A stretch of DNA of 64,000 bases from Halieaceae bacterium UBA4452 (lineage in GTDB: Bacteria; Pseudomonadota; Gammaproteobacteria; Pseudomonadales; Halieaceae): contig DGPA01000019.1 of NCBI GenBank assembly GCA_002389505.1, forward strand, positions 8-64,007. Direction: 5' to 3'. Under the pieces are notes generated by a model. It ran no database searches, had not been told where the DNA came from, and was given only the letters and a program-made list of their open reading frames with translations. This document shows positions 1-64,000 of the stretch, in pieces. A program made the translations under genes and the position numbers. The stretch's first letter is position 1, and the number at the start of each line of letters is the position of its first letter.

Positions 1-2
1 GC

Positions 3-830
3 GATATTCCCGTTTTTCATGACGATCAGCACGGTACAGCCATTGTAACGGCGGCCGGCTTGGTGAATGCCCTTGAGGTTCAAGAGAAATCTCTGAGCAA
101 CGTAACTATCGTTTGTCTTGGTGCCGGCGCTGCAGCGGTGGCCTGTATGACTTTGTTGTTAGAAATGGGTGCTGACCCGGCGCGGATGCTTATGCTTGAT
201 CGCCAAGGCGTTATTCACAGTGGTAGAGAAAATCTTAATGAGCAGAAGGCGTTATTCTCGGTAGAAACGGACAAACGCACCCTCGCGGACGCCATGGTGG
301 CTGCTGATGTCTTTATTGGTCTATCAGGACCCGACTTGCTCAGTGCAGCCATGGTTAAGTCTATGGCTGAGCGCCCCATTGTTTTCGCATGCTCCAATCC
401 TCATCCAGAAATTAATCGCGAGTTGGCGCTGGCTACGCGGAGCGATATTGTTATGGCAACTGGCCGCTCCGATTACCCTAATCAAGTCAATAATGTGCTG
501 GGATTCCCTTTTATTTTTCGCGGTGCGCTCGATGTCCGTGCCTCAAGGATCAATGAAGCTATGAAAATCGCTGCGGTGAAAGCGCTGGCCGAACTTGCCC
601 GAGAGTCAGTGCCCGAATCGGTATTGGATGCCTACAGCTTGGTCGAACTGCAGTTTGGACCCGACTACATATTGCCAAAACCCATGGATCCGCGCCTCAT
701 GCCTGTTATTGCCCCAGCGGTGGCCAAGGCCGCGGTGGCCAGCGGTGTAGCGCGTAGCCCTCTCGATGAAGATTATGAGGAACAACTGTGGGGCGGGATT
801 GGTTTCGGCGCAGATCGTAACTGGCGCTGA
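3..830 (+). CDS. NAD(P)-dependent malic enzyme, C-terminal ~275 aa (5' end lies upstream of the window); short form without a phosphotransacetylase-like domain
   Basis: Frame 3 is open from the first bases. The translation [15 protein letters not shown]...GAGAAAVAC (Rossmann)...[10 protein letters not shown]...[15 protein letters not shown] matches the malic-enzyme NAD(P)-binding domain. The ORF stops at 830 with no PTA-like tail. Confidence 0.85.
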
Positions 831-880
831 GGTTCATGGCAGTGATGCTCCGCAAGCGGGTCGCTCTTTATAATGGCAAC

Positions 881-3313
881 CTAAAAAAGTGCTTCTAGTT
901 CATCGGTCCCAAGCTGATCCTCGCTATCGGATGCTTCACTGGGTAGAAACTCTTCAAAGAAATAGTCGAGCATGCTGTTTTTAGGCGAGCCGGTCACCCT
1001 CAGTCCGGTGCTTCGGTCAACGCGCAGTCGAACAACACCCTGAGGCATAGCGGCAGGTGCGCGCTGCTCATCTAACGCCTCACCCATATAGCTGATCCAA
1101 ATAGGTAGCGCAGCGGTGCCACCAAATTCTCGGCGACCCAGCGAGCTGTAGTCGTCAAAGCCGACCCATGCGGTGGTCACCAAGTCTCGATTATAGCCAG
1201 AAAACCAAGCATCTCTCGGGCCATTAGTCGTACCGGTTTTGCCGGCTAAATCATCGCGCTTTAGCGCTCGGGCCCGACGTCCAGTACCACGTTGTATAGC
1301 GTCAGTGAGCATGGAAGTAACAATAAAGCTGGCGCGTGGATCCATTACCGACCGGGCATGCCGTGCAGTGGCTGCGTCGGTCTTGAGAATGTCTTCCATG
1401 CGCAGGGGCGCGTCAGCGGTCAGGCGCTTGTTTTCTTCACAGACATAGCAAGCTAACGCAGGATTGGCTTGATAGAGTATCTGACCTGCTGCATCTTCAA
1501 TACGATCAATGAGGTAAGGCTCGATCAAAAAGCCGCCATTAGCCAGTATCGCATAGCCCGAGGCTATCTCGAGCGGCGTATACGCGTGGGTACCGAGCGC
1601 TAGTGTTAAATTGCGTGCCATACCCTTAGTATCAAAACCCAACTGATCGATATAACTAATGAAAGGCGTGACGCCCAGGCGTTGCAAGACCCTGATGGAC
1701 ACTAAGTTGCGTGAAAAAGTTAGCGCCTCGCGCAGGCGCGTTGGCCCGTAGAATTTGCCACTGTCATTTTCGGGACGCCAGATGTCATCGCTTGATAGAT
1801 TATCAAGGACCACCGGAGCATCATTGATCAACGTAGTTGTCGTTATACCCGCTTCGAGCGCGGCAGCGTATAAAAAAGGTTTGAAGTTGGAGCCTGGTTG
1901 CCGGCGTGCTTGTGTCGCGCGATTAAACTTTGATAACTCAAAGCCCATACCGCCTACCAGAGCCTTGATGGCGCCATCGCTAGGAGCCATTGATACCAGC
2001 GCGGCCTGTGCGCGCGGGACTTGGGCGAGTCGCCACTGATCGCTTCTAGCATCATATTGAATACGAACGAGATCGCCAATCTCGAGCAACTGTTGAACAT
2101 TCTCAGCGGGCTCGCTGGTCAAATTTTCTGTTCGAAACCGTCGAATGTTGGCGAGGTCGCTAGGCCAGCTGAGGCGGCGGATCTGGCCAGACTTATCGAG
2201 GGTATCGGCCCCTTGCTCATCAGTGCTCACAACGATCGCGGGTAACAAGCCGGCAATAATAGGCATCTCATCGAGGGCGGCTTGCCAGGGCGGCCATGGG
2301 TCCTGAAGCGTTGCTCCGTCAACCATAGGATGGCGTTGTTCCGGGCCGCGCCAGCCATGCCGACGATCATAGGTTTTTAAGCCGTCAATCACTGAGCGCT
2401 GAGCGGCTTTTTGTCGTTCACTATTGACCGTTGTGTAAACGCTGTAACCGTCGTTGTAAGCGGCATTGCCAAAGCGATCTATCATCTCTTGACGTACCAT
2501 CTCGGCCACATAATCTGCCTCGACCTCGACAGATAAACCGTGATAGACCGCCGTTACCGCTTCCGCTCGGGCAGTTCGATATTGCTGCTCGTTAATGAGC
2601 CCAAGAGACCTCATTCGCCCTAAAATCCAATCGCGTCGATTTTTACCCGCGTCTGGATTGCTGAGCGGATTATTGCGCGAGGGTGCTTTTGGGATACCTG
2701 CCAGCATCGCCTGCTGAGCGAGAGTTAGTTCAGACAGCGATTCACCATAATACGTCTGCGCGGCAGCCTCGAATCCATAGGCCCTATGACCAAGGAAGAC
2801 GCGATTGACATACAATTCAAAGATTTCCTCTTTTGTCAGCGCGCTCTCGATCTCGATGGCGAGCAAAATCTCATTGAATTTACGTAGAAAAGTACGCTCA
2901 AGGGACAAGAAATAGTTTCGGGCCACTTGCATGGTCAGGGTGCTACCGCCACTGCGTTTTTGACCCGTGGCAACCAGTTCAGTGAGCGCTCTAACCAGCC
3001 CTAGAACATCGACACCACCATGATCAAAAAATTGGTCGTCTTCAGCGGCAAGTAAGGCATCGATGAAGGTACCCGGAATCTCGCTAAACTGCAGTGGGGA
3101 GCGTTTCTGTTCGCCAAATTGGCCGATTAACAGGCCATCCTCGCTAAAAACTCGCATGGGGACTTGTAATTTAACGTCTCGTAATGTGTCTGCCTCGGGC
3201 AAATTTGGACTCAAATAAAGGTACAACCCTGCCAGCCACCACATCGCGGCGCAGCCAGCAATGAGTAGTGATAGGCTTAGTTTGCGAGTAATCCGCAAAG
3301 TAATGCTCTCCAT
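881..3313 (-). CDS. mrcA: Penicillin-binding protein 1A (bifunctional transglycosylase/transpeptidase)
   Basis: 810 aa with an N-terminal TM anchor. It has glycosyltransferase motifs (AAEDDQFFDHGGVD, GGSTLTMQVARN, RKFNEILLA) and transpeptidase motifs SNFKP (SxxK), SRN and KTGTT. It is divergent from pilM, as in many gammaproteobacteria. Confidence 0.93.
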   Translation of the reverse strand: MESITLRITRKLSLSLLIAGCAAMWWLAGLYLYLSPNLPEADTLRDVKLQVPMRVFSEDGLLIGQFGEQKRSPLQFSEIPGTFIDALLAAEDDQFFDHGGVDVLGLVRALTELVATGQKRSGGSTLTMQVARNYFLSLERTFLRKFNEILLAIEIESALTKEEIFELYVNRVFLGHRAYGFEAAAQTYYGESLSELTLAQQAMLAGIPKAPSRNNPLSNPDAGKNRRDWILGRMRSLGLINEQQYRTARAEAVTAVYHGLSVEVEADYVAEMVRQEMIDRFGNAAYNDGYSVYTTVNSERQKAAQRSVIDGLKTYDRRHGWRGPEQRHPMVDGATLQDPWPPWQAALDEMPIIAGLLPAIVVSTDEQGADTLDKSGQIRRLSWPSDLANIRRFRTENLTSEPAENVQQLLEIGDLVRIQYDARSDQWRLAQVPRAQAALVSMAPSDGAIKALVGGMGFELSKFNRATQARRQPGSNFKPFLYAAALEAGITTTTLINDAPVVLDNLSSDDIWRPENDSGKFYGPTRLREALTFSRNLVSIRVLQRLGVTPFISYIDQLGFDTKGMARNLTLALGTHAYTPLEIASGYAILANGGFLIEPYLIDRIEDAAGQILYQANPALACYVCEENKRLTADAPLRMEDILKTDAATARHARSVMDPRASFIVTSMLTDAIQRGTGRRARALKRDDLAGKTGTTNGPRDAWFSGYNRDLVTTAWVGFDDYSSLGRREFGGTAALPIWISYMGEALDEQRAPAAMPQGVVRLRVDRSTGLRVTGSPKNSMLDYFFEEFLPSEASDSEDQLGTDELEALF

Positions 3314-3438
3314 TTGGGTGTAAAAAGATGATTACGAGTGCATTTGATTGAGAATTGTGTCTTTTTACATGAAAAAAGTGCAGCTAAGGTGACCTTTTTA
3401 CGGACTTATGTTGCAATAGGATGGCAAACAATGCGTAG

Positions 3439-4571
<1,133 letters not shown>

Positions 4572-4572
<1 letters not shown>

Positions 4573-5132
4573 TGGCCAGAATTAATTTACTGCCCTGGCG
4601 CGAAGAGCGTCGTTTAGAGCTTAAAAGGCAGTTTTTTGCGGCCTTGGCGTTAACTGTTTTAGCGGCCATCTTTGTGCTGCTGGTGGCCGATCGTGCCGTC
4701 AACACACAGATCAATGGTCAGAGTAATCGGAATGCTTATTTGCAGCAAAATATCGCAGAACTTGATGCTCAAGTGGCGGAAATCCGTGACTTACAGCGCA
4801 AGCGAGGGCAGTTAATCGAGCGCATGCGAGTCATTCAAGAATTACAGGGTAATCGGCCAGTCATCGTGCGCATCATCGACCAACTGGTTCGCACATTACC
4901 CGACGGTGTTTTTTATATGGACCTTGTCACCCGGGAGAACGAGATAGCAGTACAAGGTATTGCCGAGTCCAATAACCGAGTTTCGAGTCTAATGCGCAGA
5001 CTCGAGGCTTCCGATTGGCTTGAGCAGCCCAATCTTGATGCCGTCCGAGCCGCGCCTGAGTACGGGGAGCAGGCTACAACGTTTAACTTATCGGTGAGTG
5101 TGCAGTTACCCGATTCGGACGAGGGCGCCTAG
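4572..5132 (+). CDS. pilN: Type IV pilus assembly protein PilN
   Basis: 186 aa with the MARINLLPWREERR N-terminus plus a single TM, which is the PilN signature. The start overlaps the pilM stop (TAATG). Confidence 0.9.
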
Positions 5133-5133
5133 G

Positions 5134-5745
5134 ATGCCCATTACAGATGTCTTAAAGTCGCTCAATGATTTAGATATCAGCGACCTTGACCTTGACAATG
5201 TTGGCAGCTGGCCGGGGGTAATCAAGTCTATCGTCGGGGTGGTGCTGTTCGCAGCCGTGAGCGTGGCTGGTTACTACTACCACATCGAAGGCTTGCAACA
5301 ACAGTTGAATCAAGTGCGAAGCGATGAGCTAGAGTTGCGTCGGGATTTTGAGAAGAAAGCCTTTGAATCGGCTAATCTTGAAGCCTATAAGCGCCAATTG
5401 GTTGAAATGGAAGAAAGCTTTGGAGCGCTTGTTAGCCAGCTTCCGAGCGATACGGAAGTGCCTGGCCTGCTTGAGGACATTACCACCAAAGGAGAGCTCA
5501 ATGGTTTGACCATCGACACTATTGACTTGCTCGATGAGGTACCACAAGCATTTTATATTGAGTTGCCTATTAAAATTAATGCGGTAGGTTCCTACCATGA
5601 CCTTGGCGCATTTATTTCCGGTATGGCTGGCCTGCCTCGAATTGTGACGTTACATGACTTCGACATTAAGACGCCGGGTAGCGCCACCAATCGATTACAA
5701 ATGAGCATCCTTGCAAAAACCTATCGTTACCGTGATGACGAGTAG
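5134..5745 (+). CDS. pilO: Type IV pilus assembly protein PilO
   Basis: Single-TM coiled-coil protein in the PilO position. ATG 5134 lies one nt after the pilN stop with GAGGG upstream. The ORF-track start 5098 would overlap pilN. Confidence 0.85.
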   Translation: MPITDVLKSLNDLDISDLDLDNVGSWPGVIKSIVGVVLFAAVSVAGYYYHIEGLQQQLNQVRSDELELRRDFEKKAFESANLEAYKRQLVEMEESFGALVSQLPSDTEVPGLLEDITTKGELNGLTIDTIDLLDEVPQAFYIELPIKINAVGSYHDLGAFISGMAGLPRIVTLHDFDIKTPGSATNRLQMSILAKTYRYRDDE

Positions 5746-5763
5746 TGAGGGGGATATGATGAT

Positions 5764-6297
5764 ATGCTGAAATCTTTAGTACTCCGCGGTTTGTTGGTGT
5801 CCATCACCAGTTTACTGGTGGCTTGTTCAGGTAGCGACATGAGTGATCTCGATGCGTTCATGGCGGAGAAGCTCGCGCGCCCGGGGGGTGTCATTCAGCC
5901 CATCCCGACCTTCAAAGCGTATGAGGCATTCGCTTATTCTGCGACGACGCTGCGCAGCCCCTTTGATCGTCCTGTGCAAGTGCGTGAAGTGACACAGCTC
6001 AGCGCCCGATCTGCGGTACAGCCTGACAACGAGCGCAGTAAGGAATTTCTTGAACAGTTTACGCTAGATTCGTTGCAAATGGTTGGCCGGTTAGAGCGAG
6101 GGGGGCAGAGTTGGACGCTGGTAAAAGATCCAGAGGGCGGCATCCATCGCGTGCAAGCGGGAAACTATCTGGGCCGAGATCATGGCAAGGTGGTAAATAT
6201 GGACGGAACATTTGTAGCAGTGGTTGAAATTGTCTCTGATGGCACACCCGAAGGCTGGGTGGAACGTCCAAGAACAATTGAACTCGGCGGTCAATGA
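5764..6297 (+). CDS. pilP: Type IV pilus assembly lipoprotein PilP
   Basis: 177 aa with a signal peptide and lipobox LVAC (Cys21), positioned between pilO and the secretin gene. Confidence 0.8.
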   Translation: MLKSLVLRGLLVSITSLLVACSGSDMSDLDAFMAEKLARPGGVIQPIPTFKAYEAFAYSATTLRSPFDRPVQVREVTQLSARSAVQPDNERSKEFLEQFTLDSLQMVGRLERGGQSWTLVKDPEGGIHRVQAGNYLGRDHGKVVNMDGTFVAVVEIVSDGTPEGWVERPRTIELGGQ

Positions 6298-8525
6298 GCG
6301 TTGTGAGAGTAACAGTGGAGATGGCCCCTATGAAGTGGCTCAAACGAGAGAGCAAGGCAACGTTCGCGTTATCGGCATTATTGGTGATGCCAGTGTTCGC
6401 AGATCCTATTATTGAAGACATCACCTTTAGCTCGCGTCCGGGCAGTAAATTTGAAGTTCGCCTTGACTTCAATGAGCCGCCTCCGGCAGATCTCGATGCC
6501 TACACTATTGAGGAGCCGGCGCGGATTGCCATTGATTTTCCCGGCACCAAAAGTGGACTTGATCAAAAGCGCTACGCGCTTCCTTACGGTAATGCGACCG
6601 GTGTGTTAGTGCTAGAGGCGGGGGATCGCACTCGTATGGTGATCAATTTAGTGAAATTGGTGCCTTATGAAACGGTCATTAACGGTAATCAATTAATCCT
6701 GCAAGTGGGTCAAGACAGTAGCGGCGAGTACACCGAAAGAACGAGCGCTGAAAAAGTGCTAAAAACTCAAGTCACCCAAGTCACCCAAGCACGTTCGCAA
6801 ATTGAGGACCTTGAGTTCCGCCGCTCTCCCGAGGGCGAAGGCCGGCTAGTGTTGGCGCTCAGCGACCCGTCCATTGATGTCAATGTGTTCTCAGAGGGGG
6901 GTAATATCAACCTCGAGTTCATGCAAACCTCGGTACCTGAAACGCTGCTGCGTCGTTTTGATGTCACAGATTTTGCTACGCCGGTGAATAGCGTCGAAGT
7001 CAGCACCACCGAGCGAGGTGCACGGTTGCTACTCAAAGCATCGGGTAATTTTGATTACTTGGCCTACCAAACCGGCAATGAATACGTGTTGAGTGTGAAA
7101 CCGCTGTCGAATGAGGAAAAGCAAGAGCGGTTGAATGAGTTCAATTATGTAGGGGACCGAATATCGCTGAATTTTCAGGATATCGAAGTGCGGGCGGTAC
7201 TGCAGCTTATTGCTGATTTTACTGAGCTGAATCTTGTGGCATCCGACACGGTGATAGGAAATATCACCCTCCGCCTGCAAAATGTTCCGTGGGACCAGGC
7301 CCTTGAGTTGGTGTTAAGAACCAAGGGTTTAGATAGCCGACAGATTGGCAATGTATTGATGGTGGCCCCGGCCAACGAAATCGCTGAGCGGGAGCGGCAG
7401 GAGATTGAGGCCAATAAACAAATTGCCGAATTGGCGCCCTTGAAGTCCGAGTTTATTCAAGTGCGTTACGCCAAAGCCGAAGACGTTATTCAATTATTCC
7501 AAAAGGCATCAGAGCAGGACAAGGGGGGTGTGGGTTCCGAGAAGGGTGGCTCACTCATTTCAGAGCGCGGCTCGGTTGTTGTCGATGAGCGTACTAATTC
7601 CATTATTGTCACCGACACGGCAGCGAAGCTCGCCGAAATTCGTAAACTGGTTGAGCGGGTAGATGTGCCTATTCGTCAAGTCATGATTGAGGCGCGAATC
7701 GTCATTGCCCAGACTAATCTTGATGAGGAGCTAGGCATCGAATGGGGCGGCGGCGGATATCGAACGGTTGATGGCGGAAACATACTCTCTGTGTCCGGGA
7801 GTCGTGAAAGCGTTATTGATATCAATGAAGCCATTATTGCGGGTGAGACACCGAGCCTGAATTTCCCTCAGCCGGCTGGAGGAAGTGGTTCTGGTGGCGG
7901 TGGCGATGATCAGCAAAATCAAGGTCTTGGTGCTGCGCTGGTTGACTTAGGTTTATCGACGGCGACGAGCGGTTTTGCGGTGGGCTTCACGTCTAACGAT
8001 TTGATTTTGACAGCGGAGCTCTCAGCGCTCGAAGCGTCCGGTCGAGGCGAGGTGGTGAGTCAGCCAAAAATTATCACCGGTGATAAACAAGAGGCTAGCA
8101 TTAAATCGGGTACCGAAATTCCCTATCAAGAAGGCGCTGCCTCGGGTGCGACAACAGTGGCTTTTAAAGAAGCGGTACTCAGTCTTAGAGTCACGCCAAA
8201 CATTACACCGGACGACAGAATTCTTCTTGATCTTGTGGTCAATCAGGATTCTGTGGGTGATTTAGTGCCCAGCGGCACTGGTGGTTCGATCCCCACTATT
8301 GATACGACAGAACTGACCACTCAAGTGTTAGTCGGCAACGGTGAGACCGTTGTTCTGGGCGGGGTTTTCCAAAACGAAGACATTACTCAGGTACGAAAGG
8401 TGCCACTACTGGGGGATATTCCCTATTTGGGTACCCTATTTAAGAGCACGACGGCCAAGTCCAGCAAGACAGAAACGCTTATCTTTATCACTCCCCGAAT
8501 TCTATCTGAAGCGCTGATAGACTGA
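6294..8525 (+). CDS. pilQ: Type IV pilus secretin PilQ
   Basis: 743 aa with N-terminal AMIN-like repeats and C-terminal secretin motifs (VPLLGDIPYLGTLFK, ETLIFITPRIL). It has an ATGA overlap with the pilP stop. In-frame ATGs at 6321/6330 would give a cleaner signal peptide (MKWLKRESKATFALSALLVMPVFA). Confidence 0.92.
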   Translation: MSVVRVTVEMAPMKWLKRESKATFALSALLVMPVFADPIIEDITFSSRPGSKFEVRLDFNEPPPADLDAYTIEEPARIAIDFPGTKSGLDQKRYALPYGNATGVLVLEAGDRTRMVINLVKLVPYETVINGNQLILQVGQDSSGEYTERTSAEKVLKTQVTQVTQARSQIEDLEFRRSPEGEGRLVLALSDPSIDVNVFSEGGNINLEFMQTSVPETLLRRFDVTDFATPVNSVEVSTTERGARLLLKASGNFDYLAYQTGNEYVLSVKPLSNEEKQERLNEFNYVGDRISLNFQDIEVRAVLQLIADFTELNLVASDTVIGNITLRLQNVPWDQALELVLRTKGLDSRQIGNVLMVAPANEIAERERQEIEANKQIAELAPLKSEFIQVRYAKAEDVIQLFQKASEQDKGGVGSEKGGSLISERGSVVVDERTNSIIVTDTAAKLAEIRKLVERVDVPIRQVMIEARIVIAQTNLDEELGIEWGGGGYRTVDGGNILSVSGSRESVIDINEAIIAGETPSLNFPQPAGGSGSGGGGDDQQNQGLGAALVDLGLSTATSGFAVGFTSNDLILTAELSALEASGRGEVVSQPKIITGDKQEASIKSGTEIPYQEGAASGATTVAFKEAVLSLRVTPNITPDDRILLDLVVNQDSVGDLVPSGTGGSIPTIDTTELTTQVLVGNGETVVLGGVFQNEDITQVRKVPLLGDIPYLGTLFKSTTAKSSKTETLIFITPRILSEALID

Positions 8526-8534
8526 GCAACACAG

Positions 8535-9071
8535 ATGGCAGGGAGTCGGGTCATATTGGTCGGTCCCATGGGGGCAGGTAAATCCACGGTGGGCCGCGCT
8601 CTAGCGAAGTTACTAGGGTACGCGTTTGTGGACAGCGACGAGGAGATAGAGCGCCGCACCGGAGCTAATATCCCCTGGATTTTTGAGATAGAGGGCGAAC
8701 AAGGATTCAGGGATCGTGAGCAACAAGTCATAACGGAACTTGCTGAGCGCGACCAAGTGGTTATCGCTACCGGTGGCGGCGCTGTTCTGCGGGATGCCAA
8801 TCGACAGACCCTCAAGCAGCGGGGACTGGTCATCTATTTGTGCGCTAGCTTACGCGAACAGGTGTGGCGCACCAGCCATGATCGTAAGCGTCCACTGCTT
8901 GCTGGGAAAAACCGTAGAGCGGTTCTGAGTGAATTAATGGCATTGCGGGATCCCCTCTACCGAGAAGTCAGCGATGTAGTGGTGTCCACTGATAATCGAA
9001 GTGCCAAGAAATTGGCCCAGCACTTGCTTACGCAGATTCCAGAATTAAGTTCTGTAGCCCCCTATCCGTAG
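8535..9071 (+). CDS. aroK: Shikimate kinase
   Basis: 178 aa with Walker [10 protein letters not shown], in the classic position after pilQ and before aroB. Confidence 0.93.
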
Positions 9072-9110
9072 TTAATTAATGCCTCTTCAGAGCCGCTCGC
9101 TGGGAAAAAT

Positions 9111-10205
9111 ATGCCTACTCGAATACATACCTTGCACGTGAATTTTACTGGCATCAGTAGCCATCGCAGCTATCCCATTATTATTGGCCGAGATTTACTC
9201 GCCGATGCGGGTTTTTATGAGGACATGATTGGCGATCGCCCAGTGGTTCTAGTGAGTAATGACCAAGTAGGGCCGCTTTATGCATCCCAAGTTCACCAAG
9301 GTTTGGGTGAGGCTCGGCACGTCACCGACGTGATTTTGCCGGATGGTGAGGCCTTTAAAAACATAGACACCCTCGATGGTATTTTCACCGCAGCCTTGAA
9401 GGATCGGCACGAGCGGCGATCGGTCTTCATGGCTTTAGGGGGTGGTGTCATAGGAGATATGACCGGTTTTGCAGCGGCTTGCTTTATGCGCGGCGTCGAC
9501 TTTTTACAACTACCCACCACCTTGCTTGCACAGGTAGATTCATCGGTGGGGGGGAAGACAGGGGTCAATCATCCGGTGGGCAAAAATATGATTGGCGCAT
9601 TTCATCAACCACTGGCCGTGGCAATTGACATCAACACGTTAGAAACCTTACCTGAGCGAGAATTCGCCGCAGGGATGGCAGAGATCATAAAATACGGTTG
9701 CATCTATGACGCAGTATTTTTTGATTGGCTCATTAACGTGCGAAGCCAGCTATTAGCTAGAGATCCATCGGTTCTTGCAGAGGCTATTAAACGCAGTTGT
9801 GCCATCAAAGCAGAGGTAGTGGCGCAGGATGAAAGAGAGGGAGGCCTGCGAGCCATTCTCAATTTTGGTCATACCTTTGGCCACGCTATTGAGCAGGTAG
9901 AAGGCTATGGAGCATGGTTACACGGAGAAGCGGTTGCCGTCGGCATGCTGATCGCAGCAAAAATCTCTGCAAATCGTGGCTGCTTAGACGCATCGACCGT
10001 GACCGAACTCGAACAGTTTTTGTTATACTTTGGCCTGCCGGTGGCCGCTCCAAAGGATATGGACGCCGCTGTATTTTTAAGGGCAATGCGTACAGATAAA
10101 AAGGTCATGAGCGGGCAAATTCGATACATAGTGTTGTCCGCACTGGGGAAGGCGTCGATAGTCGACGATATCAGTGCCAACGAAATGACGGCCGTTATCG
10201 GTTAA
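9111..10205 (+). CDS. aroB: 3-dehydroquinate synthase
   Basis: 364 aa with GGGVIGDMTGFAAA, NFGHTFGHAIE and LHGEAVAVGM, the nucleotide- and metal-binding motifs of DHQ synthase. Confidence 0.93.
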   Translation: MPTRIHTLHVNFTGISSHRSYPIIIGRDLLADAGFYEDMIGDRPVVLVSNDQVGPLYASQVHQGLGEARHVTDVILPDGEAFKNIDTLDGIFTAALKDRHERRSVFMALGGGVIGDMTGFAAACFMRGVDFLQLPTTLLAQVDSSVGGKTGVNHPVGKNMIGAFHQPLAVAIDINTLETLPEREFAAGMAEIIKYGCIYDAVFFDWLINVRSQLLARDPSVLAEAIKRSCAIKAEVVAQDEREGGLRAILNFGHTFGHAIEQVEGYGAWLHGEAVAVGMLIAAKISANRGCLDASTVTELEQFLLYFGLPVAAPKDMDAAVFLRAMRTDKKVMSGQIRYIVLSALGKASIVDDISANEMTAVIG

Positions 10206-10350
10206 ACTTCCCGGGCACAGACGCTGAGTGATTATTAGCCAATTGTTCGCCCTTCGTGTGATGTGTAGAATGATCGGCCTTTTGACGTGAGCCCGGCTTG
10301 GGTGGGTCTGCTTGGCCGTAGAGCGTCGACAAAACTGAATGTGATCAATT

Positions 10351-16271
<5,921 letters not shown>

Positions 16272-16274
16272 TCT

Positions 16275-17339
16275 GTGACTGAACTGATAAATGACCGTTT
16301 TCTTCGAGCCCTGCGGCGTGAGCCTGTAGATAGAACGCCGCTGTGGATGATGCGTCAGGCGGGACGGTATTTGCCTGAATATCGCGCAACGCGAGCAGAC
16401 GCAGGCAGCTTCATGGCGTTGTGCAGCAATCCGGAGCTGGCTTGTGAGGTGACATTGCAGCCCCTGCGCCGTTACGCCATGGACGCTGCCATTCTTTTCT
16501 CGGATATTTTAACGATTCCCGATGCGATGGGTTTAGGCCTCTATTTTACCGAGGGCGAGGGGCCGAAGTTTGAGCGACCACTCAAAAATCATGCTGAGAT
16601 TAAGGCCCTAGAGCCGCAGCGGGCGGTATCGGAACTCCGCTACGTAATGGATGCGGTGTCGTTAATTCGTCGGGAATTGAAGGGTTCGGTGCCGCTGATC
16701 GGCTTTTCGGGCAGCCCCTGGACGCTCGCAACTTATATGATTGAGGGGGGCTCATCGAAGGACTTTGCGAAAACCAAACGCATGGCGTTCAATGAACCCG
16801 AGGCCATGCATATGTTACTGGGCAAGCTCGCTGAAGCGGTGGCACTGTACCTGTCCGAGCAAATCGCTCAAGGCGCTCAGATCGTGCAAATTTTCGATAC
16901 TTGGGGTGGCGCACTGAGTCATGGAGCCTACCGAGAATTCTCATTGCGCTATATGCAAGAGATTATTCAACGCCTGCCTAGAGAAGCCGACGGGCGCCCT
17001 GTGCCGGTGATTGTTTTTACCAAAGGCGGTGGCCAGTGGTTAGAGACTATTGCTGACTGCGGCGCTGATGCCGTGGGCTTGGACTGGACCACAGATATTG
17101 GTGAGGCTCGAGCCCGGGTAGGCGATAAAGTAACGCTACAGGGCAACATGGACCCAGCGATGCTGTTTGCTCAGCCCGAACGCATTCGCGCTGAAGTAGC
17201 GTCCATACTAGAGCGCTTCGGATCGGGTAGTGGTCACATTTTTAACCTTGGACACGGTATTACACCGGGTGTTGACCCCGATCATGTGTTGGCCATGGTC
17301 GATGCCGTTATTGAGTTATCACCCCAGTACCATCGTTAA
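16275..17339 (+). CDS. hemE: Uroporphyrinogen decarboxylase
   Basis: 354 aa with the [12 protein letters not shown] signature; GTG start 4 nt after the gltD stop. Confidence 0.95.
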
Positions 17340-17382
17340 TATACGTGGCCTGATCCTGCCTAGTCTCGGTCAGGCTGCATGG

Positions 17383-18207
17383 TTACCAATCTGACTCAGG
17401 AAAGTCGTGGTCCATATCGAGGGCCGGATTTTCTGATGTGGGGACACCGACCACCCGTGCGGGTACACCGGCGACAGTGGTATGCGGGGGTACGTCTTTC
17501 AGTACCACCGATCCGGCGCCAACCTTAGCCCCCTCGCCAACACGAATATTCCCTAAAATTTTCGCGCCCGCACTGATCAATACACCATCGCCAATTTTTG
17601 GATGCCGATCACCGTCGACTTTGCCCGTCCCTCCGAGGGTAACCGATTGCAAAATAGACACGCGATTACCCACTACGGCGGTTTCGCCGACCACCAGTCC
17701 GCTACCATGATCGAGTAATATACCGTGACCTAATATCGCCGCTGGGTGGATATCGATAGCAAATTTCTGCGCCATCCGACTTTGTAAAAACAGTGCCAGC
17801 GAATGTCGACCTTGCTGCCAGAGCCAGTGACCGACGCGATGGATTTGCAAGGCATGGAACCCTTTGAAGTACAGGAACGGTAAGTGATACTCATGACAAG
17901 CAGAATCACGCTCAAGGACCGCATTCAAGTCATCTCGAATAGCGCGGCGAGTCGTCTCGTCGCTGGAGAACGCTTCTAAGAATACGTCGCGCAGCATCAT
18001 TGACGATGCGCTGGGGCTGTCCAGTTGATTGGCCAGATGAAAGCTCAGCGCACTCTCGAGCTCCTCATGGTGGAGGATGGTGGCGTGCATAAAGCTGGCG
18101 AGTATTGCCTCGCCGGCTATGGCAATGCGCGTCTCCTCGCGAATGCGCTCCCATAAGGGATCTTGTCCTTCAATACCGTGTATGTGTTTAGGGTGCAGTG
18201 CTGGCAT
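17383..18207 (-). CDS. cysE: Serine O-acetyltransferase
   Basis: 274 aa with an SATase N-terminal helical domain followed by hexapeptide repeats (GDGVLISAGAKILGNIRVGEGAKVGAGSVV). Confidence 0.9.
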   Translation of the reverse strand: MPALHPKHIHGIEGQDPLWERIREETRIAIAGEAILASFMHATILHHEELESALSFHLANQLDSPSASSMMLRDVFLEAFSSDETTRRAIRDDLNAVLERDSACHEYHLPFLYFKGFHALQIHRVGHWLWQQGRHSLALFLQSRMAQKFAIDIHPAAILGHGILLDHGSGLVVGETAVVGNRVSILQSVTLGGTGKVDGDRHPKIGDGVLISAGAKILGNIRVGEGAKVGAGSVVLKDVPPHTTVAGVPARVVGVPTSENPALDMDHDFPESDW

Positions 18208-18293
18208 AACTCCGATCTCTTGGCGGGTACGTGCACCCGGCTAGGTGACATAGTAAACCGAACTGACGTGGATTTGTTAGTCTGCGGGTTAGC

Positions 18294-18968
18294 TCAGGAG
18301 TTAGCCACTGATTGAAACTGCCACAGGGTGTGTCCGCTCTGTTGGTACTTCTGCTCAAAGAGTGTCAGGGGCGGCTCTAGAGCTAGCGCGCGGACAGTCC
18401 CTGCTGCGCGCAGTGACGCCCACGCCAAGGCAAACTCCTCTATATAAATTTTCCAATTACTGCGCACTTCTACTGCGCCCCCAAGGGTTTTGAGTAGTCC
18501 AAAGGCCGGGTGACCGTGAACCCGACGTTTAAGTTGGCTACTTTTTGGCCAAGGGTTGGGATAGAGCATATAGTGATGCTTGACCTGTACGCCATGATCA
18601 ACCAAATAGCGCCAAAATGACTCGCATTCAGCCCTAAAAAGTCGATAATTGCCCGCCATAGGAATATGTCGACTGAGCCGATTGGCGGACTTATCGACGC
18701 CAATAATACAGGCATTGCTGTGCCTGGTAGCCAGTAAGCTGGTGCTCAGTCCGGTGCCACAAAACGAATCGAGAACAATGTCGCAATGCGGGTGCGCTGC
18801 CAGCCAGTCCAACGCCTGATCGCCTGCGCGCCGCGTGTGGTCGGGTATGGGTTTACGCCATGGGTGATCAAGGTGTCGATCGACCACACTCAATAGGTGT
18901 CTGTGGGCGGCTATCTGGTCTGATCGAACCGCCGTTGCTGTGGGTTTTGTTTGCGGTAGTGTCATCAC
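18294..18968 (-). CDS. SAM-dependent methyltransferase, TrmB-like (guanine-N7 methyltransferase fold)
   Basis: 224 aa with the SAM-binding motif LDSFCGTGLST and the YPNPWPK motif typical of the TrmB-type fold. The substrate cannot be assigned from the sequence. Confidence 0.6.
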   Translation of the reverse strand: MMTLPQTKPTATAVRSDQIAAHRHLLSVVDRHLDHPWRKPIPDHTRRAGDQALDWLAAHPHCDIVLDSFCGTGLSTSLLATRHSNACIIGVDKSANRLSRHIPMAGNYRLFRAECESFWRYLVDHGVQVKHHYMLYPNPWPKSSQLKRRVHGHPAFGLLKTLGGAVEVRSNWKIYIEEFALAWASLRAAGTVRALALEPPLTLFEQKYQQSGHTLWQFQSVANS

Positions 18969-19006
18969 CTTGCCATGATACTGCTTGTTGTGAGTGGGGT
19001 GTACAC

Positions 19007-19738
19007 ATGCGAGCAGATCTGAGGCCCTATTGGGTAAAAAAGGCGTGGCTCAGGCTGCGAGATACCTGGACCGATTACTTTATACGGCCGCGTTGCGCGT
19101 CCCTCGGTCCCTACGCCAATATTATGCAGCCCTGGTATGTCACTATTTCTGGCTGCAATATCACCATAGGCCACTCATTTACCGCGGTGGGCGAGCCCCA
19201 TGCCCGGGTAGAAATTGGTGTCTGGGGCCGCGGGCCGGGAGAGGGCAAAGTCACGCTGGGTAACGGTTGTCTGATGAGCCCTGGTTCCAGAATCAGCGCC
19301 AGTGATGAGGTCTTTTTGGGCAACGGAGTGATGCTGGCAAATAGCGCCTATATCACGGACTCCGACTGGCATGGTCTGTATGACCGAATTGATCGGAACC
19401 CCAAACCGGCGCCGGTCCGACTGGAGGATAACGTCTGGATTGGTGATCGTGCGACCGTCTTGAAGGGGGTGACTATTGGCTGTAATAGCGTGGTAGCGGC
19501 CGGCGCTGTGGTTACCAAAAGTGTGCCTGACAATGTCGTGGTGGCGGGTAATCCGGCAGTGGTTGTTAAGCGGTTGGATCCCGATCATCCACGGCGCACT
19601 CGGGCTGATCTCTATGCGGACCCGGAAGCCACCGCCACGTTTTTTGACGCGATAGATCGCGAGGTGCTCGCGGACAACCGCTTAGGGTTTTGGCTTTGGA
19701 CGGTCGTTTACCCGCGTGCTCGCAACGATAGCAAATAG
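19007..19738 (+). CDS. Hexapeptide-repeat (left-handed beta-helix) acyl/acetyltransferase
   Basis: Hexapeptide repeats VWIGDRATVLKGVTIGCNSVVAAGAVVTKSVPDNVVVAGNPA. I chose ATG 19007 because the longer ORF from 18860 would overlap the divergent methyltransferase gene. Confidence 0.75.
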   Translation: MRADLRPYWVKKAWLRLRDTWTDYFIRPRCASLGPYANIMQPWYVTISGCNITIGHSFTAVGEPHARVEIGVWGRGPGEGKVTLGNGCLMSPGSRISASDEVFLGNGVMLANSAYITDSDWHGLYDRIDRNPKPAPVRLEDNVWIGDRATVLKGVTIGCNSVVAAGAVVTKSVPDNVVVAGNPAVVVKRLDPDHPRRTRADLYADPEATATFFDAIDREVLADNRLGFWLWTVVYPRARNDSK

Positions 19739-19752
19739 TGGATGCCAAGGAT

Positions 19753-20727
19753 TCACAGCAGCCGCAGGGGCGGTTCTTGCATGGCCGCCAGCTGTTCCCT
19801 CAGCTCAAGGATGTGATCTGCCCAGAACCGCTCCTGCCCAAACCAGGGAAAGGCCAAGGGGAAAGCGGGGTCATCCCAGCGACGCCCTAGCCATGCGGCA
19901 TAGTGCATGATGCGCATGGTCCGCAGGGCTTCAATCCAGCGTAATTGTGCAGGGTCAAAGTCATTGAATTCTTCATACCCGCCAATGAGCTCACTAAGCT
20001 GAAGTTCCCGTTGACTGCGATCGCCACTCAAAAACATCCATAAATCTTGAATGCAGGGTGCGCTGTAGCAATCGTCCAGATCCACAAAATGAGGCGTGTC
20101 GTCGCGCCATAGGATATTGCCCGTATGACAATCCCCGTGAACGATTTGATTCATCGACTCATCATGGGTATCCAACAAGCCTTTGATGGCTTGTTCGCAA
20201 TCGTCCGCTAGCGAGCTGTACGCGGCAACTAAATCTCTGGGTATAAAATGCTCTAATATAAATTCGCGGCTCGCCGTGACGGTACGGTCAATCGAGAGTG
20301 CCGGTCGATGTGGTAGCTCCAGAGTGGCGCCGACCCGATGAATACGTGCCAGGGTTCGTCCCAAGGACAGTAAGTGGTCGAGATTATCTAGCTCAGGAGG
20401 ATGGCCGCCGCGACGGGGAAACAAGCTAAATCGATGCCCCTCCACATGATGCAATGTGTCGCCGTTGACGACGAGTGGCGCAATGACCGAAAGGCCGTGC
20501 CCTTGCAGGGCAAGCGAGAACGCGTGCTCTTCGAGAATTTGTGTGTCAGTCCAGCGACCCTCGCGATAAAACTTAGCGATGATCGGCGTCTCATCTTCAA
20601 GGCCCACTTGGTAGACCCGATTCTCATAGCTATTGAGCGCTAGTAACCGAAGGTCACAGCGATACCCGACATGTTCCACACAATCGACGACCTTGTCAGG
20701 TGAGAGGCTGGCATAGGGTTGTGACAT
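19753..20727 (-). CDS. srkA: Stress-response serine/threonine kinase SrkA (YihE/RdoA family)
   Basis: 324 aa; LLALNSYENRVYQV and HGDCHTGNILW...VDLDD closely resemble E. coli YihE/SrkA. Confidence 0.8.
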   Translation of the reverse strand: MSQPYASLSPDKVVDCVEHVGYRCDLRLLALNSYENRVYQVGLEDETPIIAKFYREGRWTDTQILEEHAFSLALQGHGLSVIAPLVVNGDTLHHVEGHRFSLFPRRGGHPPELDNLDHLLSLGRTLARIHRVGATLELPHRPALSIDRTVTASREFILEHFIPRDLVAAYSSLADDCEQAIKGLLDTHDESMNQIVHGDCHTGNILWRDDTPHFVDLDDCYSAPCIQDLWMFLSGDRSQRELQLSELIGGYEEFNDFDPAQLRWIEALRTMRIMHYAAWLGRRWDDPAFPLAFPWFGQERFWADHILELREQLAAMQEPPLRLL

Positions 20728-20834
20728 GGCGGCTCCAACTAGGTTCCGCGGAGCTTACACCATCCCATCCCTCAACCCACCCTATCGTTACTCGATCGCC
20801 ACAGGATTTGTGGCTTTGGCGAGGGTCTGACTGA

Positions 20835-21599
20835 CTATGGCGCGCTGGTGAGTGTCCAAGCGTGGACCGCCCTTGCGCCTGCCTGCCGACAGCAATCGGC
20901 AGCGGCTGAGAGGGTCGCTCCCGTGGTGATGACGTCGTCGACCAAGAGGATGCTTGCCCCAGGGAGGGGTCGGGCAGCCACAATTCGCGTGCCCGCCACA
21001 CGGAGTCGTTGCTCGCGCGTAAGCTGATGTTGGGGCTTGGCATGCGCGTTTGCTTTCAGTGCTGACAGTACCGTTAGGGGCCGACACTGCCGCTGCGATA
21101 GCGGCCGAGAGAGCGCTGAGGCGAGCAGTGCGCTTTGGTTGTAACCGCGCTCAAGTCGTTTCCGCCAATGCATGGGCATGGGGACTATGTAGTCAACGGG
21201 CGGCCAGGGGCGCGCTGATCGTAAAGCCAGATCAATAAGGTAGGGGGTTAGTTCGGGTTGATTCTCGAACTTCCATTTGTGTAAGAGCTCTCTTGCAATA
21301 CCAGAGTACTCTAGGCTGGTCGCGAATGAGTTTACGTTGGTTAGTCCGCCGTCGTGCACAACAAGCGGCGTTGCTGAGGTCTGCGCGCCACTATGCGTGT
21401 GGGTGGACGTTGAAAAGATCAGCTGGCTCTCGCACTCCTCACACACCCAGTGGGGCTTGAAAACACGTGCACTGCAGACGATGCAGTGCGCAGGCAGTGC
21501 CGCCTCGAAGCTCCGTCGCCCGTGATAGCACCAGTGTCGTCGCACGGCGCGCCAGCGCCGTTGAGCTGAACTACGAGTAGTATGTTGAGTGAAAAACAT
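20835..21599 (-). CDS. comF: ComF-family phosphoribosyltransferase-domain protein
   Basis: N-terminal four-Cys zinc-finger-like region (CIVCSARV...CEECESQ) and the PRTase motif ILLVDDVITTGATL. Confidence 0.8.
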   Translation of the reverse strand: MFFTQHTTRSSAQRRWRAVRRHWCYHGRRSFEAALPAHCIVCSARVFKPHWVCEECESQLIFSTSTHTHSGAQTSATPLVVHDGGLTNVNSFATSLEYSGIARELLHKWKFENQPELTPYLIDLALRSARPWPPVDYIVPMPMHWRKRLERGYNQSALLASALSRPLSQRQCRPLTVLSALKANAHAKPQHQLTREQRLRVAGTRIVAARPLPGASILLVDDVITTGATLSAAADCCRQAGARAVHAWTLTSAP

Positions 21600-21730
21600 C
21601 GATAAACACTGCAGGTAATGAACGGGCCAACAGTGTCATGCACTAAGGGGCGCAGCAGCAACATCAGGACACTGCTTTTCGCTAAGAATTTGTTACCCTA
21701 TGCGGCATTGATTAATCTTTTGGAGTCAGC

Positions 21731-21946
21731 GTGGACCCAGACCAGTCACCAACATCCCAAGACCCTAACGAGCGGCGACTGTATCCCGACGATCAAGCTA
21801 AGGTAGATGAATTTCTCAACCGCGGCGTTAACGCGGTGAAACGCAAACCCTTTAGGCCGCTGTTCCTCGTTATTTTACTCATTGTGGTGGTGACTGGGTT
21901 TAGCCTAGTCAGTCAGGGGGTAGCCCGCTGGTCTGGGTTGTATTGA
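21731..21946 (+). CDS. Small single-TM protein (DUF3094-like, from memory of the family)
   Basis: 71 aa; GTG start 5 nt after GGAG. The motif RKPFRPLFLVILLIVVVTGFSLV (basic stretch then TM) resembles small conserved gammaproteobacterial proteins. Support is weak. Confidence 0.45.
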   Translation: MDPDQSPTSQDPNERRLYPDDQAKVDEFLNRGVNAVKRKPFRPLFLVILLIVVVTGFSLVSQGVARWSGLY

Positions 21947-22013
21947 GGTGGCTAGTGACTAGCGACGGTTTGTTATTGCAGGTACCGATCGTCGTTCGGT
22001 AGTCTTTCGTGTT

Positions 22014-22090
22014 CGGTGTGTGGCGCAGCCTGGTAGCGCACTTCCTTCGGGAGGAAGGGGTCGGAGGTTCAAATCCTCTCACACCGACCA
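22014..22090 (+). tRNA. tRNA-Pro (anticodon CGG)
   Basis: 77 nt. The acceptor stem CGGTGTG/CACACCG is followed by ACCA. D arm GCGCAGCCTGGTAGCGC, anticodon stem CTTCC/GGAAG with loop TTCGGGA (CGG), T arm GGAGGTTCAAATCCTCT. Confidence 0.93.
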
Positions 22091-22175
22091 ATTCGCGATC
22101 CGTCTTCGTCCGAGTCGCGTTGAAGCGCGAAGGCCGCTTGGATGAATGTATAGCGGTTTTTAGCGAACTCAGTAT

Positions 22176-23327
22176 CTACTGTGATCGCTGTTCAAGCATA
22201 TCGACAGCAGGCAGTGTTTTGCCTTCAACAAATTCGAGGAAGGCGCCTCCACCGGTAGAGATATAGGACACCTGTTCGGCAATACCAAATTTATCAATCG
22301 CGGCCAACGTATCACCGCCGCCAGCCAAGGAAAAGCCCTTGCTCCCAGCGATAGCGTTGGCCACCGCTTCGGTGCCGCCCGCAAAGGCACTAAACTCAAA
22401 AACGCCCACTGGGCCATTCCAAAGAATAGTACCGGCAGAGGTGAGCTGCTCGACAATGACCGCTACCGATTGCGGGCCAATGTCTAAAATCAAGTCATCC
22501 TCGGCCACCTCCGTAGCAAGCTTGACAACGGCCTGTGCCTGGTCGCTGAACGTTTTAGCGACAACCACATCGATGGGGAGGGGGATGAGGGTTCTATCCA
22601 TGAGTGTACGAGCAGTATCAATCAGATCGGCTTCACACAGAGATTTTCCCACAGGGTAGCCGGCTGCCGCTAAAAAAGTATTAGCAATGCCACCACCAAC
22701 GATTAAGCTGTCGCACTGGTCGGCTAGCTGTTCTAGGATCTCAAGTTTGGTCGATACCTTTGATCCGCCGACTATAGCGAGCATTGGGCGGGCGGGTGCT
22801 GATAGTGCTGTTGCAAGCGCCGCAAGCTCGGTAGCGAGCAAGGGTCCTGCGCAAGCAACGGGGGCATACTTCGCCACACCATGGGTTGATGCCTGCGCCC
22901 GGTGGGCGGTACCGAAGGCATCCATAACAAAAATATCGCATAAAGAGGCGTACTGTTTTGCCAATTCGGAGTCATTAGACGTCTCACCTGTATTAAAGCG
23001 AACGTTCTCCAGTAAAACGAGCTCGCCACTACTGACCGTCGCTGATTGCCAATCACGAATAACGGGTAATTCAACGTCGAGGAGCTCGCCGAGGCGCTGG
23101 GCAACCGGCGCCAGCGAGTAATCGTCGCTGTATTCCCCCTCGGTGGGGCGACCTAAATGTGACATCAACATGATCCCCGCGCCCGCCGCAAGGGCTGCGC
23201 GAATCGTCGGCACGACCGCGGTGAGTCGTGCATCGCTAGTGACGCTTCCGCTTTTGATCGGCACGTTAAGATCTTCGCGAATGAGCACCCGTTTACCCTT
23301 AAGGTCTAGGTCAGTCATAAATTTCAT
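22176..23327 (-). CDS. pgk: Phosphoglycerate kinase
   Basis: N-terminus [23 protein letters not shown] and C-terminal GGGDT...STGGGAFLE motifs. ATG 23327 gives 383 aa, whereas the ORF-track start 23441 would overlap the epd 3' end. Confidence 0.95.
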
Positions 23328-23359
23328 GGTTGGCTCCAACAGTCCAAAGGTCGCGGCGA

Positions 23360-24403
23360 TTATGGGCCGCTTGTGCCCTGAAAGGGACCCAGTTCGCCCA
23401 GCCTCAAAGCGATATCTAACAGCCGGTTGGCATAAGCCCATTCGTTATCAAACCAGATGAGCACTTTCACCAACCTATCAACGCTCACTTGCGTTTGGCT
23501 GGCATCAACGACACTGGAGCAGAGTTCGCCATTGAAATCGCAAGAGGCAAGAGGTTCAGTAGTGAAGCCAAGTATGCCACTCAGTTCGTTATTGGCAGCC
23601 TGCGCTAGCGCCGCATTGATTGTCGCTACGCTACAGGGGGATTGGGTGTAGACGGCAACGTCCATTGCCGATACGTTCAGTGTTGGCACACGCAGCGCGT
23701 GAGCGGTGAGTTTGTCCTTCAAATTGGGCAAAATACGCGGTACGCCAATGGCCAAACCGGTATCGACTGGAATGATAGATTGAAAGGCTGCGCGGGTTTT
23801 GCGCAGATCGGTATTGTGATACGCGTCTAACAGCGGTTGGTCGTTCATTGCCGAGTGCACAGTGGTCACTGTGCCGGCCTCAATGCCAAAGCGATCATCA
23901 AGAACACTGAGCACGGGGCATAAGGCGTTAGTCGTGCAGGAGCCCGCTGACACTATGCGCTGCTGCGCTCTTAGTTGATGATGGTTGATGCCCCAAACCA
24001 CCGTTAGATCTACGTCGGGCTCGGCGGGTTGTGAAAATAACACCCGATTCGCTCCCGCTTGCAAGTGCTGCTCCGCTGTCGCCCTATCGCTAAAGGCACC
24101 GGTACACTCAAGCACCAAATCGATCGCGCTACTTGACCAAGGCAGCGAAATGACGTCGTCGATTGAATAGAGTTCAACGTCACTGCCGAGGACCCGCAAA
24201 CCGTTGACAGTCGGCTCAATGGACGCTGGGAAACGCCCATGAGTCGAATCATAGCGTGCCAAATGAATGGCGGTATCTCGATCAGCGCGTTCATTAATAG
24301 CCACTAATTGAAGCGCCTGCTGCGTATCGGCCCTCGTAGCCCAAGCCCTGAAGACCGTGCGGCCAATACGACCAAAACCGTTAATCGCCATTCGCTGTTT
24401 CAT
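23360..24403 (-). CDS. epd: Glyceraldehyde-3-phosphate dehydrogenase family; erythrose-4-phosphate dehydrogenase by tkt-epd-pgk synteny
   Basis: 347 aa with INGFGRIGR and the catalytic SCTTN motif. It lies between tkt and pgk, as epd does in E. coli and Pseudomonas. Epd and Gap cannot be told apart from motifs alone. Confidence 0.7.
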
Positions 24404-24438
24404 GATCGAGGTGTCAACCTACCCAGTTGCCGGTACTG

Positions 24439-26439
24439 CTAATCGAGGATGACCTCTTCCACCGCAGTGACGACATTGTCTACGGTGAAGCCGTATTCTT
24501 TCATCAGTACATCCCCTGGGGCTGATTCACCAAAGCTGGTCATACCGATAACACGACCGTCGAGGCCAACGAATTTGTACCAATAGTCGGCATGGGCGGC
24601 CTCTACCGCGACCCGAGCTAACACATGGCTAGGCAGCACTGTTTCCCGATAGTGGGCGTCTTGAGCCATGAAGCGCTCCGCGCAGGGCATGGAGACAACG
24701 CGAATTCCGCGGCCCGATTCGGCCAGCTTAGTCGCGGCTTCTACGGCTAGCGAGACTTCAGAACCCGTGGCAATGATGATGGCGTCGAGCTCTCCAACTT
24801 CCGGTGTCAGCACATAGCCGCCGCGCTCAATGTCTTCCAGGGCCTCGCCTGCACGGTATTGATGGGCCAGGGTTTGGCGAGAAAAAATCAAGGCCGACGG
24901 CCCCTCGGTACGCATAATAGCCATTTTCCATGATACGGCTGATTCAACCGTGTCACAGGGACGCCAAGTCTCCAGGTTGGGGGTGCTGCGCAAGCTGGTT
25001 ATTTGTTCGACGGGCTGGTGGGTTGGGCCATCCTCTCCCAAACCAATAGAGTCGTGAGTGTAGACAAAGATCGAACGCTGGCCCATGAGAGCCGCCATGC
25101 GTACGGCATTACGCGCATACTCCATGAAGATCAAAAACGTTGCACCATAGGGAATAAAGCCTTTGTGTAGCGCAATACCGTTCATGATGGCCGACATGCC
25201 GAATTCTCGGACGCCGTAGTAAACATAGTTACCGTCGCCGTCCGTTGCCGAAACCCCTTTTGAACCCTGCCAGAGGGTAAGGTTTGACCCCGCGAGGTCT
25301 GCTGAACCACCGAGCAGCTCAGGTAGTAGCGGGCCGAGTGCGTTGAGGGTTTGCTGGGAGGCCTTGCGGGAGGCGGTATCGGCACCGGTTTCCGCACACA
25401 GCGCAATGTAATTATCGATGTCGGTCTCGAAATTAAGCGGTAAGGCACCACTCAAGCGGCGTGCTAATGTTTCTGCTAATTCAGGGTAGGCCGCTGCATA
25501 AGCGCCCAAGCGCTGTTTCCACGCAAGCTCCGCGTCGCTACCCCGTGCTTTTGCATCCCATGCGGCGTAGATGTCGTCGGGGATCTCGAACGGTCCATGA
25601 TGCCAACCCAGTGCTTCGCGTGTCGCCTGAACCTCAGCTTCCCCAAGGGCGGCGCCGTGACAGGACTCGGTTCCCTGCTTATTGGGAGAGCCCTTGCCAA
25701 TAATCGTTTTGCAGCAAATCAAGGTAGGCCTGCTGGTATCGGCTTTGGCACAGTCAATGGCTTGATTGACGGCTGCGGGGTCGTGCCCGTCGATATTGGC
25801 AATGACCTGCCAGCCATAGCTTTCAAAGCGTTTGGGCGTGTCGTCGGTAAACCAGCCAGCTACCTCACCGTCAATCGAGATGCCGTTATCATCGTAAAAG
25901 GCGATCAATTTACCCAGTCCTAGGGTTCCCGCCAGAGAACAGACCTCATGGGAAATGCCTTCCATGAGACAGCCGTCCCCCAAGAATACCCAGGTTCGAT
26001 GATCAATAACGGCATGATTTTCTCGATTAAACTGCGCTGCAAGCACTTTCTCAGCGAGGGCCATGCCGACGGCATTTGCTAAGCCTTGTCCCAATGGACC
26101 TGTGGTCGTTTCGATGCCAGGCGCGTAACCGTATTCTGGGTGGCCTGCGGTTTTACTGTGTAACTGACGGAAGGTCTTTAGGTCGTCAATAGGGAGGTCA
26201 TAGCCCGTTAAGTGCAGCAAGCTATAAATAAGCATGGAACCATGACCGTTGCTGAGCACAAAGCGGTCTCGGTCAGGCCACTGAGGATTGTTAGGGTTAT
26301 GTTTCAGGTGGTCATTCCAGAGGACTTGCGCAATGTCAGCCATGCCCATGGGCGCACCCGGATGACCGCTATTAGCCGCTTGTACAGCATCCATGCTTAG
26401 CGCGCGAATGGCATTGGCGAGTTCAATTCGGGAAGGCAT
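24439..26439 (-). CDS. tkt: Transketolase
   Basis: 666 aa with N-terminus [18 protein letters not shown], the ThDP motif [12 protein letters not shown] and conserved pyrimidine-binding and C-terminal domains. Confidence 0.96.
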
Positions 26440-26587
26440 AGCGGCTCCAAAAGCGAGATTCCAAGAGCCGCTATTGTCCGCGAACCGGCGTCATCCCGCA
26501 ATCCGCATTCCTGTAATAATAACGCGCAATGACGCGAGCCCAGCAAACACTTATGATGCCCATTCAGACAGCTTAGCGAAGTCGAAC

Positions 26588-28111
26588 ATGCCCAAATCTT
26601 ATGTTAAACGCATTCTCAATGCTCGAGTCTATGACGTCGCTAGAGAAACACCCCTTGAGCAAGCGTCTTTACTGTCCCAGCGGGTGGGTAATCAAGTATG
26701 GCTGAAGCGAGAGGATTTACAGTCGGTGTTCTCTTTCAAATGCAGGGGTGCTTTCAATAAGCTCGTTAATTTGAGTGATGAAGCGAGAGCCAAGGGTGTG
26801 GTTGCTGCGTCTGCGGGCAATCATGCGCAGGGCGTCGCGCTGGGTGCGCAAAAACTCGGCATCAAGGCCACCATTGTCATGCCGGTGACTACCCCCTCGA
26901 TTAAAGTTGACGCGGTGCGCAGTCGTGGCGCGATGGTCATATTAGTGGGTGATACCTTCGACGAGGCGGCAGCAAAAGCACGACAACTAGAAGAGGCAAA
27001 GGATCTGACGTTCATCCATCCCTTTGACGACCCGGATGTTATTGCTGGGCAGGGGACGGTGGCGATGGAAATTACCCGTCAAGCGTCCGCACCTTTCGAC
27101 TATATTTTTATTTGTTGCGGGGGCGGTGGGTTATTGGCGGGTATGGCGGCATACCTACGGTATGTTTGGCCAACCACGAAAATTATTGGGGTGGAGCCTG
27201 AAGATGCCGCGTGCGCAAAAGCGGCTTTAGACAAGCAGCGGCGAGTAACACTGAAGGAAGTCGGCCTATTCGCCGATGGCTGCGCAGTGGCGCAGGTAGG
27301 CAAAGAAACTTTCCGCATTATTCGTGAAACGGTGGACGACATTATTACCGTGTCAACGGATGAAATTTGTGCGGGGGTAAAGGACATTTTTGAAGATACC
27401 CGGGCGATTGCCGAGCCCGCTGGCGCGCTAGCTGTCGCCGGATTGAAGAAATATGCTGACGCACACAACATCGTTGGCGCGTCAATGGCGGCAACGGTGA
27501 GCGGTGCCAATACAAACTTCGATCGACTGCGCTATATCTCCGAGCGGACTGAGATCGGTGAACAGCGCGAGGCCATCATTAGCGTCACGATTCCAGAACA
27601 GCCAGGCGCCTTTAAGCGGTTTTGTTCCGCGCTGGGTAAGCGCAATATCACCGAGTTCAATTACCGCTATAGCGACAGCCGTTCGGCCCGGGTTTTTGTT
27701 GGACTGAGTATTACCCCTGGCGGTCAGGATCTACCCGTCTTGCGAGAAAAGTTGGAGGATCATGGTTATGGGGTTGAGGACTTAACTGACAACGAGACCG
27801 CGAAGTTACACGTTCGCTATATGGTCGGCGGTCACGCTTCGCACGCTATTGACGACGAGAGAGTTTTTCGTGTTGAATTTCCTGAGCGCCCGGGCGCGCT
27901 AATGAAGTTTCTCAATGCTCTCGGTAAGCAGTTTGATATTTCGCTTTTTCATTACCGGAACCATGGGGCCGCCTTCGGTCGTATCTTAGTGGGCTTCAAC
28001 GTACCTTCGGGTAAGCTTTCTGCATTGAAATCTGTTTTGGCGGAAGTGGGCTATCGGCATTGGGAAGAGACAGATAACTGCGCCTATCGCAACTACCTGG
28101 GCCGACGCTGA
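26588..28111 (+). CDS. ilvA: Biosynthetic threonine dehydratase (threonine ammonia-lyase)
   Basis: 507 aa from ATG 26588 (MPKSYVKRILNARVYDV). It has the PLP-lysine motif SFKCRGA and two C-terminal ACT-like regulatory repeats. The ORF-track start 26393 overlaps the divergent tkt start. Confidence 0.93.
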   Translation: MPKSYVKRILNARVYDVARETPLEQASLLSQRVGNQVWLKREDLQSVFSFKCRGAFNKLVNLSDEARAKGVVAASAGNHAQGVALGAQKLGIKATIVMPVTTPSIKVDAVRSRGAMVILVGDTFDEAAAKARQLEEAKDLTFIHPFDDPDVIAGQGTVAMEITRQASAPFDYIFICCGGGGLLAGMAAYLRYVWPTTKIIGVEPEDAACAKAALDKQRRVTLKEVGLFADGCAVAQVGKETFRIIRETVDDIITVSTDEICAGVKDIFEDTRAIAEPAGALAVAGLKKYADAHNIVGASMAATVSGANTNFDRLRYISERTEIGEQREAIISVTIPEQPGAFKRFCSALGKRNITEFNYRYSDSRSARVFVGLSITPGGQDLPVLREKLEDHGYGVEDLTDNETAKLHVRYMVGGHASHAIDDERVFRVEFPERPGALMKFLNALGKQFDISLFHYRNHGAAFGRILVGFNVPSGKLSALKSVLAEVGYRHWEETDNCAYRNYLGRR

Positions 28112-28519
28112 GTGCCGATTGTTCTGCCATCGACGAGGTTAAGGCCCATCAAATATGTAAATAATCCACTAAAAATAGCAGGGTTTTTGCAAAAAATGTG
28201 ACCCACATCACGTTTTGTTTTGGTGGCGTCTGTGTTTGCTGACACTATGTCTGGCCGTCACCGAACAACCGAGCCGAACCGGTAATATGAGCATTAGAAT
28301 ACCAATCAGCACCAGAGTAAGGAAAAAGCGACCTGATTTTCTATGGGTACTGGTCTTCATTGTAAGCCTTGGCGCCCTATCCACTCAGCTCATTGGTGAC
28401 GACAATCCCCCTATGGCCCTCCAGCAAGCTGCTACTACCGTTCAGTAGACGGCTCACGGCCAATAAACAAGGTGGGGACATGGTTTATTGGCGGGTCCGG
28501 GAAACAGCACCCTTATCCA

Positions 28520-29107
28520 TTAATCGCGGTCTATAGCGTCGAACCACTCTATGGCCTGGTCGCTGAGATAACCCTGTACGCGCTGATCATGGGCTTCTTC
28601 TGGAAGTCGATGACAGCGCTGCCAGCTATAACCGACACCACAGGCGACACCCTTGTTAATGTCTAGTACGCGGTCATAAAAGCCTCCCCCGTAACCCAGT
28701 CGAATGCCGTTGTCGTCGCAGGCCAGCAACGGCACCCAGAGAAAATCAATGGATTCATGGGTGACCTGGGGCGCTTCGGGCAGCGGCTCAATGACGCCAA
28801 GCCGCGATTGGCTTGAGGGGTCTCCTGGCTGCCACAGGTGAAAGGTCAAGTCTCTCCCGGTACCGACTCTGGGGTAGGCCACCTGCTTACCGGCTTTCCG
28901 GGCAATGGTATCGATGGGGGCAAGGTCTATTTCAGAGCCGTAGGCTATGAAACTGGCAACAATGGCAGCGTCTTGCCAAGGCGCCATGCCGATCAGGTGA
29001 CGACTGAGGCGTTGGCTTGCGCGGTTGCGCTGCGAGACCGACGTCTGGTCTCTGCGAGCTCGCCACTGTTGGCGCAGGGCAGATTTTTGTTGCGCATCTC
29101 CTGCCAT
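28520..29107 (-). CDS. ygfA: 5-formyltetrahydrofolate cyclo-ligase
   Basis: 195 aa with C-terminal PLLACDDNGIRLGYGGGFYDR, typical of MTHFS. It sits downstream of zapA and 6S RNA, as in E. coli. Confidence 0.85.
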   Translation of the reverse strand: MAGDAQQKSALRQQWRARRDQTSVSQRNRASQRLSRHLIGMAPWQDAAIVASFIAYGSEIDLAPIDTIARKAGKQVAYPRVGTGRDLTFHLWQPGDPSSQSRLGVIEPLPEAPQVTHESIDFLWVPLLACDDNGIRLGYGGGFYDRVLDINKGVACGVGYSWQRCHRLPEEAHDQRVQGYLSDQAIEWFDAIDRD

Positions 29108-29177
29108 AGTGGTGTGCCTCGCTCATGGTACGACGCGCGTTGACCCCCGTCTTTTTTGGAGCGCGCTACCATAGAAA

Positions 29178-29357
29178 AAAGATCCCAGCGTACCGCTGAC
29201 AGGTTCGCCCTTGAACCCTGCGGTTCAAGGTGGTGACCGCCGCACTGCATCAGACTTTCCGGTCATGCCGGACATGAGCAACAACAGCGTTCGGTGGTCC
29301 CCAGGTAATGCATTATCGGCTCGAGGACTTGCTGTCTGGCGAATACGCTAGGACGAG
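29178..29357 (-). ncRNA. ssrS: 6S RNA (sigma-70 holoenzyme-binding regulatory RNA)
   Basis: The minus strand reads ...AGTCCTCGAGCCGATAATGCATTACC...CACCACCTTGAACCGCAGGGTTCAAGGGCGAACC.... This parallels E. coli 6S segments (GUCCCCUGAGCCGAUAUUUCAUACC; CACCUUGAACCAAGGGUUCAAGGGUUAC). The 5' and 3' ends are complementary, forming a closing stem. It lies between zapA and ygfA exactly as in E. coli. The ends are approximate. Confidence 0.8.
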
Positions 29358-29363
29358 GAACAG

Positions 29364-29392
29364 TATAATGGAAAGTGGCTAGTTGATTTCAA
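29364..29392 (-). promoter_or_regulatory. Putative sigma-70 promoter for ssrS
   Basis: On the minus strand: TTGAAA (-35, plus coords 29387-29392), a 17-nt spacer, then ATTATA (-10, 29364-29369). The -35 lies inside the last codons of zapA. The predicted start near 29357 matches the 5' arm of the 6S closing stem. Confidence 0.5.
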
Positions 29393-29696
29393 GCTGTCTT
29401 AGCTGGTATAGGGCTTCATCCAACTGACTATTTAGGGTGGCCACGCGATCCTCATGATTGTCGATACCATGGGGCGCTCCGCTATTGCGAGAGTGAAGCA
29501 AGTCATAGCTTAAGTTTAACGCCGCCATGATGGCCACCCGCTCCAGTCCAATAACCTTCCCTGCGGCCCTAATATCACGCATTTGGACATCTAAGTGTCT
29601 GGCGGCGTCAAGCAATTCTTCTTCTTGTTCCGGCGGGCAAGCTACTTGATATTCCTTGTCGAGAATTTCTACAGTAATGGTGGGCACGCGATTCAT
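29379..29696 (-). CDS. zapA: Cell division protein ZapA
   Basis: 105 aa; VEILDKEYQVACPPEQEEELLDAARHLD...MAALNLSYDL is typical of ZapA. It has an ATGA overlap with the upstream coiled-coil gene. Confidence 0.88.
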   Translation of the reverse strand: MNRVPTITVEILDKEYQVACPPEQEEELLDAARHLDVQMRDIRAAGKVIGLERVAIMAALNLSYDLLHSRNSGAPHGIDNHEDRVATLNSQLDEALYQLRQLEIN

Positions 29697-29905
29697 TGGC
29701 CACTGCTCTCTATAGCCCGTAACCTTTCAAGTGTCGTGCTGATGTGCGTTTCTGCGTTCCGCTGACGTTCTAGCAACTCGCGCCGTTCTCGCTGCAATTC
29801 AGCCGTGCGAATTTTTAGCTGATGGTTTTCATGGTTGAGCTCGCGGCTCAACTCAATGAGTTCCGCCACTTTGATTTCTAGCGCTTGGATGAGTTTCTCT
29901 GCCAC
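29693..29905 (-). CDS. Small coiled-coil protein upstream of zapA (ZapB-like / TIGR02449-like)
   Basis: 70 aa; heptad-rich (LEIKVAELIELSRELNHENHQLKIRTAELQRERRELLERQ). GTG start; translationally coupled to zapA. Confidence 0.55.
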   Translation of the reverse strand: MAEKLIQALEIKVAELIELSRELNHENHQLKIRTAELQRERRELLERQRNAETHISTTLERLRAIESSGQ

Positions 29906-30053
29906 GACAGTTACACTAATCTCTCAGGTGTTGATCACTATAGGGTCGGCATGCAAAGCGGTCAATGGTGTATTAGCAGTATTAGCGCTTAAAAACCTTT
30001 ATGATTCAGACCACTGCCGCTGAAAGTGCGGAGACTTATTAATTCTTGCGCCA

Positions 30054-30650
30054 GTGTGCGCAGAGGAAAATAGTGTGCTGGTAGACTCGCTCGGTGACTA
30101 CGAAGATATGCCAAGTTGGTCCGAATGCGCCGATGTCTTGTTTGATGCTGGCTTGACGCTCAATCCTTCGGAGCTGCACGGGGCAATCAGCGGCATGCTC
30201 GGCGCGGGCCGCAGGTCGGCTAGCCCGGAAGATCGTGACTACGGACTGCTGATTTTAGAGAAGGCCTTAGCGGTTGATCTGCAAGGTGAAGTCGCTGAGT
30301 TCACCGGCCGTCTCGTTGATGCGACACGTTCGGCGGTGGCAGATGCAGACTTTGCGTTTCGACCCCTGTTACCCGACGACGACGATCCCATTGACCAGCG
30401 ATTACTGTCTTTGGGATGCTGGTCCACGGGGTTTTTAACAGGCTTCACTCAGGCAGTAACAGTCACTAACAGTGCAGGCGATGTTGTGCCCCCGGATACG
30501 GCCGAGGCGCTGAAAGATTTCGCGGCTATCGCTCAAATCGATCCCAGCGAGGACGATGATGAACAGGTTGAGCGCGAGCTCGAGGAACTAATTGAATACC
30601 TGCGGGTAGCCGCAATGAACATTATGCATGATGCTATAGCCAACGAGTAA
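30054..30650 (+). CDS. ygfB: UPF0149 family protein YgfB
   Basis: SELHGAISGML..., LLPDDDDPIDQR, GFLTGF and the acidic tail EELIEYLRVAAMNIMHD are collinear with E. coli YgfB. It is followed by pepP-ubiH-ubiI as in E. coli. The exact start is uncertain (GTG 30054 or 30075). Confidence 0.78.
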   Translation: MCAEENSVLVDSLGDYEDMPSWSECADVLFDAGLTLNPSELHGAISGMLGAGRRSASPEDRDYGLLILEKALAVDLQGEVAEFTGRLVDATRSAVADADFAFRPLLPDDDDPIDQRLLSLGCWSTGFLTGFTQAVTVTNSAGDVVPPDTAEALKDFAAIAQIDPSEDDDEQVERELEELIEYLRVAAMNIMHDAIANE

Positions 30651-30667
30651 GGCAAGAGGAATAGGTT

Positions 30668-31981
30668 ATGACAATAAGTAAGAGTGAGTACGCCCGGCGC
30701 CGAAAACGATTAATGGACATGATGGCGTCAAACAGTATTGCATTAATTCCGGCGGCCAGTGAATGTACTCGCAGCCGAGATACTCAATATCCGTTTCGAC
30801 AAGATAGCGATTTTTTGTATCTCACGGGATTTGCCGAGCCGGATGGTGTGTTGGTGTTAATACCAGGCCGGCGCCATGGCCAAGTGCTCTTATTTTGTCG
30901 GGATCGAGACCCGACAATGGAGCAGTGGCATGGCTATCGAGCCGGCCCTGACGGTGCGGTCAGCACATTTGGGATGGATGACGCGTTTCCCATTGATGAC
31001 ATTGATGACATTGTGCCTGGGCTTGTCGAGGGTAAGCAGCATATCTACTACGCAATGGGCCACAACGACACCTTTGACCGAAGCGTCATGGCATGGGTCA
31101 ATCAAATTCGCAGTCAAGTAAGGACGGGTGCAAAGCCACCGGGTGACTTCACTGATCTTGCCTTTCTGTTACACGAACAGCGGTTGTTTAAAAGTGCCGC
31201 TGAGTTGCGCATTATGGCTAAAGCAGGCGATATATCTTCGCAGGCGCACTGTCAGGCAATGCGTGAATGTCGGCCCGGTCGTTATGAGTATCAACTGGAG
31301 GGCGCTATTGCCCGCACGTTTGCGGAACACGGGGCGCGGTTCCCTGCCTACAACAGTATTGTCGGATCGGGAGCCAATGCCTGTGTTCTGCATTACGATG
31401 AGAACCGAGATAGGTTAACCGACGGCGATTTGGTGCTTATTGATGCCGGATGTGAATACAAAGGCTATGCCGCCGATATCACTCGGACTTTTCCTGTCAA
31501 CGGTAAATTCAGTACTGAGCAGCGTGCACTGTATGATCTTGTTCTAAATGCCCAGCTTGCCGCCATTAAAAAGGTTCGGCCTGGCAACACATGGAATCAG
31601 CCCCACGATGCCACGGTGCGCGTCATCACCCGAGGCCTCATTGCGTTGGGATTACTCAAGGGCAACGAGAAACAGCTGATTAAAGACGGTGCGTATCGGG
31701 ATTTTTATATGCATCGCGCAGGGCACTGGCTGGGGATGGATGTCCATGATGTCGGTGATTATCGCATCGATGGTAAATGGCGGCAGTTGGAGCCGGGTAT
31801 GGTGTTGACCATTGAGCCGGGTATTTATGTGTCACCGACTAATACCAAGGTGCCAAAAAAGTGGCGCGGTATTGGTATTCGCATTGAGGATGACGTCGCG
31901 GTGACTGCGTCGGGCTGTCAAGTATTGACCGCAGGCGTGCCGAAAGTTGCCGACGATATTGAAGCTTTGATGGCTAGCTGA
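30668..31981 (+). CDS. pepP: Xaa-Pro aminopeptidase (aminopeptidase P)
   Basis: 437 aa with an AMP_N domain plus M24 metal ligands (LIDAGCEYKGYAADITRT, HWLGMDVHD, TIEPGIY, RIEDDV). Confidence 0.93.
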   Translation: MTISKSEYARRRKRLMDMMASNSIALIPAASECTRSRDTQYPFRQDSDFLYLTGFAEPDGVLVLIPGRRHGQVLLFCRDRDPTMEQWHGYRAGPDGAVSTFGMDDAFPIDDIDDIVPGLVEGKQHIYYAMGHNDTFDRSVMAWVNQIRSQVRTGAKPPGDFTDLAFLLHEQRLFKSAAELRIMAKAGDISSQAHCQAMRECRPGRYEYQLEGAIARTFAEHGARFPAYNSIVGSGANACVLHYDENRDRLTDGDLVLIDAGCEYKGYAADITRTFPVNGKFSTEQRALYDLVLNAQLAAIKKVRPGNTWNQPHDATVRVITRGLIALGLLKGNEKQLIKDGAYRDFYMHRAGHWLGMDVHDVGDYRIDGKWRQLEPGMVLTIEPGIYVSPTNTKVPKKWRGIGIRIEDDVAVTASGCQVLTAGVPKVADDIEALMAS

Positions 31982-31986
31982 AGGCA

Positions 31987-33240
31987 ATGACTGCGCGGAT
32001 TGTTATTATCGGCGGTGGCATGGTGGGATTGGGCTTCGCCGTGACCTGTCGCTACGCGCTCCCTAGCGCTAAAATTACGGTACTCGAGGCCCGCCCCATT
32101 CCCACCGGTACGCCTAGTCCTCTGGACACCCGTGCGTCAGCATTAAACTTAGCCAGTCAGTCGATTCTCACAGCGTTAGATGTCTGGAGCCCCATGGCTG
32201 CGTCAGCCGGTATCATTCATCAGATTCATGTGTCCAACCAGGCGCGTTTCGGTAGTGCAGTCATTGAATCGACTGACTTGGGCGTTGAGGCATTGGGTTT
32301 TGTGGTTGAAAACCATGTCATTGGTCGAGCGTTAAAAAACCGTGCAGACGCCTTGGGTATCGCTCTCGAGGCGCCCTGTGAGGTGCAACAACTGCTCACC
32401 GATCAACAGCAGCCCGGAGTGAGATTGGTCAATGGTGAAACAAGGCGGGCTGATTTGGTAATTGTGGCTGACGGTAGTCAATCGTCGCTGCGCCAACAGT
32501 TGGGTATTGATGTGCAGTGGCATTGCACCGAACAGCATGCGGTGGTGGCCAATGTAAGTTTTGCTGGCGTTCAGCAGGGCATTGCTTTTGAGCGCTTTAC
32601 CCCCACCGGTCCCATGGCGTTGCTGCCATTACCTGACACCAGCGTAGCTGAGCAGCGTTTTAATGTCGTGTGGTCGCTCAATGAGGCGCGTGCAGCGCAG
32701 GTTATGGCTTTGGACAGCGACGCATTTTTATCGCAGTTGCAGGCCGCATTTGGCTGGCGATTAGGTCGTGCGCTGCGGGTCGGGCGCCGCAGTACCTGGC
32801 CGTTAAATCGGGTGCGTGTCCGAGAGCAGCGCCGTTCTGGCTTCTTAATTGCGGGTAATGCTGCCCATGGCATTCATCCGGTAGCAGGACAAGGGCTCAA
32901 TTTGTCGCTGCGCGACGCGGCCAGTCTTGGTGCGAGCCTCAAATCATGGAGCCATCAAGGTGTCGCACTGGGTGACTCGCAGGTGCTCAGAGATTATGAA
33001 GCCCGGGTGATAGCAGATCAGGATCGGATAGTAGAGGCCACAGATAGGTTGTCGACACTTTTTCAGACCCGAGGCCTGGCATTGGATTTGCCGAGAGATG
33101 CAGCGCTGACGCTGTTAGATGTTCTAAAACCCTTACGTCGCTCGATTGCTCAGCGAGGTACAGGCTTAGATGTGTTGGCCAAGCCCGCGTGGGCGCCACT
33201 TTTTTCAGCAGACGAATCCGATGTGCAGGTCACTGGATGA
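31987..33240 (+). CDS. ubiH: 2-octaprenyl-6-methoxyphenol hydroxylase (UbiH-type flavin monooxygenase)
   Basis: FAD fold IVIIGGGMVGLGFA and AGNAAHGIHPVAGQGLNL; positioned after pepP. Confidence 0.85.
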   Translation: MTARIVIIGGGMVGLGFAVTCRYALPSAKITVLEARPIPTGTPSPLDTRASALNLASQSILTALDVWSPMAASAGIIHQIHVSNQARFGSAVIESTDLGVEALGFVVENHVIGRALKNRADALGIALEAPCEVQQLLTDQQQPGVRLVNGETRRADLVIVADGSQSSLRQQLGIDVQWHCTEQHAVVANVSFAGVQQGIAFERFTPTGPMALLPLPDTSVAEQRFNVVWSLNEARAAQVMALDSDAFLSQLQAAFGWRLGRALRVGRRSTWPLNRVRVREQRRSGFLIAGNAAHGIHPVAGQGLNLSLRDAASLGASLKSWSHQGVALGDSQVLRDYEARVIADQDRIVEATDRLSTLFQTRGLALDLPRDAALTLLDVLKPLRRSIAQRGTGLDVLAKPAWAPLFSADESDVQVTG

Positions 33241-34430
33241 ACGAGACCGATGTCATTATTGCAGGGGCGGGAATTGCCGGGTTAAGTCTGGCCGCGTTGT
33301 TATCTCAGCGAGGCTTGCGAGTCGTTGTTGTAGATGGCGCTCCCCACCCTGATCGCCTGGGGCCATTGGGCGCCGGCGTAAATGATTGGGATCGTCGCGT
33401 CAGCGCGCTGACGCCTGCTTCAAGCGCTTTATTGACCGACATAGGCGCATGGGCCGCTATCGTGGAGAAGCGAAGTGCCGCCTATGACAGTATGCGCGTT
33501 TGGGACGCCGAGGGCACTGGCGCCGTTGCCTTTACCGCGTTCGAGGTTGGCGCGCCAGACTTAGGCCATATTGTTGAAAATCGAATAACGGTTGACGCAT
33601 TACTCGGCGTGCTCGAGCGCGAAAAGACTGTAGCCGTGCGCTGGAATGATCCCATTATCGCCGTTAATAACCACCATACCGCAGGGGTGCAAGTGACCAC
33701 TGAGAACGGCGATCGTGTGACGGCCCCTCTGCTGGTGGGTGCTGATGGCGCCAAGTCAATCGTTCGAAGGCAGCTGGGTTTCCGCGTTCGACAGTGGTCA
33801 TATGAGCAGAGCGCTATTGTCGCGACGATCGCACTTGAGCAGCATCATAATGCCAGGTGCTATCAAGCCTTTTTAGCCACCGGACCGCTGGCCTTGTTAC
33901 CCTTGGCTGATCCCTTGTTATGCTCCATCGTCTGGTCTCTCGACACCTCTTCGGTGGATGCCGTTCGGGCGTTAACAGATGCGGATTTTGTCCTGGCCTT
34001 GAACAGGGCACTGGGTGATCAAGCGCCCCCCGTTGCTAAGGTGGGCGCTCGAGCTATGTTTCCACTACAGCAATGCCATGCTGTCGATTATGTCCAGACC
34101 AGAGTGGCCTTGGTAGCTGATGCTGCGCACGCAATACACCCCTTAGCTGGGCAGGGCATCAATTTGGGTTTGGCTGATGTTGGCGTGCTTGCAGATGAAA
34201 TTGAGCAGGCGACAAGTGCGCAGGTAGATTGGGGTGACTTAGCGGTGCTCCGCCGTTATCAGCGTCGTCGGAAAACCGAAAATTTGGCGACAATGGCAGC
34301 CATGGAAGGCTTTAAGCGTGGCTTTGGCAGTGGCAATCCAGCGCTTCGTGTGTTGCGCAATGCGGGCCTATCGTGGGTAAATAAAAGTCCACACATTAAG
34401 CGATGGCTGACAATGCAGGCGCTCAGTTAG
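33237..34430 (+). CDS. ubiI: UbiI/VisC-type ubiquinone-biosynthesis flavin hydroxylase
   Basis: VIIAGAGIAGLSLA and VADAAHAIHPLAGQGINLG. ATG 33237 overlaps the ubiH stop (ATGA). The ORF-track start 33189 is probably too long. Confidence 0.8.
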   Translation: MNETDVIIAGAGIAGLSLAALLSQRGLRVVVVDGAPHPDRLGPLGAGVNDWDRRVSALTPASSALLTDIGAWAAIVEKRSAAYDSMRVWDAEGTGAVAFTAFEVGAPDLGHIVENRITVDALLGVLEREKTVAVRWNDPIIAVNNHHTAGVQVTTENGDRVTAPLLVGADGAKSIVRRQLGFRVRQWSYEQSAIVATIALEQHHNARCYQAFLATGPLALLPLADPLLCSIVWSLDTSSVDAVRALTDADFVLALNRALGDQAPPVAKVGARAMFPLQQCHAVDYVQTRVALVADAAHAIHPLAGQGINLGLADVGVLADEIEQATSAQVDWGDLAVLRRYQRRRKTENLATMAAMEGFKRGFGSGNPALRVLRNAGLSWVNKSPHIKRWLTMQALS

Positions 34431-34466
34431 GCAACAGCAAGGACACCCGTAGAGACGATTTATCTA

Positions 34467-36074
34467 ATGAAGTGCACGCTCAGAAAAATGTCAGGATATT
34501 TGTACGGCTCGGTTCAGCCCGCAATCGCTATTTCAGTGGAAAAAGAGCCGCTAACTGATAACAAGCGGCGTGATGGCTTAACCGAATGTGCAGTCCTCTT
34601 TTCAAACATGTGTGAAATGCCAGAGCGGCCATTGTTTGATAACGTGGGGGCTGCCACTCCCAATGAATTTCTGACCCATCTTGTTGAGTCGCTGTGTGCA
34701 TTAAATACGCATTGCGGTGACCAGCGTTTCACCCCTATTAAATATTTAGACGAAGAAAACTATGAAACCTATATTGTTCCGACGGTTTCACCAGACCTTG
34801 CTGCGCTCAATTTTTCGTCGCTGACCACCTTTCTTAAGAAACATAAAGATCACTTAACGCTGGAAGCAGTCAAGGGTTTTGTCAACACTCTACGTGCTAA
34901 AAATAGGGTTTTTCTGCCGCTAGGCACCAACGCGATGAACTTCATTTTTGCGGCCATAGCCCGAAAAATTCCTTTTAAGATACTGTCCAACCGGCATATT
35001 ATTTTTGGTTATGGAAGTAGCTCTGTAATTTTTATGAGCTCAGTGACGTCTAGAGAAAATGCAGTTGGTGTGGACCTTGCCGACAGTAAACTGTTAACTA
35101 AAACATTATTGGGGCTGGCAGAATTGCCTGTGGCAAAGGGATTTGGGATTGATTCTATTGATAGTGCTGTAAAGCGAGCAAGTGAGATAGGTTATCCGGT
35201 TGTGTTGAAACCTGTGTGTGGCCGTCAGGGGCGTGGTGTTATCCCTGGTATCGCGTCTGAAGACGCCTTAAGGACTGCTTATTCACGTGTTAGGGCGACA
35301 GGCGAAAATAAGCTGCTTATAGAAAAGCACATATCAGGTGAGTGCCACCGAATTACTGTTCTCAACGGGAAAATAATCAATGCCTTTGAGATGCAATCAG
35401 CTCGCGTTGTCGGGGATGGTAAGTCATCTGTCAGCGATCTAATTGAGCAGGAGAATCTTCGACCGAGCCGTAATGTCGCGATCAGTTCAATGTGCAAGAT
35501 CATAGTAGATAATGACGTTATGGATATCCTGAAACAGCAGGGGATAGAGCTTGCTACGGTTCCTGAACAAGGCGATACGGTTTTTCTGGCCTTCGTTTCC
35601 AATGAGAGCAGAGGCGGAATGTATTATGAATGTACAGCGCGCTTGCATCCAGAAAATGCCAGGTTATGTATCGCAGTTGCTGAGACAATGAACCTATCGT
35701 TAAGTGGAATTGACTTTATATCAGAAGACGCATCAAAGCCGTGGTTCGAAAACAACGCCATGATTTGTGAGGTCAATGCGCAGCCGCAGCTAGGAGAGTT
35801 TGGTGAAGACAGCGAGATATTTTTCGCTGTTTTAGACTCAGCGCAGCCGATGGCGGTTCCCATAAATCTGACAATATCGAACGATGAAACCCATCAATCA
35901 TCTGGGCTCTTTAATAAGACCCTCAATGCAATAGATCTGTATCTCACTCCTGCTGAGGTGTTTCGCAATGGCTGTCCCGCACAGTACTTTACTACGCTTA
36001 CGATAGCTGAAAATGTGCCAATCAGTGTTCGTCGATCACTTATAGATGCGCTGGTGAGCATCGAGCCTTTATAG
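34467..36074 (+). CDS. Cyanophycin-synthetase-like ATP-grasp protein (N + G domains only, no Mur-ligase-like M domain)
   Basis: 535 aa. It is collinear with the CphA1 N-terminal half: ARKIPFKIL..FGYG, DSKLLTK, GYPVVLKPVCGRQGRGV, LLIEKHISGECHRITVLNGK, ARVVGDGKSSVSDLIEQEN, SNESRGG, LHPEN, SLSGIDFI, MICEVNAQPQ. No GTNGKT P-loop follows. The gene is markedly AT-richer than its flanks. The start codon has no obvious SD. Confidence 0.7.
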   Translation: MKCTLRKMSGYLYGSVQPAIAISVEKEPLTDNKRRDGLTECAVLFSNMCEMPERPLFDNVGAATPNEFLTHLVESLCALNTHCGDQRFTPIKYLDEENYETYIVPTVSPDLAALNFSSLTTFLKKHKDHLTLEAVKGFVNTLRAKNRVFLPLGTNAMNFIFAAIARKIPFKILSNRHIIFGYGSSSVIFMSSVTSRENAVGVDLADSKLLTKTLLGLAELPVAKGFGIDSIDSAVKRASEIGYPVVLKPVCGRQGRGVIPGIASEDALRTAYSRVRATGENKLLIEKHISGECHRITVLNGKIINAFEMQSARVVGDGKSSVSDLIEQENLRPSRNVAISSMCKIIVDNDVMDILKQQGIELATVPEQGDTVFLAFVSNESRGGMYYECTARLHPENARLCIAVAETMNLSLSGIDFISEDASKPWFENNAMICEVNAQPQLGEFGEDSEIFFAVLDSAQPMAVPINLTISNDETHQSSGLFNKTLNAIDLYLTPAEVFRNGCPAQYFTTLTIAENVPISVRRSLIDALVSIEPL

Positions 36075-36141
36075 TTCATCAGCTGAAGGTGATGTAGAGT
36101 CAGACGACAAACCTGTTAGGGTCAGGTGATGGTCTTTGGGT

Positions 36142-37938
36142 TTATCGGCTGCTCTGCCCACTGCCTGTGACGGCTTTGCGTGTGGTCAGTAGATTCTCAG
36201 GCGTATCATCCAAATAGCGGTAGGTCGTGAACCCAAAAAACATCTCGTGCATGGTTTGCAATCCGAAACGCACAGGCATGTTGGGGTTAGGGTTATAGGG
36301 GTTGCGATCAGAGTTATCCATAGCACCTTCGGCAATAAGGCGCGTTCCCGCGGGAAGAAGCACAGGCTCTTGCAGCTGATAATTAAACTGCCAGTTGAAG
36401 TCATACTTCGGCACCGATAACAGCACTTCCGAACTACCGTCGGGGTACTCGGCAATATATTTCATATGCTTGCCGCGGTAGTGCATGTGGGGCATTAAGC
36501 CATAGAGCAGGGCATCGCGTTCAAATTCCTGCACGCCCTCAAGCGGGTGCTCTTTGGTATTGGGGGGTATCAAAAATCGACGCTGACCCGCAGAGCCCCC
36601 AGACATAACGTACTTGGGAGGTTGGTCGTGTAGATAAATGCCAATCTGGGTTTCGTCGGTCGTTGCTTTCCCTGTGGTGGTGTAGTGCATTTGCAATAAC
36701 AGGCTGGAACCGGCGCGAATCAGTGCGCCGGAATTGTCCCGCCAAATATCGGGTTGACGTCCTGGGGCAAAGCCGCCAATCGAGTCACCGAGGGCGCCAT
36801 CGTCACTAGTAGTTCCGGCAGTACGATCAGCAGGACTCGAGAGGTAGGTGATGATGTGGTGCAGTACTTTGCGGTCCCCAGGGACGTATTCAACGGCCCG
36901 CAGCCAAACGTCTTGGTCAAGATTTAAGGGTACGGGTACGTAACGGTAATCAATGACCCCAGTTGCGGGTATTTTCTGAGCGGGCACTTTCAGGACAATA
37001 TCGGGCTCACCCATGGAAAACGTGGCATCGCTAAATGTCAGCGCTTTGAGCGGATCCGCCTGATCATCGCCCGGTGCCCCGGCATCAATCCAGTGCACCA
37101 AGGTTTGGAGTTCCTCAACGGACAGGCCCGCGGCCTCTTGCACCGGACGACCAATATGGGGGTCGAGCTGACCCGGAGGCATGCGCCGTGTCAGCAGTAC
37201 TTCTTTCATCATGCGTGACCAACCTTGCACCATGGCGTGCTCGGTCATGGCCCAGGGACCAATGCCACCCACCTGATGGCATTTCACACAGTGCTGTTCG
37301 AGTAGCGGGGCAATGTCGGTGGAATAGCTTGGAGGTGCCTTTGCGTGGCTTTCCTTTGCTGGAAAAGTAATGAGGCAGCCTGGCGCGTCGGGGACGTTGT
37401 CGGGCAGGAGAGTTCCCGCAAGGTAGGCGTCAAGGGCATCGCGCAAGTAGTGGTTTTCAGCTTCGGGCTTTTGCGTTTCATAGTGCAGCCGGTCATCTAC
37501 AGGCCCGCGATAAACAATCTCTTGAGTCTGGGGGTTGAGTATAAAAACTTCAGACGTGCGATCAACGCCCAGTGATTCAGCAATTAGCTGGGTTTCATCG
37601 ATGAGTATGGGAAAGTCATAACTAAAATGCACAGCCTCGGCGACAATACTCGCGCGGTTGTCTTGGGGTTGGGGGTTTAGCATAAAAAATTGTACGCCCC
37701 GATCGGTGTATTCGTCACGAATGGCGCGTAGCTGGGGTACGCTGTTACGAACAATCTGGCAGCCGTTGCCCTGCACAAAAATAACAATAGCCTTTTGATC
37801 GCCATACCAGCTTAGCTTATGGTGTTTGCCGGTTTGGTCGAGCAACGCGAAATCACCGATGCGCTGCGACGGTGTAGCCTGAACGAGTGGTCCCGCCATG
37901 ATACCCATTGCCAATGCCAGAACCGCGAACTTTTTCAT
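36142..37938 (-). CDS. Secreted tri-domain redox protein: thioredoxin-like (redoxin) + heme c (CxxCH) + copper type II monooxygenase-like domain
   Basis: 598 aa with signal peptide MKKFAVLALAMGIMAGPLVQA. There is a redoxin-like N-domain with a single Cys (GNGCQIV) and a CVKCH heme-binding motif at residues 217-221. His/Met spacing is PHM/DBH-like: HH 360-361, H418, HMH 484-486, M563/566. GGGAG SD upstream of the ATG. Confidence 0.6.
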   Translation of the reverse strand: MKKFAVLALAMGIMAGPLVQATPSQRIGDFALLDQTGKHHKLSWYGDQKAIVIFVQGNGCQIVRNSVPQLRAIRDEYTDRGVQFFMLNPQPQDNRASIVAEAVHFSYDFPILIDETQLIAESLGVDRTSEVFILNPQTQEIVYRGPVDDRLHYETQKPEAENHYLRDALDAYLAGTLLPDNVPDAPGCLITFPAKESHAKAPPSYSTDIAPLLEQHCVKCHQVGGIGPWAMTEHAMVQGWSRMMKEVLLTRRMPPGQLDPHIGRPVQEAAGLSVEELQTLVHWIDAGAPGDDQADPLKALTFSDATFSMGEPDIVLKVPAQKIPATGVIDYRYVPVPLNLDQDVWLRAVEYVPGDRKVLHHIITYLSSPADRTAGTTSDDGALGDSIGGFAPGRQPDIWRDNSGALIRAGSSLLLQMHYTTTGKATTDETQIGIYLHDQPPKYVMSGGSAGQRRFLIPPNTKEHPLEGVQEFERDALLYGLMPHMHYRGKHMKYIAEYPDGSSEVLLSVPKYDFNWQFNYQLQEPVLLPAGTRLIAEGAMDNSDRNPYNPNPNMPVRFGLQTMHEMFFGFTTYRYLDDTPENLLTTRKAVTGSGQSSR

Positions 37939-38067
37939 ATCTGTCTCCCTCAGGTACCGCTGCGCGTTTTTATTACCGCAGCGGTCAATATTTTACCGAC
38001 ATTAGGCGCAGTTTCCATGTGCTTTATGCTATAAAACCGCCATCAAGAATGGAGCACACCTCAGGAA

Positions 38068-40365
38068 ATGGATATAGCGCATGCGTTGGTGAAACGGCGG
38101 TCATTGCTGGCAGTCCTCACAATAGCCACCAGCATTGGTGTTGGCTGGGGCGTGACGAAAACCAGTATCGACCCTCGCTCTGATGCCATTTTGCCTGAAG
38201 ACGACCCCTATGCTGCTCAGGTTGAAGCTGTTGAGGCAGATTTCCCCCGAAACCGGTCAGCGCTATTCACCTTTATTGCCCCGGACGGTGACATATTTAA
38301 CCGTGAAGCCCTGACGGCCATGGAGGCGTTGCACGCGCGCTTTGGCGAGGTGCAGTCTGCCGTGGCGGTGGGCTCGCTAGTGAACTATCGACTCAATCCG
38401 GTCGATGAAACCCAGTATGGGCGTCAGTACTTACTGCCACCGGTAGACAGCTTAAGCGATGACGAGTTGGCCCAGGTGCGAGATATTGCCCTTGCCGATG
38501 AAGACTTGGTGAAGACCCAACTTGCCCGGGATGGCGACATGGCTCTTGCTGCTTTCAAGTATCGGCCCAGCGGTGAAGGCCTGGCCGAGCGCCTTGACAT
38601 CGCGCGCTCGGTTGTGGCGCTGCGAGATCGGTTGCGAGAAGATTATCCCGGCGTTGAGATCTATGTCTTGGGTAATGACCTATTTGAGCTCGACAGTTAC
38701 AACGCACAAATCAAAGACAGAAACAATTTAGCGCCGTTGGTGGCTTTGGCCACTACGGTGTTGCTATGGCTTTGCCTGAACTCGTTGGTTTATGCCCTAT
38801 GTACCTTGGCAGTGTCTTTTTTGGCGATTTTACTCACCATAGGCACCGTAGGATGGTCGGGTTTTGCCTTTAATCAAATTTCCAATATGGGACCTTTGGT
38901 GGTTCTGACCATTGCTATGGCTCACGGCATTCATATTATCGCTATTTACTTGCAGGGTTTGCACGAGGGGCTGACAAAAATAGATGCTCTCGAGCACAGT
39001 GTGCGACTCAATTTACAGCCGGTCACCCTGGCAACCGTAACAACGGGCATGGGGTTTCTCAGCCTCAATTATTGTTCATCGGCGGGAATTTATGGTTTTG
39101 GTAATGCCGTCGCGATAGGCGTTTTTTGGGCCTACTTGGTGACTCTGACATTATTGCCCGCCCTGATTATGTGGGTGCCTACCCGTCGTATTCCCCGTCC
39201 ACTTGGTGTGCGCGGCATGATTCGTCGGGTGTCAGCGTTGGTCACGCAGCGCGGTAACGCGCTATTTTGGGGGTTGTCGCTCATTATTGTCGTCTGTCTT
39301 GCCATGCTGCCGCTCAACAAGGTCGATTTTGATCGTTTTGAATTCATCGATAAGGATTCTGATTTTCATCGTGTCATCACCGCACTGGCCGAGAAGATCG
39401 GCAATGATCAGTCCCTTGTTTACGCGATCGACAGCGGTGAGTACTACGGCATTGCCAACCCTGAATTCATGTTGGAGATCGAGCGCTTTGCGGATTGGCT
39501 AGAAGAGCAACCCGACGTGGGTCTTGTTAACAGCTACGTGGGCATGCTGAAAACCCTTAATGAAGCAGAGAACGACAACGATGAGGCTTGGCACGTACTG
39601 CCCGACGACAATCTGCAGGTCATCGACTACCTTGTGGGTTATCAGTTGGTGCAAGAAATAGAGCCACACCTAGAGCCTATATTCGATCCTGAGTACACCA
39701 CGGTGCGGGTCGTTGTGGGCACCTCTAACCTGTCCAATGTTCAGCTGCTCGAGCTCAATCAACGCATCGAAGCGTGGCATTCTAACAACATAAACCCCGA
39801 CTACCGTGTTTTACATGGCAGCAATACCATACTCTATGCCCGGCTTAACGACACCATTTCAAGACAGTTGCTGGAAGGCTTCACGGTCAGTTTTCTGTTG
39901 ATTACGTTAACGATGCTGGTGGGTTTGCGCAGTGTACGCTACGGACTTATTAGTATCGCGCCCAACTTACTGCCTCCCGCGGTTGTGTTTGGCGTTTGGG
40001 GCCTTTTTGTGGGGCAGCTCAGCCCTTATATTCTCATGCTTTTCTCGATCAGTATTGGGTTAGTGGTCGACGATTCGGTACACGTATTGAGCAAATACAT
40101 GGCGGCGCGTAAGGCGGGGAAAAATCCTGATGAAGCAGTCCGCTACTCCCTCGATAAAGCCGGTTCAGCGATTACCATCACTACGGCTGCATTGGCTATG
40201 GGGACGTTTATATTGGTGTTTTCTAACACCTACTACTATCAAAATGTTGCGCTGATGCTGACCCCGATTATTGTCGTGGCATTGCTGTTGGACGTACTGT
40301 TTCTGCCGCCTCTGCTCGTCAAGCTGGATAACATGTTTGCTCGCCCAGACCAGGTATCCGCCTAA
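38068..40365 (+). CDS. RND-superfamily exporter (COG1033/MMPL-like, 12-TM with two periplasmic loops)
   Basis: 765 aa in two homologous halves, each with a large soluble loop followed by a hydrophobic bundle (e.g. LAPLVALATTVLLWLCL..., LISIAPNLLPPAVVFGVWGLF..., GLVVDDSVHVLSKY). No membrane-fusion or outer-membrane partner gene is adjacent. Confidence 0.75.
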   Translation: MDIAHALVKRRSLLAVLTIATSIGVGWGVTKTSIDPRSDAILPEDDPYAAQVEAVEADFPRNRSALFTFIAPDGDIFNREALTAMEALHARFGEVQSAVAVGSLVNYRLNPVDETQYGRQYLLPPVDSLSDDELAQVRDIALADEDLVKTQLARDGDMALAAFKYRPSGEGLAERLDIARSVVALRDRLREDYPGVEIYVLGNDLFELDSYNAQIKDRNNLAPLVALATTVLLWLCLNSLVYALCTLAVSFLAILLTIGTVGWSGFAFNQISNMGPLVVLTIAMAHGIHIIAIYLQGLHEGLTKIDALEHSVRLNLQPVTLATVTTGMGFLSLNYCSSAGIYGFGNAVAIGVFWAYLVTLTLLPALIMWVPTRRIPRPLGVRGMIRRVSALVTQRGNALFWGLSLIIVVCLAMLPLNKVDFDRFEFIDKDSDFHRVITALAEKIGNDQSLVYAIDSGEYYGIANPEFMLEIERFADWLEEQPDVGLVNSYVGMLKTLNEAENDNDEAWHVLPDDNLQVIDYLVGYQLVQEIEPHLEPIFDPEYTTVRVVVGTSNLSNVQLLELNQRIEAWHSNNINPDYRVLHGSNTILYARLNDTISRQLLEGFTVSFLLITLTMLVGLRSVRYGLISIAPNLLPPAVVFGVWGLFVGQLSPYILMLFSISIGLVVDDSVHVLSKYMAARKAGKNPDEAVRYSLDKAGSAITITTAALAMGTFILVFSNTYYYQNVALMLTPIIVVALLLDVLFLPPLLVKLDNMFARPDQVSA

Positions 40366-40475
40366 CGCTCAATCACGATATCGCTGTCAAGCCGCGACTG
40401 AATACCGAGGGGTTTCAGGTGGTTTGCGAGTCTGCGGCGGCCGACTCGACATCGTCAGAGATGCCGCCGATGAGG

Positions 40476-42485
40476 TCATTGCGCGACGCCAGCGTCGTGC
40501 ACGGCCGCTACGCTGTCTCCTTCCTTGCTCCTCGGCGCAAAGACCAGTAACGCGTTACCGGGCTCGTGATTATACAGGCCATACCCTGAGTTGAGGACCA
40601 TATGTCCTGCGCCAATGGCGGGGCCTGAGCCACTCATGCCGCCGCCCCGGGCCGATACCCCATTGGTTCCCATGCTTGGCGTTTTGGTGTCGTATGACCA
40701 GAGGATGTCTCCGGTTGCACTATCGTAGGCGCGCACGAGACCATCAAGATGGCCGGCGATGACAGCGCCATCTATTGCAGTAAGCGCCGCTGACACGCCC
40801 GGATCACAGAAAGGACGACCTTCCCCGCAAACATTTTCCTGCACGTATTGCCAAAGCACCTTGCCGGTCACGGCATTAACGGCAGAGACCCCGGGACGAG
40901 CTTGGTCGGGATCAAGCCACTCACCGTTGCGGGTATCATTCATATCGTTCATGGGAACAAAGACGGTTGTCCCTGCCGCTGCCATGCCAAAGTGGACGCC
41001 GCCTTGGATGCTTCCTCTCCCCAGCTTCACCTCCCACAGTTTGGTTTGCCCAGTTTCTGAGTCAAGCGCGAATACGCGGCCATCTTTTTGTCCTGCGACA
41101 ACCAATGTTTTACCGTTTCCCACCTCGACCAATAGCGGGCTCGAAGCCTGATCGAAATCGGGACCGTCTTCTTCTGGGCAGTTAGGGTTGTCGGCCATCA
41201 TGCAGGCGACATTCCAGGCATCCCCCGGAAACGTTTGCCGTGACCAGAGGCGCTCACCGGTATCGAGCGCCACTGCAATGATGGAGTCGCTATTAGTGTC
41301 CGCTGGTGATGAGTAGTTTTCTCCCGTACCAAAGATCAGCAAATTTCTGTCAACGTCGATGGTTGGGCTCGTCCATACGGGAGCACCGGAGGGGGCTAGC
41401 ACCTCGGTTCCCAAGCGTGTGGCTCCCACTGCTTTGGGGGGCGTTGGAATCGCGTAACTATCCCAGATGATGCTACCGCTGTCTCCGTCGACGGCTAAGA
41501 TGTGACCCCGGAAGGTGCAACACACATAGTCAGGATTAGCGGCAGTAATGACCTCCAGCGAAGACACGGGCACGAATAGATTTCCTCCGGCAACCGCAGG
41601 CGTCCCTGTCAGTGTGGCGCTATGGTGGTCGTCAGCACTCATACTCCATACAAATTCGCCTGTGCTCGCATCCACCGCATACAGGTTGGCAATGATGTCG
41701 CCAAAATAAGCGGTTGGGACGCCATCGGGACCGCGTTTGCCGAGCGTAATGCCTGTGCGCACCTCAGCGCGAGCGGCGAAGGTCCAGCGCACGCAACCAG
41801 TTTCCAGATCGAAGGCGTAAACGGTACCGTCCTGACTGCCAACAAACACCGCGCCCATGGCAATGGTGGGCTGTGATCTCGCCCGGGTAGCGCCGGGGAA
41901 GCCAAAGCTCCATTTGAGCTCAAGGTCACCCAGTTGGTTTGCGCCGAATCCGGCTATGTCCTTTGAGACATAGCGATTGGTGTCGCGTCCCCAACCGGTC
42001 AGTAGGCCTTCATCAAGTTCAGAGAATGCTGAATGAGGTTCCTCGCACCGCGTGACTTCTGCTACGGCGTTGGGGTCGCCAAGTCGTCTTTGCGTGATGT
42101 ATTCGACAATGTGTTGTTTTTCGCCATCAGCCAGGTGCGCGGCCTGTGACTGCATGATGCCCTCGGTAATCGAGCGATAAAGCACCTGTGGCGACATCAG
42201 CTCCAGCCACGTAGTGTGGGGCGCTTTGTAGACCTGCGCTTCATGACAGCCGGCGCAGTGCTGCGTGTAGAGCGGCTTGCCCGGCAAGGCATCGCGATCA
42301 CCGAGATCACCCACCCATGCATATCCCTCGTCCATGGAGTTCAGCGTGGAGGGTCCTTCGTCATTGTCTAGCGCACTGTTATTGCCTTCGGTTGCACTGA
42401 CTACACCGGCTTGCAGTAGCAGGCTCGCCGCTATGGGGAGCAAGTGAGTAACGCGCCAGCCTGGCGTGGTGTTTGGTTTCGACAT
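40476..42485 (-). CDS. Quinohemoprotein dehydrogenase, PVA-dehydrogenase-like (N-terminal cytochrome c + PQQ-type 8-bladed beta-propeller)
   Basis: ATG 42485 has AAGGAG 8 nt upstream. Signal peptide, then CAGCHE heme c motif, then repeated W-containing propeller blades (KWSF, VRWTF, FVWSM, IIWDS, LWSRQ, LWEVK, VLWQY, ILWSY) and a vicinal Cys pair (VCCTFRG), as in PQQ alcohol dehydrogenases. Confidence 0.7.
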   Translation of the reverse strand: MSKPNTTPGWRVTHLLPIAASLLLQAGVVSATEGNNSALDNDEGPSTLNSMDEGYAWVGDLGDRDALPGKPLYTQHCAGCHEAQVYKAPHTTWLELMSPQVLYRSITEGIMQSQAAHLADGEKQHIVEYITQRRLGDPNAVAEVTRCEEPHSAFSELDEGLLTGWGRDTNRYVSKDIAGFGANQLGDLELKWSFGFPGATRARSQPTIAMGAVFVGSQDGTVYAFDLETGCVRWTFAARAEVRTGITLGKRGPDGVPTAYFGDIIANLYAVDASTGEFVWSMSADDHHSATLTGTPAVAGGNLFVPVSSLEVITAANPDYVCCTFRGHILAVDGDSGSIIWDSYAIPTPPKAVGATRLGTEVLAPSGAPVWTSPTIDVDRNLLIFGTGENYSSPADTNSDSIIAVALDTGERLWSRQTFPGDAWNVACMMADNPNCPEEDGPDFDQASSPLLVEVGNGKTLVVAGQKDGRVFALDSETGQTKLWEVKLGRGSIQGGVHFGMAAAGTTVFVPMNDMNDTRNGEWLDPDQARPGVSAVNAVTGKVLWQYVQENVCGEGRPFCDPGVSAALTAIDGAVIAGHLDGLVRAYDSATGDILWSYDTKTPSMGTNGVSARGGGMSGSGPAIGAGHMVLNSGYGLYNHEPGNALLVFAPRSKEGDSVAAVHDAGVAQ

Positions 42486-42840
42486 AGCATTATCTCCTTG
42501 ATGGGTACTATATTCTTCAGTCTGCACCTGTCGGAAAACGGTGGCACTTTTTATGGGATGACGGCGACGCTGGACACCTGCACGATGCCCTCCATTGAAA
42601 CGCTAGTCTATCGGAATTTATCTAGTCGGTCTGCGATTCAGTCCCACCTTCCTAAATGAAATAGATGTTATTTATAGTAGGCTGCCGCTATAAGCTGCTC
42701 GGACTTTGCACAACGTAAACTTGGGCTGCGTGACTGAGCCTTCAGGCTGCCTACCCCAATAGGCGCCCGCATCGCCTAGGTGTTCCGTCAACCCGATACA
42801 TTCGTTTTCAGTGGCCCAAAGCCATCAATTGTGCTTTTTT

Positions 42841-44235
42841 CTATAAAGCTCGCAGGTACCAAAGGTAGTCCAAATCGGGAATCTGGCTATGGTAGTCATT
42901 GCTCTCACCGCGACGAATGGCGCTATAGACCCGGGTAAACTTCGGGCCAAGATAATCGCGCAGCACCTCACTGTCAGAAAAAAATTGGATGGCGTCATCT
43001 AAACGAGTGGGTAGGGACGTTTGATCTTCAGAGAGGTCCGCTTCACGGGCCACGGGAGGACCAGGATCTCCTTTTTGGAGGAGGCCCCAATGGATACCCG
43101 CTAAAACAGCGGCCAGCACGACGTAGGGATTGGCATCTGCGCCGGCAACACGATGCTCAATGCGACGACTGTGTGCAGCAGAGCGCGGGATGCGTAGTGC
43201 TACATCACGGTGGTCATAACCCCAATTTTTCCCCGAGGGCGCCAGCGCACCGGCTTGAATGCGACGATAAGAATTAGGGTTTGGAGCAAAGCAAAGCATT
43301 GAAGCGTCGAGCATAGCGCTCAAACCCGCTACCGCATGACGCAGTCTGGGCATGAGTTGGGGTGGGTTACTGGGGGTGTTTTCGGCAAAAATATTTTGCT
43401 CCGCTGCATCGTAAATACTGGCGTGAATATGCATACCGCTGCCCGGAATGTTGGCAAAAGGTTTGGCCATGAAAGTGGCGCCAAAACCGTGTTTTCGAGC
43501 AACGCCCTTGACAATTCTGCGCAGCAGTACCGCGTGGTGCCCTGCGAGGATGGCATTGCTTTGGTGATGGGTGTTTATCTCCCATTGACCTGGCGAAAAT
43601 TCACTGTGGATCGCCGTGAGGGGTACGCCCTGAATCTCACTGGCTATGCGTACATCATTGAGAAAGCCATCACAATCAAAGAGGTCGTCAGGCATGCAAT
43701 ATTGAATGCCCTCTTGAACCCATTGAGTTCCTGGAATATTGCCTTTTAGCGGTGTAGGGCGGCCGTCTTCTGATTGCGCGAGCAGATAAAACTCAAGCTC
43801 TGTGGCGACCGTGGGGTATAGGTCTAGGTTTGAAAATTGTTCAAGCACCGATACCAGCGGCGCGCGCGTATCAACCCAATCAAGATCGCCTTCCTCAGTG
43901 GTATAAGCCACCATGACCTGCGCGACAGGCGATTCGTACCACGGGACAACCGCGAGGGTGCCTGCGATGGGGCGAATAATCTGATCGGGATCTCCACCCA
44001 GCTCCGGATAGGGTGTTGTCGCGTAAAAATCGCCACGGATACCTAATAGCGGCGCAGACTGGGGCGATAGAAAAGAACCGCTAAACAGTCGTTTAAATTC
44101 TGACCGCTGGATGCGTTTACAGCGAGCAATACCTGAGAAATCAGGCATGATCAGCTCGAGCACCTCAATACTTGGATTGCGCTCCAAAAAGCAATCGAGC
44201 TCGGCTTGGTCCGCATAGTCCATTAAAATACCCAT
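42841..44235 (-). CDS. Glutamine synthetase family protein, gamma-glutamyl-amine (PuuA-like) ligase
   Basis: 464 aa with a GS catalytic domain (ATELEFYL, GSGMHIHAS, NPNSYRR, RIEHRVAGADANPY). It is divergently paired with a PuuB-like FAD oxidase rather than sitting in a glnA context. Confidence 0.8.
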   Translation of the reverse strand: MGILMDYADQAELDCFLERNPSIEVLELIMPDFSGIARCKRIQRSEFKRLFSGSFLSPQSAPLLGIRGDFYATTPYPELGGDPDQIIRPIAGTLAVVPWYESPVAQVMVAYTTEEGDLDWVDTRAPLVSVLEQFSNLDLYPTVATELEFYLLAQSEDGRPTPLKGNIPGTQWVQEGIQYCMPDDLFDCDGFLNDVRIASEIQGVPLTAIHSEFSPGQWEINTHHQSNAILAGHHAVLLRRIVKGVARKHGFGATFMAKPFANIPGSGMHIHASIYDAAEQNIFAENTPSNPPQLMPRLRHAVAGLSAMLDASMLCFAPNPNSYRRIQAGALAPSGKNWGYDHRDVALRIPRSAAHSRRIEHRVAGADANPYVVLAAVLAGIHWGLLQKGDPGPPVAREADLSEDQTSLPTRLDDAIQFFSDSEVLRDYLGPKFTRVYSAIRRGESNDYHSQIPDLDYLWYLRAL

Positions 44236-44366
44236 CCCTTAACAACCCCTCAAAATAGAAAATCGCACCCTGTTTGTCTACCTCTCGTATAGCATATTCA
44301 TCAACCCACTTCTGTATTGGTACACTAGCCGAAGCTTACGGATGATCAACGCGACCGAGGTTTACC

Positions 44367-45668
44367 ATGTTTGGCTTACGCCCACTTCAAGAGACCCGAG
44401 AACACACGCAGTCGTTTTACGCCGCCACAGCCAATACCCCCACGGCTTATCCTGCGTTAACCGACGATAGGCGTGCCGATATTGTGGTCGTAGGCGGGGG
44501 TTTTTCCGGCGTTAATACGGCTCTTGAGCTGGCTGAGCGTGGTTTTGACGTCGCGTTAGTAGAGGCCAATCGCATTGGTTGGGGAGCGAGTGGTCGCAAT
44601 GGTGGCCAAATTATTGGTGGTATTGGCCATACGCCTGAGCGCTTTAAAAAATCGATAGGTGCTGACGGCATCCGGGCAATTCACCGCATGGGCATCGAAG
44701 CGCGGGAGGTGATTCGCCAACGAGTAGAACGCTACGCGATTCAATGTGATCTTAAGTGGGGCTACTGTGACGTTGCGCTGAAACCACGACATATGAAACA
44801 GTTCGCACAGTGGCAGGCCTTCGAACAAGCGATTGGGAATCCCCATCCCTACACGCTGCTAGATCGTGAACAACTGAAAACCTATGTCAATTCAGATCGC
44901 TATCTGGGCGGTTTGCACAATACTGCTAACGGTCACTTGCATCCCCTCAACCTGTGCATTGGCGAGGCGCAAGCCCTCGCTGGTCTAGGCGCGAGTATCT
45001 ACGAGCAGTCCCGAGTAGTGACCATAGAACAGGGTTCAACGCCGGTGGTCCGCACTGAAGCGGGGAGTATCAGCGCCAATACCGTTATCCTCGCTGGCAA
45101 CGCCTACATGGGTGGCCTAGTGCCCAAGCTCAGTCAGCGTGTGCTGCCCTCAGCGAGCTCTGTTATTGCCACCTCCCCACTGTCATCTGAACTGGCCAAC
45201 GCACTGTTGCCCGGCGACGTGGCGGTCTGTGATCCGAGAACAGCACTGGACTATTTTCGGCTATCGGCCGATCGGCGCTTACTCTTCGGCGGCCTGTCCA
45301 ATTACACCGGGTTGGAGCCAAAAAATCTCAAGGAAGTGATGCATAAAAAAATGACCCATGTCTTTCCCGAACTCGACAGTACGGATGTGGACTATGCCTG
45401 GAGTGGATGGATTGGTATTGGCATTAACCGCATGCCACAACTGGGCCAGCTGTCTGACAACATTCACTATATTCAGGCCTACTCAGGGCATGGCGTCGCC
45501 CCTACGCATATGATGGCCAAACTGACCGCTGAAAAAATCGCTGGCGAATCCAGCCGCTTCCAAGCCATGGCTAATATTCCCCATCTGGCGTTTCCAGGCG
45601 GTCCACTCATGGGCCGATTACTACTCGCTGTAGGCATGTCGTATTACAAAGCGCTCGATTATTTGTAA
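44367..45668 (+). CDS. FAD-dependent oxidoreductase (DAO family, gamma-glutamylputrescine oxidase PuuB-like)
   Basis: 433 aa; ADIVVVGGGFSGVNTALELAERGFDV...GASGRNGGQ. GAGG SD 7 nt upstream of the start. Confidence 0.75.
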   Translation: MFGLRPLQETREHTQSFYAATANTPTAYPALTDDRRADIVVVGGGFSGVNTALELAERGFDVALVEANRIGWGASGRNGGQIIGGIGHTPERFKKSIGADGIRAIHRMGIEAREVIRQRVERYAIQCDLKWGYCDVALKPRHMKQFAQWQAFEQAIGNPHPYTLLDREQLKTYVNSDRYLGGLHNTANGHLHPLNLCIGEAQALAGLGASIYEQSRVVTIEQGSTPVVRTEAGSISANTVILAGNAYMGGLVPKLSQRVLPSASSVIATSPLSSELANALLPGDVAVCDPRTALDYFRLSADRRLLFGGLSNYTGLEPKNLKEVMHKKMTHVFPELDSTDVDYAWSGWIGIGINRMPQLGQLSDNIHYIQAYSGHGVAPTHMMAKLTAEKIAGESSRFQAMANIPHLAFPGGPLMGRLLLAVGMSYYKALDYL

Positions 45669-45810
45669 ATCGCCCTTGTAGCGTAGTCAGGTGACCACGT
45701 TTTAGTCCGATGTCGAAAAATATGCCATAGTCGGTAGCTCATAGGGGGCAGGTCATAGTGGTTGCGAGCGTACCATCAGAAGATAGCGTAGTAGTGGTCA
45801 ACGAGGTGAT

Positions 45811-47553
45811 TTGCCGTTGAGTTTATTCACGCTCACCATTGCCATCAGTGTCCTGCTCTTCGTGGCGGTAGGCAATTATGCAGGACGAAAAGTCAAGAAT
45901 GTAGACGACTATTTTGTGGCAGGTCGGCAGGCGCCGACATTACTCATAGTGGGAACGCTCGTGGCGAGCCTGATGAGTACAACGGTATTTATGGGGGAAG
46001 CAGGCTTCACCTATGCGGGGCAGTTGGGACCTTATCTGCTGCTGCCAGGCATCACCGTGACCGGATATATTTATGGTGCACTGTTTTTTGGAACCTATTT
46101 ACGTCGCAGTGAAGCTACCACGGTGGCCGCTTTTTTTGGTGAGCGATTCGCCGATAGGGGTGTGCAACGTATTGCTGGACTAACCGTCATTGTTGGCCTT
46201 GGCGGCTATTTGCTGGTGGTGACCCAAGGGGCAGCGCTGTTGGTCGCCGAACTCACCGAGTTTAGTTACATCGGTGCCATCGTTATCGCTTGGCTGAGCT
46301 ACTCGGCCTTCACACTTTATGCGGGATCACGCGGAGTTATTTTATCCGACACCCTTATGTTCTTGTTGTTTACCGGCGCGACCCTGTTTTTTGTCGGATA
46401 CCTTCTGGAGGAATTTGGTGGCATCCAAACGGCGATCCAAGACTTAACGCGCCAGACAGTGAAGCCGGAACTGACCAGTTGGCATGGCATTATTGGCGAG
46501 GGCACAAGTTGGCCCACAGCACTCGATTTTTTTATCTGGTTTCTAGTGATCGATCTGTCTTGGAGTTTGGTCTATGCCATAAGCCCCTGGCAGGCTAGCC
46601 GGCACCTCATGGCAAAAAGCGAACACGTTGTTTTACGTGCATCTATTTACACCTGCATCATCGTCATTTTTCTGCAGATGCTTATTTACGGTGCGGGTGG
46701 GCTTATTAATCTTGCAAATCCGAATATAGAGCCTGTCGAGACCGTTTTGATATGGGCGGCCACCCATATTGTACCGACTTTTCTGGGTGCCTTACTGGTG
46801 GCGGGTATTGTTGCGGCGGCACTGTCCTCAGCGTCGACTTTTCTTTCCTTGGTGGGTTTTAGTGTCAGTCGCGATCTCATGCCCGAACGCAACAGCAGCA
46901 GCTTGCGATTCACGCGTATAGCGATGGGCTTGGTCAGTCTGGTCGTGTTGGCGCTGAGCATTGTAGTGCCACCCAATGTCTTTTGGATAACGCTGTTCAT
47001 CGGCACTGTGTTCGCCTCTAGCTGGGGGCCTGTGGGATTGCTGAGCATTTGGAATAAATCCATCACCGCCCGGGGCGCACGCTGGGGAATGGTGGCTGGA
47101 CTGGTGGGGAATATCATTCCAGCAGGTCTTGATTATGTCGGTTTTATTGATCTGCCCAGTTATTTTGAGCCGGTACTCCTGGGCATTATAGCGTCACTGG
47201 TGGCGGTTTGGATGGGGTCGCGCGGCCAGTCGCCCTCAGCCACCGAGCAGGCTTATCGTAGCGAACTACACAAAACCCCTCTGACCGATATCAGCGCCTC
47301 AGAAACTCGAATTACCCTACTGGCGCCCGTCCTCCTGCTGGTTTATGGGGTGTCAATGCCTTGGCTACTGCTCTATTACTATGTAAGCCCTTATCAAGCA
47401 GCGGCAGGGCTGCTGCATCCCGATGGATCGCTGAACTGGCAGTATCTGGAACCCTGGTTTGCGTTGGGGCCGGCGTTGTTACACCTCCCGCTGGGGCTGC
47501 TGGCGTGGCATGTTATTCGCGACCGCTACATGCCAAGACAGCCTGACGAGTAA
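45811..47553 (+). CDS. Sodium:solute symporter family (SSF) transporter
   Basis: 580 aa, polytopic, with SSF-like features (DYFVAGRQAP near the N-terminus, many TM segments). TTG start next to GAGGTG; the exact start is uncertain. Confidence 0.8.
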   Translation: MPLSLFTLTIAISVLLFVAVGNYAGRKVKNVDDYFVAGRQAPTLLIVGTLVASLMSTTVFMGEAGFTYAGQLGPYLLLPGITVTGYIYGALFFGTYLRRSEATTVAAFFGERFADRGVQRIAGLTVIVGLGGYLLVVTQGAALLVAELTEFSYIGAIVIAWLSYSAFTLYAGSRGVILSDTLMFLLFTGATLFFVGYLLEEFGGIQTAIQDLTRQTVKPELTSWHGIIGEGTSWPTALDFFIWFLVIDLSWSLVYAISPWQASRHLMAKSEHVVLRASIYTCIIVIFLQMLIYGAGGLINLANPNIEPVETVLIWAATHIVPTFLGALLVAGIVAAALSSASTFLSLVGFSVSRDLMPERNSSSLRFTRIAMGLVSLVVLALSIVVPPNVFWITLFIGTVFASSWGPVGLLSIWNKSITARGARWGMVAGLVGNIIPAGLDYVGFIDLPSYFEPVLLGIIASLVAVWMGSRGQSPSATEQAYRSELHKTPLTDISASETRITLLAPVLLLVYGVSMPWLLLYYYVSPYQAAAGLLHPDGSLNWQYLEPWFALGPALLHLPLGLLAWHVIRDRYMPRQPDE

Positions 47554-47615
47554 TGACATAACCGACCAGATTGATCAGCGAAGATCTACCGAGTGGAACG
47601 GATTTAGCTGGCGCT

Positions 47616-49205
47616 TTAGCGGTCGCGAAGAATGCGTTGGGCAGCATTGTGCCCGGGCGCGCCGGTGACACCACCGCCCGGATGGGCGCCCGACCCGCAA
47701 AGATAAAGACCGGGTATCGGCGTTGCATACTGGGCTGCGTCAGGGTGTGGGCGCATATTAAATAGCTGGTCAGGCTCTAAACGGCCGTGGCAAATGTCAC
47801 CTCCAGTCATACCCAATACACGCTCCAAGTCGAGCGGAGTCATGCATTGATGGCCCACAAGAATTCGCCTTATGTCAGGTATGAATCGCTGGACATAGTC
47901 GAGTATCCCATCAATGACGGCCGGTTTACTGTCATCCCAAGACCGGCCCTCGCTGAGGCTGTAGGGCATGTATTTACACAGTAAGCTCATGACGTGGTGT
48001 CCCGGTTTGTCGGTCAGATCCTGGTCAATGACACTGGGAATAATAGCTTCAATGATGGGCGGGTTGGCGGGTATGCCGCTGCGAGCGCTGTGAAATGCCT
48101 CGTTAAGGTGTTGGGCGCTTTCGATAAACGTAATGCTCGCCGTATGGTGGGCGCCGACATCCCCGCCGCTGGGTAAAGCGGAGAAATCGGGCAGCTCGGA
48201 GAGCGCTAGATTCATGCGTAACGAAGCCGACTCCTGACGAAATGCGCCGATATCTCGCGCGAAAGCCTCGGGCAAGTGTTCGCTTCCCAACAAGGTTAAG
48301 AATGTGCGCTTGGGATCGGTGTTTGCAGCCACTGTCGTCGCGCTAATGACTTCACCACTCTCAAGGGTCACTCCACAGACCCGACCGGCCTGAAGATTAA
48401 TACGGGCAACCGATGCCTCGGTCCTGATTTCCGCGCCGTGCGCCTGCGCGGACTGCGCCATAGCCTGAGTAATGCTGCCCATCCCCCCTTTAACCAGACC
48501 CCAGGCGCCCTTGCGACCAGCTATTTCACCCACCGCATGATGTAACATAGCCAGACTGGCGCCTGGTTGGCTCAGTGGTGCGAAGTTCGCTGGCATAACG
48601 TGTGCGGCCACCATGGCTTTGACGGCCGGGCTGTCAAACCAGCTGTCAATAATGGTCTCTGGGGCGCCAATAAAAAATTGCATCATGCGCCAACGCGATT
48701 CGGCATCCAAACGGAAAACATCAACCCCTAGCTTTAAAGTGCTCATAAGATCGCTGACCCCTTGATCCCCGAGACGGGGCGGCGCTGTTAACCACTGCTT
48801 TGCCAACAACCCGGCTACCTGATCGACCACCCGTTCAAAGGCACGATAGGATTCGTAATCGGTTGATGAAAACTTGGCAAACTGGTTGCGATTATGAGAT
48901 TCGTCCGCGGTAAGGAGCAGGTACTGACCTTGTGAATTCATATACAGTGAATTCTCTAGAGGCAGGGGCTGATAACCGTACCGCTCGAGCTCGAGGTCGT
49001 TAACGATTTCGGGTCTGAGCAGGCTGACCACGTAAGAAAATACCGAGTTACGGTACCCGGGATGAAACTCTTCAGTAACCGCGGCACCGCCCACCATGGA
49101 GCGTCGCTCGAGGACACAAACCCGTTGCCCGGCGCGAGCGAGATAGCCCGCGGTTGTCAGCCCATTGTGTCCGCCCCCAATAATGACAGTATCGTAGGTA
49201 TTCAT
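47616..49205 (-). CDS. NAD(P)/FAD-dependent oxidoreductase, phytoene-desaturase (CrtI/COG1233) family
   Basis: MNTYDTVIIGGGHNGLTTAGYLARAGQRVCVLERRSMVGGAA and C-terminal GLYLCGSGAHPGGGVTGAPG. I preferred ATG 49205 over the ORF-track start 49262. Confidence 0.75.
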   Translation of the reverse strand: MNTYDTVIIGGGHNGLTTAGYLARAGQRVCVLERRSMVGGAAVTEEFHPGYRNSVFSYVVSLLRPEIVNDLELERYGYQPLPLENSLYMNSQGQYLLLTADESHNRNQFAKFSSTDYESYRAFERVVDQVAGLLAKQWLTAPPRLGDQGVSDLMSTLKLGVDVFRLDAESRWRMMQFFIGAPETIIDSWFDSPAVKAMVAAHVMPANFAPLSQPGASLAMLHHAVGEIAGRKGAWGLVKGGMGSITQAMAQSAQAHGAEIRTEASVARINLQAGRVCGVTLESGEVISATTVAANTDPKRTFLTLLGSEHLPEAFARDIGAFRQESASLRMNLALSELPDFSALPSGGDVGAHHTASITFIESAQHLNEAFHSARSGIPANPPIIEAIIPSVIDQDLTDKPGHHVMSLLCKYMPYSLSEGRSWDDSKPAVIDGILDYVQRFIPDIRRILVGHQCMTPLDLERVLGMTGGDICHGRLEPDQLFNMRPHPDAAQYATPIPGLYLCGSGAHPGGGVTGAPGHNAAQRILRDR

Positions 49206-49351
49206 TAATCCCACTTCCTCCGCATGGCACCAGTGGCAAGCCAAATAGACTATTATGCACAAAGCTTATATCGAATCGAGCCCGCAAAAACGCGGTATTA
49301 ATTTGCTTTACAAGCCTGTGTGCTAAAGCCAACAGGATACAAGGATAGGCC

Positions 49352-51385
49352 ATGAAAATACTCACTGCTCTCGCCCTGCTAGCCGTTGTACTTCCCGGTT
49401 TTGCCGCTGAAAATCAACACTACCGCGTGCTAATGGCCGGCGAGGATATTGGTCATCTGAGAGTCGAGCAAACAGGCGAGCGGCTTAGCATTGACTTTGA
49501 TTACAAGCAAAATGGCCGGGGCCCGACCATTGCGGAAGCAATAACGGTGGACAATCGCGGCTTTCCTATCGATTGGACAATTGCTGGTCAGACAACTTTT
49601 GGCAGCGCTGTCGACGAGTATTTTCGCGCCGATGATGGCGTAGCTCGCTGGCGAGATGCCACCGGGCCCGGGAGTGCAGCGTTCACCGATAATCCAGCCT
49701 TCTATGTCAACCAAAATGGCAGTGCTTACTCCAACGCGCTGTTAGCCAAGGCCTTGTTAGCCGCTCCCGACCAGCGCATGGCAGTTTACCCGGGCGGAGA
49801 GGCATCGATTGTTAAGCACATGAGCACAACATTGTCAGCGCAAGGCATTGAAGCGAACATTACTGCTTACCAAATACTGGGCTTAGATACAGCGCCTCGG
49901 CTGGTGTTCCTCGATGAAAATAATGAATACTTTGGCACGGCGACGGCTCGCTTTGCTCTCGTTCGTGCGGGTTTTGAAGCATTTGAAAAACAACTGCGAG
50001 GCCTTTCTGAAGCGCTCTCCACCGAACGTTTTGTCAACATTCAAGCGGACGTGGCACACCACTATACCGACCCTGTGCGGATTCGTAATGTCCGTGTTTT
50101 TAATGCTGAAGCACTGTCCTTAACCGATCTCAGTGACGTCATTATTTACGGAAATCGGATTGCCAGTGTGCAGGTGGCAGGTAGCCCGACAACTGATCAG
50201 GAAGTCATTATTGAGGGTGCGGGTGGTACGCTTGTTCCCGGGATGTATGAAATGCATGGACACCTAGGTCAGGACAATGCACTGCTGAATATTGCTGCCG
50301 GTGTTACGTCGGTTAGAGATATGGGTAATGAAAATGCCGTGTTGGAAGACCTCATGCGGCGTATAGATGAAGGTGTGATCGCCGGGCCGCGGATCACCCG
50401 ATCCTGTTTTATCGAGGGTGACAGTGAGTTTGCGTCGGCCACCGGTGAAACGGTGGCTACGCTAGACGACGCGCTAGCGATGGTGCGGTGGTGCGGTGCT
50501 CGAGATTTTCAGCAGATCAAACTGTATAATTCGATGAAACCTGAATGGGCTCAAGCGCTAGTGGCCGAAGCGCACCGTTTAGGGTTACGTGTTGCGGGGC
50601 ACGTCCCCGCTTTCTCTACAGCTGACAATATGATCAGTGCGGGCTTTGACGAAATTACCCATGCCAACCAGCTCATGTTGGGCTGGGTGTTAGCGCCCAC
50701 CGAGGATACGCGCACTTTATTTCGCTTCACAGCTATGAAGCGTTTTCCGGCGTTGGATATCAATGCAGATATTATTGAAGCTACGTTATTGAGTATGGTT
50801 CAAGGCAACGTAGTGCATGATCCTACGATGACTATTCATGAACATGGGCTGACCGCCATCGATGGACAGCCCGCCCCCATGGCCCGCGCGATTATTGACC
50901 ATCTACCCACCAATGAGCAGCGCTCCCTCAAACAAGAACTGTTTGGTACATCATCCGCCGAGGAGCGAGCCGACTACGTGGCGGCTTTTGAATTTATTAT
51001 GACCGTGCTGACCAAACTTCATGAGCGAGGTGTTTTACTCGTGCCAGGTACCGATCTTGGGGGCTCGTTTTTCTATCACCGTGAACTTGAGCTATTTGAG
51101 CAGCTGGGGTTGACGCCAGCGGAGGTCCTCAAGCGAGCCTCCTTGGATATGGCCGATTATTTAGGTCAAAGTGAAGATCTGGGCTCCATAGAGAAAGGCA
51201 AATATGCCGATTTTTTTCTAGTGCCCGGGGATCCGACAAAAAATCTCGACGAGATCAGAGCCATTCAAATGGTTGTCTCCGACGGAGTGATTTACTTTCC
51301 TTCTGAAATTTACCCAAAGTTTGGCATTCGCCCCTTTTCGACGGCACCTGCCGTCACGGCACCATCAGGGGCGAAGCGACCGTAG
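49352..51385 (+). CDS. Secreted amidohydrolase-superfamily protein with an extra ~280-aa N-terminal domain
   Basis: 677 aa with signal peptide MKILTALALLAVVLPGFAA. Metal ligands are MHGHLG (HxH), AGHVP, ITHAN and PGTDLG, typical of the Xaa-Arg/Lys dipeptidase/prolidase-like amidohydrolases. AGGATAGG SD upstream. Confidence 0.75.
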   Translation: MKILTALALLAVVLPGFAAENQHYRVLMAGEDIGHLRVEQTGERLSIDFDYKQNGRGPTIAEAITVDNRGFPIDWTIAGQTTFGSAVDEYFRADDGVARWRDATGPGSAAFTDNPAFYVNQNGSAYSNALLAKALLAAPDQRMAVYPGGEASIVKHMSTTLSAQGIEANITAYQILGLDTAPRLVFLDENNEYFGTATARFALVRAGFEAFEKQLRGLSEALSTERFVNIQADVAHHYTDPVRIRNVRVFNAEALSLTDLSDVIIYGNRIASVQVAGSPTTDQEVIIEGAGGTLVPGMYEMHGHLGQDNALLNIAAGVTSVRDMGNENAVLEDLMRRIDEGVIAGPRITRSCFIEGDSEFASATGETVATLDDALAMVRWCGARDFQQIKLYNSMKPEWAQALVAEAHRLGLRVAGHVPAFSTADNMISAGFDEITHANQLMLGWVLAPTEDTRTLFRFTAMKRFPALDINADIIEATLLSMVQGNVVHDPTMTIHEHGLTAIDGQPAPMARAIIDHLPTNEQRSLKQELFGTSSAEERADYVAAFEFIMTVLTKLHERGVLLVPGTDLGGSFFYHRELELFEQLGLTPAEVLKRASLDMADYLGQSEDLGSIEKGKYADFFLVPGDPTKNLDEIRAIQMVVSDGVIYFPSEIYPKFGIRPFSTAPAVTAPSGAKRP

Positions 51386-51418
51386 AGGATTGATCGTTTA
51401 GTCGGGATGGGAGGACAT

Positions 51419-52951
51419 ATGCGGCAGCAAACGGATGGCAACCTTGGACGGCGCCTGTGCGCGGGCGTATGGCTATCTTTGTCTGCTGTGTCTGCTGCAG
51501 ACACGCTGATTGTCAATGCGTTAGTGCTAGACGGTACGGGCGCTCCGGCTCAACAGAGCAGTATTCGCATAAGCAATGACCGGATCGTAGCGGTCGGTCC
51601 ATTGACGGTTTTGGCCACCGATACAGTATTCGATGCTCAGGGACTCGCAGTCGCTCCGGGATTTATCGATACTCATAGTCATGCAGATGAGCATTTGCTT
51701 TCACAGCGCGATGCTTGGCCAAAAATTACGCAAGGTATCACCACCGTGGTAGTGGGGCAGGACGGAAGCTCTCCTTATCCCCTCAACGGGTTTTTCGAAG
51801 CCCTGAGTCAGACGCCAGCTAAGGTCAACGTGGCAGCGTATGTGGGTCACAATACCTTGCGTGACGCGGTTATGGGGAAAAACGCTAAACGTGAGGCTAG
51901 CCCTGCGCACATGCAGTCAATGGCACGCTTGCTTGACTCAGAGCTTGCATCGGGCGCTTTAGGACTATCGACGGGACTCGAATATGAGCCGGGTATTTAT
52001 AGTTCTACAGCAGAAGTGATTTTCTTGGCGGCGCATACCGCTCAGCGGGGTGGTCGATACAGTAGCCATCTACGCAGCGAGGATCGGTGGTTTGAGGACA
52101 GCATCGAGGAGATTATTGAGATCGGGCGTGTCACCGGTATGCCCGTACACATTGCGCATCTTAAATTGGCCATGAAGCGGCTTTGGGGTAGCGCGCCTGC
52201 GCTACTACAGCGACTCGATAGTGCGCGGGCATCGGGTGTCGATATCACCGCCGATATTTATCCGTATACCTATTGGCAATCTCATATGATGGTATTGTTG
52301 CCCGAGCGAGATCCTCTCGACAGCGACGCTATCGATCTCGTCATGCGAGAGCTCGCCCCTCCTGAGGGCATTATTTTTACGCATTTTCCGGTTGAGCCTA
52401 ACTACGTCGGTAAAACCCTGACCGACGTGGCTGCGTTGCGAGGCGAAAGTCCCGGAGAGGCCTTCTCCCAGCTAGCCCAACTGTCTATTAAGCACGAGTT
52501 ACAGACCGGTCAGTCCGGGGATATGATTATTGGAACCAGTATGGCTGAAGGCGATCTTCAACTGCTAATGGATTGGCCACATACCAATATTTGTACCGAT
52601 GGCGGTCTGCAGGATCGCCACCCGCGTGGTGCTGGCAGCTTTCCTAGAGTATTGGGCCATTACGCGCGAGCGCTGGGAAAGCTAACGTTAGAAGCGGCGG
52701 TGTATAAAATGACCGGGTTGCCTGCCGAGCATTTGGGTCTCGAGACCCGCGGGATCATTAAGGCAGGTTATATGGCCGACCTAGTGATTTTTGACCCGGA
52801 CACCATCATTGATCGAGCGACCACTGCGGAGCCGTTTTTAGCTGCGCAGGGCATCAGCGACGTTTGGGTTAATGGGCAGCGCGTCATGGCGCAGGGTCGC
52901 CAAACGACGACCTACCCCGGGCATGTTATTCGTCGAGCGAGTACGCCCTAG
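51419..52951 (+). CDS. N-acyl-D-amino-acid deacylase (D-aminoacylase) family
   Basis: GFIDTHSHAD metal motif and overall D-aminoacylase length. ATG 51419 is preceded by GGGAGGA. The N-terminus RQQTDGNLGRRLCAGVWLSLSAVSAA looks like a signal peptide (possibly Tat-type). Confidence 0.8.
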   Translation: MRQQTDGNLGRRLCAGVWLSLSAVSAADTLIVNALVLDGTGAPAQQSSIRISNDRIVAVGPLTVLATDTVFDAQGLAVAPGFIDTHSHADEHLLSQRDAWPKITQGITTVVVGQDGSSPYPLNGFFEALSQTPAKVNVAAYVGHNTLRDAVMGKNAKREASPAHMQSMARLLDSELASGALGLSTGLEYEPGIYSSTAEVIFLAAHTAQRGGRYSSHLRSEDRWFEDSIEEIIEIGRVTGMPVHIAHLKLAMKRLWGSAPALLQRLDSARASGVDITADIYPYTYWQSHMMVLLPERDPLDSDAIDLVMRELAPPEGIIFTHFPVEPNYVGKTLTDVAALRGESPGEAFSQLAQLSIKHELQTGQSGDMIIGTSMAEGDLQLLMDWPHTNICTDGGLQDRHPRGAGSFPRVLGHYARALGKLTLEAAVYKMTGLPAEHLGLETRGIIKAGYMADLVIFDPDTIIDRATTAEPFLAAQGISDVWVNGQRVMAQGRQTTTYPGHVIRRASTP

Positions 52952-53967
52952 TGGCGATTGATTTGCCAGTGCCACACTTGCTGTTTCTTGGTGACATCAC
53001 CAATCCCTTAGATGCCAAAACCGCCATGGGTATACGGGATTGGCGGCCAGAGCACTGCGTGGGTCAATGGCGCCTACCGGGATGTACCGTCGATCTTGGA
53101 TTGCCCACTATGACGCCAGCCAGCGCTGCTATGGCCGGGGCTCAGAGCGTGCTGATGGGTGTCGCGCCTGCTGGGGGTGTGCTATGCCCCTCTTGGATAG
53201 CTCCTTTACGTGCGGCATTGGCCGCTGGGCTCAGTATTGTCAGTGGGCTACACCAGCCGTTAACAGCAGTGCCGGCACTCGTTGAAGCGGCACAAGCCGC
53301 GCAACAAACACTCATTGATATACGCATTGCCCCCAATGATATCCCCATCGCCAGCGGCAGGCGTAGAGCTGGAAAGCGCTTACTGACTGTCGGTACAGAT
53401 TGTTGTGTCGGAAAAAAATACACGGCGTTAGCTATCACCAATGCGTTGCGCCAGCAGGGCCATAAAGCAACGTTTCGCGCGACGGGACAAACCGGCATTA
53501 TGATATCTGGCGGGGGTATTCCGATGGATGCGGTGGTCTCAGATTTTCTGTCGGGTGCCGCGGAGCTGCTCAGTCCCGATGCCGATGACGATCATTGGGA
53601 TGTCATTGAGGGTCAGGGTTCTTTATTTCATCCAGCTTACGCGGCGGTGACCCTGGGGCTGCTTCACGGTAGTCAAGCGGATGCATTGGTGCTCTGCCAT
53701 AGCGCAGGCAGGGCGGCGATTGATGAATATGAAGCCTTCGTTATACCTGACTTAGTCACCTGTATCTCTCGCTATCAGCAGGCAGCGGCCCTCACCAACC
53801 ACGGCGCACGGGTGATCGGTGTGAGTCTTAATACCTCAGACATGGCATCTAATGATGCGCAGCAGGTTTGTGCGCAGGTGTCTCGGGAAACGGGTTTGCC
53901 GTGTCTCGATCCGCTCAGGGATGGCCTTGCGCCGTTCATTGCGGCACTGAGCGGACGTACCGGATGA
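52951..53967 (+). CDS. dgcN: DUF1611 family protein (D-glutamate N-acetyltransferase DgcN-like)
   Basis: 338 aa with the P-loop-like motif LLTVGTDCCVGKKYTAL characteristic of DUF1611. It sits next to an enolase-superfamily epimerase, the usual DUF1611 neighbour. The GTG start overlaps the upstream stop (TAGTG). Confidence 0.65.
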   Translation: MAIDLPVPHLLFLGDITNPLDAKTAMGIRDWRPEHCVGQWRLPGCTVDLGLPTMTPASAAMAGAQSVLMGVAPAGGVLCPSWIAPLRAALAAGLSIVSGLHQPLTAVPALVEAAQAAQQTLIDIRIAPNDIPIASGRRRAGKRLLTVGTDCCVGKKYTALAITNALRQQGHKATFRATGQTGIMISGGGIPMDAVVSDFLSGAAELLSPDADDDHWDVIEGQGSLFHPAYAAVTLGLLHGSQADALVLCHSAGRAAIDEYEAFVIPDLVTCISRYQQAAALTNHGARVIGVSLNTSDMASNDAQQVCAQVSRETGLPCLDPLRDGLAPFIAALSGRTG

Positions 53968-54010
53968 CACTATCGACGTTGAGGTGCTATGAATCATATC
54001 GGGGGTTACC

Positions 54011-54985
54011 TTGAAACTCACGGTGGAGACGCGCTCATGGGCCATGATGGCTCCGTTTGTCACTGCCGGAGAAACGGTCCATAGCATTGACGTGCTCTAC
54101 GTTGAGCTCAGCGCTGGCGGCCTCAAGGGTTGTGCTGAAACAATGGGCGTCGATTACTTGGGTGAAACGACCGCCTCAATGATGGCAGAGCTTTCCCAAC
54201 TCAGTGATTTAACCCTGTCAAATTTAACGCCAGAGCATGTGCAAACCCTGCTTCCCCCCGGTGGCAGTCGCAATGGACTGGACTGTGCGCTGTGGGATTT
54301 ACGGGCAAAACAGTGCCATGGGGGTATTTCGTCCCTCTTGGGGCGAGCAATGAATCCTATGGAAACCCTTTATACGCTGTCGCTAGATGAGCCTGAGAAC
54401 ATGGCTAGAAGTGCGCATCATGCAGCGCATCTCACCCAGCTTAAACTCAAGCTCAATGGCCATAAAGCCCTCGAGTGCTTGCAAGCGGTCCGAGCAGCGC
54501 GGCCGGAGGCAAGTATTGTCATCGACGCTAACGGTAGCTGGTCCGAAGCGTTGTTACTCGATCTGGGCGACGATTTGGCGCGCCTGCGGGTCGCGCTTTT
54601 GGAGCAGCCCCTTGCCGCCGATCTGGATCACTGCTTGCAACATCTCAACTACCCTGTGCCTCTGTGTGCTGACGAATCCTGTCAAGCGAGTGAAGATCTT
54701 GAGCGTGTTGCTGACTGTTATCAGGCCATCAATATTAAACTGGATAAATGTGGTGGCTTGACCGAAGCGCTGCTAATGCGGGACTGGTGCCAGAAATACG
54801 ATAAGCAGATGATGGTCGGTAACATGTTGGGGTCATCACTCGCCATGGCGCCCGCTTGTGTGATAGCCCAGACGGCGGATTTTGTCGATTTAGACGGTCC
54901 ACTATGGCAATCCGACGATGTTGCTTATCCATTACAGATTGTCGATGGATGCATCCAGCCCCCTGCGCCTGAGCTGTGGGGGTGA
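54011..54985 (+). CDS. Enolase-superfamily (MR/MLE) racemase/epimerase: dipeptide epimerase or N-acetyl-D-glutamate racemase (DgcA-like)
   Basis: 324 aa with the KxK motif (LKLKLNG), metal ligands VIDANGSW / LLEQP / CADES, and a second catalytic Lys in INIKLDKCGG. TTG start. Confidence 0.7.
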   Translation: MKLTVETRSWAMMAPFVTAGETVHSIDVLYVELSAGGLKGCAETMGVDYLGETTASMMAELSQLSDLTLSNLTPEHVQTLLPPGGSRNGLDCALWDLRAKQCHGGISSLLGRAMNPMETLYTLSLDEPENMARSAHHAAHLTQLKLKLNGHKALECLQAVRAARPEASIVIDANGSWSEALLLDLGDDLARLRVALLEQPLAADLDHCLQHLNYPVPLCADESCQASEDLERVADCYQAINIKLDKCGGLTEALLMRDWCQKYDKQMMVGNMLGSSLAMAPACVIAQTADFVDLDGPLWQSDDVAYPLQIVDGCIQPPAPELWG

Positions 54986-54991
54986 TTATCA

Positions 54992-55585
54992 TCAGCCGGA
55001 TGGCGGTGCGACCTGATCGTTGGTGACGAACACAATGAGCTCTGGGAAAAAGGCCATGAAGTCTGACAGCATGGCATCATGATTGGCCTCCAGCTCAGCC
55101 ATAGCTTGACCCAGATGACTGGGGCGTTTAAGGCGACCTTCGATGCCGCGGAGTGCGCCTTGAATGCCGTCTAGAGTCCGATAACTGCCCAGTAGATCGT
55201 TTTGAACCATGTACGCTAGCGTTCGCCGCATCGTATCGGGGACTCGATGAGGATGCTGTTCAAGGTGGGCATAAACATGGGAGGTAAAATCGTCTAAGGA
55301 TTGATCTTGAAAACGATGCCACTGGGTGGCTAGAAAGTGATCGTAAAAAACATCCATCAAAATACCAGCGTAGCGCCGGAAGGTGGGACTTATGCGTTCC
55401 TTACTGCGTTTCACTATTGGGTGTGCGTCAGTAAATGTGTCGATTCGACGATGCTGAATAATACCAACACGCAGATTCTTCGGTAGCGATTGATCAAGGC
55501 TGCCTTTGACGAAGTCGCCCATCAAACTGCCTAAAAAGCTGGTTGAGGTGGCATCGGCCAAGTAGAGATGTGCCAGATAATTCAT
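54992..55585 (-). CDS. acpH: Acyl carrier protein phosphodiesterase
   Basis: 197 aa; the N-terminus MNYLAHLYLA...GDFVKG and the HRRID motif are typical of AcpH. Confidence 0.85.
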   Translation of the reverse strand: MNYLAHLYLADATSTSFLGSLMGDFVKGSLDQSLPKNLRVGIIQHRRIDTFTDAHPIVKRSKERISPTFRRYAGILMDVFYDHFLATQWHRFQDQSLDDFTSHVYAHLEQHPHRVPDTMRRTLAYMVQNDLLGSYRTLDGIQGALRGIEGRLKRPSHLGQAMAELEANHDAMLSDFMAFFPELIVFVTNDQVAPPSG

Positions 55586-55730
55586 CGAATGTCAGCGAAT
55601 CTTTTTAGTCGTATTGTACCAGCGGTCAATGGGGACGGCTGGGTGCAAGCAGCGCTTGTCGAATAAATCGGTTCAATCATGGGTTGAGGCAACAATCGTC
55701 AAGGGGTTGCAGCGCACGGAATACCCGCGC

Positions 55731-56651
55731 TCATGCTTTCAGGGCGTCTAGGTGCGCCATAACCGATGTGCCCAGTGACTGAAGGTCGTAACCGCCCTCC
55801 AGGGTAGACACGATTCTGCCTTGGGCATATTGCTCGGCGAGGGCCACTATTTCACGGGTGATCCAGGCATAGTCGGCTTCTACTAGCTGCAGCTGGGCTA
55901 AGGGATCGGCGCGATGCCCGTCGAACCCGGCGGATAACAGAATCAAATTAGGTTGATGGCGCTCGATGGCAGGCCACCAGTCTTTGGCGATTGCCTGCCG
56001 AAACGCCGTACCTGTCGTACCCGCTGCAAGGGGCGTATTGATAATAGTCGCGCGGTCACCGTCGTGAAATCGGCCGGGATAAAAAGGATGTTGGAAGCTC
56101 GAGCACACCAGAATATTGGGATTATCCTGACACAGATCCACCGTGCCATTACCGTGATGCACATCAAAATCGAGAATGGCAACTTTGTTAACGGTGGGCA
56201 GCTCCAAGGCGTTAATAGCAGCGATGGCTATGCTGTTGAGCAAACAAAAGCCCATGGGGCTGCTGCGCTCAGCATGGTGCCCCGGTGGCCGAACGGCGCA
56301 GAAAATCCGCTGATCTTTACCGGACATCACATCATTCACCCCTTGCCAAACGGCTCCCGCTGCGTGTTGCGCAGCACTGAGACTGTGGGGACTCATCCAG
56401 GTATCAGGATCCAATGCCGCCAGGCCATCATTGGGCTCAAGACTGGCCAAATGGGAAAAATAGTGTAAATCATGGGCCTTATTGACTCGGTCGTTGGCAA
56501 TTTTAGGGGCCGAGCGTAATGGGAAGTCGTCGGTCATTCCGGTGTCGTCTAAGTAGTTCAGCAGATGAATGAGCCGCTCTGGCCGTTCAGGGTGACCGGC
56601 GGGGACCCGGTGCTCAATACAGTCCTGATGGGTATAAATTAGCATGGCCAA
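55731..56651 (-). CDS. Histone deacetylase-family (HDAC-like) amidohydrolase
   Basis: RPPGHHA, DFDVHHGNGT and EGGY motifs. The ORF-track start is a TTG; ATG 56645 (MLIYTHQDC) is equally possible. Confidence 0.85.
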   Translation of the reverse strand: MAMLIYTHQDCIEHRVPAGHPERPERLIHLLNYLDDTGMTDDFPLRSAPKIANDRVNKAHDLHYFSHLASLEPNDGLAALDPDTWMSPHSLSAAQHAAGAVWQGVNDVMSGKDQRIFCAVRPPGHHAERSSPMGFCLLNSIAIAAINALELPTVNKVAILDFDVHHGNGTVDLCQDNPNILVCSSFQHPFYPGRFHDGDRATIINTPLAAGTTGTAFRQAIAKDWWPAIERHQPNLILLSAGFDGHRADPLAQLQLVEADYAWITREIVALAEQYAQGRIVSTLEGGYDLQSLGTSVMAHLDALKA

Positions 56652-56747
56652 AAAACGCTGATGGGTGATGACATAGGGTAACGACCATGCTCGGTGGCTG
56701 GCATAGTGCCGGTGGGTATTAACGCTGAGTGAGACTTGCCCATCATC

Positions 56748-58745
56748 TTAGTCGTTGCGCCAAAGACTGAAACCCTGTGCAGGCAGTGCTTGGCTACCGG
56801 CCAAAAAACGCGGATGTCCGTCTATAGCTAAGGTATGAGCCGTCGACCCATAATTAAAGGCAAAGGTCACGGCGCCACGGGACATCATGCGCACATCCTC
56901 AGGTTGGCAATGAATCTGCAGGCCCTGCTCAGTGAGCAAATCACCCAGCAAGCGGCGGAGGAAGGCATCATCGGTGAGGGTGGCGAGGTACAGGAATCGC
57001 CCCTTGCGTACCAACGCTGGACGATGGCCCTGATAAACCGCTTCGATCGAGGCACTTCCCACTGTCACATCTTCGCACCATAGGCGACTGTGGAACAGCT
57101 CATCGGCGTAGTAAAAGGGTTCTTGCACATCGGGGCGCAGGGTTTCTACCGAATTGACCTGCAGTTCGAGCCATGACTGTAACACCCCAGGCGCACGATT
57201 TGACGGAATCTGGAACTCCTCGGTTTTGGCGCCGGAACGCGGCCCGAACAGGAAGGTAGCCTCAGAGCGTTCGCAGGCTTCGAGCAGTTTGATGGATACG
57301 ATGGGCATCGCCGCCACCACCACTAATGCGTAGGGCGATAGATCGCTGGATTCACTGACAATATCAACAGCCATATTGAGTCGTCGCAGGGCTCGATAAA
57401 ACTGAAATGTCACCCCCGGTGCGTCGACGTCTTGGCCCTGCCGCTCAATCTCATAAACCCACTGGGCACTGACATCGGTCACTAGGGCTACCCTCGCCGT
57501 GGGTTGGGGCAGTGGCTCGCTCGCGAGCTGAGTCAATAGCTGAATAACGGTTTCGACTTCCTGCCAGGCGTCACTGTGCGAGCGATCGGATCGCAGTAAG
57601 CCTGCGTGCATTTGCTCTTGTGCAAATGCCGCCTGACGCCAGCGGAAAAAAGAGACGACATCGGCGCCATGGGCGATGGCTTCTAAGGTCCACAGCGCGA
57701 CCATTCCTGGGGCCGGTCGGGGATTGGAGGGCGCCCAGTTCACTGGCCCCGGCTGCTGTTCCATGATCCAAAAACCTCGACCTTTAAGGCCACGACACTG
57801 GTCGAGATAAAAAGCCGTGTAGTCGGGGTGGCCTGTGCGCATATAGCGTCGGGCGAGCTCCGGCTCATTGCGCCCCAACAGGAACTCGGTGCGCCCCAAG
57901 GGGTAGCTGTCATAGCTAACGAAGTCCAGAGGCGCAGCCAGAGCAAAGCAGTCGGTTTGGGTGTCCTTCATGGGAATGAAATTGTGGGTAATCCATTGAT
58001 TCGTGCTATGGCACCGTATGGTGCTGCAGCAATCCTGCTGGAAGCGCAAAATTTGATCTGAGGCAAAGCGTCGATAGGCGATTTGATGGGCTGGGTTGGG
58101 TTCTGTGACGGTACCAAACGGTAGTTCGATGGCACTAAAACTGGGGTATTCCATTGACCAAAAGACATTGCCCCAGGCGATATTTAATTGATCGATGGTT
58201 TCGTAGCGTTGCTGGCACCAGCGTTGGAATGCCTGGTGTGCGGCTGGAGATCGGCTGTGTGCCGTATCATGGCAGCACAATTCGTTGTCAATTTGCCAGC
58301 CGACAATGCGTTCATCATGGCCATAGCGTTCGGCCAACACAGTGGAAATGCGTAGGGCTTCTTCGCGGTATTTATCGCTGGAGAAATCGTAATGGCGACG
58401 GGATCCATAGCCACGAACCTGTCCAGTACTAACATCCCATGGCAGTATGTCGGGGTATTCGTCGACTAGCCACTTTGGCGGCGTCGCAGTGGGCGTACAG
58501 AGAACGACTCGCAGATTTTCCGCGGCAAGTGTTGCGATAGCGCGATCCAACCAATCAAAATCGAAGTGATTACGCTTTGGTTCAATTCGTGACCAGGCAA
58601 ACTCACCGATCCTGACGCAGCGTAAACCAAGGGCGCGCATTTGCGCAGCATCCTGGGCCCAATCTTGCTCAGGCCAATGTTCGGGGTAGTAGCACACCCC
58701 CAGTGCCAATGCAGAAAGGCCTCCGACATAGGCTTGCTCAGTCAT
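56748..58745 (-). CDS. Beta-galactosidase, glycoside hydrolase family 42
   Basis: GWQIDNE acid/base region and FWIMEQQ nucleophile region, with a trimerisation and C-terminal domain of appropriate length. ATG 58745 overlaps the galK stop by 8 nt. Confidence 0.88.
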
Positions 58746-59877
58746 ATGACCGCACCTCCAGTCCGGCACTGGCTTCACCGACTACCGTGGTGGCCTCAAG
58801 GCCGGTACGCGCTGTGTAGTGGCGGTTTACCGCGGTAACTAGCTGATGGACGTCGCTATGGTGGCATAAACAAACCACCGCGCCGCCAAACCCACCCCCT
58901 GTTTGACGGGCGGCGACGCGTTCCCCCAGTGCCTCTTTCGCAATCGCCACGAGGGCATTAGTAGCGGGCACGGTGACCTCAAAGCCATTCACTAACGACC
59001 GATGGCCTTCGGCTAATTCATGGGCAACCCCAGGCATATCTGCCGCGCGCAGCGCACTCACCGTGGCGTTAACGCGTTGGTTCTCTTCGATGACATGACG
59101 AGCGCGCTGGTATTGTTGGTCGGTCATCGCACCCCTAGCTGAATGGAGTAGGTCCATAGTCGCGTCGCGCAAAGACGGTATGGCCATGGCGGCACAGGCG
59201 CTCTCGCAGTCGGTTCGGCGGGCATTGTATTCACTGTCGACCAACTGGCGCGGATAGTTGGAGTCTAGGATAACGATTGACCAGTCGTTGGGTAGGGAGA
59301 CCGATGTCGTCTGCAGGGACTGACAGTCAAGCAGCAGCGCAGTGCCTCGCTGTGCCTTCACCGCTATCAGTTGATCCATAATGCCGCACTGGCAACCGAT
59401 AAAAACGTTTTCAGACAGCTGGCCAAGCCGGGCTAGCTCAGTCGCTGAAAGTTGCCAAGCAAAAGCCGCATTGAGGGCGCCTAGGAGTGCTACCTCCAGC
59501 GCAGCGGAGGAAGACAGGCCACGGCCCTGGGGAACATCACTCCACAGTGCCAGATCAAGCCCTTGGCAGGTATAGCCTTCAGCTCGCAGTATCGCTACTA
59601 CCGCCCGGACATAGTTGGCCCAGGGTTGAGTGCTCGGTAGGTAGGTATCGTGGCTGTGGAAGCGATCGACGTCGTGGGCGTATTCTCGAGAGATCACCGT
59701 GATTTCGCTGTCCTCTCGTCGTCGCCAAGCAACATGACAGCGAAACTGTAGCGCACAGGGTAACACCCAGCCATTGTTGTAATCAGTAAACTCTCCAATC
59801 AAGTTAACGCGACCGGGTGCTGAGGCTACGCCTTCGGGGGAGACACCAAACTGTTGGTTAAATAGCGTCGTATTCAT
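58738..59877 (-). CDS. galK: Galactokinase
   Basis: 379 aa with the [13 protein letters not shown] signature and the GHMP motif [14 protein letters not shown] overlap with the galT stop. Confidence 0.93.
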
Positions 59878-60938
59878 CCGCGCGCCATGGATGCGTGTTG
59901 AACGTCATCAGCTAATAAGCGCAGCTTCTCGGCTGCCGACTCCGGGGAGAGGTCTCTCTGAGATTCGCCCAACATCTCATAGCCTACCCTGTGTTTTTTA
60001 ACCTGGGCTGAGCGTAACAGAGGCGGAAAAAAATGCGCATGAAGACGCCAATGCGCCTCCTGCTGAGGTTCCGGTGCATTGTGCCAACCCATGGAATAGG
60101 GAAACGAAGAGCTAAAAAGCGCGTCATAAGCCCGAGTCAAAACAGCCATTGCCTCGGCTAACGTCGCGCGATTGTCTGCCGTGAGTTGACCGAAATGCGC
60201 TTGATTACCTTTTGTAATGAGCAGGGTTTCAAAGGGCCATTCTGCCCAATACGGTACGACCACCAACCAACCAGCATTCTCGAATACCACTCGCTCGCCG
60301 TCGTTGGACTCCCACGCTTGGTAATCGGCTAGCAATGGTGCGCCATGTTTTTCAAAATACTCCCGCTGGTGTTGATCTTCATTAGCGATGGTGGTGGAAA
60401 GATGTTCATGGGCCCAGATTTGCCCATGTGGATGGGGTTGTGAGCAGCCCATTAGCGCGCCTTTATTTTCAAATAGCGTCACGCAGCGGTAGTTTGCCGA
60501 CAGGGCAGAATATTCTTGCTGCAATGTCTTGAGTAGGTTTTCCAGCTCATCAAGACTCAGATCAGCCACCGTTCTATTGTGTCGATGATCAAAGCAAATC
60601 ACGCGACACTCGCCGCTGGCTATTTCGTCGCGCATAAAATCTGGTGTAGGGCCCTCTGACAGCCCCACGGCTGCGGATGCTGGTGTCGCTGACCCCTGAG
60701 CGGACAGCGCCGAAAAATCATTAGTGAAGACATGCGGCCCGCGGTAGTTCGGATTCTGCCCACCGCCGGAGCGTAAGGCCCCGGGGCACAGCGGGCAGTC
60801 AGGCACTCGTTCGGGTGCATGGGTAGGCTCGGCGGGACTGGTCTCGCCTGACCACGGCCGATCGCTGCGTTGCGGGCTGATTAATACCCAGTCGCCGGTC
60901 AAGGGATTTCTTCGCCTGTGGCTGGTGGTATAACTCAA
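59874..60938 (-). CDS. galT: Galactose-1-phosphate uridylyltransferase
   Basis: 354 aa with HRRRNPLTGDWVLISPQR, the zinc site CPLCPG and the active site PHPHGQIWA. TTG start with GGAGG 4 nt upstream. Confidence 0.93.
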   Translation of the reverse strand: MSYTTSHRRRNPLTGDWVLISPQRSDRPWSGETSPAEPTHAPERVPDCPLCPGALRSGGGQNPNYRGPHVFTNDFSALSAQGSATPASAAVGLSEGPTPDFMRDEIASGECRVICFDHRHNRTVADLSLDELENLLKTLQQEYSALSANYRCVTLFENKGALMGCSQPHPHGQIWAHEHLSTTIANEDQHQREYFEKHGAPLLADYQAWESNDGERVVFENAGWLVVVPYWAEWPFETLLITKGNQAHFGQLTADNRATLAEAMAVLTRAYDALFSSSFPYSMGWHNAPEPQQEAHWRLHAHFFPPLLRSAQVKKHRVGYEMLGESQRDLSPESAAEKLRLLADDVQHASMARG

Positions 60939-60954
60939 AACGCCTCCGAATATT

Positions 60955-63216
60955 ATGGACCGCAGGTGGCAACTATTTCACTCTGAGAGTGTATCTGAAG
61001 CGGGGGGTCGCGGTATCCTCTTACTGCAAGCTTATACTAGTCGTCGGGTGATTAACCCCAGAGCGGAGCATAGGGTCGTGCCAACCGAGAGTTCAGACCT
61101 CCAGTCGGTTTATCAGCTAAGCAACGGTGATACCTCGGTCATCGTTGATTGCCGTCAGCGATTACCCGCCATTGGCTATATTGGCCTTAAGCTTACCGAT
61201 GTCGATACCCGTGACCTAGCGCTGACTGATCGTCATGAGGCGCCCGCCTCGCTGGCGGAAGCCCCTCCTGTGCCGTTAATGCCCGATATCACCTGTGGAT
61301 TTCTGGGTCACCCAGGTCTAGCGGTTCGTAGAGATCGACAGTGTTGGCAGCTGCATCCGATAGTACAAAAAGCCTGGCAGCCTAATGACCATCAGCTCAT
61401 CCTAGAAGCTTTTTGTGCAGTGACTGAAATGACACTGCGTTATGAGCTAACGCTAGCCACCCGTAGTGCGGCACTGTCGATGAGGGTCGCTATTACCAAT
61501 GACAGTCCGTCAGAGGCATTAAGCCTCGATGCCTGTAACCTGACGCTACCCGTTCCTGACCACCTCGATGCCTATACCCATCTCAACGGCCGTTGGGGCT
61601 TGGAATGTCAATCTAACAGCCAGGCTCTCGATCAGGTCGCTTACTGTCGTGAAAATCGAACGGGGCGCAGTTCGCACCAAGGCTCGGCCAGTGTGGTGGT
61701 GCATGAAAAACACACGTCGGAGACCGGCGGTCATGCGCTTGCCTGCCAGTTGGCTTGGAGTGGTAATCACCAACTGCGGATAGAGCAAAGAGTAGACGGA
61801 CGACGTTACCTGCAGCTAGGAGAGCTGCTATCACCCGCAGAGGTAGTGCTTGACCCCGGCGCGACTTACGACTCGCCTACTGTGTGGTGCGTATTCTCGG
61901 ATGGGGGGTTTAGCGGGCTATCCCAGCAATGGTATAGATTACTACGACACGATTTCCCCAGGGTTGCTGCCTTGCGTAATAAACCGCGCCCGGTACAACT
62001 CAATACCTGGGAGGCCATGTATTTTCAGTTAGATGAGTCGCAGCTGCTAACGATGATAGAGCATGCGGCGCAGTTGGGGATTGAACGCTTTGTCCTCGAT
62101 GATGGCTGGTTTCAGGGGCGTGATACTGACCGTTCGTCCCTGGGCGATTGGTGGGTAGATTCGAGCAAGCTACCCAGTGGGTTGACCCCGTTGATCGATG
62201 CCTGTGAGCGTCATGGCATGGAATTTGGTCTATGGATTGAGCCGGAAATGGTTAGCCCCGACAGTGAGCTCTACCGTAGACACCCCGACTGGATACTTCA
62301 TCATGATCCAGCGCCTCGCTTACTCGCCCGACATCAGCTGGTGCTCGATCTGACCCGTCCAGAGGTGGACGCTTATTTATTTAAATCCATTAGCGGCCTG
62401 TTAGAAGAAACGGCTATCCGCTACCTAAAGTGGGATATGAATCGCGATATTCATCAGGCGGGTAATGCGTTGGGGCACCCGGCTGTCGCTCATCAGACCC
62501 GCGCGCTTTACCGACTAATGGATCGCATTAACTGCGCGTTTCCCGACGTGGAGATTGAGAGCTGTGCGTCTGGGGGAGGACGAGTTGACTGTGGAATCCT
62601 CCGTTACGTCAGTCGCTTTTGGCCCTCTGATAGCAACGATGCCCTCGACCGTCTGAGTGTTCAACGGGGGTTTTCATTATTTTTTCCGCCGGAGCTAATG
62701 GGCAGCCATATCGGACCAGAAACCTGCCACTTAACTGGACGTCGCCACTCGCTGGCGTTCCGTGGCGGAGTCGCTTTTTGGGGTCACCTTGGGATAGAGA
62801 TGGATGTTACAACGCTTAATCATCGCGATCGAGAAGCGTTGGCGCTGTTAGTGACGCTGCATAAAACCCATCGATCACTGTTACACACGGGGCAACCCCA
62901 GCGTCTGGACAGACCTAAACATGACATGGCTTGGGGGGTTGTAGCAGACGATCGGCGCGAGGCGCTGTTTTGCCATGCTCAGCTGGCGAGTGGCATCGAG
63001 CCGTTCCCTGCCCGCTATCGGTTCCAAGGGTTAGATGAACATATGCACTATCAGCTGCGGTGCATCTGGCCGCCCGTTGATGGCGGTTTTATGCGTGAGC
63101 ATGTCGATGCGATAGCCACGCGTCCTTGGTCGGGAAGCACATTGATGGCGCTAGGGATTGCGCTACCCATTCGGCATCCGGAAAGCGTGCTCATTTATCA
63201 TTTGAGTAGCCCTTGA
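60955..63216 (+). CDS. Alpha-galactosidase, glycoside hydrolase family 36
   Basis: LDDGWF, YLKWDMNRD (nucleophile motif) and SCASGGGR motifs. The real start is probably GTG 61078 (GGAG 9 nt upstream), because ATG 60955 sits on top of the divergent galT ribosome-binding site. Confidence 0.88.
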   Translation: MDRRWQLFHSESVSEAGGRGILLLQAYTSRRVINPRAEHRVVPTESSDLQSVYQLSNGDTSVIVDCRQRLPAIGYIGLKLTDVDTRDLALTDRHEAPASLAEAPPVPLMPDITCGFLGHPGLAVRRDRQCWQLHPIVQKAWQPNDHQLILEAFCAVTEMTLRYELTLATRSAALSMRVAITNDSPSEALSLDACNLTLPVPDHLDAYTHLNGRWGLECQSNSQALDQVAYCRENRTGRSSHQGSASVVVHEKHTSETGGHALACQLAWSGNHQLRIEQRVDGRRYLQLGELLSPAEVVLDPGATYDSPTVWCVFSDGGFSGLSQQWYRLLRHDFPRVAALRNKPRPVQLNTWEAMYFQLDESQLLTMIEHAAQLGIERFVLDDGWFQGRDTDRSSLGDWWVDSSKLPSGLTPLIDACERHGMEFGLWIEPEMVSPDSELYRRHPDWILHHDPAPRLLARHQLVLDLTRPEVDAYLFKSISGLLEETAIRYLKWDMNRDIHQAGNALGHPAVAHQTRALYRLMDRINCAFPDVEIESCASGGGRVDCGILRYVSRFWPSDSNDALDRLSVQRGFSLFFPPELMGSHIGPETCHLTGRRHSLAFRGGVAFWGHLGIEMDVTTLNHRDREALALLVTLHKTHRSLLHTGQPQRLDRPKHDMAWGVVADDRREALFCHAQLASGIEPFPARYRFQGLDEHMHYQLRCIWPPVDGGFMREHVDAIATRPWSGSTLMALGIALPIRHPESVLIYHLSSP

Positions 63217-63276
63217 CGGGGCGGATTGCCAGTAAGCGAGAGCGACAGGGTGCAGCGCTCCCATGATGATCACTGA

Positions 63277-64000
63277 TTAACGGGCGATGTTCGTATCGTC
63301 TGGCTGGGCAAATAAAATGGCAGGCGCCCAATACGGGGTTGCATGGAATACCCAGCGACTCACTAACAGCGCCGCTGACACACAAAAAATAACCGTGATA
63401 AACATCATGTGAATGTAATGGAAGGGAGCCCACACAAAGGAGAAAAATCCGTACAGCAAGACGCCAAGTACGACCGCAACAATGGCAGCACCCGCTGATA
63501 CGCCACGGAATAAAAGCCCGACAATAAACGCGGAAAGGATGGGCATACTGAGCAAACCATACAGTTCTTGTACTAAATTGATGATGCTCTCGGCTTGCGC
63601 ATAGACAGGTACCATGGCCAGTCCAATAACGACAAAAGCCACGGTAATGATGAGATTTAGGCGTCGCAAATTAGGTGCTGACCCAATAAATCGTTCATGA
63701 ATGTCGCAAACGTAGAGGGCGGTAGAGGCATTTAAAACACTGTTCACGCTGGTCAGTACAGCCGCAGCAATGGCGGCTGCGAAGGCGCCTGAAAGCCACA
63801 GCGGTAGGACATCGCCGACAATTCTACCGAAAGCGGCATCGCCGATATCGCCATACAGCTTGAAAGACACAATCCCTGGGATAACCACCATGGGCGGGAT
63901 AATCAACAGTCGGATAGCGGCCGCTGCCATCACCCCTTTTTGTCCCTCTTCCGCTGTGGGTGAAGCCATGGCGCGTTGGGTAATCGTCTGGTTGGTACCC
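63277..64000 (-). CDS. Sodium:solute (sugar) symporter, C-terminal part (5' end beyond the window)
   Basis: The reading frame is open to base 64000. It reads GTNQTITQRAMASPTAEEGQKG (SSF consensus around Q-R-x-x-A), followed by about 6 TM segments. Confidence 0.8.
   Translation of the reverse strand, partial: GTNQTITQRAMASPTAEEGQKGVMAAAAIRLLIIPPMVVIPGIVSFKLYGDIGDAAFGRIVGDVLPLWLSGAFAAAIAAAVLTSVNSVLNASTALYVCDIHERFIGSAPNLRRLNLIITVAFVVIGLAMVPVYAQAESIINLVQELYGLLSMPILSAFIVGLLFRGVSAGAAIVAVVLGVLLYGFFSFVWAPFHYIHMMFITVIFCVSAALLVSRWVFHATPYWAPAILFAQPDDTNIAR

Follow-up and report, generated by a model that had tools for sequence, protein, structure and literature searches.

The window analysed here, a 64,000-nucleotide stretch of Halieaceae DNA, carries a gene for a 535-aa protein of a previously undescribed family. 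An N domain with the fold of cyanophycin synthetase (CphA) is followed in it by the ATP-grasp (G) domain and by about 90 aa that are a vestige of the CphA M domain. Judged from its sequence, the protein is probably an active ATP-grasp ligase. With moderate confidence we favour the reading that it is a stand-alone ligase with a single active site, from a small family descended from CphA, that uses substrates other than those of cyanophycin synthesis and was acquired horizontally. The features on which this reading is based are listed in Table 1.

Table 1. Positions of the 535-aa ORF, its domains, motifs and key residues, and the surrounding islet in the window
Feature	Position	Strand	Remarks
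535-aa ORF with stop codon	34467..36074	+	ATG start; start backed by the family-wide N-terminus MKxxxxxxxGYxYG
Low-GC islet, including both intergenic spacers (towards ubiI and towards the 598-aa gene)	34431..36141	.	GC 0.455 vs 0.54 in the flanks
36-bp spacer 3′ of the ubiI stop (34430)	34431..34466	+	no predicted sigma-70-like promoter
N domain, aa 1-150, beta-beta-alpha-alpha-beta-beta-alpha-alpha	34467..34916	+	CphA N-domain fold, without HxxEH motif
Family motif GYLYGSVQPA in N domain	34494-34523	+	
Family motif GDQRF in N domain	34716-34730	+	
Family motif PTVS in N domain	34779-34790	+	
G domain, aa 151-442	34917..35792	+	ATP-grasp fold with a G-omega insertion, as is typical of CphA, GshF and Ngg
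K208	35088..35090	+	CphA1 K220 (ATP beta-phosphate); family-invariant
K248, then P-loop VCGRQGRG	35208..35237	+	K248 = K261 (ATP alpha-phosphate); Q254 at the position of CphA1 catalytic His267
R295	35349..35351	+	CphA1 R309 (binds acyl carboxylate and gamma-phosphate); family-invariant
M309	35391..35393	+	position of CphA1 R323 (binds incoming Asp beta-carboxylate)
G-omega large loop VSNESRGG	35595..35618	+	N379/S381 = CphA1 N394/S396; R382 in place of CphA1 T397
Mg-binding E435-V-N437, then A-Q-P-Q-L-G	35769..35795	+	A-Q-P-Q-L-G is family-specific
C-terminal region, aa 443-535	35793..36071	+	predicted remnant of the M-domain core (its N-terminal part), lacking the P-loop region
Family motif GCPAQYF in C-terminal region	35970-35990	+	
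67-bp spacer between the ORF and the convergent gene	36075..36141	+	sole terminator-like feature: weak hairpin 36111-36127

All peptide segments that the earlier note had quoted from the ORF were found in its translation. The window ORF is the A39T variant (P0277) of protein cluster P0001. A 598-aa gene (36142-37938, minus strand) is convergent with it, 67 bp away. Because no sigma-70-like promoter was predicted in the spacer that follows ubiI, co-transcription of the ORF with ubiH-ubiI is possible. The GC content was 0.454 in the gene and 0.455 in the islet, as compared with 0.542 and 0.537 in the adjoining 10 kb on either side. Among the 43 window ORFs (mean GC 0.539 ± 0.026, mean GC3 0.555 ± 0.033), the gene had both the lowest GC and the lowest GC3 (0.442), each more than 3 SD under the mean (z about −3.2 and −3.4, respectively). 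The computed profile thus bore out the GC dip that had been counted by hand, although the dip was smaller than the hand count implied.

In sequence searches CphA1 and CphA2 were matched at E values of 1e-41 to 1e-49, and residues 151-442, the G domain, were aligned with residues 162-457 of SuCphA1 (E 1.6e-49). A profile built from the family matched CphA1 and CphA2 at 1e-65 to 1e-68 and was equally distant from the two. The next-best matches after CphA were GshF/GshAB and the TIGR03103 ATP-grasp proteins (E 1e-32 to 1e-41; GshF about 1e-38 to 1e-41). Matches to RimK, LysX and Ddl entries in the PDB were at 1e-2 or weaker by sequence search; by family profile, RimK, Ddl and LysX were at 1e-6 or weaker save for one Ddl entry at 5e-12. 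When the full structural model (pLDDT 79) was searched with Foldseek, CphA1 (3e-33) was followed by CphA2, then by GshF (1e-23) and by LysX/RimK/Ddl (about 1e-9). With the TIGR02068 model the score was 243 bits against a curated cut-off of 850, and the match covered only positions 157-446 of 862. These rankings agree with the N+G architecture proposed earlier and with CphA, rather than RimK or GshB, as the best match.

An ordinary ligase of the RimK/GshB/Ddl type that resembles CphA by chance could be suspected from the Pfam search, where RimK was the top match (42 bits) and exceeded its gathering score, as did CPSase_L_D2. The score with TIGR00768 was 66 bits against a cut-off of 143. However, CphA outscored RimK, GshB and Ddl by at least 35 orders of magnitude by sequence and at least 20 by fold, and the protein has both the G-omega insertion and a CphA-type N domain. 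We consider a RimK-type identity extremely improbable; the sequence, profile and fold rankings effectively reject it. GshF/GshAB and N-acetylglutaminylglutamine synthetase (TIGR03103) fall, like the 535-aa protein, in the ATP-grasp subgroup that has the G-omega insertion, but they have N-terminal partners of their own (GshA or a GNAT domain) instead of the CphA-type N domain, and they form dipeptides rather than polymers. Matches to anti-phage defence proteins in PADLOC did not rise above noise (E 0.009 or weaker, <13 bits). No relatives of the protein were found in IMG/VR, and a defence-system or phage origin was rejected.

The N domain was assigned through its fold. A model of this domain alone (pLDDT 83) matched only CphA1 and CphA2 chains, with TM scores of 0.51-0.60 and probabilities of 0.75-1.0 (at least 0.87 for all CphA chains but one); all matches to other structures had TM <0.32. 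A direct profile-profile comparison of the family N region with the CphA1 N domain gave no match, and neither did PF18921 in a Pfam scan of the protein. The two were connected by a chain of profiles, from the family N domain to the group of longer proteins described below as the mid group (probability 94%) and from the mid group to CphA1 residues 3-567 (probability 100%). In addition, the family profile was collinear with A. baylyi CphA1 from position 65 onward. The collinearity with the N-terminal half of CphA1 that had been claimed was therefore seen directly in the G domain, and in the N domain only by way of fold and profile intermediates. The Cx19HxxEH metallopeptidase site, present in 83% of CphA1 N domains, was absent from this N domain.

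The last ~90 aa of the protein correspond to the opening ~110 residues of an M domain from which the P-loop region has been deleted. Here too, a direct profile-profile match between the family C region and the CphA1 M domain was not obtained, and the link was recovered through the intermediate group. On these profile grounds, the C-terminal region is taken as a vestige of the start of the M domain and not as an unrelated tail. Neither a Mur-ligase Pfam domain nor a GTNGKT P-loop was found in the protein. When the 64 kb window was searched by tblastn with five CphA1 M domains, no match was obtained (best E 0.32), and a frameshifted M domain or a second cphA-like gene in the window was rejected. 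The absence of a P-loop and an M domain was thus confirmed as the earlier note had it; its count of about 85 residues after Q441 was corrected to 94.

Twenty-two full-length homologues with 34-42% identity were conserved end to end. Above a sharp score gap the family comprises about 30 clusters at 50% identity, nearly all of them metagenomic, and its hosts are marine Gamma- and Alphaproteobacteria. In a tree of G domains the family was monophyletic with 99.5% bootstrap, so that M-less homologues do form a clade, and the window copy was its earliest-branching and one of its most divergent members. No description of the family was found in the literature on M-less or CphA-like proteins and amidoligases. 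In the literature the name 'CphA3' refers to a beta-lactamase.

The nearest relatives of the family in the G-domain tree were the mid group, M-less CphA-like proteins of ~580-720 aa (e.g. P0025, P0142 and P0158) whose annotations read 'cyanophycin synthetase' or 'acetate--CoA ligase family protein'. In an NJ tree the family and the mid group were united in one clade; with a bootstrap of only 27%, this clade is not claimed. The two groups are homologous over their N, G and C-terminal regions (hhalign 5-529, probability 100) and have in common the CEVNAQPQ-G motif and the absence of His267. In contrast to the family, the mid group has a longer truncated M domain, which matches the CphA1 model to positions ~570-598 of 871, conserves R323 in 26 of 26 proteins and lacks the family motifs GDQRF, PTLS and GxPxQYF. 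Mid-group genes are often found in glycan-biosynthesis neighbourhoods, whereas family genes are mobile singletons.

The roles of the residues in the catalytic core of CphA1 have been described (PMC9427784). Seven of the corresponding residues, K208, K248, E286, R295, D416, E435 and N437, were invariant in 23/23 family members. The two ATP-binding Lys, the adenine-region Glu and the Mg-binding acidic residue with E-x-N of the ATP-grasp superfamily were all present. The alignment thus gave no sign of the loss of ATP-grasp catalytic residues that would have spoken against the earlier proposal. Of the residue set with which CphA1 handles cyanophycin and Asp, only the equivalents of R309 and N394/S396 were retained. 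Gln occupied the His267 position in 23/23 members, and Gly occupied the position of R458, which in CphA1 binds the alpha-carboxylate of Asp, also in 23/23. The A454 and G456 positions were Gln throughout the 23 proteins; the window protein has Q439 and Q441 there, and G443 in place of R458. At the T397 position Arg was found in 21/23 members, while the R323 position was mixed (R12/M5/L4/H1/I1). The acidic position that binds the Arg side chain (Glu215 in CphA1) was variable (S8 T3 G3 Q3 D1). Because the Arg-side-chain, incoming-Asp and catalytic-His residues of CphA1 are replaced, the protein probably acts on substrates other than those of cyanophycin synthesis. The Glu215 position is nevertheless acidic in the window protein (D203), so that this copy may still bind a cationic side chain.

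Both by sequence and by fold, CphA1 (TIGR02068) ranks among the best matches of the protein. It is collinear with the protein through the N domain (by fold) and the G domain, and shares with it the ATP/Mg residues, R309 and the large-loop N394/S396. It differs in its M domain, GTNGKT P-loop and Cx19HxxEH site, which the 535-aa protein lacks, and in H267 and R458, which are replaced by Gln and Gly in the family, where E215 and R323 are not conserved. These differences bear on the poly-Asp-like product that the earlier note had expected. A polymerase that adds Asp, or another single kind of amino acid, to a peptide C-terminus would carry out exactly the backbone extension catalysed by the CphA1 G domain, and the N domain and the large-loop N379 and S381 have been kept. 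However, both arginines that bind the Asp carboxylates have been lost (Arg323 is Met309 and Arg458 is Gly443, the latter being Gly family-wide), and we consider this activity very unlikely.

It had also been claimed that the protein cannot make cyanophycin by the known mechanism. This claim left CphA2 out of account, in which N and G are followed by a truncated M domain that is inactive, and in which the G domain alone polymerises beta-Asp-Arg (PMC10273328). Given this precedent, the missing M domain alone does not exclude cyanophycin, and the case against it lies at the residue level. Among known systems, CphA2 (PDB 7TA5, 8FXH/8FXI) and CphA1 (PDB 7LG5, 7WAC) come nearest to the protein. Mutagenesis has shown that the substrate-binding residues R292/R308, S148/T163, D197/D212, N393 and S395 are essential in CphA2, which also has a P-loop His. 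R295 of the 535-aa protein is the equivalent of R292/R308, and N379 and S381 are those of N393 and S395 of StCphA2. An Asp at the position of GcCphA2 D197 was found in the window protein only (D203). At the S148 position the family has the invariant N155, and in place of the S/T of CphA 'GPS' it has an invariant Asn ('GTN'). The P-loop His is absent at both the CphA1 and the CphA2 positions (GHKGIG in GcCphA2, xEEQGRG in the family, CGRQGRG in the window).

A CphA2-like enzyme whose G domain alone links units of beta-Asp-Arg, or of a related beta-aspartyl dipeptide, into cyanophycin or a similar polymer would be in keeping with the retained residues. It would also fit the N, G and truncated M architecture that the protein has by analogy, in which only the G domain, set between a CphA-type N domain and a non-functional remnant of M, could plausibly be catalytic. 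The 535-aa protein is, however, ~90-110 aa shorter than CphA2, with a far smaller M vestige, and the family does not conserve the Asp with which CphA2 binds the Arg side chain, the P-loop His or the 'GPS' S/T. The family is no closer to CphA2 than to CphA1. CphA2 has been reported as cyanobacterial, whereas the family is mobile and non-cyanobacterial. No cyanophycinase or isoaspartyl-dipeptidase families were found within ±10 kb of the gene or among 20 further window ORFs scanned, in agreement with the earlier note, and no such gene adjoined any homologue. We therefore regard a CphA2-like activity as quite unlikely.

In the mechanism that we propose for the single-active-site ligase, ATP would be held by K208, K248 and E286, and Mg2+ by D416, E435 and N437. 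Phosphorylation of the substrate carboxylate would give an acyl-phosphate, which R295 and the P-loop would stabilise, and the amide bond would arise when this is attacked by an amine placed near the G-omega large loop (N379, S381 and R382). In CphA1 the G domain loses its activity when the essential His267 is changed to Ala (H267A), and catalysis with Gln at this position is thus an assumption. In CphA enzymes the N domain tethers the growing chain. Its retention suggests, by analogy with CphA2, that a peptide-like or polymeric acceptor may be extended repeatedly, a polymerase role drawn from CphA enzymes only.

A more far-reaching version, which we hold as a tentative possibility, is that family members are self-sufficient polymerases, encoded by a single gene, that tether a primer and make a new non-ribosomal amino-acid polymer or oligopeptide. 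Derived from cyanophycin synthetase, the family would travel as a mobile cassette among marine Proteobacteria, and the nonsynonymous-only polymorphism near the active site (D206H and Q254R) would reflect ongoing selection on its substrate or product. The active-site re-tooling referred to in this version consists of Gln for the P-loop His, a new Arg in the large loop, and Q-P-Q-L-G for A-P-G-F-R.

The horizontal acquisition of the gene, which the earlier note had proposed, is well supported, the low GC and GC3 given above being one line of evidence. The gene was missing from the 80 closest ubiI loci in GTDB representatives (UbiI identity at most 58%). The same loci also lacked the 598-aa, MMPL and PQQ genes, and because synteny ends at ubiI in these relatives, they cannot show a clean empty site. 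Across hosts of 40-62% GC the family genes stay at ~40-45%, and in 14/17 loci they were lower in GC than the flanks. In at least seven other loci, resolvase, integrase or transposase genes adjoined the family gene. At the window locus, flanking direct or inverted repeats, Rfam elements and promoters were not detected above chance, the nearest and only tRNA was 12 kb from the gene, and no recombinase was found within ±10 kb or among the 20 further ORFs scanned, as had been remarked for direct repeats, tRNA and recombinase. An integron attC or cassette boundary was considered and rejected. The 67-bp downstream spacer is equally long in the window and in one other family locus (L007), but the two sequences are unrelated and the L007 spacer carries an ordinary terminator, so the match in length is a coincidence. 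The 535-aa gene is a horizontally acquired single-gene islet that is now fixed at one locus in the Halieaceae population.

The neighbours of 17 family loci and 67 sister-group loci were compared, and no universal partner was conserved among them. GT1/GT4 glycosyltransferases, methyltransferases, a Wzt O-antigen ABC transporter ATPase and a TupA-like ATP-grasp protein recurred as neighbours in the wider M-less clade, and one protein (P0163) is a fusion of a GT4-type glycosyltransferase to N+G. Within the family, three loci (L007, L095 and L170) lie amid TPR-GT41, sulfotransferase and glycosyltransferase genes, and longer paralogues adjoin the family genes in L094, L006 and L007. These observations are consistent with a ligase that adds amino acids, or assembles short peptides, on a carboxylate of a cell-surface glycan, such as a uronic acid or a teichuronopeptide-like polymer, without making a free peptide polymer. 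However, this evidence comes chiefly from the sister group rather than from the 535-aa family, the window locus and most family loci have no glycan genes, and the association may only mirror co-residence in flexible genomic islands. Modification of a glycan is therefore, in our judgement, rather unlikely.

The estimated dN/dS of the family was 0.08-0.55, and polymorphism in the Halieaceae population was of a different kind in the 535-aa gene than in its neighbours. The gene had 0 synonymous and 6 nonsynonymous polymorphisms, as compared with 10 and 6 in four neighbouring genes (Fisher p ~0.012). Q254R lies at the family-invariant CphA1 His267 site, N155T was found in one population variant at another family-invariant position, and D206H, like Q254R, is near the active site. 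The window copy itself departs from the family at 13 near-invariant columns, E252G, K206D and Y294H among them. The nonsynonymous-only polymorphism could mean that constraint is relaxed in the Halieaceae host, where the gene would be a dispensable passenger, decaying or already inactive, while the family is possibly functional elsewhere. The predicted absence of both a promoter of its own and a strong terminator, and the frameshifted family copy in L170, would fit such a state. Nevertheless, the ORF was intact and full length at the same locus in all eight contigs examined, and the listed variants of the 47-member cluster were full length (535 aa, or 528 aa when called from Met8). In addition, the window copy retains all of the family-invariant catalytic residues, and Arg or Lys at the His267 position was also found in CphA1 and sister-group proteins. 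The excess of nonsynonymous changes near the active site (D206H and Q254R) could equally reflect diversifying selection. We consider a passenger state unlikely, and retain the active ligase of non-cyanophycin substrates as the favoured reading.

Among ATP-grasp enzymes that build amino-acid polymers on a tethered chain, only the cyanophycin synthetases are, to our knowledge, well understood, and they are of interest for green polymer production. The family described here is a naturally minimised, M-less relative of CphA with an intact catalytic core and altered specificity residues. It is a direct candidate source of a novel biopolymer or other amide-linked product, and would reveal to what extent the CphA scaffold tolerates reduction. 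The analysis also defined a larger sister group of N+G+truncated-M proteins, which are often encoded in glycan-biosynthesis loci and are currently mis-annotated. Interest is tempered by the large number of orphan ATP-grasp families and by the relaxed constraint under which the window copy may be. The acquisition of a single gene that became fixed in an abundant marine Halieaceae population is a clear ecological example.

Cyanophycin synthetases were the best matches of the window protein by sequence, profile and fold. Its residues 151-442 aligned to residues 162-457 of Synechocystis CphA1 (E 1.6e-49), and the TIGR02068 (cyanophycin synthetase) model matched from its position 157 to 446 with 243 bits, far under the 850-bit cut-off. 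Against the PDB, the sequence matched CphA1/CphA2 at 1e-41 to 1e-49, GshF at 1e-17 to 1e-20, and RimK, LysX and Ddl at 1e-2 or weaker; with the family profile, the values were 1e-65 to 1e-68, 1e-38 to 1e-41, and 1e-6 or weaker save a single Ddl at 5e-12. Foldseek with the full model (pLDDT 79) returned CphA1 at 3e-33, CphA2 next, GshF at 1e-23, and RimK, LysX and Ddl at about 1e-9. This ranking is unambiguous. A RimK- or GshB-type ligase, which the earlier note had considered as the alternative, was practically ruled out because CphA1/CphA2 topped the sequence, profile and fold searches. All peptide segments quoted in that note were found in the translation. Its statement that the Mur-ligase-like M domain is absent also held: the protein contained neither a Mur-ligase domain nor a GTNGKT motif, and no M-domain similarity was found anywhere in the 64-kb window.

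Residues 1-150 and 443-535 had no matches among Pfam and NCBIfam models, nor did they match when profiles were aligned directly to those of the CphA1 N and M domains. When the N domain was modelled by itself with AlphaFold (pLDDT 83), the model matched CphA1/CphA2 chains only, with TM 0.51-0.60 and probability 0.75-1.0 (at least 0.87 in all chains but one); all non-CphA PDB matches had TM < 0.32. From its position 65 on, the family profile aligned collinearly to CphA1 of A. baylyi, and a profile chain led from the family N domain to the sister group, M-less CphA-like proteins of ~580-720 aa (prob 94%), and from there to CphA1 residues 3-567 (prob 100%). These three lines of evidence suggest that the N domain is related to that of CphA. 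The same chain mapped the C-terminal ~90 aa to the start of the M-domain core (its first ~110 residues), with a deletion that removes the P-loop segment. CphA1 N domains carry a Cx19HxxEH metallopeptidase site (PMC9262961); none was found in the family. The family has invariant motifs of its own: the N domain carries GYxYGxxQPS, CGDQRFTPI and PTLS, and the C-terminal region carries GxPxQYF.

Active-site residues were compared in 23 family, 33 CphA1, 16 shorter betaproteobacterial CphA-like and 26 sister-group proteins, with roles taken from PMC9427784 for TeCphA1/SuCphA1 and PMC10273328 for CphA2. The ATP/Mg machinery and the acyl-phosphate-stabilising Arg were invariant in the family (K208, K248, E286, R295, D416, E435, N437). 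His267 of CphA1, an essential P-loop residue, was Gln in 23/23 family members (Q254 in the window protein), and Arg458, which binds the Asp alpha-carboxylate, was Gly in 23/23 (G443). Arg323, which binds the Asp beta-carboxylate, was kept in 12/23 and is M309 here. At Glu215 (CphA2 Asp197/212), which binds the Arg side chain, the family varied, with S8, T3, G3, Q3 and D1 (D203 here). Thr397 in the large loop was Arg in 21/23 (R382), and both Ala454 and Gly456 were Gln in 23/23 (Q439 and Q441). GcCphA2 keeps the P-loop His, within GHKGIG, whereas the family has His at neither P-loop position. Membership tests placed the window protein in neither CphA1 nor CphA2. We infer a competent ATP-grasp ligase with substrates other than those of CphA1 and CphA2, most likely working like their G domain. 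It would most likely be a single-site ATP-dependent amide-bond ligase whose substrates are not those of cyanophycin synthesis, and possibly a polymerase. The earlier note had argued that, without M, cyanophycin cannot be made by the known mechanism; this argument is incomplete because the CphA2 G domain alone polymerises beta-Asp-Arg (PMC10273328), and the residue pattern is the stronger one. The changes at Arg323 and Arg458 also speak against its suggested poly-Asp product.

A word-indexed search yielded 22 full-length homologues (513-548 aa, identity 34-42%, coverage 97-100%). When 1.84 billion representatives were searched exhaustively with the profile, a sharp score gap separated ~30 clusters (50% identity) from a much larger, lower-scoring set of 580-720-aa proteins with N+G in common. 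Family members were nearly all metagenomic and unnamed; the few annotations were 'acetate--CoA ligase family protein', 'D-alanine-D-alanine ligase-like ATP-grasp enzyme' and 'cyanophycin synthetase'. NJ analysis of the G domains recovered the family as monophyletic (bootstrap 99.5%), giving the clade of M-less homologues raised in the earlier note, with the window protein as its earliest branch and the sister-group proteins P0025 and P0047 as closest outgroups; family and sister group also appeared as one M-less clade, with a bootstrap of just 27%. Sister-group proteins follow the CphA1 model to ~570-598 of 871, that is, N, G and a truncated M. Their neighbours include glycosyltransferases, methyltransferases, a Wzt ABC transporter ATPase and a TupA-like ATP-grasp, and P0163 fuses a GT4-type glycosyltransferase to N+G. 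These glycosyltransferase neighbourhoods and the fusion support a glycan-linked role as a rival reading, mainly for the sister group, from which most of this evidence comes. Among the hits of the exhaustive search, CphA-like G domains were also seen in two other large fusion proteins, P0133 (AMP-binding adenylation domain, two ATP-grasp modules) and P0138 (LPG_synthase_C-like domain, three ATP-grasp modules, acylphosphatase). Betaproteobacterial proteins of 718-727 aa annotated 'cyanophycin synthetase' (P0062, P0065, P0067 and similar) form a separate truncated CphA lineage (100% bootstrap). Their N domain is of the CphA1 type and retains HxxEH, and His267 is also kept, but the M P-loop is gone, the G-omega large loop is four residues short and Arg323 is Gly.

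Features of the window and of compared loci
Feature	Locus	Coordinates	Strand	Remarks
M-less CphA-like ORF	window	34467-36074	+	535 aa, ATG start
Low-GC span	window	34431-36141		GC 0.455 vs 0.542 and 0.537 (10 kb each side)
Weak terminator-like hairpin	window	36111-36127		only terminator-like feature found at gene
598-aa gene	window	36142-37938	-	AhpC/TSA-Redoxin match confined to first ~150 aa, other ~440 aa unassigned; CVKCH (CxxCH haem-c type) motif; host-like GC
DUF1611 (338 aa) and enolase-superfamily MR_MLE (324 aa) gene pair	window	52951-54985	+	
Hin/resolvase-type serine recombinase (Resolvase + HTH_7)	L090	21-764		126 bp upstream of family gene, same strand
Hin/resolvase-type serine recombinase (Resolvase + HTH_7)	L095	4680-5372		126 bp upstream of family gene, same strand
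Hin/resolvase-type serine recombinase (Resolvase + HTH_7)	L005	11855-12490		
Hin/resolvase-type serine recombinase (Resolvase + HTH_7)	L006	109-447		fragment
M-less CphA-like paralogue	L094	2248-4092		598-614 aa
M-less CphA-like paralogue	L006	5579-7375		598-614 aa
M-less CphA-like paralogue	L007	1406-3226		598-614 aa
Frameshifted family copy	L170	8001-9612		368 + 186 aa
Contig with ygfB-pepP-ubiH block	L102	1-10722		gammaproteobacterial, ~40% GC

A 36-bp spacer separates the ORF from the ubiI stop and a 67-bp one from the convergent 598-aa gene; the ATG start is supported by the N-terminus MKxxxxxxxGYxYG, common to the whole family. Its GC (0.454) and GC3 (0.442) were the lowest in the window, versus means of 0.539 +/- 0.026 and 0.555 +/- 0.033 for 43 long ORFs. 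The GC dip described earlier was real, but the hand count had overstated its depth. No repeats above chance level bounded the islet, no Rfam elements were found there, the sole tRNA found lay 12 kb away, and the 36-bp spacer contained no promoter-like site. The host belongs to Halieaceae, near Luminiphilus, with UbiI at most 58% identical to any GTDB species representative. The family gene was present at 0/80 related ubiI loci, and a clean empty site was unobtainable because synteny stops at ubiI in all 80. The 598-aa gene and the downstream MMPL transporter and PQQ dehydrogenase were likewise in 0/80 of these neighbourhoods.

No conserved partner gene was found over at least 17 family loci. 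Mobile-element genes often adjoined the family gene elsewhere: serine recombinases (L005, L090, L095; fragment in L006), directly adjoining in several hosts, tyrosine integrases (L005, L096, L170), IS3-type transposases (L005, L098) and an HTH_Tnp_1 transposase (L097). Serine recombinase and family gene may form a two-gene mobile or invertible unit. Family genes had ~40-45% GC while hosts spanned 40-62%, and were below flank GC at 14/17 loci; only L093, L099 and L102, contigs of roughly 40% GC, were composition-matched. No relatives turned up in IMG/VR, and no PADLOC model matched. The low GC, the 0/80 occurrence, the similar GC in any host and the mobile-element neighbours bear out the proposed horizontal acquisition of the ORF, which forms a low-GC islet of one gene. 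The family gene of L102 is 37% identical, host-like in GC, and on the opposite side of the shared block, after 5-FTHF cyclo-ligase and rpiA; L102 may represent either a native type of host or a separate insertion event. The paralogues in L094, L006 and L007, longer than the family protein, either directly follow the family gene or are located within 3-8 kb of it, and TPR-GT41 glycosyltransferase genes occur in L007 and L095. The island around the frameshifted copy in L170 has three Phage_integrase genes, many small ORFs running in one direction, and genes for a TPR protein and a sulfotransferase.

Between family members, dN/dS was 0.08-0.55 (NG86), which indicates purifying selection. The window population comprised 47 variants sharing at least 90% identity, and all contigs examined had the gene at the same locus. 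When five loci were compared with the window, all 6 variant codons of the ORF were nonsynonymous (A39T, L114F, D206H, Q254R, I303V, Y492H) and none was synonymous, versus 10 synonymous and 6 nonsynonymous in four neighbouring genes combined (Fisher one-sided p = 0.012). D206H and Q254R sit beside the active site; Q254R hits a family-invariant residue and is carried by the variant on most contigs. Another population variant carries N155T. A39T, D206H and Q254R were seen in every combination (window vs L001-L004, L175-L178), suggesting recombination or recurrent mutation. The window protein had 13 deviations at near-invariant columns, joint highest of the family. Numbers are small, and the pattern is compatible with relaxed constraint as well as with diversifying selection close to the active site. 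That a mobile single gene makes a new amino-acid polymer seems unlikely to us. The window protein is a minimised CphA relative: N and G are followed by a vestigial stub of M, the ATP-grasp core is intact and the specificity residues are re-tooled.
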